64,000 nucleotides of DNA from Anthoceros angustus (Eukaryota; Plantae; Anthocerotophyta), in contig MU008163.1 of assembly GCA_010909165.1 (NCBI GenBank), forward strand, positions 806,001 to 870,000, read 5' to 3'. The notes under the pieces are model-generated. The model ran no database searches, was not told the origin of the DNA, and saw only the letters and a program-made list of their open reading frames with translations. A program made the position numbers and the translations under genes. Of this stretch, positions 1-64,000 are shown in pieces; position 1 is the stretch's first letter; each line of letters starts with the position of its first letter.

Positions 1-968
1 GGTTGCAAGGTTGGACCCAGATGCCGTTGGTGGTTTGATGTTGCATAGCTCCACTTTCACGGCCTGTAAGTCATTTTTGCTCAATGTGTATGACGCAGGG
101 GGGAGGTGGGCCTCCCCTGCGTCATCCATAACAGGCCACAGCCACGGCTTGGAGTGCACATTCATAAGGTCAATCCTTGCATTGTGGGTGTCCTATTTGC
201 CACTCCATATGTTCCAAAAAGCCTGGCAGTTGTTAACTTCCGTGTGCATCATGTCTTTCAGCCACAGCTTCGGAATAGCTAGCAAGTAGGGCAGCATTTG
301 AACGAAAGCCGAGCGGCGCCTGACACCCCATGACATTGCAGCCGCCCGCTCACTTGGGGTCGCATTTTCCCAAGCATCCATCTCGTCAATGATGTCCTGC
401 ACGGTTCGGGAAGGGGCGCCGGCCGCATATCCCTTGCATTGTTGAAAAACTCACGGTGGTCATGCCGCTTGCTATCGTGGATGGCAGGGCACCATCTGCG
501 GTGCCCATCGCAAATGACTTTATCCAAAGCCTGCGACCATCTAGCTTCCAAAAGCCCCCCGTAGTCCACACAACAACGATAGCCTCTCACTTGCAAGCCG
601 AAAAGCGCTCCGAGTCCAGGGTAGTCACATGTCGCGTGCAGCACGGCAGCCCTCAGGATGAAAAAGTGTCCCGGGTCAGACACGGCTTTGGAATGATCAG
701 CGCATGGGACACCCACCCACAAGGTCGCCAGCTCCTCCAACAAAGGTTGGAGATACACATCCATATTCTTCACCTGTTTCGGCCCCGGAATGATTAAAGG
801 CATAAGAATCCGCTGCTTCTTTGTCGTGAGCCATGGAGGAAGATTGTGGATGAAAATGAGAGGCCAAATGGAGTATGAGGAAGAACGATGGCCGCTTGGA
901 TTGAAGCCGTCTGTAGAGATACCGAGGCGAAGATTTACATCTTCGGGCCTGCACCCACTATCAAAATG

Positions 969-2976
969 AGCGGGTGTGTCGGCCATTATCTGCACTTGAC
1001 CATCAGTGCTCCTATGGTCCTTCCACCATATCAGTTTACGTGCTGTTGAAGAGCACGCATACATTTGGCGGAGGCGATCCGCCAGCGGGAAATAAAACAT
1101 TGTCTTCCGCGAAATAGGTTGCCCAGTGGCACCCTCGCGATATTTGGGCTCACCGCAAACGTGGCAAGAGGTCTGGCGGGTTTGAAGGGTTTGGCGGCTT
1201 CCTCCTCCAAATTGGATTGTCCCTCTTGCGAAGCACTGGCTATGAAGTCTTGCATCAACCTGTGCAAGCGCTCCACCTCGGAACCCAGTACCCGCCCGCC
1301 GTTGGGTATGTCTGACAAAGGTACTTCATCCACGGACTCCGGGGCCGCAAACGCACAAGCCCCAACCGGAGGGGCGGTGAGGGGCTCACCGCCACTCACC
1401 GGAGGGGCGGTGAGGGGCTCACCGGAGGGGCGGTGAGGGGCTCACCGGAGGGGCGGTGAGGGGCTCACCGGAGGGGCGGTGAGGGGCCCGGACACAAGCC
1501 CCAACCCCGCCCATCGGTTGTGGATGCACATAGGCATGGATGGTCTGATCTACCTGGATGTCTGCCGGGTGTGCCTGTGACAAGCAAACAACATTGTTAG
1601 TGAGCTCCCAAGATTTGCCTACGCGAGCAATGCCAAGGTGCTTGCACAACCTGGACATATTGCCTCACCTCGGCAAGTAGGCGCGCCCATGAACGGACGT
1701 GACAGTCTGCGACGTCCGCGTGGATGGGGCGTGTGCTTCCTTCGCAACCAGGGCAATTGCAGAGGACCCGAGGTATTTGACGGTTGGTGTAAGGAGGATC
1801 CATAGCATCTCACCCGATGCCTAGCTATGGCGGAAATGGCATCCAGCGTCTTTGCGAGTAAAAGGGGAGTTCACAGGCGGTAGGAGAGTCCCGCTCACGG
1901 CTAAGGCCGCCCCGGGAGGCGTTGGGTCATGGGGTTTGTGAATGGATGCCGTTGGAGGCAACAATGGGCCGTTGGGAATGCTGTCAAGGCCATCCCCTCC
2001 CACTAAAGGCACGCGAGCGGGTGTGTCGTGTGCACTTGACCGCCCGCCAGTGCTCCTATGGTCCTTCCACCATATCGATTCACGTCTTTGTTGAAGAACA
2101 CGCATACATTGGCGAGGCGATCCGCCAGAAATAAAACATTGTCTTCCGCGAAATAGGTTGCCCGATGGCACCCTCGCGATATTTGGGCTCACATAAGCGT
2201 GGCAAGTGGCGGGTTTGAAGGGTTTGGCGGCTTCCTCCTCCAAATTGGATTGTCCCTCTTGCGAAGCTTGGCTATGAAGTCTTGCATCAACGCAAGCGCT
2301 CACCTCGGAACCCGATGCCGCCGTTGGGTATGTCGACAAAGGTACTTCATCCACGGACTCACGCATAGCGCACAAGCCCCAGCCGGAGGTGAGGCTCACC
2401 GCCACTCACGGAGGCGGTGAGGGCTCACCGGAGGCGGTGAGGCTCACCGGAGGCGGTGAGGGCTCACCACGGAGGCGGTGAGGGGCCCGGGCCCCAACCC
2501 CGCGGTTGTGGATGCACATAGGCATGGATGGTCGATCTACGGATGTACGGGTGTGCACGTGACAAGCAAACAACATTGTTAGTGAGCTCCCAAGATTTGC
2601 CTACGCGAGCAATGCCAAGGTGCTTGCACAACCTGGACATATTGCCTCACCTCGGCAAGTAGGCGCGCCCATGAGCAGCGTGGCTGCGGCGTCGCGTGGA
2701 TGGGCGTGTGCTTCCGCCAGCAGGGCAATTGCGAGAGGACCCGAGGTATTTGACGGTTGGTGTAAGGAGGATCCATAGCATCTCACCGATGCCTAGCTAT
2801 GGCGAAATGGCATCCGTCTTTGCGAGGGAGTTCACGGAGGCGGTAGGAGAGTCCCGCACACGGTAAAATGCGTCTGGGGAGGCGTTGGGTCATGGGGTTT
2901 GTGAATGGATGCCGTTGGAGGCAACAATGGGCCGTTGGGAATGCTGTCAAGGCCATCCCCTCCCACTAAAGGCACG
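969..2976. repeat. ~1 kb tandem duplication (969-2015 vs 2016-2976) inside the CACTA element
   Basis: gagcgggtgtgtcg at 969 recurs at 2016 and both copies end in ccactaaaggcacgc. Copy 2 is about 85 bp shorter because of many small deletions. Confidence 0.85.
1366..1487. repeat. 23-bp GC-rich tandem repeat (ccggaggggcggtgaggggctca, ~5 copies); degenerate second array at ~2385-2487
   Basis: Directly visible in the sequence. Confidence 0.95.
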
Positions 2977-3433
2977 CCCGAAGTGCTCAGAAACATGGTT
3001 ACCGTTTGGCCTGACAATGGTTAGCACACTAAACCCGTTGAGCTGAATAGCACTGCGAACGGGGAAGTCCAATTCCGGAGACAGTCAGACATAGAATCGC
3101 TGAACCTCCACCATAACCGATATTGACCAGGATGGAATCCAAAGGTTAGTGGGAGGCCCAATGACAGAGGAAACACGAGGAATACATCTGTCATATACAC
3201 CCTATTACAGCAGCATGCAAAATGTCATTTGCCACCGACCCCGACATTCTTTAATGACGAAGTGATGCAGAATAGGTGCCTGTCATTTCCCGCTTGTCAT
3301 AAACCGCCTCGTTTTGTAGTAGTGAGTAGGAGCGAGCAAGTTATTAAAACACAGACACAGTATTGAAGAAAAAAAGGCAACATTGATGAATAAAGTGGAA
3401 CTTACTGTAAACACTGACCACATGGCTAGGAAA

Positions 3434-4123
3434 CTATTGACATATATGGACTCTAACACGAACCATCCTTATGCGCGTGTAGATGCACTTGTACCAAACT
3501 AGGGAGCAAGGCTGGCTACAGTTGCTGAGGCTCACAATTCTCGTTTCCTTGTCAAAGTCCCAGTGGGGGAACTTCCAAGGCACAGGCAGCCAAGAATCAG
3601 AGTCAGAATAAGCATATTCACCATCCTCAAATCTGCGCTTGGCACAAGCAGCTTTGGAAAACTGTTTTTCACTTTCCTTGGCAGGTTTGGAGGGCGCACC
3701 CATGTCTGGTCTCTCACAAGACGGCCGAATAGTAGCAGTAGCAGCCCTTTTCTGAGCCAACAGAGCCTTGGTGAGACTTGGCGGGCGTCCTATGGGGCGT
3801 GAGATATGGCTAGGGCCGGCCTCCGTCTTCTGGGCACCTGAGGAGGCAATCTCCTTGCCTTTCTCACTGGCAGAGGCAGCTGTCCTAGTAGAGGTGAACC
3901 TTCCTAGGATGTCTCTCCCAGGCAATCGGTGCGTGGGAGAGTGGACCTCACAGTCGGAAGAAGAAGACATTGTGAGAAGCGCAATCTTTCTCTCGATACG
4001 CTCAATGGCAATAAGAGTGAGAGCGTAAAGGAGGATTATAAAGGGGATGCACCTCATAACTGGTGGTGTCACATTGGCGCAATGCATGTTTCCCGTTTGG
4101 CCACTATTGGGCGTAAATCGCAC
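3434..4123 (-). CDS. Unassigned low-complexity ORF (229 aa, S/A/K/R/P-rich), probably TE-borne
   Basis: Open frame with no recognised domain, lying immediately before a PPT+LTR-like sequence on the opposite strand. Confidence 0.3.
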   Translation of the reverse strand: MRFTPNSGQTGNMHCANVTPPVMRCIPFIILLYALTLIAIERIERKIALLTMSSSSDCEVHSPTHRLPGRDILGRFTSTRTAASASEKGKEIASSGAQKTEAGPSHISRPIGRPPSLTKALLAQKRAATATIRPSCERPDMGAPSKPAKESEKQFSKAACAKRRFEDGEYAYSDSDSWLPVPWKFPHWDFDKETRIVSLSNCSQPCSLVWYKCIYTRIRMVRVRVHICQ

Positions 4124-4213
4124 ACGAAGTCGAACGATTGTGGGATAGCCTCAGCTGAACTCGAGCGCACTCAAGCAGCTCACGTTTAAGGGACACTCCT
4201 TCTCAGAACCAAC

Positions 4214-4498
4214 AAGTGGGAGTGATGAAATAGGGTGTTGGAGTTATGATAAGGGTTTAGCGTTTATTAATATCCCACACATATAGTATGAATAGGCACT
4301 AGATTTATTTTTTTAGACACTTGTTCATTAGGGTTACATCTCTTAGTGAATAGATATACCTTTTCGTTTAAGTTAAGTTGTTTTTTCATATCTATGCTAA
4401 TTACATTCATTGGTTCTTGATTCTTGGATACAATGTAATTATTCATTAATTTGTTTAATTGATTTATATAGACCTTATAAATTGTCACTTCTCATACA
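4214..4498 (+). mobile_element. PPT plus LTR-like remnant (TG 4223 .. CA 4498)
   Basis: aagtgggag|tgatgaaatag shares 18 nt with the PPT/LTR start of the Copia at 31248-38867. It ends ttctcataca versus ttctcatca in that LTR. The body is AT-rich and internal similarity is weak. Confidence 0.5.
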
Positions 4499-4739
4499 AC
4501 AAGGGACACTTTTAGCTTGCTCCCCTCTTGGTTTCCATACCGCTATCTCTTCTGGATAGATGGAGCTTGAGGACTTGGACGCAACACAAACTGAGCGCAG
4601 TTGTTGCGAAGAGCGCAATGGCGAAAGCGTCCATGATGGCAGGACTTTACAATGGAAGAGGAGGCATACCGGTAGTCTGATGGGGCGTACCCGAATTCTA
4701 GACAGAGTGAAAGACGATTAGGATAACTGTGCTTACCTT

Positions 4740-5032
4740 AAGGGGGAGTGTTAGATATATGGCTGTTACGGTATGTATAAGGTTAAGCTAGTTAGGTTTA
4801 CTGAAACGCCACCTTTAGTTTGGGTTACCAAAACGCCACCTATCGTTTCGGTTACCGAAACGCCACCTATCGTTTGGGTTACATATTTAAAGTGGATACA
4901 TAACATATTTTTGTATTCATTCTTTATTATTGCAAGTGTTTTTGGAAAAATACGCTCTTCGCTCTTTGAACATAGAGAGATTATTCACTTGGCAATCGTA
5001 CGAGTTGCAACTTCATAGCGGCAATTTCAACA
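4740..5032 (+). mobile_element. Copia-type 3' LTR with polypurine tract (PPT aagggggag 4740-4748; LTR TGTTAG 4749 .. TTCAACA 5032, 284 bp)
   Basis: Classic TTAAGGGGGAG-TGTT junction with TG..CA ends and an internal 27-bp x3 repeat (gttaccgaaacgccacctatcgtttgg, ~4797-4882). No partner LTR in the window. Confidence 0.8.
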
Positions 5033-5281
5033 TTTGCACACGCTCTGGTGGAGATAATGTTTGGACAAGAATGAATAATCATCGCATCCTCATTAAACAA
5101 TAGCACATCCTAGTCGCAAGCAAATAGGGTACACATAATAGCACTTCTTTGGATAGTTTACTAAAAGAGGAGAGACATAAATTAATTAATTAATAAAAGA
5201 AATAATAAAAGAAATAATAAAAGAAATAATAAATAAATAAATCCGGAACCTTTATTATCATGTTGTGGATGCTCATTTGAG

Positions 5282-7797
5282 TCAACTCATGATCGGTTTC
5301 TCCTTCTTGATGAGCTTCAATGGAAACCCGTCTGATGGGTAGGGAATTGGCCAGAAGTGCTGTTTGGGGCATGGAGTCACTCCCGCGGGCTCAAAGCTGC
5401 ATGCCCACATTTACACCATCCAACGTATTAGTAAGCACAAGCTGCATAGCCCGTTAAAGAGACCGCTCCTAATTAGCTGCAGACAGCAAGTAATTGCGAA
5501 AGTACTTCCACAATTACTTGCTGTGTAATGCAACCATGCATATGCCTCACTAGTGACCATGTGTAGGGGTCTGTCTGTTACTCGTATGCAAGCAGGAAGT
5601 GATGGAGGAAGATGAGAACTTGCTGCCTGGCCAGGTCCTTCCCAGGACAGACTCGATTCCCGTTCCCAAAGGGTGTGAAGGTGTTGAGCTTGGGAGTGGT
5701 CTGAAACATTACAGGCTGCAGTATTAACATACGTTTCCTGTAGGCCAGCGCTTACGAACTCATCGAAATTGGTCGCAGTTGGCTGGAAAGGTTGCCAATC
5801 AGATTGCAAGTACCTCAAATCGGGAGGGATTGAATGTCCAGGGATCAGGATACACTTCTGGGTCGAGATGGAAGTAGCGGAACCAGGCCATGACCGTCCA
5901 GTTTTTGGGGATGAATATACCTGCAGTGGATTGACAGCGATAGCCGTCATGATTACACTGGCTCCGAACTAAAAGTGCAGATTTGCAGAGGGCTGGCCAG
6001 GTATCACTTACCATCCACCACGACGTCTTCTCTGGCTTTTCTAGGGCTGAAATTTCCCACGTTTACAAGCCTCTGAGTCTCTTGCAGAAACTGGGGCAAT
6101 TGAGGAAAGCACTACCCCAGGTGTTATTTGCAATGCAGGACAACATCCTTGCTACAAGTACTTGTGCTCTAGACTCGACAGTGCCAGCCTATAACTCAGC
6201 TGAAGGACGTCATGACGCAGATTGCAAGTGGACAACAACGTACCCGAGAGGAGTAAGGAAGAGAGGCACTGATTTCCTCCCAGTTTATCGTATCATCTGG
6301 AGGTCGCTTCCTCGCAAGTTCTTCATGTTCATCCTGCACAGTGCATGACTTCGTTAATGAACTATGAAGAAAGGAGAAACTTGTATGCTACTTTCATGAG
6401 GTGAGCAGCGTACATACCTTGACTTGCTGTGCATACTCAGGGTACAGACACAAGTGGTATAGAACCCACATGATTGTACATGTGGTCGTATCGTGAGCCC
6501 CAAACAAGACCGCGAAAAGGTTCTCCCTGATCTGTTTGTCAGTCAGCTTCGTCGATCCACTTTTGTTAAGCATTTCATCCAGCAGATCATGATGCTCCAC
6601 CAACCCATGTGCAGCACGTCTATTGTTCAGCACTTTTTGCAGATATCCCTTGGCCTTCACAGATCCCTGAACATGGGGAATTCAATGACATGGATATCCA
6701 TCAATGCTTGAGCTTCGGCCTATTCATGCTTGTCAAAGTGTATGTACAAGGTGCATGTAAATTTTCATCACACTTTCAGAAGTTGCCAAGCAACACGTAC
6801 CTGGACAGCCTTTGTCCAAGCACTCCCGGGAATCCTGAGCGGAATCACCATAAGGGCATGTTCCATCAGAGCTGCGTTGGCTCGGAACTCATCCAACTCC
6901 TCACTGGGTTCCAAGTCCTCGCAGATGAAGCGGATGGCTACGTTGAAGGTGAACTGCACATATACCACTCCCAGCTCTTAGAGACATGAAAACAAATCCG
7001 TGCAACGAGCAACACTAGCTAGCTCTACACCAGACTGGACCACTCACGTCTTTCAGCGCCTTGGCAGTTTCGATCTGCTCCTTGCCCGACAAGTCAGCAA
7101 CCCACTTCCTGGCAGCTTCATCGACATGGGACGCCAAGTACTTGAGCCCATTCGTGGTGAGCCGGGATCTGATGAGCTTCCGGTACAAGGTGTGCATATG
7201 CCCGTCCACCTGGCTGAGGGCATCCGAGCCAAGGACCTCGTGCTGAGACGCCGGGTAATTGGGGGCGAACAGCTCGGGATGCTGCAGCACGCATCTGGTT
7301 GCCTCCACGGTGGTGACGCACACCGCGGGCTTCCCAAACAGATGCGTCCGGAAATTCTTCCCGTACCTGCACACCACATACCAACACCAACTTGTGTCAG
7401 AAACAGCAGGATGGGCGACAACAGAACTGAGTGCTGGTCCACCACACGTCTAGGACCAGAATGAACTCACTTTCGAATCCTAGGAAACATGAAACGGTCG
7501 GGATGGCCACTCAGGAATTCCACGGTTTCGCCCCAAGATGGGAGAATGAACTCACTTTTGAATCCTAGGAAACATGAAATGGTCGGGATGGCCGCTCAGG
7601 AATTCCACGGTTTCGCCCAAGATGGGTATCTGCCAGAACCTGCCCGCAGGGAGCTGCGCCCGGCCCTCAGCGTCGGATCTCTTTGCCAGCAGGGAGCTGG
7701 AGTAGAAGGAGACTGCCGCAAACAGTAGCATCGGCAGACCCAGGAGCAGCGCGATCCATATCTCCGGGCTCAGCATCGCAGCAAAACTGTAAGCCAT
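5282..7797 (-). CDS. Cytochrome P450, CYP85 clan (non-A type), 9 exons, 490 aa, intact
   Basis: Exons 7797-7556, 7366-7048, 6953-6801, 6666-6418, 6333-6244, 6090-6012, 5920-5814, 5700-5582, 5396-5282 splice in frame through GT-AG introns (1473 nt). Motifs: TM anchor plus LPAGRFWQIPILGETVEF, YGKNFRTHLFGKP, I-helix LFGAHDTT, ETQR, NPSRF, heme FGNGNRVCPG. The ATG is in ACCATGG context. Confidence 0.93.
7458..7626. repeat. 84/85-bp tandem duplication of the P450 exon-1 3' end plus its 5' splice site
   Basis: 7458-7542 and 7543-7626 are near-identical and each carries AA|GTGAGTTCATTCT on the minus strand. Confidence 0.92.
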
Positions 7798-9189
7798 GGT
7801 CGAAACTTCAAACCCAGGAATTCGAAACACGACGGGACTGGGCTGTTTGCACGCTGGAATGCGGTGCAAGTCCCTGTTGGGCCGCTCTTCCCCGGGAGCG
7901 TGATTGTTGAAGCACAAGGCAAGTCGGAGACGAGCACGCGTGGTTGTATGCGCTGGAAATGTAAATGCAAGTCAAAGGTCATCCGTAGTGGGCGCGTATG
8001 GCGAGCCGCCAGGAATATTTTGATCGCTTGCTTGTTCCGCTCAGTGAACGGAGGTTCCTTGAACTTGAAGTCTAATTTTAGAAACTTCAACTCCAATATT
8101 CAGGGTGAAAATATCTGTATATTTTCCGTTAGAAACAACTTTCCTGTACGTAAGTGTCCAAATGTGATCTGAACCTACCCTGAAAGCTCGAAGCCACGGC
8201 CCCTGTCCGGCTAGACTCATACTTGTCTTTTACCTACATCAGGCTTTGATGTACTTACAATGGGCTAATTCACCAACTTGCAGCCATTGATATCGTCAAG
8301 GAAAACCAAATGAGGCCCCTGGAAATTTAGTTCTTCGAGCAGTTCATTTCTGCCAACGGAAACTACCCATAGAGCAACTACCTTCCCTCTGACGTTGGCG
8401 CTGTTTCCTTCCGGGACTTGACCGGCGACATCGTCTGACCAAAGCTGTGCATGGTCATGATACGGTATTCACAATCAATCGTATCCTATTGAAAGGGTCT
8501 TTCCGTCCGGTGACCAGGGCTGACGGTTTTCTGGTTGCCCTTCTGACTTGGCAACAGTTGCAACTTTGCAGTGGTGACTTCAGCGTTTGCATCACTTGGT
8601 ATGTAGTTTGAAGCAAGATAGAAGCATTTCATAAAATGGCTGTTGTCCGTGGAGTCAAATCAAATCGCCCGAGATCCTGCAGCTCCTTCCACATAAGGCA
8701 GCGCCGACTTCGGCTATGAGCTCGAGAAATTATCAGTGAGTGAGCTTTCCCACTTTGACTGCTACCCCTTCGGTGCACTTGACTTTCCGGCTCTGGAATC
8801 CAGAAGTTGCCATATATGCTGGCCACCCACTTTGATCCTCATCCTGCAGACACTAGAATAAAGGTGGAAATTTACATCCAAAGAACATCTCTGAGTATGA
8901 CGTCAGCAGCAGCTGGAGCCTCAGGGCATCCAAGTGACTTGAGCCACTCAAGAGGCAAATCTTACACAGCCACACTACTATGCAGCTCCCACCTCGATCC
9001 CTATATCACTCCACTTGATTGCCACTTCCGCAAGGCCGAGAACAGAGATGGAGATGAGCAACACTGCACTCACGTGAACTTGTGGTTTTCGAGGAACTTT
9101 GTACCTGGAATTACAGCAGCTCACTATTGTGCTGTTTAGGACTATGGAAGATGTGAGAAATGCACGCAGCTTGTCACCTTCATGTCAGA

Positions 9190-9714
9190 TTACTTGAAAC
9201 CCCTAGTAAGCTTGCATTCCCGTTGCTGTCCGGGAGGCATCTTCCTTGGACGCGCAAGCGCCCCAGGTGAAGGTCCTTTAGCTGCGAGGCACCGCAAGGT
9301 TTTTCTCCCCTTCCCCTGTGCATAAAAGTTGTTGTTGTACATTAGGGAGATGTTATTTCGCAGTGTTGCTGGTACCCTAGCGAGGTTGCTTGCTCCTGCA
9401 GCTCCGGCTATCCTTTCCCGTCTTCGGTGTGAAACCATCAAGGGATTAGATGGCACAGCCATGGCGACGGCATCGCCTGGCGAGAGGTTGTCTGGGAGCA
9501 GAGTTGCCATGTTAGAGGAGGAATCTTGACACGCTGTGCACGTTGGCGGAGCGGTTGGGCGTTGTTTGTACCCTGGCGCCATCTCCAGCTGGAGAAGAAG
9601 CTCATCTTTACCGGCCATTTGCTCAAGGTGCCTCCCTCCTTGGCTACCTTCTTCCTCTGCGACTGCTGCCTTTCTCCTATGCCGCACCCGCTTCACCCGG
9701 GGACAATCCACCAA
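9190..9714 (-). CDS. Unassigned ORF (174 aa)
   Basis: GC-rich open frame next to AT-rich intergenic DNA, with a basic KRVRHRRK patch. No family recognised. Confidence 0.25.
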   Translation of the reverse strand: MVDCPRVKRVRHRRKAAVAEEEGSQGGRHLEQMAGKDELLLQLEMAPGYKQRPTAPPTCTACQDSSSNMATLLPDNLSPGDAVAMAVPSNPLMVSHRRRERIAGAAGASNLARVPATLRNNISLMYNNNFYAQGKGRKTLRCLAAKGPSPGALARPRKMPPGQQRECKLTRGFK

Positions 9715-11215
9715 TCAAGCCTTAGGACAGCCATTCACACTCCCAAAACCAAGGCCAGCGATCCTACTCTGAGGATCCCTATTAGGTGAAACCACATAGG
9801 TCAAACGGTATAAGGTACTTATGTCCATTGTATATATCCTGTATCCTTAAAAAGCAATTAAGTTAAACCAATAGCGTATATAATATCATGAATATAGAGA
9901 TATCTAGATATGTATCTAATATCTACTAGGATTTATCAAAGTACATATAGTCTACTCGATCACTTGCTTTCTCTTTACAAAAAAGCCCAGATGGGTTACA
10001 CATATTCTTCTTTTAATATTCATAAGAGGCCCCACAAATCAAGGGATTGCTCAGGAATTAAGGGAAAGTCATGTCACTCTTAGTACTAAGGTTGTGCTAG
10101 GTCTATTCCTGTGAACTTGAACTAACAAATTGTCAAACATTCTTGACTTTTCCAATCTTTAAGGATAAACCTGTATATTCAAATAAAAAGGCTAAGTTCC
10201 TTGAAACAAAAGGCTAAACCCTCTTTCATCAAATTTGAGTTTCATTGTTTTCATAAGAAAAATTCCACAAATGCTACATTTTCATTGTCTCTATATGTAA
10301 AATACCATAGAGTCTAAGATCTCCTCCTTTCAATATTCAGTTTCATTGTCAAGTTTTCATAATCTCTATAGAAAAATCTATATATATTGAAATACAAAGG
10401 TAAAGTCCTCCAAATAGAGGGCTAAAATGCTCCCTACTATCTGTCCAACAGCATGACGAATCCTTGGAAGCCACATGGAGATTGTGGTTAATTTTAATAT
10501 ATGCATACTTAAACTTGCATTTAACAGTTGGCTATAAAGTGGACATGTTTTATTACACGATTGATCAATTCCTTATACAATTTCTGTGAAAACCCATGAA
10601 TGCATGTTGTTAATTGTGTGATGTTATATTTTCCATGAGACAAAGATATACACTATAATTTGCCAAACTAAAGTCATCCTCAAAATCAACTATAAATCGA
10701 ATCTTGTCTTGCGTAAGTATTTTGTAGCGATGATAGGACAGTAAATCTCTATGAACCTTTCCAATATAGAGAGGTTTTATATTATATTAAATATTTAAAA
10801 TAAAACTGAATATTTATATATAATAGAAAAGATCCTTAACTATGATGTTGTTTGAGGTGTATATCTTTTCTTAATACGTGCCTACTTTCTAAACTTAAAG
10901 CGGCTAACGCTCGTTACCTTTTAGCTACATACCCAGTTCGGGTGTAAATCGTAATTGTATGTAAACCGAGCCTAATCATTCTGAGCATGAATTTTAGGTC
11001 AATTTGCCTTTTGTTTCAGGGCAATTTCATTAAGCCAGAGTTAATTACGTTCACTTAATTCTAACGTGATGCTTTGTTCGCCACGTGCGTAATGCACATT
11101 CCGCCGATGGGCGAGCACAGTCGACACTTGAGTTGTCACTCCCGGCTGCTGGTTTGCAAACGGACTAATTTGAAAACGGATCCCGGGATGTCATATAAGT
11201 CAGTAGACATTGTGG

Positions 11216-13177
11216 ATGCGATCCACGAGCGTTATGGCAGGAGCTGGAGCTTTGAGAAGAACACAGCGGGTTCTTGGTTCAGCTTACCATCACAGCTTCA
11301 GATCGAGGCAGAATCAGGCAGTTTTCCACGATTTGCAGCAACAGCAGCTGCTGCCTCCTTTGCGGCATGAGGGCCGCAGGTGGAGCAGCAGTTCCGAAAA
11401 TGGAGGCACCAAGGAAGGGGTGGAAGCCGATGTTGCGATCGTGGGAGCTGGAATCGTAGGTTTGGCCACAGCTCGCGAGATTGTCCTCAAATTTCCGCGG
11501 GCCAGTGTTGTTGTGGTTGAGAAGGAGGACCGTTTGGTTCCCCATCAGACGTCGCACAACAGGTTTGTTCAATGCTTTTTGTTGATCGCGTCTTGGAATT
11601 GGTAGACCTCTACTGTTTGGTTCGTGCTCCTGTTGGTCGGGTGTCAAATTGGTAGACCCCTACTGCAACATGAGGAGCTCAAACCTGTAGATCACTGTGT
11701 CCAGTGGAGTGATCCACGCAGGGATTTACTACACGCCTGGGAGTGATATGGCCACGTTGTGTGTCGATGGCGCACGGCGGCTGTACGAATACTGTGAAAG
11801 GAAAAGCCTTCCTCACAAGCGAGTTGGAAAGCTTATTGTGGCCACCATAGAGGAGGAGTTGCCTGTCCTTCATGAGCTTTACCAACGGGCGACCACGAAT
11901 AAAGTTCAGGGACTGGAGCTGCTAAACTCGAAGCAGATTCAAGATCTGGAGCCGAATGTTAGGGCTTTACAAGCTCTTCACTCTCCGAACACAGGAATCG
12001 TGGACTATCCCTCTGTAGGACTTGCCTTTGCTGAGGAGGTTTTGGCAACGGGGCGTGGAACAATTCGCAAGGGGTACGTTTCCATGTTAGTAGTTTTTTC
12101 CGAGGTGGTTGATGCATGTAGCTTTCACCTCAGGATGTCTTGTAGGAGAATAAACTCAACTTGTGTTCCTTCTATTTGTTACAGATTCGAGGTAGTGGCT
12201 ATTGATGCGGATGAATATAGAGGAGTGGAGCTTCACAGTAAGAGTGGAAAGAAGGTGAAAGCAAGCTGGTTAATCACTTGCGGGGGTCTGTATGGTGACT
12301 ATGTTGGTCGCATGGCTGGGGGAGCAAAAGCCCCTTTGGTCCTTCCCTTTCGTGGGACGTATCATGAATTGAAGCCTGAATTTCGAAATATCATCACCCG
12401 TAACATCTATCCTGTGCCTGATCCAAAGTAAGTACCACCTTGCATCTTCGAAGGGTTGTTCTTGTGTGCTCTCCTCGAGGAACTGGAGGCTTCCGAAAAT
12501 GAGGAAGCTTCTGTTGTGGAGAAGGATTTCTAACAGTTTGTGCTCTAACAAAAGGTAGGCCATGGCTTGCAGGTTCCCCATGGTAGGTGTGCATCTGACT
12601 CCACGAGTCGATGGCAGGGTTTTGATCGGACCAAATGCTGCCCTTGCCCTGTCCAAAGAAGGGTACAAGTTTTGGGACATAAATATTAAAGATGCTGCTC
12701 GGTTTGCTGTCAACAAAGGTCTCTGGAAGCTAGTTTTGAAGAATCCTGGAATTGTCCTTCAGGAGATCTGGCGTGACCTGAGTGCACGAGCTTTTGTAGG
12801 GGAAGCACAGAGGTATGCTTGGTTGGACAATACTCCCTGTTATCCTGTCACCGACATTCCGGCAGGTAGCGTCACGCACTAACGGAGGTTATTACTCAGA
12901 AATGCTAATCTCTCAGGGCTGTTTGTGCAGGTATTGTCCATCGCTGAGAATAGAACACACCACCACTGGCTGGGCTGGTGTGCATGCTGTAGCAATAGCT
13001 GACACAGGGAAGATAATCGGCGACTTCATCTTTGAAAATGGGAAGTCTGGAAATGTGCTGAATGTTAGGAACGCTCCATCGCCAGGTTGCACTGCTTCCT
13101 TAGCAATTGCTACGGCCGTGGTAAAGCGTGCTGCAAATGACTTCAACTGGAAGGCGCATAAAAGCTTTGCACCCTGA
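11216..13177 (+). CDS. L2HGDH: L-2-hydroxyglutarate dehydrogenase/oxidase (FAD-dependent, LhgO-like), 5 exons, N-terminal organellar transit-like extension
   Basis: Exons 11216 (or 11234)-11562, 11705-12073, 12185-12427, 12573-12812, 12931-13177. Motifs: DVAIVGAGIVGLA (FAD), [43 protein letters not shown]. Confidence 0.92.
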
Positions 13178-13291
13178 TGAAGACAACTGGACAGGTTCAG
13201 GAGCATCTCTATTCCCATGTGGCGACATCATTCCACCTCTGTACAAATTACACTCAAGCCTATGTCAAAGTTAATGCAGATAAGCTACCTG

Positions 13292-15518
13292 TCACCATCG
13301 ATGCTCGCAGGAGCATACCCCGTCCACAAATTGGTGAACGCTGTGCAGATCTCGGACTATGATAACTCGTTTTTCGAACTTGGACATGATCTTAGTGCCA
13401 CTGTGGCAGTCATTGCACATTCGCAAATTTTTAGTGACTAGCAAAGGTGTGCCATCTGGAGTGTTGAGAAGGCCGAAGGCCAAAGCAAGTTTCTCAGCAT
13501 GCCCGCATAGGGCATCCTCTTTCTCTGTTTCAGAAATTGGCTTCAGCACTAAATCTGTATGTGGAACATGCCCCCCTTCCTCTTTCAGTCGCAGATTCGC
13601 ACTCTTCACTTTCGAGCAAATGTCTTCCCTGTGATCCCCCACAGTGAAAGTATGCACTTTGCTCCTCACCTCGATCCAAGCCTTAGCAGGTTTCCTAAAC
13701 GCGTTTGCAGACCTCCTCAATTCCTCTACCCTGTGTACATCATTCCACATACTTGCTTTCGCATAGATACTTGCCATTAGCACATACCCTGTTCCGTTTT
13801 CAGGCTCCAGTTTGATGAGGTGCTCGAAGCATCGCTCACCACGCTCCACATCCGTATAAGTTTTGCAAGCACTCAGCAGAGATACCCACGTTACGGCATC
13901 ACTATCACAGGGCATGGACAGCACCAGGTTTTCGGCATCGACGAGGTGGCCAGATCGAGCAAGAAGATCAACCATGCACGTGTAGTGTCGGAGAGTTGGC
14001 ACAATGCCATAGTGTTCCATCATCTTGAAATACCGCTCACCTTCTCGCACCAGGCCTCCATGGCTGCAAGCCACAAGAAGGCACGAGAAAGTTGCTTCGT
14101 CAGGCTCAACTCCATGCAGCTGCATCTCCCGGAAGCACTGCAGAGCTCGTTGGCCGTCGTTATGTTGGGCATAGCCATTGATAAGAGCATTCCAAGTCAC
14201 AACATCCGGTGCTGGAAGTCGACTTAAGGTGTTACGGGCATCCACTAAGCTGCCGCATTTTGCATACATGTCCACCAAGCTGTTGCCGATGTTCACATCC
14301 ACTTCCAGTCCTCTCTTTTGGATTTGGGAGTGGAGGTGCTTTCCTTGGACCAGAGCGCCGACACTAGCACATGCCTTCAGGAGTAAGACAAATGTGACGT
14401 TGTCGGCTGGAGCTATAGCTTCCTGTTGCATACTGCTGTAGAGAGCAAGAGCTTCTTGTCCAAGCCCCTGCTGTGCATAGCCTGCAATCATGGCAGTCCA
14501 TGTTACCACATCCCGTTTGGACAATCTGTCAAACACCCTGCGAGCATCCTCTAAGCTTCCACATTTTGCATACATGTCCACCAGGCTGCTGCCAATGACC
14601 ACATCAGATTCTAGGCGTCTTTCCCGAATTTTTGTGTGGAGCTGCTTTCCTTGATGCAAAGCTCCAGCACTGGCACATGCTTTCAGCAGGGAGAGGAGCA
14701 TGACACGACCGCCTGGAATGCCTCCTTCCTTCTGCATACTTGCATAAAGGGTGAGAGCTTCTTGACCAGCCCCATGTTGGGCATATCCTGATAACATGGC
14801 AGTCCATGACACAGCATTCCTCGAGGGCATTCGGTCAAACAATTGTCGAGCATCCTCTAGATCGCCCCTTTTCGCGTATGCACTCACAATGGCATTCCAT
14901 GTCACAATGTTCTTGCTCCGCAAAGAATCAAACACCATCCGGGCATCCTCCACATTCCCGCATGTTGCATACATGTCTATGAGGGAGCTACCCACAAACA
15001 GATTTGTCTCACCTTCGCTCCTCACAACATCCTTATGGACCTCCTTCCCGAACGTCAAATCCGCTGCACTGTTACAAGCTTTGAGGACAGCCACATACAC
15101 ATGGTTGTCCGGCTTCACCCCAGACTTCCGCATCTCCTTATACAGCTCGATGGCCTGCGCAGGCTGCCCTCGTTCAGCATGTGCCGCAATAATAGAACTC
15201 CAGGAAAAGACATCTGGTGCAACCAGATCCCTAAACACCTGTGCTGCCTCCTCCAACTTCCCATGAACAGCATACATACGGATGATCTGGTTACACAAGA
15301 ATGTGTTTGACTCATTGCCACTTCTAACACTAAGAGCATAAACACGCCTTCCAACCTCCAGATCTCTACTTTCAACGCACCTGCGAAGAACTGGGTACAG
15401 CATGTCATGTGAAACATGAGATCCATCGCTAGCTATGAGCTCCAACGCTTCAACAGCCTCACTGAGCTTCCCCTCCTCCAGGGACCTTCTCCATGTCCCA
15501 ATTTCAGGTTCTGCCACC
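13292..15518 (-). CDS. PLS-class PPR protein with E1/E2 and a C-terminal DYW:KP-type deaminase domain (organellar RNA editing factor); 5' end unresolved
   Basis: About 15 L/S/P/SS/P2/L2/S2 motifs, then E1-E2, KPAKAWIEV, LCGHAEKLA, CNDCH, and the terminus CSCEHRW. An in-phase upstream exon is possible (donor 15785, acceptor 15518) but no clean in-frame ATG or transit peptide was found. Confidence 0.95.
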
Positions 15519-15539
15519 CTGCAAAATTCAGAAAACAGT

Positions 15540-15779
15540 GAAAAAGGGCAAGTGTTCCAACATCCGACACAGTCCAATCCAGTACACAATCATCCCAAAA
15601 ACAAAAGCAGAAAAAAAACTGAGAAAGGGCAAGTGTTCCAACATCCGACACAGTCCAATCCAGTACACAATCATCCCAAAAACAAAAGCAGAAAAAAAAC
15701 TGAGAAAGGGCAAGTGTTCCAACATCCGACACAGTCCAATCCAGTACACAATCATCCCAAAAACAAAAGCAGAAAAAAC
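15540..15779. repeat. 81-bp tandem repeat x3 in the putative PPR 5' intron
   Basis: Unit gagaaagggcaagtgttccaacatccgacacagtccaatccagtacacaatcatcccaaaaacaaaagcagaaaaaaaact starts at 15540, 15621 and 15702. Confidence 0.97.
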
Positions 15780-16589
15780 CTGACCTCCTTGAACAGGCTC
15801 CAATATCGTCCTCAAGCTGGAGCAAGGCACTGCCGTGATTTCTTGAACGGTGCACGCAGTCAGGATAACCATGCTCTTTCTGCAATGTGGGCACTAATAA
15901 ATGACCCGCCACCACTTGGCCAGCTCCCCGCCCACCATGCCATCAATCTCTGAAACGGCTTACCTTGCTCCACCCGATTCCCCGCCAACGAGAGAGATCG
16001 CTCAACACTTGTGCCTCCCGTGCATTTGGCTCTACTGGAACCTCACACCCTTGCTTCTTCAGTTGCAAAAACAAGAAACAAGGAAAATGGGTGCTTCACC
16101 ATCCAGTCACACACTCACCGGACAGGCTTGCGGACGTGGATTGCTCCGCTAACCCACGTAAACCCAAGAAATGTCTCCGCCATGCTTCCACAGGGTTGCC
16201 AAATCTGCCCCTGCCTCGAACAGCACAGAAAGCAGGCCACCCACCACCTCTCCTCATGGTTCCTGGCTCTCCGTTTGTTCCAGGAACCGTTGCCAGACAG
16301 CGCCAGCTCGTCCTCGGACATTTATAGCATATACAGACGTATGCTATATATGATCAGAAGCTGACCACCTCAGCATCGAGGAGGATTGCTTTCCATATGT
16401 ACGAGATGTTCACGTCACACCAATTTCAGATGTGGAGGGTGCTGTTGTGTGCCGATTGGCGGAGGCGTCAGAGCTTGGTGCTACTCTGGTTCCGTTTGGG
16501 AGAGCTGCTTCGCTCCCCAGCTTTTGGAGAGCGGGGAGGAGCGTCTTCTCAGATGTTGTCTGCAGCCGGAGAAGCTTTGGGTTTCTAGG

Positions 16590-17546
16590 ATGGGAGGCTT
16601 GTGCAGGTGGAGATGGATTGCCTTGTGGGCTTTGTTGTTGGTGGCAGGAGTAGCCGGGAGACCGGTGGTGCGAGTACCTATGCTAAGTAGGCCAAGCGAT
16701 TGTGCATATAACAGGACCCTTGCTTTGTACCTTGCGGAATATGCCTCAGCTGTGTACATACAGGATCAGTTGTCGTTGCTGTCTTGGAGTTGCTCCAGAT
16801 GCAAGGGTTTGACGAAGGGATTTCAAATCAGGGAGCTGATTGTTGATACCGCACACTGTCTTCAGGCTTTTGTGGGGGTGGCAGAAGACCTGAAAGCGAT
16901 TGTGATTGCGGTAAGAGGAACCCAAGAGAGCAGTCTTCAGAATTGGGCCGAAGACCTCTTCTTCAAGCAACTGGATCTGAATTACCCTGGGGTGTCTGAT
17001 GCCATGGTCCATCAAGGATTCTACTCCGCTTACCATAACACTACTCTCAGACCCAGCATTCTGGAAGCTGTGCACGACATCCAGCTTAAGAGGAAGGATC
17101 TGAGCATCATGATCACAGGTCATTCTATGGGGGGAGCTGTAGCTTCCTTCATCGCCATCGACTTGGCTGCAAACTTCGGAGAACGGGATATACAGGTGGT
17201 CACGTTTGGGCAACCGAGGATAGGGAACTCTGTGTTTGCTGCATACTACAGTGCGTTGGTGCCTGCCACAATTCGCATGACTCACGCTCAAGACTTGGTT
17301 CCGCATCTTCCTCCTTACTATTCTCTTATGGCGCAGAAGACTTATCACCACTTTGCCACCGAGGTGTGGATTTACAGGATTTCCTTGGGGATCCTGAACA
17401 TGGAGTTTGAGCGTGTTTGTGATAGCTCTGGGGAAGATCCTACTTGTAGCCGGTCAGTGGTTGGAAACAGCATCTCTGATCATCTGGAATATCTTGGAGT
17501 GCGACTATGTTCAGAGGTTAGTTCTGTGCTCCATTCCTCTGCTTAG
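16590..17546 (+). CDS. Secreted class-3 lipase (alpha/beta hydrolase); catalytic region on one uninterrupted exon
   Basis: Signal-peptide-like N-terminus, IVIAVRGT, VHQGFYSAY, GHSMGG, VTFGQPRIGN, DLVPHLPP, DHLEYLG. A possible donor GAG|GTTAGT near 17517 means the C-terminus may splice further. Confidence 0.9.
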   Translation: MGGLCRWRWIALWALLLVAGVAGRPVVRVPMLSRPSDCAYNRTLALYLAEYASAVYIQDQLSLLSWSCSRCKGLTKGFQIRELIVDTAHCLQAFVGVAEDLKAIVIAVRGTQESSLQNWAEDLFFKQLDLNYPGVSDAMVHQGFYSAYHNTTLRPSILEAVHDIQLKRKDLSIMITGHSMGGAVASFIAIDLAANFGERDIQVVTFGQPRIGNSVFAAYYSALVPATIRMTHAQDLVPHLPPYYSLMAQKTYHHFATEVWIYRISLGILNMEFERVCDSSGEDPTCSRSVVGNSISDHLEYLGVRLCSEVSSVLHSSA

Positions 17547-18113
17547 AGCATTCACAACATGCCCCCATAGACTTGAAGGAAGGTCTAGTATGCTCCTTTG
17601 TCGGACCTCATCTTTCATTCAAGTGTAACATGTGTACATATCATATTCCGTCCATATGGGTCCAATGGGGTTGTTGTTGGACAACCTAGTGCACTCTCTT
17701 TAAGTGTAAACATATCGATCAATTTCTTGTCAGGTCTAGAATTCACTTTCACTCCCAACATCCCTGTTGGGGGTTTGTAAAGAATTTTTGCATCTCAGTG
17801 ACTGAGCAATTGCCACAGTCAGAAAGAGGTGTCTGTTGTGGAGTTAAAGGGTCTACCCGTCTAATAACAAAAAAATAGAGAAGAGGGTGTACCTTTCTCT
17901 TCACAAGTGGAGTTCAACAATGTGATTCAGAGATTGCTTCCTAGAAGGAGCACAAATAGAAGTTCTCCTCTGACGTGAGAATGGTGGCTTTCTGAATTTG
18001 GATATGGTGAAAGATATAGTACACCGTGGCTGCAAGCACAACCAGAATAAAATGTCCGGCAAAGTCTTGTTCAGCAGAACCTTGCAGAGGGCAGTCTCCA
18101 GTCCGCCTTAACA

Positions 18114-19763
18114 CTAGAAGAAGACTAAGTCTGTAGCGAGAGTCACCACAAATGGCTCCATGATAAGACGGGTCAAAAAATAGAAGAGGACACCCAGGGA
18201 GATGGAGATGGGCAGGGCTGGCAGGGCTCGGCGCCACACGGCTAGAAGAATGAGTGTTGCCCCTAGGCCAGCAATGATGGCTAAGTAGCATGCATACACT
18301 GTCATGAGGTCGTACATAGCTGCCCTCCCAACAAGAACACTGTAAAATATGAAGTCTCCAAGACCCAACTTGATGGCTCCCGACATGCCTAATCCAATCC
18401 CCTCGGCTTCTTCCTCCTCCATAGCTCTAACAATCTCTTGTCGTTGCGGTGCTGAATTAACAGGAGCTGCAGTGATGACAAGTGGTGATACAGCGTGGGT
18501 CCTTACAAGGGGAGCAGATTCATCATCAGAGGGAGACCCGGCCAAAGAGGATGAGACCTGCACCTGTGCCTGCGAGCCATCCAATGGGTCTAGGCCTGGC
18601 CCCATCAAACAGAGCACCACAAGAATCAGGTAACGCTAAAGAGGTACATCTGATGCAGTCGAGCTACATGGGGAAAAGCAATCTCTAATTCCTCAGAAAG
18701 AAACAAGTATCTTCCCATCCTACAGACCAAACAAAAAGAGACGTCAAGACGAGATTTTGCAAAAATCACCCTTACCATTGGCTGATCTAAAGTTTTGTGA
18801 TCCGTTCCCTTCATTCTGCGGACTTCGATCTGTTGTGCTTGCCAGCCCAAGCTCAGCATCCAAGCTGTGAGTCACCAAATGTGAAGCTCCATCCTGTCTC
18901 ACCGGTGCAGACGCAAAGACACTCTTCAGCCGACTCAGTACTGATGGTCTCTCTTGTTGAGCTGCTGGGGAGGTCACTCTCCGCCGATTCCACCTTCGCC
19001 TCTGACCTTCGCAAGGTGCTGAAGAAGATCTGGGGGAGACTTGAGAGCTGAACTCCACCGTACCCGAGGGAACCCTGGAGGAAGCGATAGGCCGTGACTC
19101 ATAGATCAACGCTGGAATATCTTCATCCCTAGCTACGGCCAGCTCCACAAGCATGTTAAGAGGCCCTCCAGGCACCAACACAGCTAGAACATCATACACA
19201 GCCATAGCCATGAGCAGAGTCCAGGTAGTCCACTCAGGCAGCATGGTGAACCAAAATGCCACCAACATCCCTATCATGACAAGGTAGCCCTGGGTGAAGA
19301 CAATGGGCATCCGGCAGAAAAACACTGCCAACACCCCGACAACTGCAAAATTGAGCAGCACAATGGAAAAGGTGATCACGTCAATTGGAATAGACCACTC
19401 CTGCACCATCATCACCCCCAATGCACCTCCCATGTAAGCCAAAACAGTGAAAGCAGAAAACCCCATATAACCCCGCAGACACTTGGTGCACCGGAAGTAG
19501 AAGAGAGCTACAAGCATGAAAGTAACGATGGTGACGATCACCACAAACACAAGAGCATTCAGCAATGCTCCTTCGAATTTCTGCCCCGTCGTGTCCGTGT
19601 CCTTCTCCTCGTAAACCAGCATGGCTATGCTGGAAACGGAGGAATCAGATCCATGCGGATTCAAGCTGTGCACCAGAAGAACCACCAGAAGCATGCATAT
19701 CGAGACGGGGCTCACAATTCCGATAACTTCTGCCCCAACAGTCTCCAGCAAGCTTCCCTCCAT
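18114..19763 (-). CDS. PSEN: Presenilin (gamma-secretase catalytic subunit), 2 exons
   Basis: Exons 19763-18776 and 18595-18114 join in frame. Multiple TM helices, YDVLAVL (TM6 Asp), [11 protein letters not shown] (TM7 GxGD) and the PALP motif. Confidence 0.95.
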
Positions 19764-20165
19764 GGCAGCAGATCCCTACGATAAAAAATCATCTGCTGCT
19801 CCTCCTCCTCAACATGTTCTCAGGAAATTCCCATCATGCACCAATTTCATCAACAAGACAGCATGCATGCACCATTTTGGAAAGACCTAACAAATCCAAG
19901 AAAGCACCGAGTGACGCCTCGCACTCATCCAAACAAATCGCACCCCGCAGTGTGATACAGAACGTGGCTTGGGAAGGTGGTCTCCGAAGGCAGTCGTGAA
20001 ACACTGAACGGAGGGAAGAAACTAGTTAAGAAGACTGAAGAAGAAGAAAGAGGGTTAAGGAGGGTTACGTTAACTCCTTGATATTAGCAGTGGGTAAACT
20101 TCAAAGCTAGAGCCTTTAGTAGTTAGGACGTCGGAGCGTGAAGTGTGCTCACCTGCAGGCGAGGG

Positions 20166-21824
20166 ATGGCGGCGTTGCAGTATCTGGAACAGCAGCGGGC
20201 AGCGCAACCGGAGCTGGCGGAATGGTACACTTCCCTGGCGGATTTGTATCAGCGGAGGCTATGGCACCAGCTGACGCAGAAGCTGGATCAGTTCATTGCT
20301 TTGATGGTATTACAGGTGCCTGCCGTGGTTTCGTGTCTTGCGTTGCTAGGGTTTGGTGTGGCTGAGCTGTGGGAGGATTTTGCAGGCGGGGGATGCGCTC
20401 ATCCAGCTCTACCACAATTTCATCACCGATTTTGAGACTAAGATTAATTTGTTGAAGCTTGCACACTTTGCGGTCATCGTATCCCGGCAGTATGCGGAGG
20501 AGGAAATGGCTATTCGGTATCTGGAAGATGTTATAGAGAAGCTGCGGGCATCTCGGGAACGGCGGGTTGAGGAGCCTGTGCTGTACGTGAAGATGCAGAT
20601 TGCGGCATTGAGGCTGCGGAGGGGAGAGCACAAGGAGTGCAAGAAGCTGTTAGAGGAGGGAAGGAGCACTTTGGACAGCATGACAGATGTGGATCCTTCT
20701 GTGCATGCTAGTGTGCACTGGGTTTCGTCTCAGTACCATAAGTCGAGGCAGGAGTTCGCCGAGTTCTATAAAACGGCACTCTTGTATTTGGCATACACCT
20801 CCGTGGACTCGTTGGCAGAGAACTTCAAGCTGGTATGATTTCTTCATAGGGACGGGCAAATTTTTAGGTCTTGACCCGGTCTGAGTGCCGGATTTGACCA
20901 TATTTGTGTTTTGGCTTGCAGGACCTGGCCGCTGACTTGTCCTTAGCTGCGTTGCTGGGTGACAACATCTACAACTTCGGGGAGCTTCTTGCACACCCCA
21001 TCGTAAGTGGGGCATGGCCTTGTTTGTCCTTCCCTTCCTTCACACGCTAGGTCAAAACCTTATTGCGACTTCGTTTCTCCTGCTTGCTGTGACTGCAGGT
21101 CAAGAGCCTTTTACATACAAGTGTGGAGTGGCTCTACTATGTGTTGCAAGCTTTCAACGAGGGCAATCCTACAAAGTACAAGGAGCTCTGTCATACTCAT
21201 CAATCTGCACTGAACGAGCAGCCGGCTCTGGTAGCCAACGAGCGGAAGTTATGGGAGAAAATTAACATCCTGTGTCTGATGGAGCTCATTTTCAGGTAAC
21301 ACTCTTGCCATTTTTGTGGGTAAGGTCCTCAGGAGTCCTTGAAATAACCAGCATGCGATTGGCTGGCAGCATGGACTGACCTGTCCGTCTGTATTGCAGT
21401 CGGCCTTCGGAAGACAGGACGATACCGCTAAGTGTAATTGCTGAGAGGACAAAGCTGGAGCTAAACGAGGTTGAATTTCTTCTGATCAAAAGCCTCTCGG
21501 TATGTCTTTTCCGGGCCAAGTTCATGAGCTCTGCCAAATTGACACGTTCTCAAGCAATGCTTCTCATGTTCTATCAATCACAGGGAGCCCACCCCCTTGC
21601 CTCACACTCTCCACCTGCACTCTGCTGATCTGTTTCAGGTACATCTGATCGAAGGAGTGATCGACCAAGTGGACGGAACTGTGAGCGTCTCGTGGGTGCA
21701 GCCAAGAGTGCTTGGTGTCCCACAAATTGCAGCGTTGAGGGATAGGCTCGACACCTGGCTACAAAAAGTGCACACAACTTTGCTAGCAGTAGAGGCAGAG
21801 ACACCAGATTTGGTAGCCGCGTAA
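20166..21824 (+). CDS. RPN9: 26S proteasome lid subunit RPN9/PSMD13 (PCI domain), 6 exons, 386 aa
   Basis: Exons 20166-20315, 20386-20832, 20922-21002, 21099-21295, 21400-21499, 21639-21824 (1161 nt). Motifs: MAALQYLE..LWHQLT, ETKINLLKLAHFA, HLIEGVIDQVDGTVSVSWVQPRVL. Confidence 0.95.
20348..20355 (-). promoter_or_regulatory. Telo-box (AAACCCTA) in RPN9 intron 1; further copies near 28399, 28902 and 28966
   Basis: TAGGGTTT read directly. Telo-boxes are known near the 5' ends of plant housekeeping genes; function here is untested. Confidence 0.4.
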
Positions 21825-22306
21825 AAGTAGGTATCAAACCTCAAACCTCCATTCTTCTTTTCCAGTCGGCTGCAATTCATCCCTGAATGAGAAATACATG
21901 AAGGAGACTGCTACGGTGCAAGACTGTCCCCAAATTGCTTCATCTTTTGTGGCTCCTTTCTGGAAGGCGTCGTACCATATCCTTAACATTGAGTAGTTGG
22001 TGTGCAGTATTCCCCTGCCACGCGAGAACGTGGACAAGTACCAACCCTGCGGAGTTGCTCACTCCGATGCCCGTACCGTACCTGCGGCGTCTCGCACCGG
22101 CCCGCACGATTCTACGACACCTGCTATTGGCCCGTTTCACACGCGGGCTATCAGTGGCTCACCGCCTCTTTCCCATCTCTGAACGCTGGACGCTGCCAGA
22201 TGCAGGGCCTAATTGTGGAAGTGCTGGCGATGAGTGGGCCCTGGATGTCGTCGCCTCGTCTGTGTCTTCTACTGTCTCCAGTTGGAAGGTAGCTTTCGGC
22301 AGGTAC

Positions 22307-22454
22307 ATTGTTGTGCATCCTTCTCTCCCCTGTTAGCCATTCGGCATTGTTGTGCTTCCTTCTCTCCTGCTGGTCATTTGGCATTGTTGTGCTTCCTTCC
22401 CTCCTGTTAGCCATTCGGCATTGTTGTGCTTCCTTCTCTCCTGTTAGCCATTCG
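22307..22454. repeat. ~37-bp tandem repeat, ~4 copies (cctgttagccattcggcattgttgtgcttccttctct)
   Basis: Directly visible between RPN9 and the SCPL gene. Confidence 0.9.
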
Positions 22455-22788
22455 GGGAAACCGCCGTTTTAGCAAGGTGTCCTGGACCAAATTTGTCGCA
22501 TGTTCCATCCATGGGCCTATCCTTCTCAAGCTCCGCTCATCCACTGGAGTAAGCCTGGCGCTGCTAAGTCGGCGCCGCTTGCTTGCAAGCAATGTTGTGA
22601 GGGTAGGTCGTAGGTGTCTTTGACCCGACATCCTCGTAGACCTTCTTCTTGGCTTGCTTGCAATTGCTTGCTGGGAAGGCCGAATTCGTACCCTCCATAA
22701 CGCAACTGATAGGCTTGGAATGCGCCTGTTAGAACTATTCTTGCTTTCCTACCTCTTTTCCTCGTACAATCTTTCCCCGGTACAGGAG

Positions 22789-25420
22789 ATGGCGATGATT
22801 GTAGCCGACAGGCGGAGTTGGGAGCAACTCGTGAAACTGTCCGCTTCTTCACGCTGGCTCTTAATCCTGGCTCTCGCCTCTGCTTTCCTGACGTCCCTGA
22901 AATGCGTAAAGGGAGCACGGGAGGCCGATAGGATCAGTCGCCTGCCGGGGCAACCAGAAGTCCCGTTTGCGCAGTTCGCCGGGTACGTTCCGGTGGACCA
23001 GGACAAGCAGCGGGTATTCTTCTACTACTTCGTGGAGGCCTGGCGTGCCAATCCCAGCGACTATCCCTTCGTGTTGTGGCTCAATGGAGGTACCCAGTGC
23101 GGACCGGATCACAAATTCATGCTTTGTTTGCATCGCCGCATTTGAACCTCCGAGACCAACCCAGCTGCCATCCTCGTGCAGGACCTGGATGCTCGTCTGT
23201 CGGAGGAGGTGGGTTCGGGGAAATCGGCCCATTCTGGCCCAACGGATACGGAACCGGGCTGAGGATCAACTCGCACGCCTGGACAAACGGTACGCTCTCC
23301 TCTGCGAGCGAGATTGTTGCTTCCCATTTGTGTTTGACACGGTGTGTGTTAACGTTGTGGGCGCGCGGCAGAGGCCAACATTCTGTTCGTAGAAAGCCCC
23401 GCAGGCGTCGGATTCTCCTACTCCAACGACAGTAGCGACTACAAGTACTACGACGACAAGTTGGTCGGTGCGTATACGTAGAGGCCGGAGGATCGTTGGA
23501 ACAAGTCTTTCCCTTCTTGCAATGCAAGACGTCTTGTTTTTGCTTTCAACTCACTCACAGTGACCTCGAATGCTCGAGTGCAGCCCATGATAATCTCCAA
23601 TTCCTTCTCAACTGGCTCGACGAGTTTCCGGAGTACAAGACTCGAGACTTCTACATCACCGGGGAAAGCTATGCAGGTGCGGGGCTGTCTGCTGCTAATA
23701 TGTGCTCTTTCGAATTCCTCAGCGTCAGTGCCTTGAATTGACGGTGTGTTGTATGCTTTTTCTTTCAGGCCACTACATACCAGATTTGACGTATCTCGTC
23801 ATCCAGCATAACCGAGTTCCTGGAAACTACAAGTTCAATCTGAAGGGAGTGGCTGTAAGTGATCAATTCCAATCTCGCTGGTGCCCTTTTGTGAATGTTG
23901 GAGGATTCCTGGAAGTGCAGTATAGTACAGCTGGGGGTAGCACAAGTTGTCCAATTGCAATTTTGCAAGTTCTGAAACTGATTTCATACTTTTGCATTGC
24001 TGCATCTTGCAGATTGGGAACCCGTTTTTGAGCTTAGAGTACGACCAGGCATCGATCTACGACTACCGCTACACGCATGGATTCACTTCCGAGTCCACAT
24101 ACCGCGGCATCCTTGACAATTGCGTCTTTGCAGACTACGATTACACGGATCCTGGCTACAACCAGACCGAGGGGTGCGTTGATTTTCTGAGACTCAGCGA
24201 TGAGGAGGTGGGAGATTTCATAAACCCGTACGATGTCATCGTGGACGTGTGCCTCCCTGCTCAAGCAATGCAAGAAATTCGGCTCAAGAAAAACGTGAGT
24301 CGCGCAACGACGCCTCTGTCCTTCGAGGATTCCGGACATCGCTCTTGTCCTGTTCGGTCGGCAGCAGGTGCGCACATTTCATCGAAGCTGACGCCGCTTC
24401 TTCGTGCCGATCGCTCTGTGGCAGATTGCTCATAAAAGCATCGGGAACGACGTCTGCCTTGATACGGAGGAGGAATACTATCTGAATCTGCCGTCCGTTC
24501 AGATCGCGCTCCACGTTTATGATCATCACATCTACTGGACTGACTGCAGCGAGTAAGCTTTCATTTCGCTCTCTTGTTTTGTTAACGTTTCTGCATCTCT
24601 GGTTGCCAGTTCATGCGACTCTTGTCCCTGTATGAAACATGCAGCATTGTCACCTTCCCCGCTTATAATCCTGCCGACCTGAAGCGAGATCTGGTGCCCG
24701 TCCTCGGGGAGATTGTGAAGAGCGGCATCCCTCTCCTCATTTTTAGGTTAGTCTGTCCATTTCAAGCAGTCATGGCTCGGGTTGCATGTGTTTCTGACCT
24801 GCGGTGTGCGAGCAGCCTTTGCTCTGACTGCATGTGTTTTTGACCCGCGGTGTTCCAACATTTGTTGCTCGTGTTGCATATGGACATATGCGTTTTTGAC
24901 CACAGGCGTTCCAGTCGTTGCTCGGGCACCTTGTGTTTCTGACTGGAATGTCCTTTCCTCCAGTGGAGATCAAGATGACGTGGTTCCTCTCAGCGGAACG
25001 AGAATACAGATTGACGGCCTAGCCACCACTCTGGGCCTGAACGTGACGCTGCCGTATTCGTCGTGGTTCCACAACAATCAGGTCAGGATGGGCCAGATCA
25101 TGCCAGGACAGAAGTATCTTCATGGATGATCTCGTGTACAGTGTCTTACTCCCACGTACAATGCTTTAATGTATCAGGTTGGAGGATGGCAGATCGTGTA
25201 TGGCAACCAGCAGCTGAGCTTTGCCACAGTCAGGGGGGCAGCGCACATGGTACCGTACTCCCAACCTGCCAGGGCTCTGGGGCTTTTCAAGTCCTTCCTA
25301 CGTATAGAGCCACTGGACCCTGTTCCTCCCCCGTCTCCTCCTCCCGCACCCTTTCCTACAGGTTTTCCTCCTACTCCAGGAGGGTTACCTTACCCTCCTG
25401 CTGCCAGTCCCTCTTTGTAA
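22789..25420 (+). CDS. Serine carboxypeptidase-like protein (S10, carboxypeptidase II-like), 10 exons, Pro-rich C-terminal tail (SCPL-A)
   Basis: [38 protein letters not shown] (Ser, ~23667), SGDQD (Asp), [12 protein letters not shown] (His), all introns GT-AG. Confidence 0.93.
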
Positions 25421-25468
25421 TCTGAGGCATAGTGATGGAAAGGGGTCTGGTCTAGCACTAGACAGAAA

Positions 25469-25706
25469 CCTGCATTATTTCTCAACTTATGCCTCCAAAG
25501 TTGGGGATTGCATACAAAGAACTTTAAGTGTCCGGATCAGGTGATAAGGTGCTTCGAGGTACAAACGCTCAACCCTGGGCAAAATTACAGCGACCTGCAT
25601 TACTTCTCAACTTATGCCTCCAAAGTTGGGGATTGCATACAAAGAATTGTAAGTATCCCGATCAAGTGCTTCGAGCTACAAAAGTTCAACCCTGGGCAAA
25701 ATTACA
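25469..25706. repeat. ~120-bp imperfect tandem duplication between convergent SCPL-A and EMB2737-like 3' ends
   Basis: cctgcattatttctcaacttatgcctccaaagttggggattgcatacaaagaa...caaccctgggcaaaattaca occurs twice. Confidence 0.85.
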
Positions 25707-25718
25707 TGAACCATCTGC

Positions 25719-28305
25719 TCACTTCCGACCCTTAGCCGCTTTGGCTCTCTGCAAAGCAGCCTCTCTGTCTGCCGCTTGCTTTGCCAGTCTCTCGGCTCGT
25801 TCCTGCCGTTCCTTCTTCTTCTGCTGGTCTTCGGAGAGCTTTTTCGAGCCAGCTCCTTTCTGCAGACAGCAACACAACGGTTGAGACCACGAAACAGGAG
25901 CATCTGATTCTCATCTACGGGGAGGTAATCGAGAACCTGCTGTGCAGCTCTTGATTTGGTGGAACCTGGTGGCCCGGTACCGGTCTTAGGAGAGGTTTCT
26001 TGTGGTAAGGGGGAGGTGGCCTGGATTGTTTTCTGAGACTGTTCCCCACCAGATGCTAGATAGCTGTCGATCTTCTCCTTCACTATGTCCCTAACCTGTA
26101 AACCAAATTGCCTGCTTGTGGGCCCAGTATGCTGAAGTCCAAAAGATGAAATCTAGAATACGACTAACCTTTTGCTCTCGCCATGCTTGCTCCCAAGCAC
26201 TGTCAAGCACCTTCTGTTGCACCGAGTCTACTCCTTGGAGAAGCTTTCGCACCTCTGCCAGCTTTCGTGGGTCTTTCAGTTCCCCAGGCTCCCAATCTGA
26301 CTCCTTCAACGATAGCTTGATGTCCTTGGCGGCCTGCAATGTGAAACAAGCAGCGTGAAACTTCAGAAGGAAAAACAAGAAACAATTGGACGTAGGCAAA
26401 AGAAATCAAGATGTAATTTAAAGATGCATATCAGATATTACCTCCCAGTCAGCTGGCCTTGGAGGAACGTCAAGCGTGGCAACCTGCGTCTCTATCTGCT
26501 GTCTGGCTTTGAAATATGGTACATTGCGGACAATCACCGGATCTCTTAGTGCTCTTTCTGGATCAATGGCGGTTAACAACTGTGGACACCAAAAAACCAT
26601 AACGCCACAAAAATCAATCAGAATTTCTATAACTCGATTTGCCACAGCAGCAACAAATTCCTTTTGACGAGATAAGACATTCGTTGCTGCTGAAAAACAA
26701 ACGAACAAACAAATGTCTTTTAACATGACAACGACCAGACAGTAAAGAGCAGCAACTTTACAGCACAACTCTCTGTGGTACGTATTCACCTTTTGCAGTT
26801 CTTCCCATCCTGGCTCCCGCTTAGCAACCAAGTCCCGAATTTCATCATACTTTCTGGACTCCTGTAACAGACAGCCATTGACCGTCACCCATTTACAGTT
26901 TCAGATGATGCAAATGCTGAAAGTCAAAGAGAGGAGAAACAACCTTCCATCGCCACATCATCTTCTCTTTCACATCCTGATCAAACTCAATGCCTTCCTC
27001 TAATTCTCTCCGTCCAAAGAGGTTAAAGGCTGCCCATTCTGGATCAGCCATACTGGCTTTTTTACCCTGATTTCACATTGACAAACGAATATCTGTGAGT
27101 CGAGGAAACCACCCGCTTCAACGGCAAATCAGTAACCAGAACTCACGCTGTGAGCAACTCTTCACCTAAGCTACTTGCTAGCACTAGGAAACTCCAGATA
27201 CGAGGAACTTCCTCTCACCTCCTCTGGAGCTTTCGTTTTCCTGTAGACGTCCCAAGTCGTCCATGGTACATTCAGCACCTGCCTTTTGCATCCAGGAAAG
27301 GATTCTGAGAGGCGCATAATGATCTCTCTTCACATGGACTAGACTACACTTTTTCCAGAGAAAAACTGGTGAAGGGCATATTACCTCATCCGCAGAGAAC
27401 TTGAGCTTCCACGACTGCCCCATACAGTCATGACAAATAACCACACCCTGAAATCAACAGGCAGGTATCAGCCACAAGCAGGTTAGATAGAACCTACATC
27501 GGTAAAAACATAGGACACTCACAGTTCCATCACAAGTTGGGCATGACTTCGTCGGCAGTGGGAGACCCATGTTGAATGTTGTTGGGAAATGTTCAATCTC
27601 TACAGTGCCTTCCTTTATACCCTTCCCTACGCTCGCAGCTGTTGGTCTGCCCAATACGCCAACAGCCCACAAAATCATTCATCCACCCCTTGGCGCGAAG
27701 AGCAAAGGAGGAGGACACATGCAATGCAGATTTCCTCTAACACGTACTCGCTCAAGCTCAAATTCTTTGGGGCGAATTGGACCATCCCCCCCCCTCCACA
27801 TGATGTGCAGCGAAGGGCCTCCCAACCATTGCACGTATTACATTCTCTGCACAGCCACACTTGAGTGAACCAGCAGGCAACGGCACCGATTCCTGCTGGT
27901 CTGAAGTGCAACGGAGTGAACAAATTACCTCCTTCCAATGTACTTCCCAGCCAGTTCCATGCATATGGAGGCTGTTCCGGCTGCAGCCACGCCCTACGTT
28001 ACGGATACACACAATCAAACCACCAAGAAAGAGCTCCCTTAATTCCAAACAAACTAGCAGCCATTTCCCGTGTCCGCAGCATTCGTCGTAAACAGTATCA
28101 CTGCCTGAATGCCAAACAGGCAATAGAGGCTTACAGCAACCCCTAGGGAGGCGGCAGAGGAGGCGAGCTTGGGCAAGCCGAAGCCGCCCTCTGCTGCGTC
28201 ACGCAGGTCCCAGGACAGGTCGACTGCGGCATCTTTGAGCACCTCCAGAACCTCTCGTGTCTGTTGTACCACTGATGTCAAAAACTTGCTGACCTGCTTC
28301 GCCAT
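25719..28305 (-). CDS. EMB2737: EMB2737-like protein (DnaJ-type Cys-rich zinc-finger N-half plus conserved C-half), multi-exon
   Basis: Exon peptides MAKQVSKFL.., CRECNTCNGWEALRCTSCGGGG, PLPTKSCPTCDGT, CHDC..KFSADE, ESRKYDEIRDLVAKREPGWEELQ, IDPERALRDPVIVRNVPYFKA, PPRPADW, VLDSAWEQAWREQK match my recollection of Arabidopsis At5g53860. Not database-checked. TGA at 25719-25721. Confidence 0.72.
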
Positions 28306-28315
28306 TGTGCCTTTC

Positions 28316-28910
28316 CCTCCAGCCACACTACAATGTGCGATCACCCGCCCGTGACAGTCCCATTCCCGGTGCTCCAAACTCGGGGTTTTAGCCCCAGCTA
28401 GGGTTTAAGGCTCCAGTCCCATATCCACTGGCAATGGAGGGACCAGGCGAGGGTAGAGTACTAGAGAGTACATAGAGACTAACATTGCAAAAACAGAAAT
28501 ACATACATATGTGATTTTGTTTACCCATATGTGCTTCTCATCCCTCGCGAATCAAGAGAATAGCGGGTTTCAAACTTAGGATGTCGACAACAGCGTATCC
28601 GCCCTATTTTGAGGTTGCCTACCCCCGCATATGAACCTCGCAATACCAGAGCGAATCAGTCTGTTCAATCTTAACTCCCCCGTCTGAAATCGGGGCTGGG
28701 TTGTGGTATATTTGTTTGTACCATTGTTTCCCGCGCTGCCCTTGCTTCCCATTTCATGTCCCAGTTCCGTTGCTCTTGCCCACACGTCCCTCCTTCCCCG
28801 CTTCCTCCTTCCCCGCTTCCTCCAGCCACACTACAATGTGCGATCACCCGCCCGTGACAGTCCCATTCCCGGTGCTCCAAACTCGGGGTTTTAGCCCCAG
28901 CTAGGGTTTA
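28316..28910. repeat. Perfect 92-bp direct repeat (28316-28407 = 28819-28910)
   Basis: cctccagccacactacaatg...ccccagctagggttta is identical at both sites. One copy lies 11-102 bp upstream of the EMB2737-like ATG, the other inside the Harbinger element. Confidence 0.95.
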
Positions 28911-29121
28911 GGGTGAGTGGTGTCACAGGCCAAGAGAGAGATCAGAAGCGAGGCTACAGTGGGTGTAGGGTTTAGGGTGAGTGGTGTCACAGCTGCCTGG
29001 GGGGATGCTGTAGCATACACATCCGGCGGGGCAACAGGCGGGGGCGGCACACCGGCCATCTCTTCCTGCTGCATCTGCTGGTGCTCGGGGGCGGCACAAT
29101 CTGCTGCTGCTCTCCCTGTAA

Positions 29122-30397
29122 ATGGCAGAATTAAGCGTGCCAGGCCCTCAGAGCGTGTGTATAGCCGTTGTCACTTCAAGGAAGAAGAAAAGTAACCTTC
29201 CTGTTGGGAAGAAACCAAATTTGCAAAGAGAAGATTATGAGCGTATTGTCACTTGGCTAGAGCATCCGCCCAATTACGCACTACGCAATTCAGTGAAGGG
29301 CTTCAGTATGCTGGCAGATGTGGCAAGCAAAGGCAGTAAGGGGCGCTTATGTCTTGGTGCGAAAAGCATGAAGGAAAGATTTGCTACTTACAAGGCAAGG
29401 TACATGAAGGCGAGAGAGGCAAGGGACAAGACAGTTTTGGTGTGTTTGTAGAGGACCGGAAAAATGGTATTTTTATCATTGCATAAATTGGACACCATGT
29501 GTGCTGGTTTGAACGCATGGACTCTTTGTTTGGAGCCAAAGCAAATGTGGAGCCATTATTTGAGCTAGACTGGATCGCAATGCATACTGGAGGCAAGCTC
29601 CTTTAATTGGAGAATTCCTACCTCGCCATCGCAAGTATTCAAGATCCCGACACCTCCTTGGTTTAATCAAGGAGACTCACGGTGTCCAAACGACGATGAA
29701 TCTCAAATTCCTGAAGAATGTGAATCACAACCTCAAGATTACATGAACTTAGATGAGGACAATGCTTTCCCAAGTGAAGTCCCTGATGGTGGGGAGGCTT
29801 TCCATATTAGGCATGAGATGAACTTAAATGAGGACAGTGCCCTGCCAAGTGAAGTCGTTGATGGTCGGGAGGCTTTCCATATCAGGAAGAAGAAACAACG
29901 TTCTGAGACTGCCGCTTCTCCATTTGTACAGAAGCGTGTGCGAACAACACCTACTGATGAGCGCAAGGCACCTCCAAAGCTGGATACTGGGCCTAGCGTG
30001 GGGGCATCCAGAAATGCTTTTGCTGCTGCCTATCGTGATGCTATAATTACGAAAGCTGAATGTAAGTCGTTACCAGTTACCAACAAATACATGCAAGAAG
30101 CAATGTTTTGTTTGCCAGAGTGTGCTCTTAACTGGTCTTCGCTATCGCAGGCAAGCGTCGTCTTGATTCGAGAAAATGGAGCTCTCTAGGGAGGAAAGTC
30201 AATCTAAACTACAGTGGGAGAAGGAAAAATGGGAGATGGAGAGGGCAGATCGGAAAAAGGAGCAAGCATTATTGCGGCAACAACGTAAGGAGGAGACTGA
30301 TGAGCGTTTGAGGATACAAAAATTGTTGCTCATTCAGACGGCCGTGGAAAAGAGCTACGACAGCGAGCAATTGGAGCATATGCTAAAGTTCATTTGA
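29122..30397 (+). CDS. Harbinger ORF1 (putative Myb/SANT-like DNA-binding protein with coiled-coil C-terminus), fragmented or spliced
   Basis: ORF pieces 29122-29451 (EDYERIVTWLEHPPNY..MKERFATYKARYMKA), 29743-30189 and 30176-30397 (LQWEKEKWEMERADRKKEQ), lying between the TIRs and opposite the transposase. Confidence 0.6.
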
Positions 30398-31247
30398 TTG
30401 GTAGAAATATAGCTTCCCTTCTAGGTGTTTGAGGACAACAAAACCAAGTAAGGCTTGCAAACGTTGTGGCAAATGATATCTTCATGCTTCTGGTCGACGA
30501 GACAAAGGAAGAACTCCACGTTCGAAATTTGTCTGAAGAGTAATCATCTTCAGAGACTCACGAAAACTCTCAGCGTGAATGGTACTAGCCCCAACAACTT
30601 CACCAGAAGACTCTACTTGGTCACCTTCCTCTAGAAGCATGTCTGTCCATGTATCACCAAGGCGAGCTAACATGTTATGAAGAACACAACATGCTGCAAC
30701 CCAGCGGACTACCTCCCGCATATCCCGAGGACATCTTATCTGCTGCCTCATTTCTCGAAGGGAGGCCCAACGAGATTTCAAAATACCTATGCAGTGCTCA
30801 TTCCTAACTCTACTTTTGGCAAGGCAAAAATTGAATTCTGCATTTTCCAGCACATTTGAAGCAGGAGCCTTGTACGCAGGTATACAGTTGGTAGACAAAC
30901 CGTAGGCAGAATCTGCAAATATGTACTCCCCTGCTGAAAAGTGAGTTTGCGGATCCTTGTACAGTTTCATCCAGTGGAACACAAACGAGTCTGCACACCG
31001 ACCAGGACAACCCACATGCAGGGGCAGTGATTCGTTTGTCATCGCAAACCACTTGCATGTTGATGGAATACCTGGCAAAGAGAGGTAGTGCAAGCTTAGT
31101 ACTCGTGTCTTGGGTTACAGCAAGCCCTCAAAACACATATTGTAGCATACTGTGGCACGACTTTTGCTGACGGCCAGCCGGGCGCGCACAATCCCGTGTC
31201 GTTGTAGTAAGGGGTCCGTTCCACAGGGAATGGTCTCGTGCTTATTC

Positions 31248-34200
31248 TGATGAGAATCAATAGCTCTTAGATAGAAGAGAAACAATGGAATGAATTGATT
31301 AATGAGTAAAGTACAAGCCTTTAAATAGGCTGGGTGGTAGGGTGGTTACAACAATATGTTGTTGTAACCATAAGTGGTTGCAACCATAAGTTGTTGCAAC
31401 TATAAGTTGTTGTAACTAACATAACAACTAACTACCTAAAGCCCTAGCTCTTAAATAATGTTTGAGTAATTAGGCCCTAATGAATAGTGCCCTAAGCTAG
31501 AGCTATTTCATCACTCCCACTCACTATGAATGTAGGGGTGAATTTTAGCTTCAAAATGAGGTCTAAAACATAGATAGACTCCCACTTAATCAAAAGTTAT
31601 TTACTTAAGAAAAATGCTAAAAACTTAAGATGCTTGATGGTTAAGTTAGCTTGAAATAAAAACTTAATATATCCTCGAAAGTTGGCGGTTGAAAACGGCC
31701 ATAGAAGAAATAGTCTAAAAGCAATAACACCTGGCATTAATAAATAAGCCACAAAATAACAATAAAAATAAGGCCTTAAATGATCCATAAGCCTATAAAC
31801 AGGTCCATAAATAAGCCAAAATTGAGCCTATATGAGCCATTAAAAGATAAATAGGCCTGACCCAAAAACGGGGCCAAAATAAAGCCTAAAATAGGAAAAC
31901 CAATAAACGGGCTATAAGATATAAGCCCATTTTGGGCTTATCCAGGGCATACGGCCCTGAACCACCCGGGGCCACCTGATTGGTGGTCAGAGGGGGCAGG
32001 TACGGCCGTTAAGCCGGCCGGTTCTGCCTCCCAAATAAGCGCTCCTGCCGGGAAAGCCATCACTTTGCCCCCGCACATGGTGGCGATGACTGCCTGCCCC
32101 TCCGCACAGAAGACTGGAGCCGGGCATCCAAGACTGCATAGGCGCGAGCATCCCGCGCTCCGCGCCTGCTGTCGCGCGCCGCGCCTGGTGGATAGAACCA
32201 CACGCATCCCGGCGCCCCTGCGGCTATCTGCTGTCGGGGTGAGAGGTGATCTTCCCCGCGTTCCAATCTCCTGAGGTCGCGCTCCCACTGCCGCTACACA
32301 AGTCCCCATGTGTCTCGTGTTGTTGTTGCAGATTATTGTATTGCTGCAAAAATTGGAGTTGAGATGACGCGCCTGATAACTGGTGAGTCCATTTTGCTTT
32401 CAATGTGTATATCCAATTTGCATTGTCTATTTCCCATTTTGTAAATTTTCATTCGGTAGTTTCCATGTCTCATGCTTGTAGGAATAATACATGCTTGATA
32501 TGGTGGCAGGTCCTCGTCGCGTGGAGAAGGCCCGTGCCCCCCCACATGCTCCAAGGGACGAGGCCATAAAGAAAATGAAGAGAGCAAACCGAGTAGCAAG
32601 AAGGAGAAGAAAACTTGCCGCACGTGGAGAAAAGGATAGATTGAGTCGGGAAGCCGCCCGTGGGCGCATCTTGTGGTATAGAGATGCACTCGCACGGGGT
32701 GAAGAGATCCCGTTGTCGGGCCCCGGCCGTAATATAGGAAATGATATGGAAGATCCTAATTTCTCTTGTGAATTCCTGCAAGCATGTGCCGAGGTGGCTA
32801 AAACAGGTGGAGAAAAGGCCGATGGAGAAGATGACGTCTTGGTTGTACAAGCACTCGTCGGAAAAACCGATGTTGTCATCAAAGAAGTCGAGGGGGCTGG
32901 TAAGCCAATAAAATGCAAAATAAATTGCAATAAATAATTTGATTGCATAAAAATACTAATCATTGTTGATGTAGATAATCCAATTACCGAGGGCTCAGGA
33001 GCTATATCCTCAGAGTGTCCTGGGTATGACGATTGACCATGAAATGGGTGCACCTCCTAGCAGTAATGCATAGCCACATACAGATTTGCGGCTATCAGGA
33101 TCTCCAGCATAGTCGGCATCAGCATAAGCCGTTAATTGTAACTTAGATATGCCGGGAACATGTTTGTACATCAATCCTGTGTGCATAGTCCCTTTTAAAT
33201 ACCTGAATATCCTCTTGACACATTGCCAATGTTGTCGCCTGTGATTCTCAAAATTGTGAGAGCACTAACTTCAAAAGATATATCGGGTCTTGTGAAGTTA
33301 CTTAAATATATTAAGGTGCCAACAGATGTCTCATGCTTGTAGGAATAATACATGCTAGCATCTGCTTTTAGGGCTCATATCTCACTGTAAGCCTTGTGCC
33401 ACTTGGAAATGGTGTGGCTGCCGGCTTAGCATCTTCTAGTCCAAACTTCTTTAAGCTTTCTTTTATATATTTTGTTTGAACCAAGGAAATGGATTTATTA
33501 CCTCTATCTCTTATAATGTTAACGCCAAGGGCATAACTAAGGTCTCCCAGGTCTGTCATTTCATAATGACTTCTCAACCATGCTTTAATTTCAGCTAGAT
33601 GGGAGAGTGAAGATGAAGCTAAAAATAAGTCATCCACATATAGTAAGAGGTAAATTGTGTACTATTTAGTCTTCAGGATATACATGCTAGCATCTGCTTT
33701 GCTTTGAACAAAACCATATTTTGTAAGCTTGTCATGTATATCATTATTCCATTCCTTGCCAGATTGCTTAAGGCCATAAATGCCTTTAATGAGCCTCGCA
33801 TACATGGTCTTCTTTACCTTTGACTTCATAGCCTTGAGTTGTCTCATGTATATTTCTTCTTGGATTCGCCATGCAGATAGGCGCTTTGACGTCCATCATG
33901 TGAAGATGTAAGTCATGTTGAGCGGACAAGGCTATTATAATTCGAGGAGGCAAACTTTGCTCGGTGCATAGGTAGCCCAGGGTATGTAATCTAAACCCGG
34001 TATCTGGTTAAACCCTCTGGCTACCAGCCTTGCCTTATATCGCTCAATAGAACCATCACCCTTACGTTTGATTTTAAAGACCCATTTACTTCCCACTATT
34101 TTTCTCCCTTTGGGTGGTTTAACTAATTCCCATGTGGAGTTTTCTACTAAAGAGTTGTACTCAATCTCGCTACCTTCCATGTGTCTTTCTCGAGAGGAAA

Positions 34201-37200
34201 ATGCTTGTTTCAAGGTTAGCGGTTCCTCTGGATCAACTGTGGCTTTGTAAACTTGATAATAAGGTGTGAGAGGAGAAATGGGGTCATCGAGTGACAAGAT
34301 ATCCCAAAGGTGGTTCCTTCCATCCAGCAGTCCTGCAATGGTCTAGTCCTAAGATTGTACCTTGGTGCGGTTGTTGAATGTGTTCTTCAATGTCGACCAC
34401 TTGTTGAGTGGTTCTGCGTGTAACGCAGCTCTTGTTCGCTCGTCGTCGAATTCATCCACTTGCTCGCCGACGGGCTCATCCTCAAAGGAATACGATCCTC
34501 CTCACGAATTTCAACATCATAGTCGATTTCATCATCGCTAAATGTTGAGGTTCTTCTAAATCGGATCCGGTAGTTGGTCGTCTTGGAATATATTCTAACT
34601 CCTCCTCCTCCTCCCGCAATGAGGTTCATCCATAGGAGCTTCATGCGGAGGGAGTGAATGAATGATGACAAAATCATCGTCATCAAAAATGGAAGGCTCG
34701 GATGCGCAGAGGAAGGAGCATCGGGAGTAATGGGAGCGATGCCCCATAATAGGAGAAAGAATATGAGATTCATGAAAGGTCACGCTCCTAGCATAAATGA
34801 GCTTTCGGGTAGATGGGTCAAATAACTTGTAACCCTTAATGCCTTCTGTGTAGCCAATAAAGGTATATTTGGCTGCCTTGGGATCCAGCTTCTTGCGTTG
34901 TACTTTGGGGATGAACACATAAGCAGGGGATCCGAAGATTCGTAAATGATCAATAGAAGGTTTTCTCCCAGTAAAAGCTTCATATGGAGTCATGCCTTGG
35001 ACTGCGGAAGTCGGCAGTCTATTAAGGAGATATGTTGCTGTCAATATAGCTTCAGCCCAATAACTTTTAGATAATGTAGCTTGGGTGAGCAAACAGCCTG
35101 TGATCTCCTGGAGGCGTAAATTTTTGTTTTCTGCTACGCCATTTTGCTGAGGTGTGTGTACCACACTAAGTTGTTGCGCTATACCTTCAGCGCGGCAAAA
35201 TTCAGCAAATTCATTTGAAGTGAACTCTCCTCCATTATCGGAGCGAAGAGTTTTAAGCTTCCTGTCGGTAAGTCTCTCTGCCCACATCATATATTCTTTG
35301 AAGAAAGAAAAGGCCTGACTCTTATGGCGGAGGATGTAGGTGAGGACGAACCGGGAATAATCATCAGTGAAGGTTAAAAAGTATCTACAACCACTAAATG
35401 AAGGTGCAGATATCGGACCACAAATGTCTGTGTGAACCAACTCTAAGGGTGCCTAGCCCTCCGAGGGATGGATTGTGGAATGGAGCTTGATGACGTTTGG
35501 TTATGACGCAAGCTTCACACAGGAGAGGTTCAAGTTTAGGAATACAGGAGTTCTATACAGTTTCCTTAGACATTTGGATAAGCTTTTGGCTATTCGGATG
35601 ACCTAATCGATGCCAAAGCATGGTGCTTGAAGAGTGGAATGGGAGGCTACATTGATGAGGTGTAACGGACCCACTTGACCGAGAGTTTATAGAGTCCATC
35701 TTCTAGTGTGCAGGCAGTTGTGTGATACTTATTAGTATGATAGTAAAGGAGACACAAATCGGCTTCAAGGATAATTTGCATGTTATGTTCTTGACATAAA
35801 CTAGCGGTGACACTAGATTCTTGCACATGGAGGGTACATAAAGGACATGGGAGAGAGTAAGAACTGCCGTGGAGCACTTTAATGCCACGGAACCTACACC
35901 AAATATGGTGAGGTTATGGTCGCCTAGGAGCACTGTTTGTTGTCCTTTTGATGGCGAATAAGACTCAAAAAAGTTAAGGTCGTGACATATATGAGATGTT
36001 GCACCACCGTCTAAATACCAATTTTGGTTTGATGGCTTGGAACTTGCCAAGCGCATGAGTCTTGATGGAGTTGCCGTGGAGGGCTTCTTCTTAACGGCAA
36101 CATGTGCTCCTGTGGTGAACTCCTTCTTGGGCTCACCATTTTTCTTCTTCCAACAATCCTTCTCCATATGGTTGGTCATCTTGCACCAATTGCAGGTAAC
36201 TCCAGCCTTCTTCATGCCTTTTGAAGGTTTAAATGAAGAAGTGGATGGTCCTTGAAAATTGTGAGTAGGAGTCGGTCTAGGAGTGAAGTTTCCGCGGCCT
36301 CGGCCACGTCCTCTTCCTCTACCGCGTCCTGTGTACATTACTTGCTGGCGGGCTGATCGGGGATTTTCATTTCGACGGCTTGCGTCCTCCTCAATAAGTG
36401 CTCCTATTAATTCACTTACGCTGATATCCAGCGTTGTGGAGCCCGTTAATTTCTTCTGTTTTTGCAGCTCTAAGGACCGCATTTTGCGTTGTCACAAAGG
36501 GCCTATAGGAGGCGGCAAGTGGCGAGGAGAGCAATAAAAGTTTGTTTCTCTGTAAGTTTTTCTTGAGGATGCATTGAAATTATTCTTGCACACGGAAGTT
36601 GCTCAAGTGTTGTTGTAAGGAATCGCCTCCTTCATCCTTATAGTATATAAGTGACGTGTGGCGATCAATAAGCTCATTCCATCTTTGGAGGCATAAGTCG
36701 AGCTAACTTCTCCCACATCTCTGCGGTGTTTGCGTCGCAACTTGGAGTACCATCGCTTGGTAAGTCCGTTCATTAAAACGTCTGCTCTCCGATCTTTGGC
36801 TTCCCATTCATCTATAGCATCGAGTCCCAAGTGGAACATTCTTCCGCACTGCTGACAATATTCCATAAGTCGCGGTCGAGACACCTTGGGCACGATTTTG
36901 CCATACATCGCCCTTGCCGTTGAATCTATCTTTGTCTTTAAAGTTGTCACCTTGAATCACTTGAGGCTTGGATTCATTACGCTTTTAGCTTTCTCCTTTT
37001 CTTCCCTTTTAAATTGCTCCCATTCATCTCGCCATATAGATTGTTGTTCTTCAAGCCATTTGGTCTTTTGGGCCAAAATTTTGCTCGCGCAAGTCATCAA
37101 TATCCACGTCGAGATCGTCCGACCCCACCATTGCAAGTAATTTTAATGATGCAGTTATGCGTGGTTGACACGCCGTCTTCTTGCATTGTTTTGCGGAAAG

Positions 37201-38867
37201 AGGCGGCAAGTGGCGAGAGAGCAATAAAAGTTTGTTTCTCTGTAAGTTTTTCTTGAGAGGATGCATTGAAATTATTCTTTGCAATACGGAAGTTGCTCAA
37301 GTGTTGTTGTAAGGAATCGCCTCCTTCATCCTTATAGTATATAAGTGACGTGTGGCGATCAATAAGCTCATTCCATCTTTGGAGGCATAAGTCGAGCTAA
37401 CTTCTCCCACATCTCTGCGGTGTTTTGCGTCGCAACTTGGAGTACCATCGTAAGTCCGTTCATTAAAACGTCTCGGGCTCTCCGATCTTTGGCTTCCCAT
37501 TCATCTATAGCATCGAGTCCCAAGTGGAACATTCTTCCGCATCGCTGACAATATTCCATAAGTCGGCAGACACCTTGGGCACGTGTTGCCATACGTACCC
37601 TTTGTTGAATCTATCTTTGTCTTTAAAGTTGTCACCTTGAATCACTTGAGGCTTGGATTCATTACGCTTTTAGCTTTCTCCTTTTCTTCCTTTTAAATTG
37701 CTCCCATTCATCTCGCCATATAGATTGTTGTTCTTCAAGCCATTTGGTCTTTTGGGCGTAAAATTTTGCTCGCGAGTCATCAATATCCACGTCGAGATCG
37801 TCCGACCCCACCATTGCAAGTAATTTTAATGATGCAGTTATGCGTGGTTGACACGCCGTCTTCTTGCATTGTTTTGCGGAAAGAGGCGCGCGGTACAACA
37901 TTCTTCAAATTATGAATTTCGCATCATAATCGAATCTGCAGACTTACAATCAAGTGAGAAGAGACCTTGTGAAAGGTCTCGGTCAACAAGTCTATCGAGA
38001 TAATATTGATTTGTTGTGTATTGTAAGTCAATTTCTCATTGATAGCGGTGATTTATTCTAAGTTCGCTCTAATGGAATCAAGAGATTGCTGCAGATGATC
38101 CGGATTAGGAGCGAAGATACTAGCCTTATTTTTATGTACTTAGAGATGGCAGACTCTATAGCACTATATTGATAAAGGCTAAATGTAGAAAGGAGAGCTT
38201 TACGAGCATAAATGATATCTTGTACTCTATCTCCTGACTTAGACAAAAGGGCTTCAATGAGACAACATACTTGTGCCTCTAAAACATCAATCTGAGGAGA
38301 ATTGAGGTCAAACTCCTCCTGAATGTAAGAAGATTTGATTTGATGTTGTTTCTTCTTCTTTGAAGCCTTGATCTTCCTCCTAAATTCTTGTCTGCTTGGA
38401 TTAAAGGAATCCATGAAGAGCAGACAAGAAATTGATGCACAATATGTGCATCATTGTGTGCTGGTCACCGATGATTGTCTAAAGGCGAAATCTCCACGCA
38501 TTATCTTCATTTGAAGTACTACAAACGCAAAAGCATTGGAGAAAATTGCCTAGAGCATAAGGAAGCGAGGTGCTCAAGCACAAAGAGCTAAATGCTCGAT
38601 ACCATGATGAGAATCAATAGCTCTTAGATAGAAGAGAAACAATGGAATGAATTGATTAATGAGTAAAGTACAAGCCTTTAAATAGGTGGGTGGTAGTGGT
38701 TACAACAATATGTTGTTGTAACCATAAGTGGTTGCAACCATAAGTTGTTGCAACTATAAGTTGTTGTAACTAACATAACAACTAACTACCTAAAGCCCTA
38801 GCTCTTAAATAATGTTTGAGTAATTAGGCCCTAATGAATAGTGCCCTAAGCTAGACCTATTTCATCA
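31248..38867 (-). mobile_element. Full-length Ty1/Copia LTR retrotransposon (Copia-1), frameshifted
   Basis: LTRs 31248-31513 and 38605-38867 have TG..CA ends and are nearly identical (by eye 3 deleted bases and 1 substitution). TSD TATTC, PBS TGGTATC(A)GAGC 38594-38604, PPT GAGTGGGAG 31514-31522. Order: gag (RGRGRG, CNWCKMTNHMEKDC), PR (WYLDGGATSH), INT (VHTDICGP..LRSDNGGEF), RT (YKARLVARGF, VDDL), RH (AYADADYAGD). Confidence 0.95.
36508..37887. repeat. ~690-bp tandem duplication of the Copia-1 gag segment
   Basis: Unit gaggcggcaagtggcgag...ttgcggaaagaggc occurs twice with many small indels between copies. Confidence 0.85.
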
Positions 38868-39777
38868 TATTCTGCCTGAGCTCTACAACCTATCGCCTGA
38901 ACGGACTTCATCATGTTGGGTCCGGCGGCTCCACAACCCTAAGTGGGTGCCACTCCACAACTCGTCGGACCAGACGCGCAGCCACCGGACCTTCCAACAA
39001 ACCCCGCTCGGGTTTCTCCAGTACCACCGGAACAGGTTTAACGACGCGTTCCTCCGTCGGACCTCGACCGACCACTCCACAACTCGTCGCCATAGCTCCA
39101 CCTCAACACACGGGCCGCAACGCGGTCTTCCTCCCTTATCCATCCCCAGATAGTAATCACAACACCAACACGCCGATGTATTCACACCGAGCTGCCTTTG
39201 CTCCCTCCTACCGCTTCACGCTTTATGAGAGTGGCTTCACTGCAACCCCACGACCTCCGTTCCAGGCCTCCGTGGATGGCTTCCGCCCAGGTCATCCACA
39301 GCGCCCCTAACCTCCGGTGGCTTCACTGCTCGGGAGTGGCTTCACTGCAACCCCACGACCTCCGTTCCAGCCTCCAAGGTTAGTCCCGCACCCGAAATCA
39401 CCCGCGAGCACCTCCGAGCTCAGTCCGACACCGTGTGCACCCATCAAGTGTGTTGGCGGGCTCGTCACCGAGCTCTAAACACATCCCTCTACCACCAATT
39501 AATCCCGCGGTGGCGAGAACTCACTCCGCTCCTCGAGCACGGAAGGCAAGAGCACACGGAGCGCGAAGATGGTACCCGGGATAGTCTGCCGTCTTGGACG
39601 CCAGGCCTTCCTATATACCCCACATATCCTAATCTAACCCGCCTATGTATGTACCCTAACCTGGGTCGTAGTAACCGCCAGGACGTAGCTCATCATTGCA
39701 ACGGACTTCTTCCACCAGCTACTTCCTTTCCAAGCAGTAGATCCGTTCCAAACTATGCCAACTAGGCTACGCCAGCC

Positions 39778-40062
39778 ACACCACTCCGTCGGACCTCGCC
39801 GGACGGACCACTCCTTCGGACCTCGACCGGACGGACCACTCCGTCGGACCTCGACCGGACGGACCACTCCGTCGGACCTCGACCGGACCACTCCGTCGGA
39901 CCTCGACCGGGCGGACCACTCCGTCGGACCTCGACCGGACGGACCACTCCTTCGGACCTCGACCGGACCACTCCGTCGGACCTCGACCGACCACTCCGGA
40001 CCTCGACCGGACCACTCACCGGACCTCGGCCGGACCTCGACCGACCACTCCGTCGGACCCGA
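39778..40062. repeat. Minisatellite, 23-28-bp unit (ccactccgtcggacctcgaccggacgga), ~10 copies
   Basis: Directly visible. A related motif lies at ~39053-39080 and a separate ~43-bp duplicate at ~39229 and ~39333. Confidence 0.95.
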
Positions 40063-42299
40063 GGTTAGGATTGCACTCTAAGTGCAATCGCCAAACGGCC
40101 TTATTGGCTAACTCCTCCCTATCCCTCTTAACAAGAATGTGACCCAAAAACAAAACAAGCCTAAAACCAGTCGCCAGGAGTGCGGACATCGGTTTTGGCA
40201 CTCCACACATACCTTCTTTTACGATCAAAGTACACTTCGCCATCCACACCTGGCTTTTGTGATAGTGGTAATGTGGTGCCGTCTATAAAACCCACACAGC
40301 CTGGGAAACCTTCCTCTTGCATGACACGTCCAAGCTCTCGACGTCTTCCTGCAGCAGGCCACTCTAGCCAACCATCAAATTGAGCAAATTAGCTTCTATC
40401 ACTCGGTTGGTAAATAGGCAAACAGTTCCTGCCCCAACCCCAAATATGGCTTGCATCTTGCCGACGCTAGCTCCATTGCCATTAGCGCCCAACCTACATA
40501 GGGTCAAAGCCAATTGCCAAGCCGGAGCTGTTTGGGAACACTGAGAACCATTGTTGAAAACCGGATGACCCTCAAGGACTGTGAAGAGTGACACGAAGCC
40601 CCGACCGGAGGTGCGAAATAGTTGCCTAAATTCCTCGTCAGCAATCATGGAGAAAGAATCGAGAAAGAAGTGCACAGGACGATGTCTGGGCTCTCGAGCA
40701 GACAAATATCGAGAGGCACAAGAAAAAAAGAAAAGGTCAACAGCCTCATCTTCATCAGACGATTCGAAGGATGACGATTCGAAGGATGAGTCCTCAACAG
40801 AGGCGAACGCAATCCACCTGGAAAGGTCGCTAAAAAACTCTTGCCTCTCAGACTTGTAAGGCATGGTTGTTCTCCTTTGTTCCGCAGCGACCACAACCCA
40901 GACTTGGGTTTCGTTGAAGCGTCGTAGTCCGGCAAAGATTGTAGTTGCCCATCTCGGCACGCCGGTGATATCGTGAGCCGTCGGTGATATACAAATCCAG
41001 TGCGACCTGCGGATATGATTTCGCGATATCACTCGCATTTCCTTCTGAATACCGTCGGATACATGGGTTCGTATTTCCATATCAGCTCCATTTTGCACAA
41101 GTTTGAAACCCCCTAATGTGTGCAGACTTTGGATGATCTATGTATGTATGTAGGAACTTACATACATCAAAGGGTCATCTTCATATCCCTAGGATATTAT
41201 CTATTTATTTTATTTAATATTAAAATTTTAAATATATATAATTCATTTAATATTTTATAACTAGTTATACCGAAGTCATTACTGGGCAGCGTGTGTGTGA
41301 CATTTTTTTTTTGGCCAGTATTCTACACTCAAGGTCCCTCGCTATCTTCAAGACTCCTTCACCTTGTACGGACGGGCCACATCATTGCATGGCCATGCGG
41401 CAAAAAATTTGTATCTCACAACTTGAGAAATGTGGTGTTTGGATGTTGTTATCTAGTTTTTTTCCTGCCATTTTGGGTTTTTTTAACACTGACACATGTT
41501 TCTATTCTTCGGAAACACATATGCACATGTTTGATGGACATGTCTGCCCCCGGAGAAACGGCTCGCCATCAAGTATCCGAATGGATGGCTGGGGTTTAGG
41601 GTTACATGTTCAAGAGTGTGTTTCCACAAGGCTGTTGAAGGCCTGTTGAAGGCAGCTAAATATCTGCTCAAGCATGGTGAAGGCTGCTGCTATAGGTGTG
41701 CTCAAAGGCTGCACACTGCTGCAGGTGTGCTCAAGATTACTCAAAGGCTGCACATGGATGTTGCAGGGGCTTATGGGTCCCATACTTTGTGGCTCAGGTC
41801 CAGGTTGGCGAGGGTTAGCCATACGGTTGCTTACGCGAACTCGCTTGGAAGCCCAACAATGTTCTGACTGCCCTAAGAAAGAAAAACATGTATTCCGCAC
41901 GCAAAAAGATTCTTGAAATACCTATGAGGACGTCGGTACACGGGGACAGGCCTCCCGGCCGATGTCGTCAAAGTGTGTGACCTAAGAAGTTTTCCTGCCA
42001 TATTCAATGGGAAAACTTCTTATATAACTGTTTTCCCGCCGGAAAACTTCTTATATAACCCTCGATAAAAACCCTTGGTGTAAGAGTAACAAGTTCGGTA
42101 TTCCATGGTTATCAATATATTATAACAAACTTTTTAATGATAAAATTTAAAAATTTAAAATATGCATCGAAATCTTATGATAAAATTTGATGGATTAGTG
42201 CATAAGAACACTAACAACTGGAGAAAGTTGATCTTGAATAACCCTGTGGGCACTAACAACTAGAGAAAGTTGAGTAACCCTGCGTTTGTTACATGTCAC

Positions 42300-43070
42300 A
42301 ACAAGTTGGCACTTGACTTGCGGACATGTATGGAAAATGTGGCGAAGTGAAGATGCACGCCACATGCTTTTGGCAGCTTGGCCACAAAACCTGTGGTGAT
42401 ATAGACGGCCTTAATTGCTGGTTATGCAAATCAATGGGCTTGGTCAAGAGGCCCTTGCTGGACTAATGAAGCTGGAGTAGGAGGTCGATGTGGCTAACTA
42501 TGTCTCTTTTGCTTGGCTCCGAAGGCCTGTGGAAGTGCTATTGCCTTACAGAAGGCCAGACAACTGCGCTCACAGATGATGGAAAGAGGACTCCTAGACT
42601 ACGCTCCCAGAGCATGGAAAGAGGACTCCTAGACTGCGCTCACAGAGCATGGAAAGAGGACTCCCAGATGACATACTGGTTGGCACTTGGTGGGCATGTA
42701 CAAACTGTGGTGAACTGGAAGATGCACGCCGAGCTTTTGACTGCTTGGTGACAAAGGATGTGGTGACAAGAAATGCCCTGATTGCCTGGCATGCAAACCA
42801 TGGGCACTTGTAAACACGGCCTTGATGTGTATGGACAAATGGAGCAGGATGGCCTGATTGTGGCTGACCATGTTATCTTCGCTTGCCTTCTGAAGGCCTG
42901 TGTAAAGTTCCCCTGGTGCCTTACAGAAGAGCAGGCAGCTGCACTCACAGATTATGGAAAGAGGCCAGCTAGATGACATGCTGGTGGGCAACTTCCTAGT
43001 GGACATGTACGCAAAATTTGGTGAACTGGAAGCTGCATTTCGGGTCTTTGTATGTAAAATGAGGCGAACT
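42300..43070 (+). pseudogene. Degenerate PLS-class PPR fragment
   Basis: Broken motifs DMYGKCGEV.DAR, TALIAGYA..GLGQEALA, LDVYGQMEQDG..DHVIFACLLKAC, GNFLVDMYAKFGELEAA, with stops and frameshifts. Confidence 0.8.
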
Positions 43071-43846
43071 GGAAGTGCAACAAACACTGGTCACAATTAG
43101 GAAGAAACCATAAGGCACAGAATGAAAATTAAAACACTGGCCATTTTTGGGCAGTGCGCTGATGATAAGGATGGCCGAGGATAAGCAGCTCCTCCTCAGC
43201 AGTCATATCTTGGCTTCCTTCCTGACTGAGAAACCCCGGCTTCCTTCCTAAGTTTATGGATGGAGGAGATTTCCACTCAACGATCCGTAACAAAAGTCGA
43301 TTGTATCAAGGCTTTTGCCCACAACAGCTTCACAGACCTGAATTAGTAGTAACACATGAGCAGCAGGCAATCAAGCAACTTTCACAATGTATCGAACAGA
43401 GTGAGAAATGCACGTAGAAATGTACTGAACAGACCAATGTCTGAGCACGGCTCAGCACACAAATGAGGAAGAGACAACACGTGCACAGGCAGGCTGTGTA
43501 TGTGTCAACTCCCACCGGCGTCAACGACAGTGAAACGAAGCCGAACCCCACCTTGTCGCATTTTGCCAGAAAACCTTTTGGCAACATAAGTGCAGAGCTT
43601 GGGAACGTCAGGGAAACAGACCTCACTTGGTAAACGCCTCAGAAAACTGCAGAGAGCCACTGTTAGGAAGATCGAGAATTCGCCGCAGCTGATACAACTT
43701 GGTCATCAGCCCTCCGCGATGTCCTTCAGATGGAATATTACTGGTCGGACGTGTCTTCTTTTTGAACAATACCAGAAGGCTTGATCATCTTATCCAGCAT
43801 CCAACCTGCAGATGGGCCCAAGAAACCTCCTCCAATTTGCGAGAGT

Positions 43847-46800
43847 TAAAGTGCATACGAATCTGCGTTATGCGAATGCATGTCCAGAACCAAGGCGACA
43901 GATTGGGTACACCCCCTTCTGTCAGGTCTGCAAGGCGCCGGGACATATAGCGGGAGATGCAAGATGTACGGGGCCCAAGACCATTCTCGCCAGACCAGGG
44001 GTACGATTCGCTAACCCAGTGGTGACAGGGGAGATCCCACCGAACCCAGAGACAGGCTCACCTTCTTGAGATAAGTAAAGAAGATACGAACGTTGGGGAG
44101 AGGAGCAAGAAGGCGAACGTTGAAGATCGATTAACGGTACATTTATACACGTATTGGTGGTTGTAATCTGTCGATAATCGCTGGTGAATAATCGATTAAG
44201 CGTTATTAACTGATCTTAATTTACGTAATTGCCACATGTGTGAAACGTGCCCTAAACGAGTCCTGCCCAGTGTAGCCGGCGCATGGTGCACAACACTCCC
44301 CCTCGCCGCGAACTGGGTGCAACGATTCAGAGTGATGTCGAAGATGGCTTCGATATCCTACGCCTGCCTGCCGGTGGTTTGAGCAGCCTATCATCAATCT
44401 GGTGGCTTCTTCAACTTGTCTTGCACGTCGTCGATGCCATTGGTGACAGAGTGACGCGGTTGAAAGAAGCTGAAGTACCAAAGGTCCAGAATGCTGAAAG
44501 AGAGCTCTTCTCTCATGAAACGCGGGCAGAAACTTGATATGCTCTCAGTGGCCTTTCCCTGGAGCTGGAAGATTCGCTCCCCCTCCATGATAAGTTTCCC
44601 TTGCTGTCAACCCGATTGCTTGAACGTGTCGCTCATGTAGTGTCTTCGATAGTCCCTTTGTGAGAAGATCTGCTGTGTTCTCCTCCGTGGCGACGTAGCT
44701 GAGGGTGACCTGTTTGTTGCTCACTACTTGCCGGATGAAATGGTGCTGTATCTCCACGTGCTTCGTCCGAGCGTGCAGAATTGGATTTAGAGTCATGGCG
44801 ATCGCTGATTGGTTGTCGCACTTGAGCTCTGTTGGCTGATGTTGCTCTTCATTAATGTCCTTCAGGAATTGGCGTATCCGAGGATTTCCTTAGCGCCAAT
44901 GAAGTTGCTGCACTCGCCGGGGTGGATGAGAGGCACACTGCCGCCATCTTCTTGCACGCCAGAGAGGCTGGTTGATCATGGTGCAATAAGTCGCTGTAGA
45001 TCTTCGCATCGGATCTCCAGCCTCAAGGCTCGAAAACATGTAAGTACAAGTTTGCTACTACCGTCGATATGAGAGGCCGAGGATCCGGTTCCTTTTAAGT
45101 ACCTAAGTATTCGCTTAACGATGTCCAAAGTGGGCTTTTCCAGGATTGGAAAGATACCTAGATGCTATATTTACAGCCTGGGATATATCCGGACGTGTCA
45201 TTGCTAGGTATAGAAGGCTTCTACCATATAGGGTACTTGCTTCATTTCTTCTATTTCTGCAGGTGTAGTAGGGGAATCTTCTGCTGACACCTTTTCACCT
45301 GCGGCTATGGGTGTGGTGACAGGTCTGGCATCTTTAAGGTTAAACCTATCCAGCAACTGGTCTACGTAATGTTGCTGGTGAATAAAAAAGGAATGTTCTG
45401 TTGCACTTCTCTCAAACTGGACACCTAGGGCGAACTTGAGAAGGCCTATGTCTACAATCTCGTACTCTTTGGCAAGTAAATCTTTACGATCGAATGATCT
45501 GAGGGAACTCAAAATGAAGTTGTCGTCAACATACAAGGTAAGTAAAGCAAAATTCTTTTCTTGTCTGAGGAGGTACACACTTGGGTCTGCGGCTAAAGGT
45601 AGGAAACCAGATTTCTTTAGGAACAAGTCCACTGTTTCGTTCCATACCTGAGCGGACTGTTTTAGTCCGTAGAGGGACTTCAGTAGCTTACAAACCTTCT
45701 TGCTATTTTTGATGTATCCGGAGGTTGAAGCATGTAAATGTCTTCATTCAAGGTGCCGTACAAAAAGGCAGTTTTAACGTCGACTTGGTGAATCTCCAGA
45801 TGGTGATGAGCTGCCAGTGCCAAGAGTATTCTAACTGATGTTGATTTCACCACAGGGCTATAAAGTCGGTTCTCTTCGTAGTCAAAACCAGGGACTTGGC
45901 TGAAGCCTCTGGCGACTAGCCTTGCTTTATGTCGTGCTACTGTCCCATCTGGATTCAGCTTTCTCCTAAAGGTCCACTTGCATGAAATGGGTTTACGACC
46001 CGGGGGTAGGTCGGTCAGTATCCAAGTTTTATTCGCAACCAGTCGTATTCGAGACTTAAACTGCGGTCCATTCGAGGGTTCGGAAGGCTTCTTCAATTGA
46101 TCGAGGCACATCCTGCATCTCAATGGCTGACATAGCTTGATATAGAGCCAGTTAACATGATGAGCTTCTTCTTGTTGTTGTTGTTGCACATCTTCATCTG
46201 GAGTCAAAACCGGGTGGAGGTAAGGTTCTGGAGGTTGAAGCCCCGCTGGTAATTGTCCTTCCAGCTAGGCCGAGGAGGGCGTTGGAGTAGAGCGTCGAGT
46301 GAGGGCTCGGTACCGGTAAGGTTGCCCGTGGTCTTGCGCCATCGGTGAAGTGGGTCAAGTTCGCGCCTGGTTGGAGAGGTGGCTGACCTATGGCTTGTGG
46401 TTGTGCGGGTGCAGGTTGTGCAGGCGCTGGAGGCGGTGGTCAATTGTGGCTCAGGCCGAGCTATTGGTTGAGCGGCGATTGCCTATCTGGCCTTGCAGTT
46501 CAATGATTTCGTAATCTGTAGGGTTATATGTGTCCCCCTCAAGGTCAGAGAGGGAAGAAGGGGAGAAACCATGCAGGCTAGGAGCAGGCAGAGGGGTTTG
46601 AGTTTGCACATATTGCAGATAAGTATTGAGCAGTGTGACTTCATGAAAAAGCACGCTGCGTGAGAGGGTTACCTGACGGGTGGAAGGGTCAAGTAATCTG
46701 TATGCCTTGGATTGGTCAGAATAGCCGATGAATAAGAGCTTCTTACCCTTGTCGTCCCATTTCTTGCGCAGGTCATCAGGGATATGAGCGAATGCAGGGC

Positions 46801-49800
46801 TGCCAAAAATCCTGAAGTGAGATATGCGGGGCTTCTGGCCCGTCCACCGCTCATATGGTGTGATGTTGGGAAGCTCCTTCGTGGCGGTTTTAATATAGTT
46901 GGTCAGAGAAACGGCCAAGATCCTTGTGTAAGCCAACTTGAGCAGAACGAGATATTTTCCAGAATGATCATTCACCTTTACGCAAAAGGGTTTTGGGCTG
47001 GTGTATAAGGTACGGTAAGCCGCTTGATGCCTTGGTTGTGCAAGATTCACGGAAGGAGTGACTCGTATTCTCCGTTGTCCATTCAAGGTGCCGACCAAGT
47101 CTGTGTGCCCGCTAGTGCCACATACTCCGGAAGCATTGAAGGGCTGGTCTTTGTGCTTGAGGAAGTATATGCAAGAATAGCGGCTCCATTCGTCAGAATG
47201 TCAAAAATAGGAATGACCACCGAAGAGGATGTACTCATTGGGCCCAGATGTCCGAGTGGACGACCTCAAGAAACGCTTCGCTCTTGTAGGTAAGGGTCAT
47301 TGAAAGGTAGCTGGTTCACTTGGTGTATTGAGATCTCGCAGGTGTCTAGAGATATTTTCGGGATTGGGTCCCGATACATGGTTGGACCGACAGAATTCAA
47401 GTGGCGAATGAGGTGACCAGCTCGGATTGCCATAAGAGGGAGTCGACTTGGAGAGGGTTCTTGTGGTGACTTGGGTGTCGACAAGCGGGGAAGTTGACCG
47501 GATATTGAGAAGATAGAGATCGTTGTAAGGGAGGCCATGTGCTAGGATAGTCTTGGATGGGTCACGGAATCTATGAATAAGGCGGTTACCCGAAGGTGAT
47601 GACTAAGTTGTGTTCCGTGGCTAGCTTTGACCGATGGGTTCTTGGTCATGGGGACATGCAGACTCAGTGATGAGGAGACATTCTCCATTCGACAGCGGTG
47701 GAGACGCGTTTGCACTGCCACGGCTGTGGCGCTATCGTCTCCTAAGAGAACATGTTGGTCTGCAGGTGAATCATGGTAAGATTCAAAAGCTTCTTTGCTG
47801 CTGCAGATATGCGTAGTCGCGGAATCCAGGAACCATTTGCTTTCATCTGTTCTCGTGAGTGTTAAGCATACAGCAAGAACAGAGGTTGGAGAAGCTGACT
47901 TTGTGCTTGTGTAGTGGGATTCGTTACGAGGTGCATCGCGACGGGGTTCCCCAGCAAGTTTCTTCCTGCACTCATTTTCAAAGTGCCTGTGAATACGGCA
48001 CCGCAGACGGGCCCTTGGTCCCGCGGTCGTTGTTGTTGATACCGAAAGATGGTTGAGAAAAGGGCCTTGGCTTGGAAGTTGCCGCCGCCACCTCTTCGCG
48101 CCCCCTCTTGATGGAAGAGTGCATGATGCCGGATGGGACCGGCTTGTGGCTTGTGGATCTGCTGGATTCCTCCTCGAGGAGAGCTGCAACCACCTCGGTA
48201 AGTGTGTAGTTGGGTTGTTGCCCTGCTGCCGTCGCGTTGATAGCCGCGCGAATTGCTGAATTTTGAGCGCTAATGAATGTCCTGTATGCGGGCGGCAGAG
48301 AGGTTAGGAGGGCCACTGCGGCTTGGTGTTCGGAGATAACGGTACCTCCTGAAGCTAGCTTTGCTCTAAGGGATCGGAACAAGTTCACGTGTTGTTCAAC
48401 CGTATCTGAGTCTTTCATTCTTAGTGAATAAAACTGTCTTGTTGCGTTGATTAAGGACATGCTGCTTTGGGCCTGAAACATGTCTTTGAAAGTCCTCCAG
48501 ATGGCGTTGGAAGTGGTTTGGCCACTTGTGTGGTGCATCATGCTCTTGTCAATGGCGTAAATCAGGATGCTACGGCACGCTTGTCCTTCTTGATCCAAGC
48601 CGCAACTGATCAGCTGTGGGGAGTGGTTGTGATGGAAGGTTGGGCGACAGTGCGCGACTATCCCCATGAGATCATGCTCTTCTAGCAGCAGTTGATGCAT
48701 CCGCCAGATGTCCGAGTGGGCGACCTCAAGAACAACGCTTCGCTCTTGTAGGTAAGGGTCATTGAAAGGTAGCTGGTTCACTTGGTGTATTGAGATCTCG
48801 CGGTGCAGGTGTCTAGAGATATTTTCCACAATTGGGTCCCGATACATGGTTGGACGATTCAAGTAGCGGTCTTGAGGTGACCAGCTCGGCAGTGCCATAA
48901 GAGAGTCGACTTGGAGAGGGTTCTTGTGGGCGACTTGGGTGTCGACAAGGGAAGTTGTGGATATTGAGAAGATAGAGATCGTTGTAAGGAGGCCATGTGC
49001 TAGGATAGTCTTGGATGGGTCACGGAATCTATGAATAAGGCGTGGTTACCACGAAGGTGATGACTAAGTTGTGTTCCGTGGCTAGCTTTCTGACAGGTTC
49101 TTGGTCATGCGGGGACATGCGGGACTCGATGATGAGGAGACATTCTCCATTCGGCGGTGGGAGGCGTTGCGGTACACTACGGCCGCGCTATCGTCTCCTA
49201 AGAGAACATGTTGGTCGGTGAATCATGGTAAGATTCAAAAGCTTCTTTGCTGCGGATGCGTAGTCAGCGGAATCCAGAACCATTTGCTTTCATCTCTCGT
49301 GAGTGTTAAGCATAGCAAGAACAGAGGTTGGAGAAGCGACTTTGTGCTTGTGTAGTGGGATTCGTTACGAGGTGCATCGCGACGGGTTCCCAGCAAGTTT
49401 CTTCACACTCATTTTCAAAGTGCCTGTGAATACGGCACCGCACGGGCCCTTGGTCCCGTCGAGGTTGCTTGTTGATCGAAAGATGGTTGAGAAAAGGGCC
49501 TTCGCTTGAAGTTGCATGCCGCCACCTCTTCGCGCGCGTCCTCTTGATGGAAGAGTGCATGATCTTTGGATGGGGGCTTGTGGCTTGTGGATCTGCTGGA
49601 TTCCTCCTCGAGGAGAGCTGCAACCACCTCGTAAGTGTGTAGTTGGGTTGTTGCCCCTGCCGCGTTGATAGCCGCGGTCTTTGAGCGCTAATGAATGTCC
49701 TGTGCGGGCGGAGAGGTTAGGAGGGCCACTGCGGCTTGGTGTTCGGAGATAACGGTACCTCCTGAAGCTAGCTTTGCTCTAAGGGATCGGAACAAGTTCA

Positions 49801-50978
49801 CGTGTTGTTCAACCGTATCTGAGTCTTTCATTCTTAGTGAATAAAACTGTCTTGTTGCGTTGATTAAGGACATGCCGCTTTGGGCACGAAACATGTCTTT
49901 GAAAGTCCTCCGGATGGCGTTGGAAGTGGTTTGGCCACTTGTGTGGTGCATCATGCTCTTGTCAATGGCGTAAATCAGGATGCTACGGCACGCTTGTCCT
50001 TCTTGATCCAAGCCGCAACTGATCAGCTGTGGGGAGTGGTTGTGATGGAAGGTTGGGCGACAGTGCGCGACTATCCCCATGAGATCATGCTCTTCTAGCA
50101 GCAGTTGATGCATCCGCCAGATGTCGAGTCGCCTCGTGAAGCGATCTCGATCTCTAAACTCTACCTTGGTTGTATTCACAATTTGAGCCATGAGTGTACG
50201 CTGTGCAAGACGGGTGAGTTTCGTTGCAAGCAATTTGGTTGTATGCTGACCTAGCGGGTCGAAATGGGGCACTCACAGTGCTTCCGATTCATTATTTGTG
50301 CATACAGGCAAGTTGGAAATGGCGACGAGGAGTGCCTCCATCTGCGATTTGATTAGAACTATCTGGCTCTTGAGATGGTCTTCAGTGGAGGTAGCAGAGG
50401 TGCGAGGAGTTGATGAAGCCGTGCTGCTGTAGCGTGCAGGTAAGGCTGTCACTCGGTGAAGTCTTGAGGTACTTCTTGCATCTGGAAAATAGCCGGGTCT
50501 AATAACGAAGGTATCTCCGCAGTAGTCACAGGTTCTTGGTGGCGTCACTGGTCGCTCGCGGCGAGGTGTGAGGATTCGCTCGGCATTTCTGCTCGGTGCG
50601 TAACTCGCCGGGGTGCGACGCCGAGGCATGGCAGGTTGCCTAGGATCGTTGAAGCTTGCTTCCGTCGCTCCGGGTGCTCATCATTACGAGTGGCTGAAGA
50701 AAGCCAGACGCGAGGCGCGTGCGCGAAGCCGAACGGGGCAAGACTCCTCCGCTCTGATACCATAAAGTGCATACGAATTTGCGTAAAGAGAGTGTTTTGT
50801 GATTAAGGGTACTGGTACATTTATACACGTATTGGTGGTTGTAACTGTGTCTGGTAATAACTGCTGGTGAATAACTGATTAACTGTTATTAACCGATCTT
50901 AATTTACGTAATTGCCACATGTGCGAAACGTGCCCTAAACGAGTCCTGCCCAGTGTAGCCGGCGCATGGTGCACAACA
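43847..50978 (-). mobile_element. Full-length Ty1/Copia LTR retrotransposon (Copia-2) with TG..TA termini, frameshifted
   Basis: TSD AGAGT (43842-43846 and 50979-50983). LTRs 43847-44295 and 50763-50978, PBS TGGTATCAGAGC 50751-50762, PPT GAGGGGGAG 44296-44304. gag (LRMKDSDTVEQH), PR (WFLDSATTHIC), INT (HSDIWGP..), RT (HKARLVARGF, DVKTAFLYG, YVDD), RH (HARTKHVEIQHHFIR, ADLLTK). Confidence 0.93.
47247..50125. repeat. ~1.45-kb tandem duplication (gag-PR-pre-INT) inside Copia-2
   Basis: Units ~47247-48705 and ~48706-50125 are bounded by ccagatgtc(c)gagt, seen at ~47246, ~48704 and ~50115. Confidence 0.85.
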
Positions 50979-51386
50979 AGAGTCTCAGGGCGGTGGTGCC
51001 TTTCCACCGGCCAGTTTCGGTACTTTAGCAGTAGGAGCTGTCGGCTGGCTAATCCGCCACTACCATCGATACTTCCGTCTTGTGAACAGCTTAGCAACCG
51101 TTATACGTAATACATGTCCATATCCAGGCCACCTTGCGTCCAGAGGACGGTCTTTGTTTTTCTTTTTGGTGACTCCTATCTCCTACTACAGTGCTAGTGA
51201 CAAGGCGGACAGCCCACTGCTGTTTTTCATCCAGGTGCTGCATTGTGGGCTGAAGGAATAAGACGGCGTTGGCGATCTTGATCCGAAAGCTGGGCCTCCA
51301 CGGTGCTCCGCATATAAGGGCCATGCTTCTTCTTGACATGATCAGAGCACAGTTCCAGAGGTTCTGCAGAGCACAGGATATACGTC

Positions 51387-53667
51387 ATGGCTCACCAGCG
51401 CAGGATGCTCTGCCTGTTGTTGTTTGCTTGCATCAGTGCGGTGCTCAGAGTGTCAGGGGCTCCTGACAGCGACAGAATTGTGTCACTCCCGGGGCAGCCT
51501 GCAGCTCCTTTTTCACTCTACTCTGGATATGTGACCGTTGATAAGGACCACGGCAGAGCCCTGTTTTACTTCTTTGCGGAAGCAGCTAGCAATGCAAGTA
51601 GCAAGCCGCTTGTCCTCTGGCTAAATGGAGGTATCAGCATGGCTGCCCAGGCTAATGGAATCCCAGTGCCAGTCATGTAGCAGTTGGTCAATTGGACTAC
51701 CCGTAGAACTTGCAAGGGCTGAATAATTTCCAAACGTGGGTGGGTGCAGGGCCCGGATGTTCGTCCTTGGGAGGTGGTGCCTTCAGCGAGTTGGGCCCTT
51801 TTTTTCCTAACCCCGACGGCACGCCGGGGCTTATTGCCAACCCTTATTCCTGGAATCAAGGTACCACGCTCCTGCGATCAGACCATCAGGCAAGCCTGAT
51901 GTGTTGATGCGGAACCTGGACATCCTGAAGAGTGAAGTTTTATCATCACTTAACATCTCATTTCGTGCAGAGGCAAACGTCATCTTCCTGGAGAGTCCCG
52001 CTGGAGTGGGGTTCTCCTATTCCAACACCTCCTCGGATCTGTTGCTCTGGGATGATAGCAGAGTCGGTAAGCTCTACAAGGCTCCATATATCTCACATCG
52101 TGCACGAGTCTTCCAGATGCCCCACTGTATGTCTACCTGCTGCCACCTGATATCCTGAAAATGGATGAACATATCAGCCGATGATTCCCTGGCGTTTCTA
52201 AACGGCTGGATCGACAAGTTTCCAGAATACCAGGGCAGAGATTTGTACCTCGCTGGAGAAGACTACGCAGGTAACCATCTCCATTCTGCAGTTGAATGGT
52301 CTCGGCTCATGGTCACCTCAAGACGTTCACACTGACCAACCCACCAAGAGTACAACAGGACACTACATTCCAGACTTGGCAATTCGAATCATCAAGTTCA
52401 GCAAAATCCCAGCAAACTACAACTTCAACTTGAAGGGCGTTCTCGTGAGTCCTAATCCCTGCAAACCATGTCCACAGCTCGCGGCACTCTCGAGCTCCAA
52501 CCGGGGCCCGATTCATGCAAGTATTGGTAGTGCACAGCTGAAGCCCACATTTCCATTTCTTGCTGCGCAGCTTGGAAATCCGTATTTGTCTCTTCCCACG
52601 GACATGGCGGCCAATTCCAACTACACTTTTTCCCACGGCGCAATGTCCGAGCAGACGTTCGAGTCCATTATAGAAAACTGCAACGGATTCGAGGACTTCG
52701 ACTGGGCATCTGTTAATTGGAACCTCAGCGACGCCTGTATCAACGCGCTGTTTGACAGCCTTGGCGAGAGCTCAGACTTCGTCAATCCCTATGATGTGAT
52801 TGTGGATGTCTGCCTCCCCGAAGCCGCGAAGCAGGAACTCACGTTCGAGAACATCCGCTCTGTAAGAAAACTGCATCATGCTGATCAATTCCTAACTTCA
52901 GTCGCGGATGATCTTTCCCTTTCCCCAGGTCACACATATCTGGTCTGCAGCAGCAGCAGGGAATAAATCAGCGCCAAGTCAGCTTGGGAACCGACGTCTG
53001 CATTAACAACGAGGTGTTGCAATACCTGAGCCTGCGGGACGTACAGCAGGCTCTCAACGTTCCCTGGCAGGTGAGCTGGAGTCTGTGTACTGACGCAATC
53101 GGCTACAATCTCAGCGACATGAAACGCGACATGCTACCCGAGCTCGTGGAGATCATTCAGGCCGATATCCCCGTTGTGCTATTCAGGTAACCTACTGGGT
53201 CCATACACAAATTTCCTCATCCCGATGTGGCTCAACACGATCAATCTCTAACCCCGTCGGGCATGTCCCAACAGTGGAGACCAAGACGCCGTTGTCCCTT
53301 TTGTGGGAACGAGGCACCTCGGCATCAAGCTCGCCCAAGAGTTGAACCTAACTGCTTCAGATTACGGCGTTTGGTTTGTCGACAAGCAGGTGAGGATGGC
53401 ACTGGCGGCCGCAGATGACTCTCCATTTCAAATTAGCACTGCGGATGGCATGTCCTCCAGCACATGGAATGAAAGCTGACAAAGGTGATGGAAACCGGGA
53501 TGCAGGTGGCTGGATGGAGACAGAATTTCGGACCCACAAACATTCTGACCTTTGCAACCGTGAGGGGAGCAGCTCACATGGTCGCAATCAGCCAACCGGC
53601 TCGAGCGCTGCAACTGTTTGCCTCTTTCCTGGCCCACTCGCCTCTGCCCACCATGCCTCCATTTTAG
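51387..53667 (+). CDS. SCPL paralog B, 9 exons, intact frame, nucleophile motif GEDYAG (Ser to Asp)
   Basis: Exons 51387-51630, 51750-51860, 51971-52066, 52178-52270, 52359-52444, 52571-52861, 52951-53186, 53275-53389, 53506-53667. GAC at 52261-52263. SGDQD and RGAAHMV are retained. Confidence 0.92.
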
Positions 53668-53989
53668 CCCTGCCTGTCACGGTCCTATGACCTGCAAAAC
53701 GAGCGTCTCTAGACGTTCGCACTCGTTTCAAAGTCACCTACCTCGTCATGTTCCATTTACAGTAGCCAACCACCACTCCTTTCACACCTGCGAAAACGAG
53801 CTTATATGATTATTCCAGCGACAAGAACGCTGGATGCTGCTCAATTGGCTGGAGTCTTTTTCAAGGCTTAAGAAATTTATCTGTGATCTCTAATAATGAT
53901 AATAGAGTACATTAGAACAACAAGTTGAAGAATTTTATTTAAGTTTACTAAGATTTTTTTTTCTCATCATCGGACTTGATACTTGATAA

Positions 53990-54206
53990 CTTGTACCATC
54001 GTGTACCTAAGCGTACCTAATCTACTAGTACCAAGAGCATCCATTCCCTCTAGACACCCCATCTTGACAACTTGTCCCATCCTGTACCTAACTTACTTGT
54101 ACTAAGAGCATCCATTCCCTCTAGACACCTCATCCAAGTATGCTTGTACCATCATGTACCTAAGTTACTTGTTCTAAGGGCATCCATTCCCTCTAGGCAC
54201 CTCATC
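53990..54206. repeat. ~72-bp imperfect tandem repeat x3
   Basis: cttgtaccatc..tacctaa..aagagcatccattccctctagacac occurs three times. Confidence 0.85.
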
Positions 54207-54906
54207 GTTGAAGTGCAGGATGCTTAACAACAACATTACTATAAATGTGTCTCCATATATTAAAGATATAAACCCTATCTTGATATCTATTTTTTTAAGG
54301 AGTTCCTAACTTCCTAACAACTAGTCCTAGTCTCATCTTCAATCTTATCTCAAGCAAGTTCTGCAATTTCTTAATTTTCACTATAATATTATTTTTCCCT
54401 TATGGTTGTCCAGCTTGCTTAAGCTCAATCCAGAGAAGCCTCTTGTGTATTCTGCATATTCAATCCTGTAAGCAATTGGAATAAGGCGTCTTGCAAGACC
54501 TTGATGAGAACTAAAGCAAAACCCATGTATCGGCCTTCATCCATGTCCTTGCCTGTGGGCTACAACGAGATCTCCCGTCTACAGTTACAAGGCCCACAGT
54601 ACTAAATGCAGTTCAGTGTTTTCCAAGAGTCCCATTCCGGAGCAGAAGAGATAAGAGTGATTCATACTGTTGGCCAAGATCTGTTTCATAGCCGGCTCCA
54701 GCGTGTAGTCCTAGCGTGCAGAAGACGGCCTCATTCGTACATTGAAATTGACGGACATTGAAATTGCCCACCATAGGAGGTGTTTAATGGCTAATCAGCC
54801 GCTACCATCGATGCTTCCGTCCTACGAACAGCTTAGCAACCATAATAAGTAGTACATGTCCATAGCCCGTACAGAAGTGGGTCTTGTGCTTCGTTTTGGT
54901 GATTCA

Positions 54907-54993
54907 GATCTCCTATCGACAGTGCTAGTGACAAGGATCTCCTATCGACAGTGCTAGTGACAAGGATCTCCTATCGACAGTGCTAGTGACAAG
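54907..54993. repeat. Perfect 29-bp x3 tandem repeat in the upstream region of SCPL-C
   Basis: gatctcctatcgacagtgctagtgacaag at 54907, 54936 and 54965. Confidence 0.97.
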
Positions 54994-55196
54994 GCGGACA
55001 GCCCACTGCTTTTTTTCATGCAGGCGCTGCATTGTGAGCTGAAGGAACAAGACGCCGGCTGACGGCGTTGGCAACCTTGATCTGAAAGCAGGGCCTCCAC
55101 AGTGCTCCGCAGATAAGGGCCATGCTTCCTCCTCATGCTCACACCAAATGACCGCTGCACATTTTCACAGGTTCTGCAGAGCTCAGGATTCGCATC

Positions 55197-57435
55197 ATGG
55201 GTCACCAGCGCAGGATGCTCTGCCTGTTGTTGTTTGCTTGCATCAGGGCGGTGCTCAGAGTGTCAGGGGCTCCTGACAGCGACAAAATTGTTTCACTACC
55301 GGGGCAGCCTGCAGTTCCCTTTTCACTCTACTCTGGATATGTGACTGTTGATAAGGACCACGGCAGAGCCCTATTTTACTTCTTTACGGAAGCGGCTAGC
55401 AATGCAAGTAGCAAGCCGCTTGTCCTCTGGCTAAATGGAGGTATCAGCATGGCTGCCCAGGCTAATGGAATCCCAGTGCCAGTCATGTAGCATTTGATCA
55501 ATTGGACCACCTGTAGAACTTGCAAGAACTGAATAATTTCCAAACGTGGGTGCAGGGCCCGGATGTTCGTCCTTGGGAGGTGCCTTCAGCGAGCTGGGCC
55601 CCTTTTTCCCTAACCCCGATGGCACGCCGGGGCTTATTGCCAACCCTTATTCCTGGAATCAAGGTACTACACTCCTGCCATCAGACAAATGCCTGATGTG
55701 TTGATGCAGAACCTGGACATCCTGCAGAGTGAAGTTTTATGATCACTTAACATCTCATTTCGGGCAGAGGCAAACATCATCTTCCTGGAGAGTCCTGCAG
55801 GAGTAGGATTCTCCTATTCCAACACCTCCTCGGACCTGTCGGACTGGGATGAGGGCAAAATCGGTAAGCTCTCCGATGCTCCATATATTTCACATCCTGC
55901 AATAGTCCTCCACGTGCCCCACAAAAATAATACCGGCTAATACCCTGAAAAATCATGCCACTGAATACATCAGCCGAAGATTCCCTGGCTTTTCTTCTGG
56001 GCTGGCTCGAGAAGTTCCCAGAATACCAGGGCAGGGATTTCTACATCACTGGAGAAGACTACGCAGGTAACCAATCTCCATTCTCTAGTTGAATTGAGTC
56101 CCAACCCATGGTCACCTCAACCACTTTCATACTGACCAACCCAACAAGAGGACAACAGGACACTACGTTCCAGACTTAGCAGTTCTTGTCATCAATTTCA
56201 GCAAAAATCCAGGAAAGTACAACTTCAACTTGAAGGGCGTTCTCGTGAGTCCTAATCCCTGCAAACCATGCACTCTCAAGAGCTCCATCCGGGCCGCCCA
56301 ATTCATGTAACACTTTGTTGTGCACAGCTGAAGCCCACATTTCCATTTCTTGCTGCGCAGCTTGGAAATCCGTATTTGTCTGCTGCAACGGACATGGCGG
56401 CCTTTTACGACTACAGTTTTTCCCACGGCTTAATCTCCGAGCAGATATACGAATCCATTAAACAAGTCTGCAACTTCTCCAACTTTGACTATGGATCTTA
56501 TGAGTGGGGCGTCGGCGTGGATTGTGTCGTCGCGCTGTTTCACAGCGCTAACGAGACTGGAGCCTACCTCAATGCCTACGATATCGTTGGGAATATCTGC
56601 CTCCCCGAAGCCGCGCAGCAGGAATTCATGTTCGACTTCATCCGCTCTGTAAGAAACTGCAATGGCATCATTCATCAATTGCTAACCTCACTGGCAGATG
56701 GATCTTTCCCTTTCCCCAGCTTACAAATATGTTGGTTTGCAGCTGCAGCAAGGGGTGTCAAACAAGCGCCAAACCAGCTTGGGAACCGACGTCTGCATTC
56801 ACAACCAGGTGTTGCAGTACCTGAGCCTGCCCGAAGTACAGCAGGCTCTTCACGTGCCCTGGCAGGTGAGCTGGAGTATGTGCACCTTCGCAATCAGCTA
56901 CAATCTCAGCGCCTTTAAACGCGACATCCTCCCCGAGGTCGTGGAGATCATTCAAGCCGAAATCCCTGTTGTGCTGTTCAGGTAACCTACTGGGTCCATG
57001 CATAAATTTCCTCATCTCGATGTGGATCAAGACGATCAATCTGTGACCCCGTCCCGAGGGCATGCCCCAACAGTGGAGACCAGGACGTCGTTGTCCCTTT
57101 TGTGGGAACGAGGCACCTCAGCATCAAGCTCGGCAAAGACCTGAATCTGACGCCTTCAGATTACGGGGTTTGGTTTGTGGACAAGCAAGTAAGGATGAAT
57201 CAGACTGCCTTTTAAATTGGCACCGCGGATGGCATGTCAGCTGACAAAGGTGATGAAACCCGGCATGCAGGTGGCTGGATGGAGACAGACTTTCGGACCC
57301 ACTAACATCCTGACATTTGCAACCGTGAGGGAAGCAGCTCACGAGGTCCCGATCAGCCAACCGGGTCGAGCTCTGCAGCTATTTGCCTCTTTCCTGGCCC
57401 ACGCGCCTCTGCCCACCACACCTCCATTCACATGA
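55197..57435 (+). CDS. SCPL paralog C, 9 exons, intact frame, nucleophile motif GEDYAG (Ser to Asp)
   Basis: Same intron positions as paralog B. GAC at 56057-56059. SGDQD retained. The His motif reads [12 protein letters not shown]. Confidence 0.92.
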
Positions 57436-57768
57436 CCTGCAAAACGAGCAATGCAGATTTGTTTCTTGTTGCTTGAGATTTACAATTTTCACTTCACAGA
57501 TTTTATGACCTCCGTTGGTTACAAAATTTCCTACCTCCGGTAGTTATTTCAGCAACATGGTTTGGACAGAGAAAACGGATCTGCGATGTGATTACCCGCG
57601 GGCCACCTCGACCACCTTACTCTCGCTGTAATATTGCCAAATCAGGCACTTCAATATCGATTTGGAGGTGAGCTCAATATCGATTAGGAGGTGAGCTCAG
57701 TTCCGGCATGATGCTTGTCATCGGACTTCCCAGCTCAAACCAGGAACGCCTTTTGTGAGTCATAGAAA

Positions 57769-57903
57769 TGGTCACCTCAACCACGTTCACCCTGACCAAC
57801 CCACCAAGAGGACAACAGGACACTACACTCCAGACTTGGCAGTTCGAATAATCAAACACAACAAAACTCCAGGAAACTACATCTTCAACGTGACGGGCGT
57901 TCT
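57769..57903 (+). pseudogene. Orphan SCPL intron-4/exon-5 fragment
   Basis: gacaacag|GACACTACACTCCAGACTTGGCAGTTCGAATAATC (HYTPDLAVRII), closest to paralog D, with no flanking exons. Confidence 0.85.
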
Positions 57904-59084
57904 ACCCTATTGCGAAGGATATCTTTTCCCTTACTGCTTCCGGGAATCGAGCTGGTACTGAGCGTTGTGAACAGCCCTTCCGCCACACCATCATTTTAAA
58001 TTCAGATTAGGTGGCAAGTGAGCTCAGCTGCGGCGTGATACCGGGCCTTTTCTCTAACCTGAAGCCAGAGAAGCTTTTGTGCGTTCTGCTATTCAATGCA
58101 ATAAGCGCCTTGTTAGGCCTTGATGAGAACTGTAGTAGTCCCCGATGTAATGACATTCATCCATGATTCCATGTCCTTGCCTGTCTTCTAAAACGAATCT
58201 CCTATCTGGAGTTTTTAGGCCCTCATGATTACATACACTTCAGTGCTTTCCAATGCTTTCCAAGTGTCACATCACAGAGCAGAAGAGACGAGACGCACAA
58301 TGTTGGCCAAGATCTGAGACAGAGCCGGCTATCCAGAGTGCAGCATCCTGAAGACGGCCTCACGTGAATCACTTCATACAAGAGACAAGACAAAGCCATG
58401 GAAGACAAAAAAAACTGCCAAACGGGAATGTCACAAGTGGTGCCAGTGCGCCACTAGTGGGCAGTGCAAAGTGCCTGACATGTCCGAAGTGTCCGAAGAA
58501 ACTTTATATATTCGCCAGCTCCGGCACAGTCTTCGGCTCGAGGAGTGTCAACTGCCTACTCCACTACCAGAGGAGCGTCTTGTGCTTCGTTTTGGTATCC
58601 GATCTCCTATGCACAGTACTAGTGACTAAGGCGACGGGCCTACTGCGTTTTCACCCAGGTGTCGCATTGTGAGGTGAAGGAACAAGACGCTGGCTGATGA
58701 CGTTGGCAATCTTCATCTCAAAGCTGGGCCTCCACGGTGCTCCACACATAAGGGCCGTGTTCCTCACATCACATGATCACTCCTCATTTCCACAGGCCAG
58801 GTGTTACGATTCTGGACTTCCAGTTACGGCCACAGCTGATCTGGACTTCCGTTTACGGCCACAGCTGATGGGTAGGTAGGATGGTTTCTCGAAGGTTCTG
58901 CACGAGTGGCCACGTGACTTGAGCGAGCATCGTCACTACAGCCAGCAGGAGTCGAAGTGTAGACAGTGGTAGACTAGTTCACAGATATAACTTAAAAGGG
59001 CGAGAGCCCGGCTGTGTCGGAGACGCCGAGTTGGAGTAAAGCGTCCGGTGCGAACGTGTAACGTCAGAGCTCAGGATATACATC

Positions 59085-61328
<2,244 letters not shown>

Positions 61329-61508
61329 CCTTCAAAACAAGCGTTTTCTGACGTCCACTCTCCTTCAGTCCAACCTAGCATAAACTGGCTAGCAAATGCA
61401 CGAGAAGAAGAAGGACCTTGTGGACTGGATGGCAGTGACACGAAGGACATGGCTGTTTCAATGGCTCAATGAGGCTGGGACTGGTTTTCCCCTGAGCGAT
61501 GGGACAAA

Positions 61509-61789
61509 GGAATATCAGACGGGTTTGTGTCGGGAGGACGAAATTGAGGCATCCACGTTACACCTGTTATATACCGGTATACCTTGAGTTTCCAATTGAG
61601 TTTTCAGATTGGCCACGTATTTTGCTACCTACTACTATGACACAATGAGGGTGACCATTTCTTAAAGCACCAAGGGGTGGGGCAAGTTATCCACTAAGCG
61701 GTCGAACAAAGGAATATAGGCCGGGTTTTGTGTCGGGATGACGAAATTGAGGCATCCACTTTACCCGTCTTGTACCACCTTGAGTTTCC
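61509..61789. repeat. ~80-bp imperfect direct repeat (~61509-61592 and ~61710-61789)
   Basis: gtgtcggga.gacgaaattgaggcatccac...ccttgagtttcc occurs twice. Confidence 0.75.
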
Positions 61790-63639
61790 CCGAGTTCTTT
61801 TCATTGATCCATTGAACTCGTACAAGTGGCTGTAAGGCAACCAGCACACAAGAGGGTCACCTTCTCTTCACAGCCACCATTTGAGAAGGTACCTTTGATT
61901 GTCTAGAATTGGAAGCCACGGTGAGATCACGATAGAGTGTAACGGTGGCTAAGAGCTGACAACCATTGTACCAAAGAATGCAACCCCAACTTTGAAGGCT
62001 TAGAAGCTTCAAGCTCTAAGTAATCCACACATGACCTGGACGACAAGGCTACAAATTTCCCACTTGTGAGGGAGATTAAATTACTCGCCTGGCAAGCTGC
62101 TAGCCTCCACTCACGAGAGACCACTGTGACAATCCTCGACCAACACAAACTTGGTCGCAAGGTAGAGATTGAAAGCCACTGTGAGGAGCTCACACCTCGA
62201 CCCTGCGAGGAGCTTGTGTTAGGAACACTTTGAAATGACAGTTTTACTTTTCACTATGAGGGCTAATGGCCCTGAGTGTTCCTACTGCTTTTGCTTTCGT
62301 GCAGCTAGTTTGTTTCTGCATTCTTCATAATTGTGACATAGAATTTGCAGTACTCGCAGATGGGCTTCTGAGAGGGGTTGTAGTTCCCTCTTCCTCTACT
62401 AAGATAGGTTCGTCTTTCTCGAAAATTGCCTCTGAAGTTATCGCATCCAGATCCCCTTCCTCTGAACCTGCCTCTTCCTGTGAAGAAGGCGCTGCAGGAG
62501 TTTCTCTAGAGAAGGCAAAAACTTTCCTTAATAAATGATTTTCTCTAGGATTGCATTTTGAATTTCCTCAATTTTATTTGCAGGAATTGATCTTGAGTAT
62601 GAAAAATTGGGCTACCTTGAGAGAGGGCCAAGATCGGTGGCTACTTTGTCCTTTATGTGTGCTGGAGAGAATTCAAGTGTCTCTATGTCAAAGTGCGTTG
62701 AGAATTGATGATTGTATCATTGTGGAAGGGTTAGAATTAGAATCTAGATATAACTCCAATCATAATTAGTGTGATCAACTATCCACTCAAGCTCATCTCT
62801 TCACCTATGAGCACCAGGACCGAGCATGTCCTGATATGAGCAACCTGCCATAGGTCCTCATTGGCCTCTTTAAGGTATAATTATTCTCCATGTATCCTCT
62901 GCCATTCAATTTGTTGAGCGAGTCTGTTAGCAAACCTGTGAAGGCACTGGCAGGGCTGATGGCCTGACATCAATGTGCGATGCGTGCAATTCATAATCGC
63001 CAAGGTGCTCTGATACCATATTTACGTTCAAGCAAGGAAGCACGCTAGATTCGACTGATCCATTGACAGAATATGAAATGTTGTAATAGGCAGGGAGTGT
63101 GCCCAAACGTTATGTTCAATAACCATTTCTCCTATTATCGATGGGTATCTGTCGAAAAACGAAACGTGCCTTAAAGGGCTAGAGGCTATCAACTTAACAA
63201 AGCTCGCTCCTCGACCCTGCGAGAAGCTCACACCTTAAGCTTGTGAGGTGCTCATACCTCGCAAGCTCCCCCGAACTCGAGGAGCTCACACCCCACAAGG
63301 CTTGAGAGAAGTTCGCTACAAGTCGTGGTGTAGTGAGCTTCGAGTTTTACACATGTATTTAATCATTCAGGTCCAAAGAGCAAGTAGTCAGTGGAAGACC
63401 TCTTCATGGATTGCATATTGTGGGACACACCATTTGCAGCCTGCTTGTAAGGATTTTCTAGACACAGTCTAAGATGAATGTTTTTAATTGTTCATAAGGT
63501 GTGCACAAGGCTTGAGAATTAGAATACAAGTCTGCCTACACCAAGTTTCTTATGGAGTGGAATCTTGGGGATTGATGGCAGCATCTTAATGCAAAGAGAT
63601 CAGAGTGCAATGCAGACTTGCATGTTTTGTTTTTTAGCG

Positions 63640-64000
63640 CTATTCTCTTTTTATCATAAAAACAAAGGATATATACAGAACGACAAAATTATATACCCCT
63701 AGTGGATATGAAAGGGTGGATATGCCCTAAGGAGTGGGAAGAACAGCCTACATTAAACTACTAGAGGAGCCGAGTCGGCAGCACTAAAAGGCCCCTTTGA
63801 GTTGCGGGGATTGATGGCCATTTCCTTTCACTAAAGGAATTCCTTCAGCGTGCGCTTTGTCAAATGACACTTCAACCAATCGAGGACCTGCCTCTTAAGG
63901 CTGGACGATAAAAGCAGTCCACTTGCTCAAGCCTACAAGGATGCCGGTGAGCTTGCTTTGGCTTTAAGAGCTACAGCGTTAGCTTCTGTAATCCGAAGTT
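63640..64000 (-). mobile_element. Possible 3' end of a LINE-like retroelement running off the window
   Basis: Minus-strand Trp/basic-rich degenerate coding-like stretch ending in an A-rich tail (tgataaaaag). No diagnostic RT motif is visible. Confidence 0.3.

Follow-up and report, generated by a model that had tools for sequence, protein, structure and literature searches.

The acyl-enzyme of family S10 peptidases and SCPL acyltransferases requires a Ser hydroxyl, and among the alpha/beta hydrolases an Asp nucleophile working with a His-acid pair is used by epoxide hydrolases and haloalkane dehalogenases. To our knowledge the only SCPL paralogs yet demonstrated to be dead enzymes belong to acyltransferase clades of seed plants. 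CsSCPL5 of tea, DkSCPL1 and VvGAT2 are non-catalytic companion paralogs of SCPL acyltransferases, and the dead companion copy binds and stabilises the active paralog (PMC9541279, PMC11886809). In DPP6 (DPPX), which belongs to family S9B of clan SC, Asp replaces the catalytic Ser; this protein is inactive and has a binding role, and an Asp-to-Ser revertant is still inactive (PMC4350108).

Here we describe two SCPL genes of a hornwort, Anthoceros angustus, in which the same residue stands at the nucleophile position. The window that was analysed is the whole stretch of 64,000 nucleotides (contig MU008163.1, positions 806,001 to 870,000), and all coordinates below are positions in it.

SCPL genes of the window

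Four intact family-S10 (SCPL) genes, here called A, B, C and D, were found in the window, all on the + strand (Table 1). Each has a complete reading frame and only GT..AG introns, eight of them in B and eight in C, which bears out the full reading frames and splice sites that the preliminary description had given for these two genes. B, C and D are three copies with a nucleotide identity of 86%, and A (about 50-55% identity to B, C and D) served as outgroup for their comparison. B and C probably arose by tandem duplication from an active S10 gene of clade II (carboxypeptidase-type, SCPL42-like), which D would represent. Pfam Peptidase_S10 (PF00450) was matched in collinear order by exons 1, 6, 7 and 9 of B and by exon 6 of C and D. 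The WLNGGPGCSS and SGDQD motifs and the His of (G/E)AAH are present in all four genes, and as judged by eye each retains a hydrophobic signal-like N-terminal segment and all aligned Cys residues. In the 26-kb interval from A to B there are only remains of Copia and DDE transposons, and a biosynthetic gene cluster context was therefore rejected.

Table 1. Position of the SCPL genes in the window and of the features compared between them
Feature	Coordinates	Strand	Description or basis
SCPL paralog A	22789..25420	+	10 exons, 518 aa; GESYAG (AGC) at 23661-23678; proline-rich C-terminal tail
SCPL paralog B	51387..53667	+	9 exons, 477 aa; GEDYAG; HMVA after catalytic His
SCPL paralog C	55197..57435	+	9 exons, 477 aa; GEDYAG; (14 protein letters not shown); one Gly absent from GCSSLGG(G)A loop
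SCPL paralog D	59085..61328	+	9 exons, 478 aa; GESYAG, AGC at 59932-59934; canonical, highly expressed copy
5' block, promoter to intron 2	51130..51970	+	B-C identity ~95%, D odd one out
Nucleophile codon of B, GAC (Asp)	52261..52263	+	direct reading; alignment to wheat serine carboxypeptidase II; exact X1 DNA contig
Tract with B=C	52261..52298	+	7 sites at which D is different, the nucleophile codon among them; comparison of B, C and D
Exon 6 of B (helical cap/insertion region)	52571..52861	+	B-C omega 2.76 (exon picked post hoc) vs 0.36 in remainder of gene
GDQD of SGDQD catalytic-Asp motif, B	53276..53287	+	sequence reading
Catalytic His codon, B (GAAH-MVA)	53575..53577	+	sequence reading; alignment to wheat chain B
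Nucleophile codon of C, GAC (Asp)	56057..56059	+	direct reading
Catalytic His codon, C	57340..57342	+	sequence reading
Relic of further copy (intron 4 end + exon 5)	57768..57903 (136 bp, + strand)		between C and D; 90% identity to D

Nucleophile codon and catalytic residues

Direct reading confirmed Asp at the nucleophile elbow of B and C and Ser at that of D and A. B (52255-52272) and C (56051-56068) both read GGA GAA GAC TAC GCA GG(T), and D has GGA GAA AGC TAC GCA GG(T) at 59926-59943. When exon 4 of B was aligned to chain A of wheat serine carboxypeptidase II the Asp fell opposite the Ser of AGESYAG (1BCR, 1WHS), so that the residue of B and C corresponds to Ser146 of the wheat enzyme, and exon 9 of B aligned to chain B at VRGAGHEVP. 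A and D thus carry the catalytic Ser in its S10 context (G-E/D-S-Y-A/S-G), which B and C have lost to Asp.

The catalytic Asp (SGDxD) and His (GxxH) are kept in B and C as was first proposed, but the residues adjoining them have changed and the neighbourhood of the His is not intact. B reads HMVA at the catalytic His, against HMVP in A, D and the homologues, and in C the sequence RGAAHM is replaced by REAAHE; the residues beside the catalytic His are altered independently in the two genes. Changes beside catalytic residues differ from gene to gene, and include T176A and P451A in B, and G444E, M448E and deletion of the loop Gly in C. Across 214 columns conserved in A and in angiosperm homologues, unique deviations numbered 5 in B, 4 in D and 14 in C, and change at conserved sites is significantly accelerated in C. 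This set was limited to columns also conserved in A, as the 117 angiosperm homologues alone were dominated by SCPL42 and were uninformative.

Since no acyl-enzyme can form without the Ser hydroxyl, B and C would be catalytically dead as S10 peptidases or SCPL acyltransferases. The preliminary description had also proposed new Asp-nucleophile chemistry. In such an enzyme the elbow Asp, together with the His and Asp that are kept, would serve as nucleophile or as general acid/base on a non-peptide substrate. The exact placement of the Asp at the elbow, the retention of His and acid, and the fact that two nucleotide steps led to Asp with no stop at the Asn or Gly intermediates all point in this direction. 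However, the HGXP oxyanion motif is absent from both sequences, the pocket is of carboxypeptidase type, the altered residues beside the His (B P451A; C G444E, M448E) are conserved in A, D and homologues, C has lost one Gly from the loop that follows the oxyanion Gly, and DPP6 with the same Ser-to-Asp exchange is inactive (PMC4350108). We found no positive support for such chemistry and regard it as improbable.

It is very improbable that either GAC codon, or both, was produced by an error of assembly or polishing. Paralogs that are 86% identical can mislead polishing, and no exact short-read contig over the codon of C was present among the matches listed, but a DNA contig from the short-read run X1, possibly the assembly's own sample, covers 52016-52385 with zero differing letters and supports GAC in B. 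Furthermore two adjacent bases are altered, identically in two genes, and each copy of the codon sits within its own copy-specific flanks. The AGC of D is backed by RNA, the spliced D contig showing against exon 4 of C exactly the five differences of the assembly, two of which lie in this codon. That two genes carry the same change rules out a sequencing error, as had been argued at the outset, even with gene conversion linking the copies.

Origin of the GAC codon

B, C and D form a gene-conversion mosaic. Directly 5' of the tract over which B and C agree and D differs there is another, at about 52165-52252, in which C and D agree and B differs, and a gene-conversion breakpoint is located within about 9 nt of the nucleophile codon. 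Site patterns favour B and C as sisters (35 vs 22 and 21), the upstream region is common to B and C and unlike that of D, and the 5' block reflects either shared ancestry of B and C or conversion between them. We rejected a convergent origin for the two GAC codons, as the codon is within the shared tract. Judged by this comparison, the GAC of B and C appears to have one origin: AGC would have changed to GAC once, and common descent and/or gene conversion would have placed it in both genes. Because the codon is in a small gene-conversion tract common to both, B and C cannot be counted as carriers of Asp that diverged independently, and the earlier argument from two diverged genes sharing the change is weaker than stated.

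With gene conversion active the codon may be a recent copy, in which case the constraint that we measured would for the most part be older than the loss of Ser, a possibility which tells against maintenance of the two genes. In its full form this alternative makes B and C duplicates that lost activity recently and are turning into pseudogenes. The Ser-to-Asp change would have arisen late in one copy, and a short conversion tract would have carried it to the other. It is in keeping with the clear activity of gene conversion and with the identity of B and C across 25 nt around the codon (52252-52276), but within about 45 nt of the shared tract at the codon B and C have already come to differ by two substitutions and one indel, each gene has acquired its own substitutions next to the catalytic His, and fixation of two null alleles would be needed. 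On balance we consider recent inactivation unlikely, if less so than new chemistry.

Constraint on B and C

Introns and exons of B, C and D differ in their indels. The introns (about 820 nt) contain 25 events, of which 19 have a length that is not a multiple of 3 (lineage-specific intron indels: B 8, C 9), and the exons (1434 nt) contain four, each of exactly 3 nt. There are no frameshifts in the exons of B and C versus about 10 per gene predicted under neutrality. Maximum-likelihood pairwise omega between B and C was 0.59 for the whole gene (p=0.003). With exon 6 left out it fell to 0.36 (p=5e-7), which is not near 1, and for B-specific changes it was about 0.36. The value above 1 in exon 6 (Table 1) comes from an exon picked post hoc for the omega>1 test. 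Omega along the B-C comparison is non-random, with pN/pS of about 2.0 in the cap window (attained in 32/2000 shuffles), and the amino-acid changes between B and C are concentrated in the substrate-binding cap. Omega of D is also 0.5-0.6, indicating that the entire array is fast-evolving.

The appearance of B and C is not that of genes in decay: they have no stops, frameshifts or broken splice sites, and the omega of the core is low. Decay is suggested by the 14 deviations of C at deeply conserved sites, against 4 in D, and by the decayed relic of another copy between C and D; B on the other hand is as conserved as D at these sites, except near the active site. A constrained core with a fast-diverging cap is also what would be expected for a change of substrate, as under the new-chemistry reading.

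Expression

Expression was read from the assembled contigs of a single RNA-like run, X9, representing one sample. D was present as a spliced contig of 2567 nt with a depth of 330, whose 3' loose end is the 3' flank of D, while C was represented by one unspliced contig of 197 nt with a depth of 3 (55166-55362) and no transcript of B was seen. Of the checks initially suggested, the omega values argue for constraint, but spliced transcripts of B or C were not seen in this run. The very low or undetected expression of B and C beside the high expression of D would also be expected of recently inactivated duplicates. B and C are probably expressed only at a low level or under particular conditions. 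Co-expression of B or C with D was not observed in run X9, which as a single sample is a weak test. This result, the fast evolution of the array and the acceleration of C at conserved sites are further observations that run counter to maintenance.

Relatives in public collections

All 206 nucleophile motifs found among the 262 nearest public homologues had Ser and none had Asp, so that GEDYAG is not a common SCPL variant within this set. The string GEDYAG was in no paper of the literature searched, and the search for literature on SCPL in hornworts returned nothing relevant. An exhaustive profile search with exon 6 of B gave a best match of 43% identity and no relative from this lineage. Word searches and exon alignments returned only angiosperm SCPL42-46 and no B/C/D-like protein of this lineage in the public collection; by local scoring B, C and D would have ranked in the top five in both word searches. 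A metagenome DNA pattern scan with exon 4 gave no match. Contigs from two related organisms do align over both B and C, with an identity of about 92-96%.

Comparison with known systems

Taken together, B and C are most likely selected dead-enzyme copies, of a kind known in this family but with a residue that is not, and we give a probability of roughly 0.5 to their being maintained non-catalytic paralogs. The maintained pseudoenzymes of the preliminary description fit the absence of frameshifts, the core omega of 0.36, the clustering of changes in the cap and the independent changes near the His; they are unproven, and expression in run X9 was weak or absent. Both genes retain the alpha/beta core, the catalytic Asp and His and, as judged by eye, the cysteines. 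The surroundings of the catalytic residues have loosened, and divergence has been quick in the cap, which forms the substrate pocket. Selection has probably retained them as folded, secreted or vacuolar proteins, whose role would most likely be non-catalytic, whether as a ligand- or peptide-binding protein, as a decoy or as a companion that binds and stabilises a catalytic partner in the way that CsSCPL5 acts on CsSCPL4.

As three 86%-identical, converting copies which differ at the nucleophile codon, B, C and D provide a clean natural experiment. If the Asp is older than the species, the adjoining conversion breakpoint would be evidence of selection for Ser in D and for Asp in B and C. It is doubtful, although conceivable, that B and C are the first S10 proteins with a functional elbow Asp, either as Asp-nucleophile enzymes on a non-peptide substrate or as selected dead-enzyme receptors or decoys with a cap under diversifying selection, in which the Asp would be actively protected from conversion by the Ser neighbour.

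The best structural and sequence relatives of B and C are wheat serine carboxypeptidase II (PDB 1WHS, 1WHT, 1BCR, 3SC2) and angiosperm SCPL42-46, with 45-51% identity to P0017 and P0004. They share with B and C the motifs WLNGGPGCSS, GE-x-YAG, SGDxD and GAxH and the two-chain architecture with linker, and differ in having Ser rather than Asp at the nucleophile. With the Asp-nucleophile hydrolases B and C have in common the elbow Asp and a His-acid relay, a likeness of one residue only, whereas HGXP and the known cap Tyr/Trp arrangement are absent and the pocket is built for a peptide C-terminus.

Like CsSCPL5, DkSCPL1 and VvGAT2, B and C are S10/SCPL paralogs with a disabled triad in otherwise intact genes alongside a catalytic paralog. 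Those three however belong to angiosperm clade IA, are of acyltransferase type with a GDSYSG-like motif, have T-D-Y as their triad and show co-expression with the catalytic partner. B and C are of the clade-II carboxypeptidase type, have D-D-H and are genes of a non-seed plant, and co-expression with D was not seen in run X9. DPP6 resembles B and C in its alpha/beta-hydrolase peptidase fold and in having Asp for Ser at the elbow with His and Asp kept, and differs in family, in its beta-propeller domain and in being an animal membrane protein with an ion-channel partner. If maintenance of B and C is correct, a carboxypeptidase-type pair from a non-seed plant carries the Ser-to-Asp swap of DPP6, and this route to a pseudoenzyme recurs in clan SC.

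The S10 gene array

Exon models of the four SCPL paralogs A, B, C and D were built by hand; all four were complete, with introns of 82–217 nt bounded only by GT..AG, and the exon translations matched Pfam Peptidase_S10. B, C and D were 76–79% identical to one another in protein and 85–87% in coding DNA, and A was approximately 50–55% identical to these three. The C-terminus of A (25300–25420) formed a proline-rich, extensin-like tail, which neither B, C and D nor the SCPL42 homologues of angiosperms possess. Across the 26 kb separating A from B, nothing but transposon remains of the Copia and DDE types was found. The B–C spacer contained three tandem copies of a unit of about 29 nt (gatctcctatcgacagtgctagtgacaagg) at 54900–54990 and three copies of a unit of about 60 nt with gcatccattccctctagacacc at its end at 54000–54200. 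Because reads of all runs piled up at 53987–54386 in this spacer, the segment is probably a dispersed repeat.

Features of the SCPL array and the A–B interval (window positions)
Feature	Position	Strand	Remark
SCPL paralog A	22789–25420	+	exon model built by hand
Transposon remains, A–B interval	30482–50629	-	
DDE_Tnp_4	30482–31090	-	
Copia-type gag, integrase and reverse transcriptase pieces, two groups	34.6–36.5 kb and 45.7–50.3 kb	-	
SCPL paralog B	51387–53667	+	exon model built by hand
SCPL paralog C	55197–57435	+	exon model built by hand
Relic of a further SCPL copy (end of intron 4 and exon 5)	57768–57903		136 bp, between C and D; 90% identical to D
SCPL paralog D	59085–61328	+	exon model built by hand

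The nucleophile codon and its origin

The preliminary description had B and C carrying Asp at the nucleophile position, with Ser in A and D, while keeping full frames, splice sites, SGDQD and the catalytic His, and all of this was borne out. The string GGA GAA GAC TAC GCA GG was read from 52255 in B and identically from 56051 in C; D had GGA GAA AGC at the matching site and A likewise encoded GESYAG. On alignment of B exon 4 with wheat serine carboxypeptidase II (chain A of 1BCR, 1WHS, 1WHT and 3SC2) the Asp faced the Ser of AGESYAG, and B exon 9 aligned with chain B of this enzyme at VRGAGHEVP, which places the Asp at the nucleophile position, with SGDQD and His kept.

An assembly artefact at the GAC codons is very unlikely. 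A DNA contig of run X1, which may be the assembly's own sample, covered 52016–52385, including the B codon, without any letter difference, and RNA confirmed the AGC of D. Among the contig matches listed there was no exact contig over the C codon.

The genomic alignment of B, C and D was a mosaic. B and C were nearly identical from the promoter as far as intron 2, with D the divergent copy; within exon 4, C equalled D with B differing at 10 sites, and D stood apart from both at just two bases. Both bases belong to the nucleophile codon, and they start a 38-nt tract (52261–52298) where B equals C. With A as outgroup, 35 informative coding sites grouped B with C, against 22 and 21 for the remaining groupings. 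The mosaic with its shared tract and this site pattern ruled out convergent GAC in B and C, and point to a single origin, common to both genes via descent and/or conversion. The breakpoint between C=D and B=C lay about 9 nt or less from the codon, as would be expected if selection holds D at Ser (or C at Asp) during flank exchange.

Constraint on B and C

We counted 25 indel events among B, C and D across about 820 nt of intron, and for 19 the length was not divisible by three; the coding sequence, 1434 nt long, had four, each exactly 3 nt. Eight intron indels were specific to B and nine to C; no frameshift was seen in either gene, against about 10 each predicted under neutrality. The pairwise maximum-likelihood B–C omega (dN/dS) was 0.59 (p=0.003 vs 1), falling to 0.36 (p=5e-7) without exon 6 and reaching 2.76 (p=0.018) within exon 6, the helical cap region, which was picked post hoc. 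Amino-acid changes clustered non-randomly in the cap (window scan with shuffling, 32/2000 shuffles). This evidence speaks against decay of B and C; the relic between C and D shows that decay to fragments does happen to truly dead copies of the array.

At 214 conserved columns, defined by A sharing its residue with 80% or more of 117 angiosperm homologues, B had 5 unique deviations, D 4 and C 14. Those of B included T176A, three residues N-terminal of the nucleophile, and P451A, three residues past the His; those of C included G444E and M448E on either side of the His and a missing Gly in the GCSSLGGG loop. Taken with the constraint measures, these deviations show a constrained fold whose catalytic surroundings are loosening separately in B and in C, the usual pseudoenzyme signature.

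The preliminary description had left B and C as either maintained pseudoenzymes or SCPLs with new Asp chemistry. The intact frames and the low omega outside exon 6 favour the former, and we give a probability of about 0.52 to B and C being maintained non-catalytic paralogs of D. They may have a binding, decoy or companion role, with expression that is low or conditional. The main rival, less likely, is that B and C were inactivated recently and that gene conversion spread the change; the measured constraint would then be older than the loss. Asp-based catalysis is improbable: it gained no positive support, B and C have no HGXP motif, their His neighbourhood is changed and the pocket appears to be of carboxypeptidase type.

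Expression

Runs X9 (RNA-like contigs) and X1 come from one common sample. X9 yielded a spliced contig of 2567 nt at depth 330, whose GT..AG joints matched the hand-built exon models and whose 3′ end matched the D flank. This shows strong expression of D, and RNA thereby confirms the shared gene structure. This contig ran about 1.18 kb beyond the stop codon (61329–61500 and further), either as a long 3′ UTR or as read-through into the next feature. The sole exact X9 contig for C was 197 nt, unspliced and at depth 3 (55166–55362), and there was none for B; since contigs lose rare variants and this was a single sample, the result shows low expression of B and C and not silence. Upstream of D (58797–59084), between a conserved upstream block and the ATG, there were about 290 nt more than in B and C, containing a tandem duplication (ctggacttcc.gtttacggccacagctgat, in two copies); this extra sequence may explain the differing expression of D.

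Comparison with known proteins

No protein of this lineage was found in the public collection, either by exhaustive search with exon 6 or by two profile searches run exon by exon; the scoring of these two would have put B, C and D among the top five. The closest public proteins were angiosperm SCPL42-46 (45–51% identity). Among 262 fetched proteins all 206 of 206 nucleophile motifs had Ser, and "GEDYAG" was absent from the searched literature. Several angiosperm entries of 630–830 aa (P0190, P0191, P0071, P0075 and P0078) scored as double SCPL domains; in these, annotation has probably joined tandem SCPL genes into one. Contigs from two related organisms fell on both genes B and C at about 92–96% identity.

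Catalytically dead SCPL paralogs are an established kind: CsSCPL5, with the triad T-D-Y, is a non-catalytic companion which binds and stabilises CsSCPL4, and has counterparts in grape and persimmon (PMC9541279; PMC11886809). In DPP6, of the same clan, Asp replaces the catalytic Ser; the protein is inactive and the revertant gives no rescue (PMC4350108).
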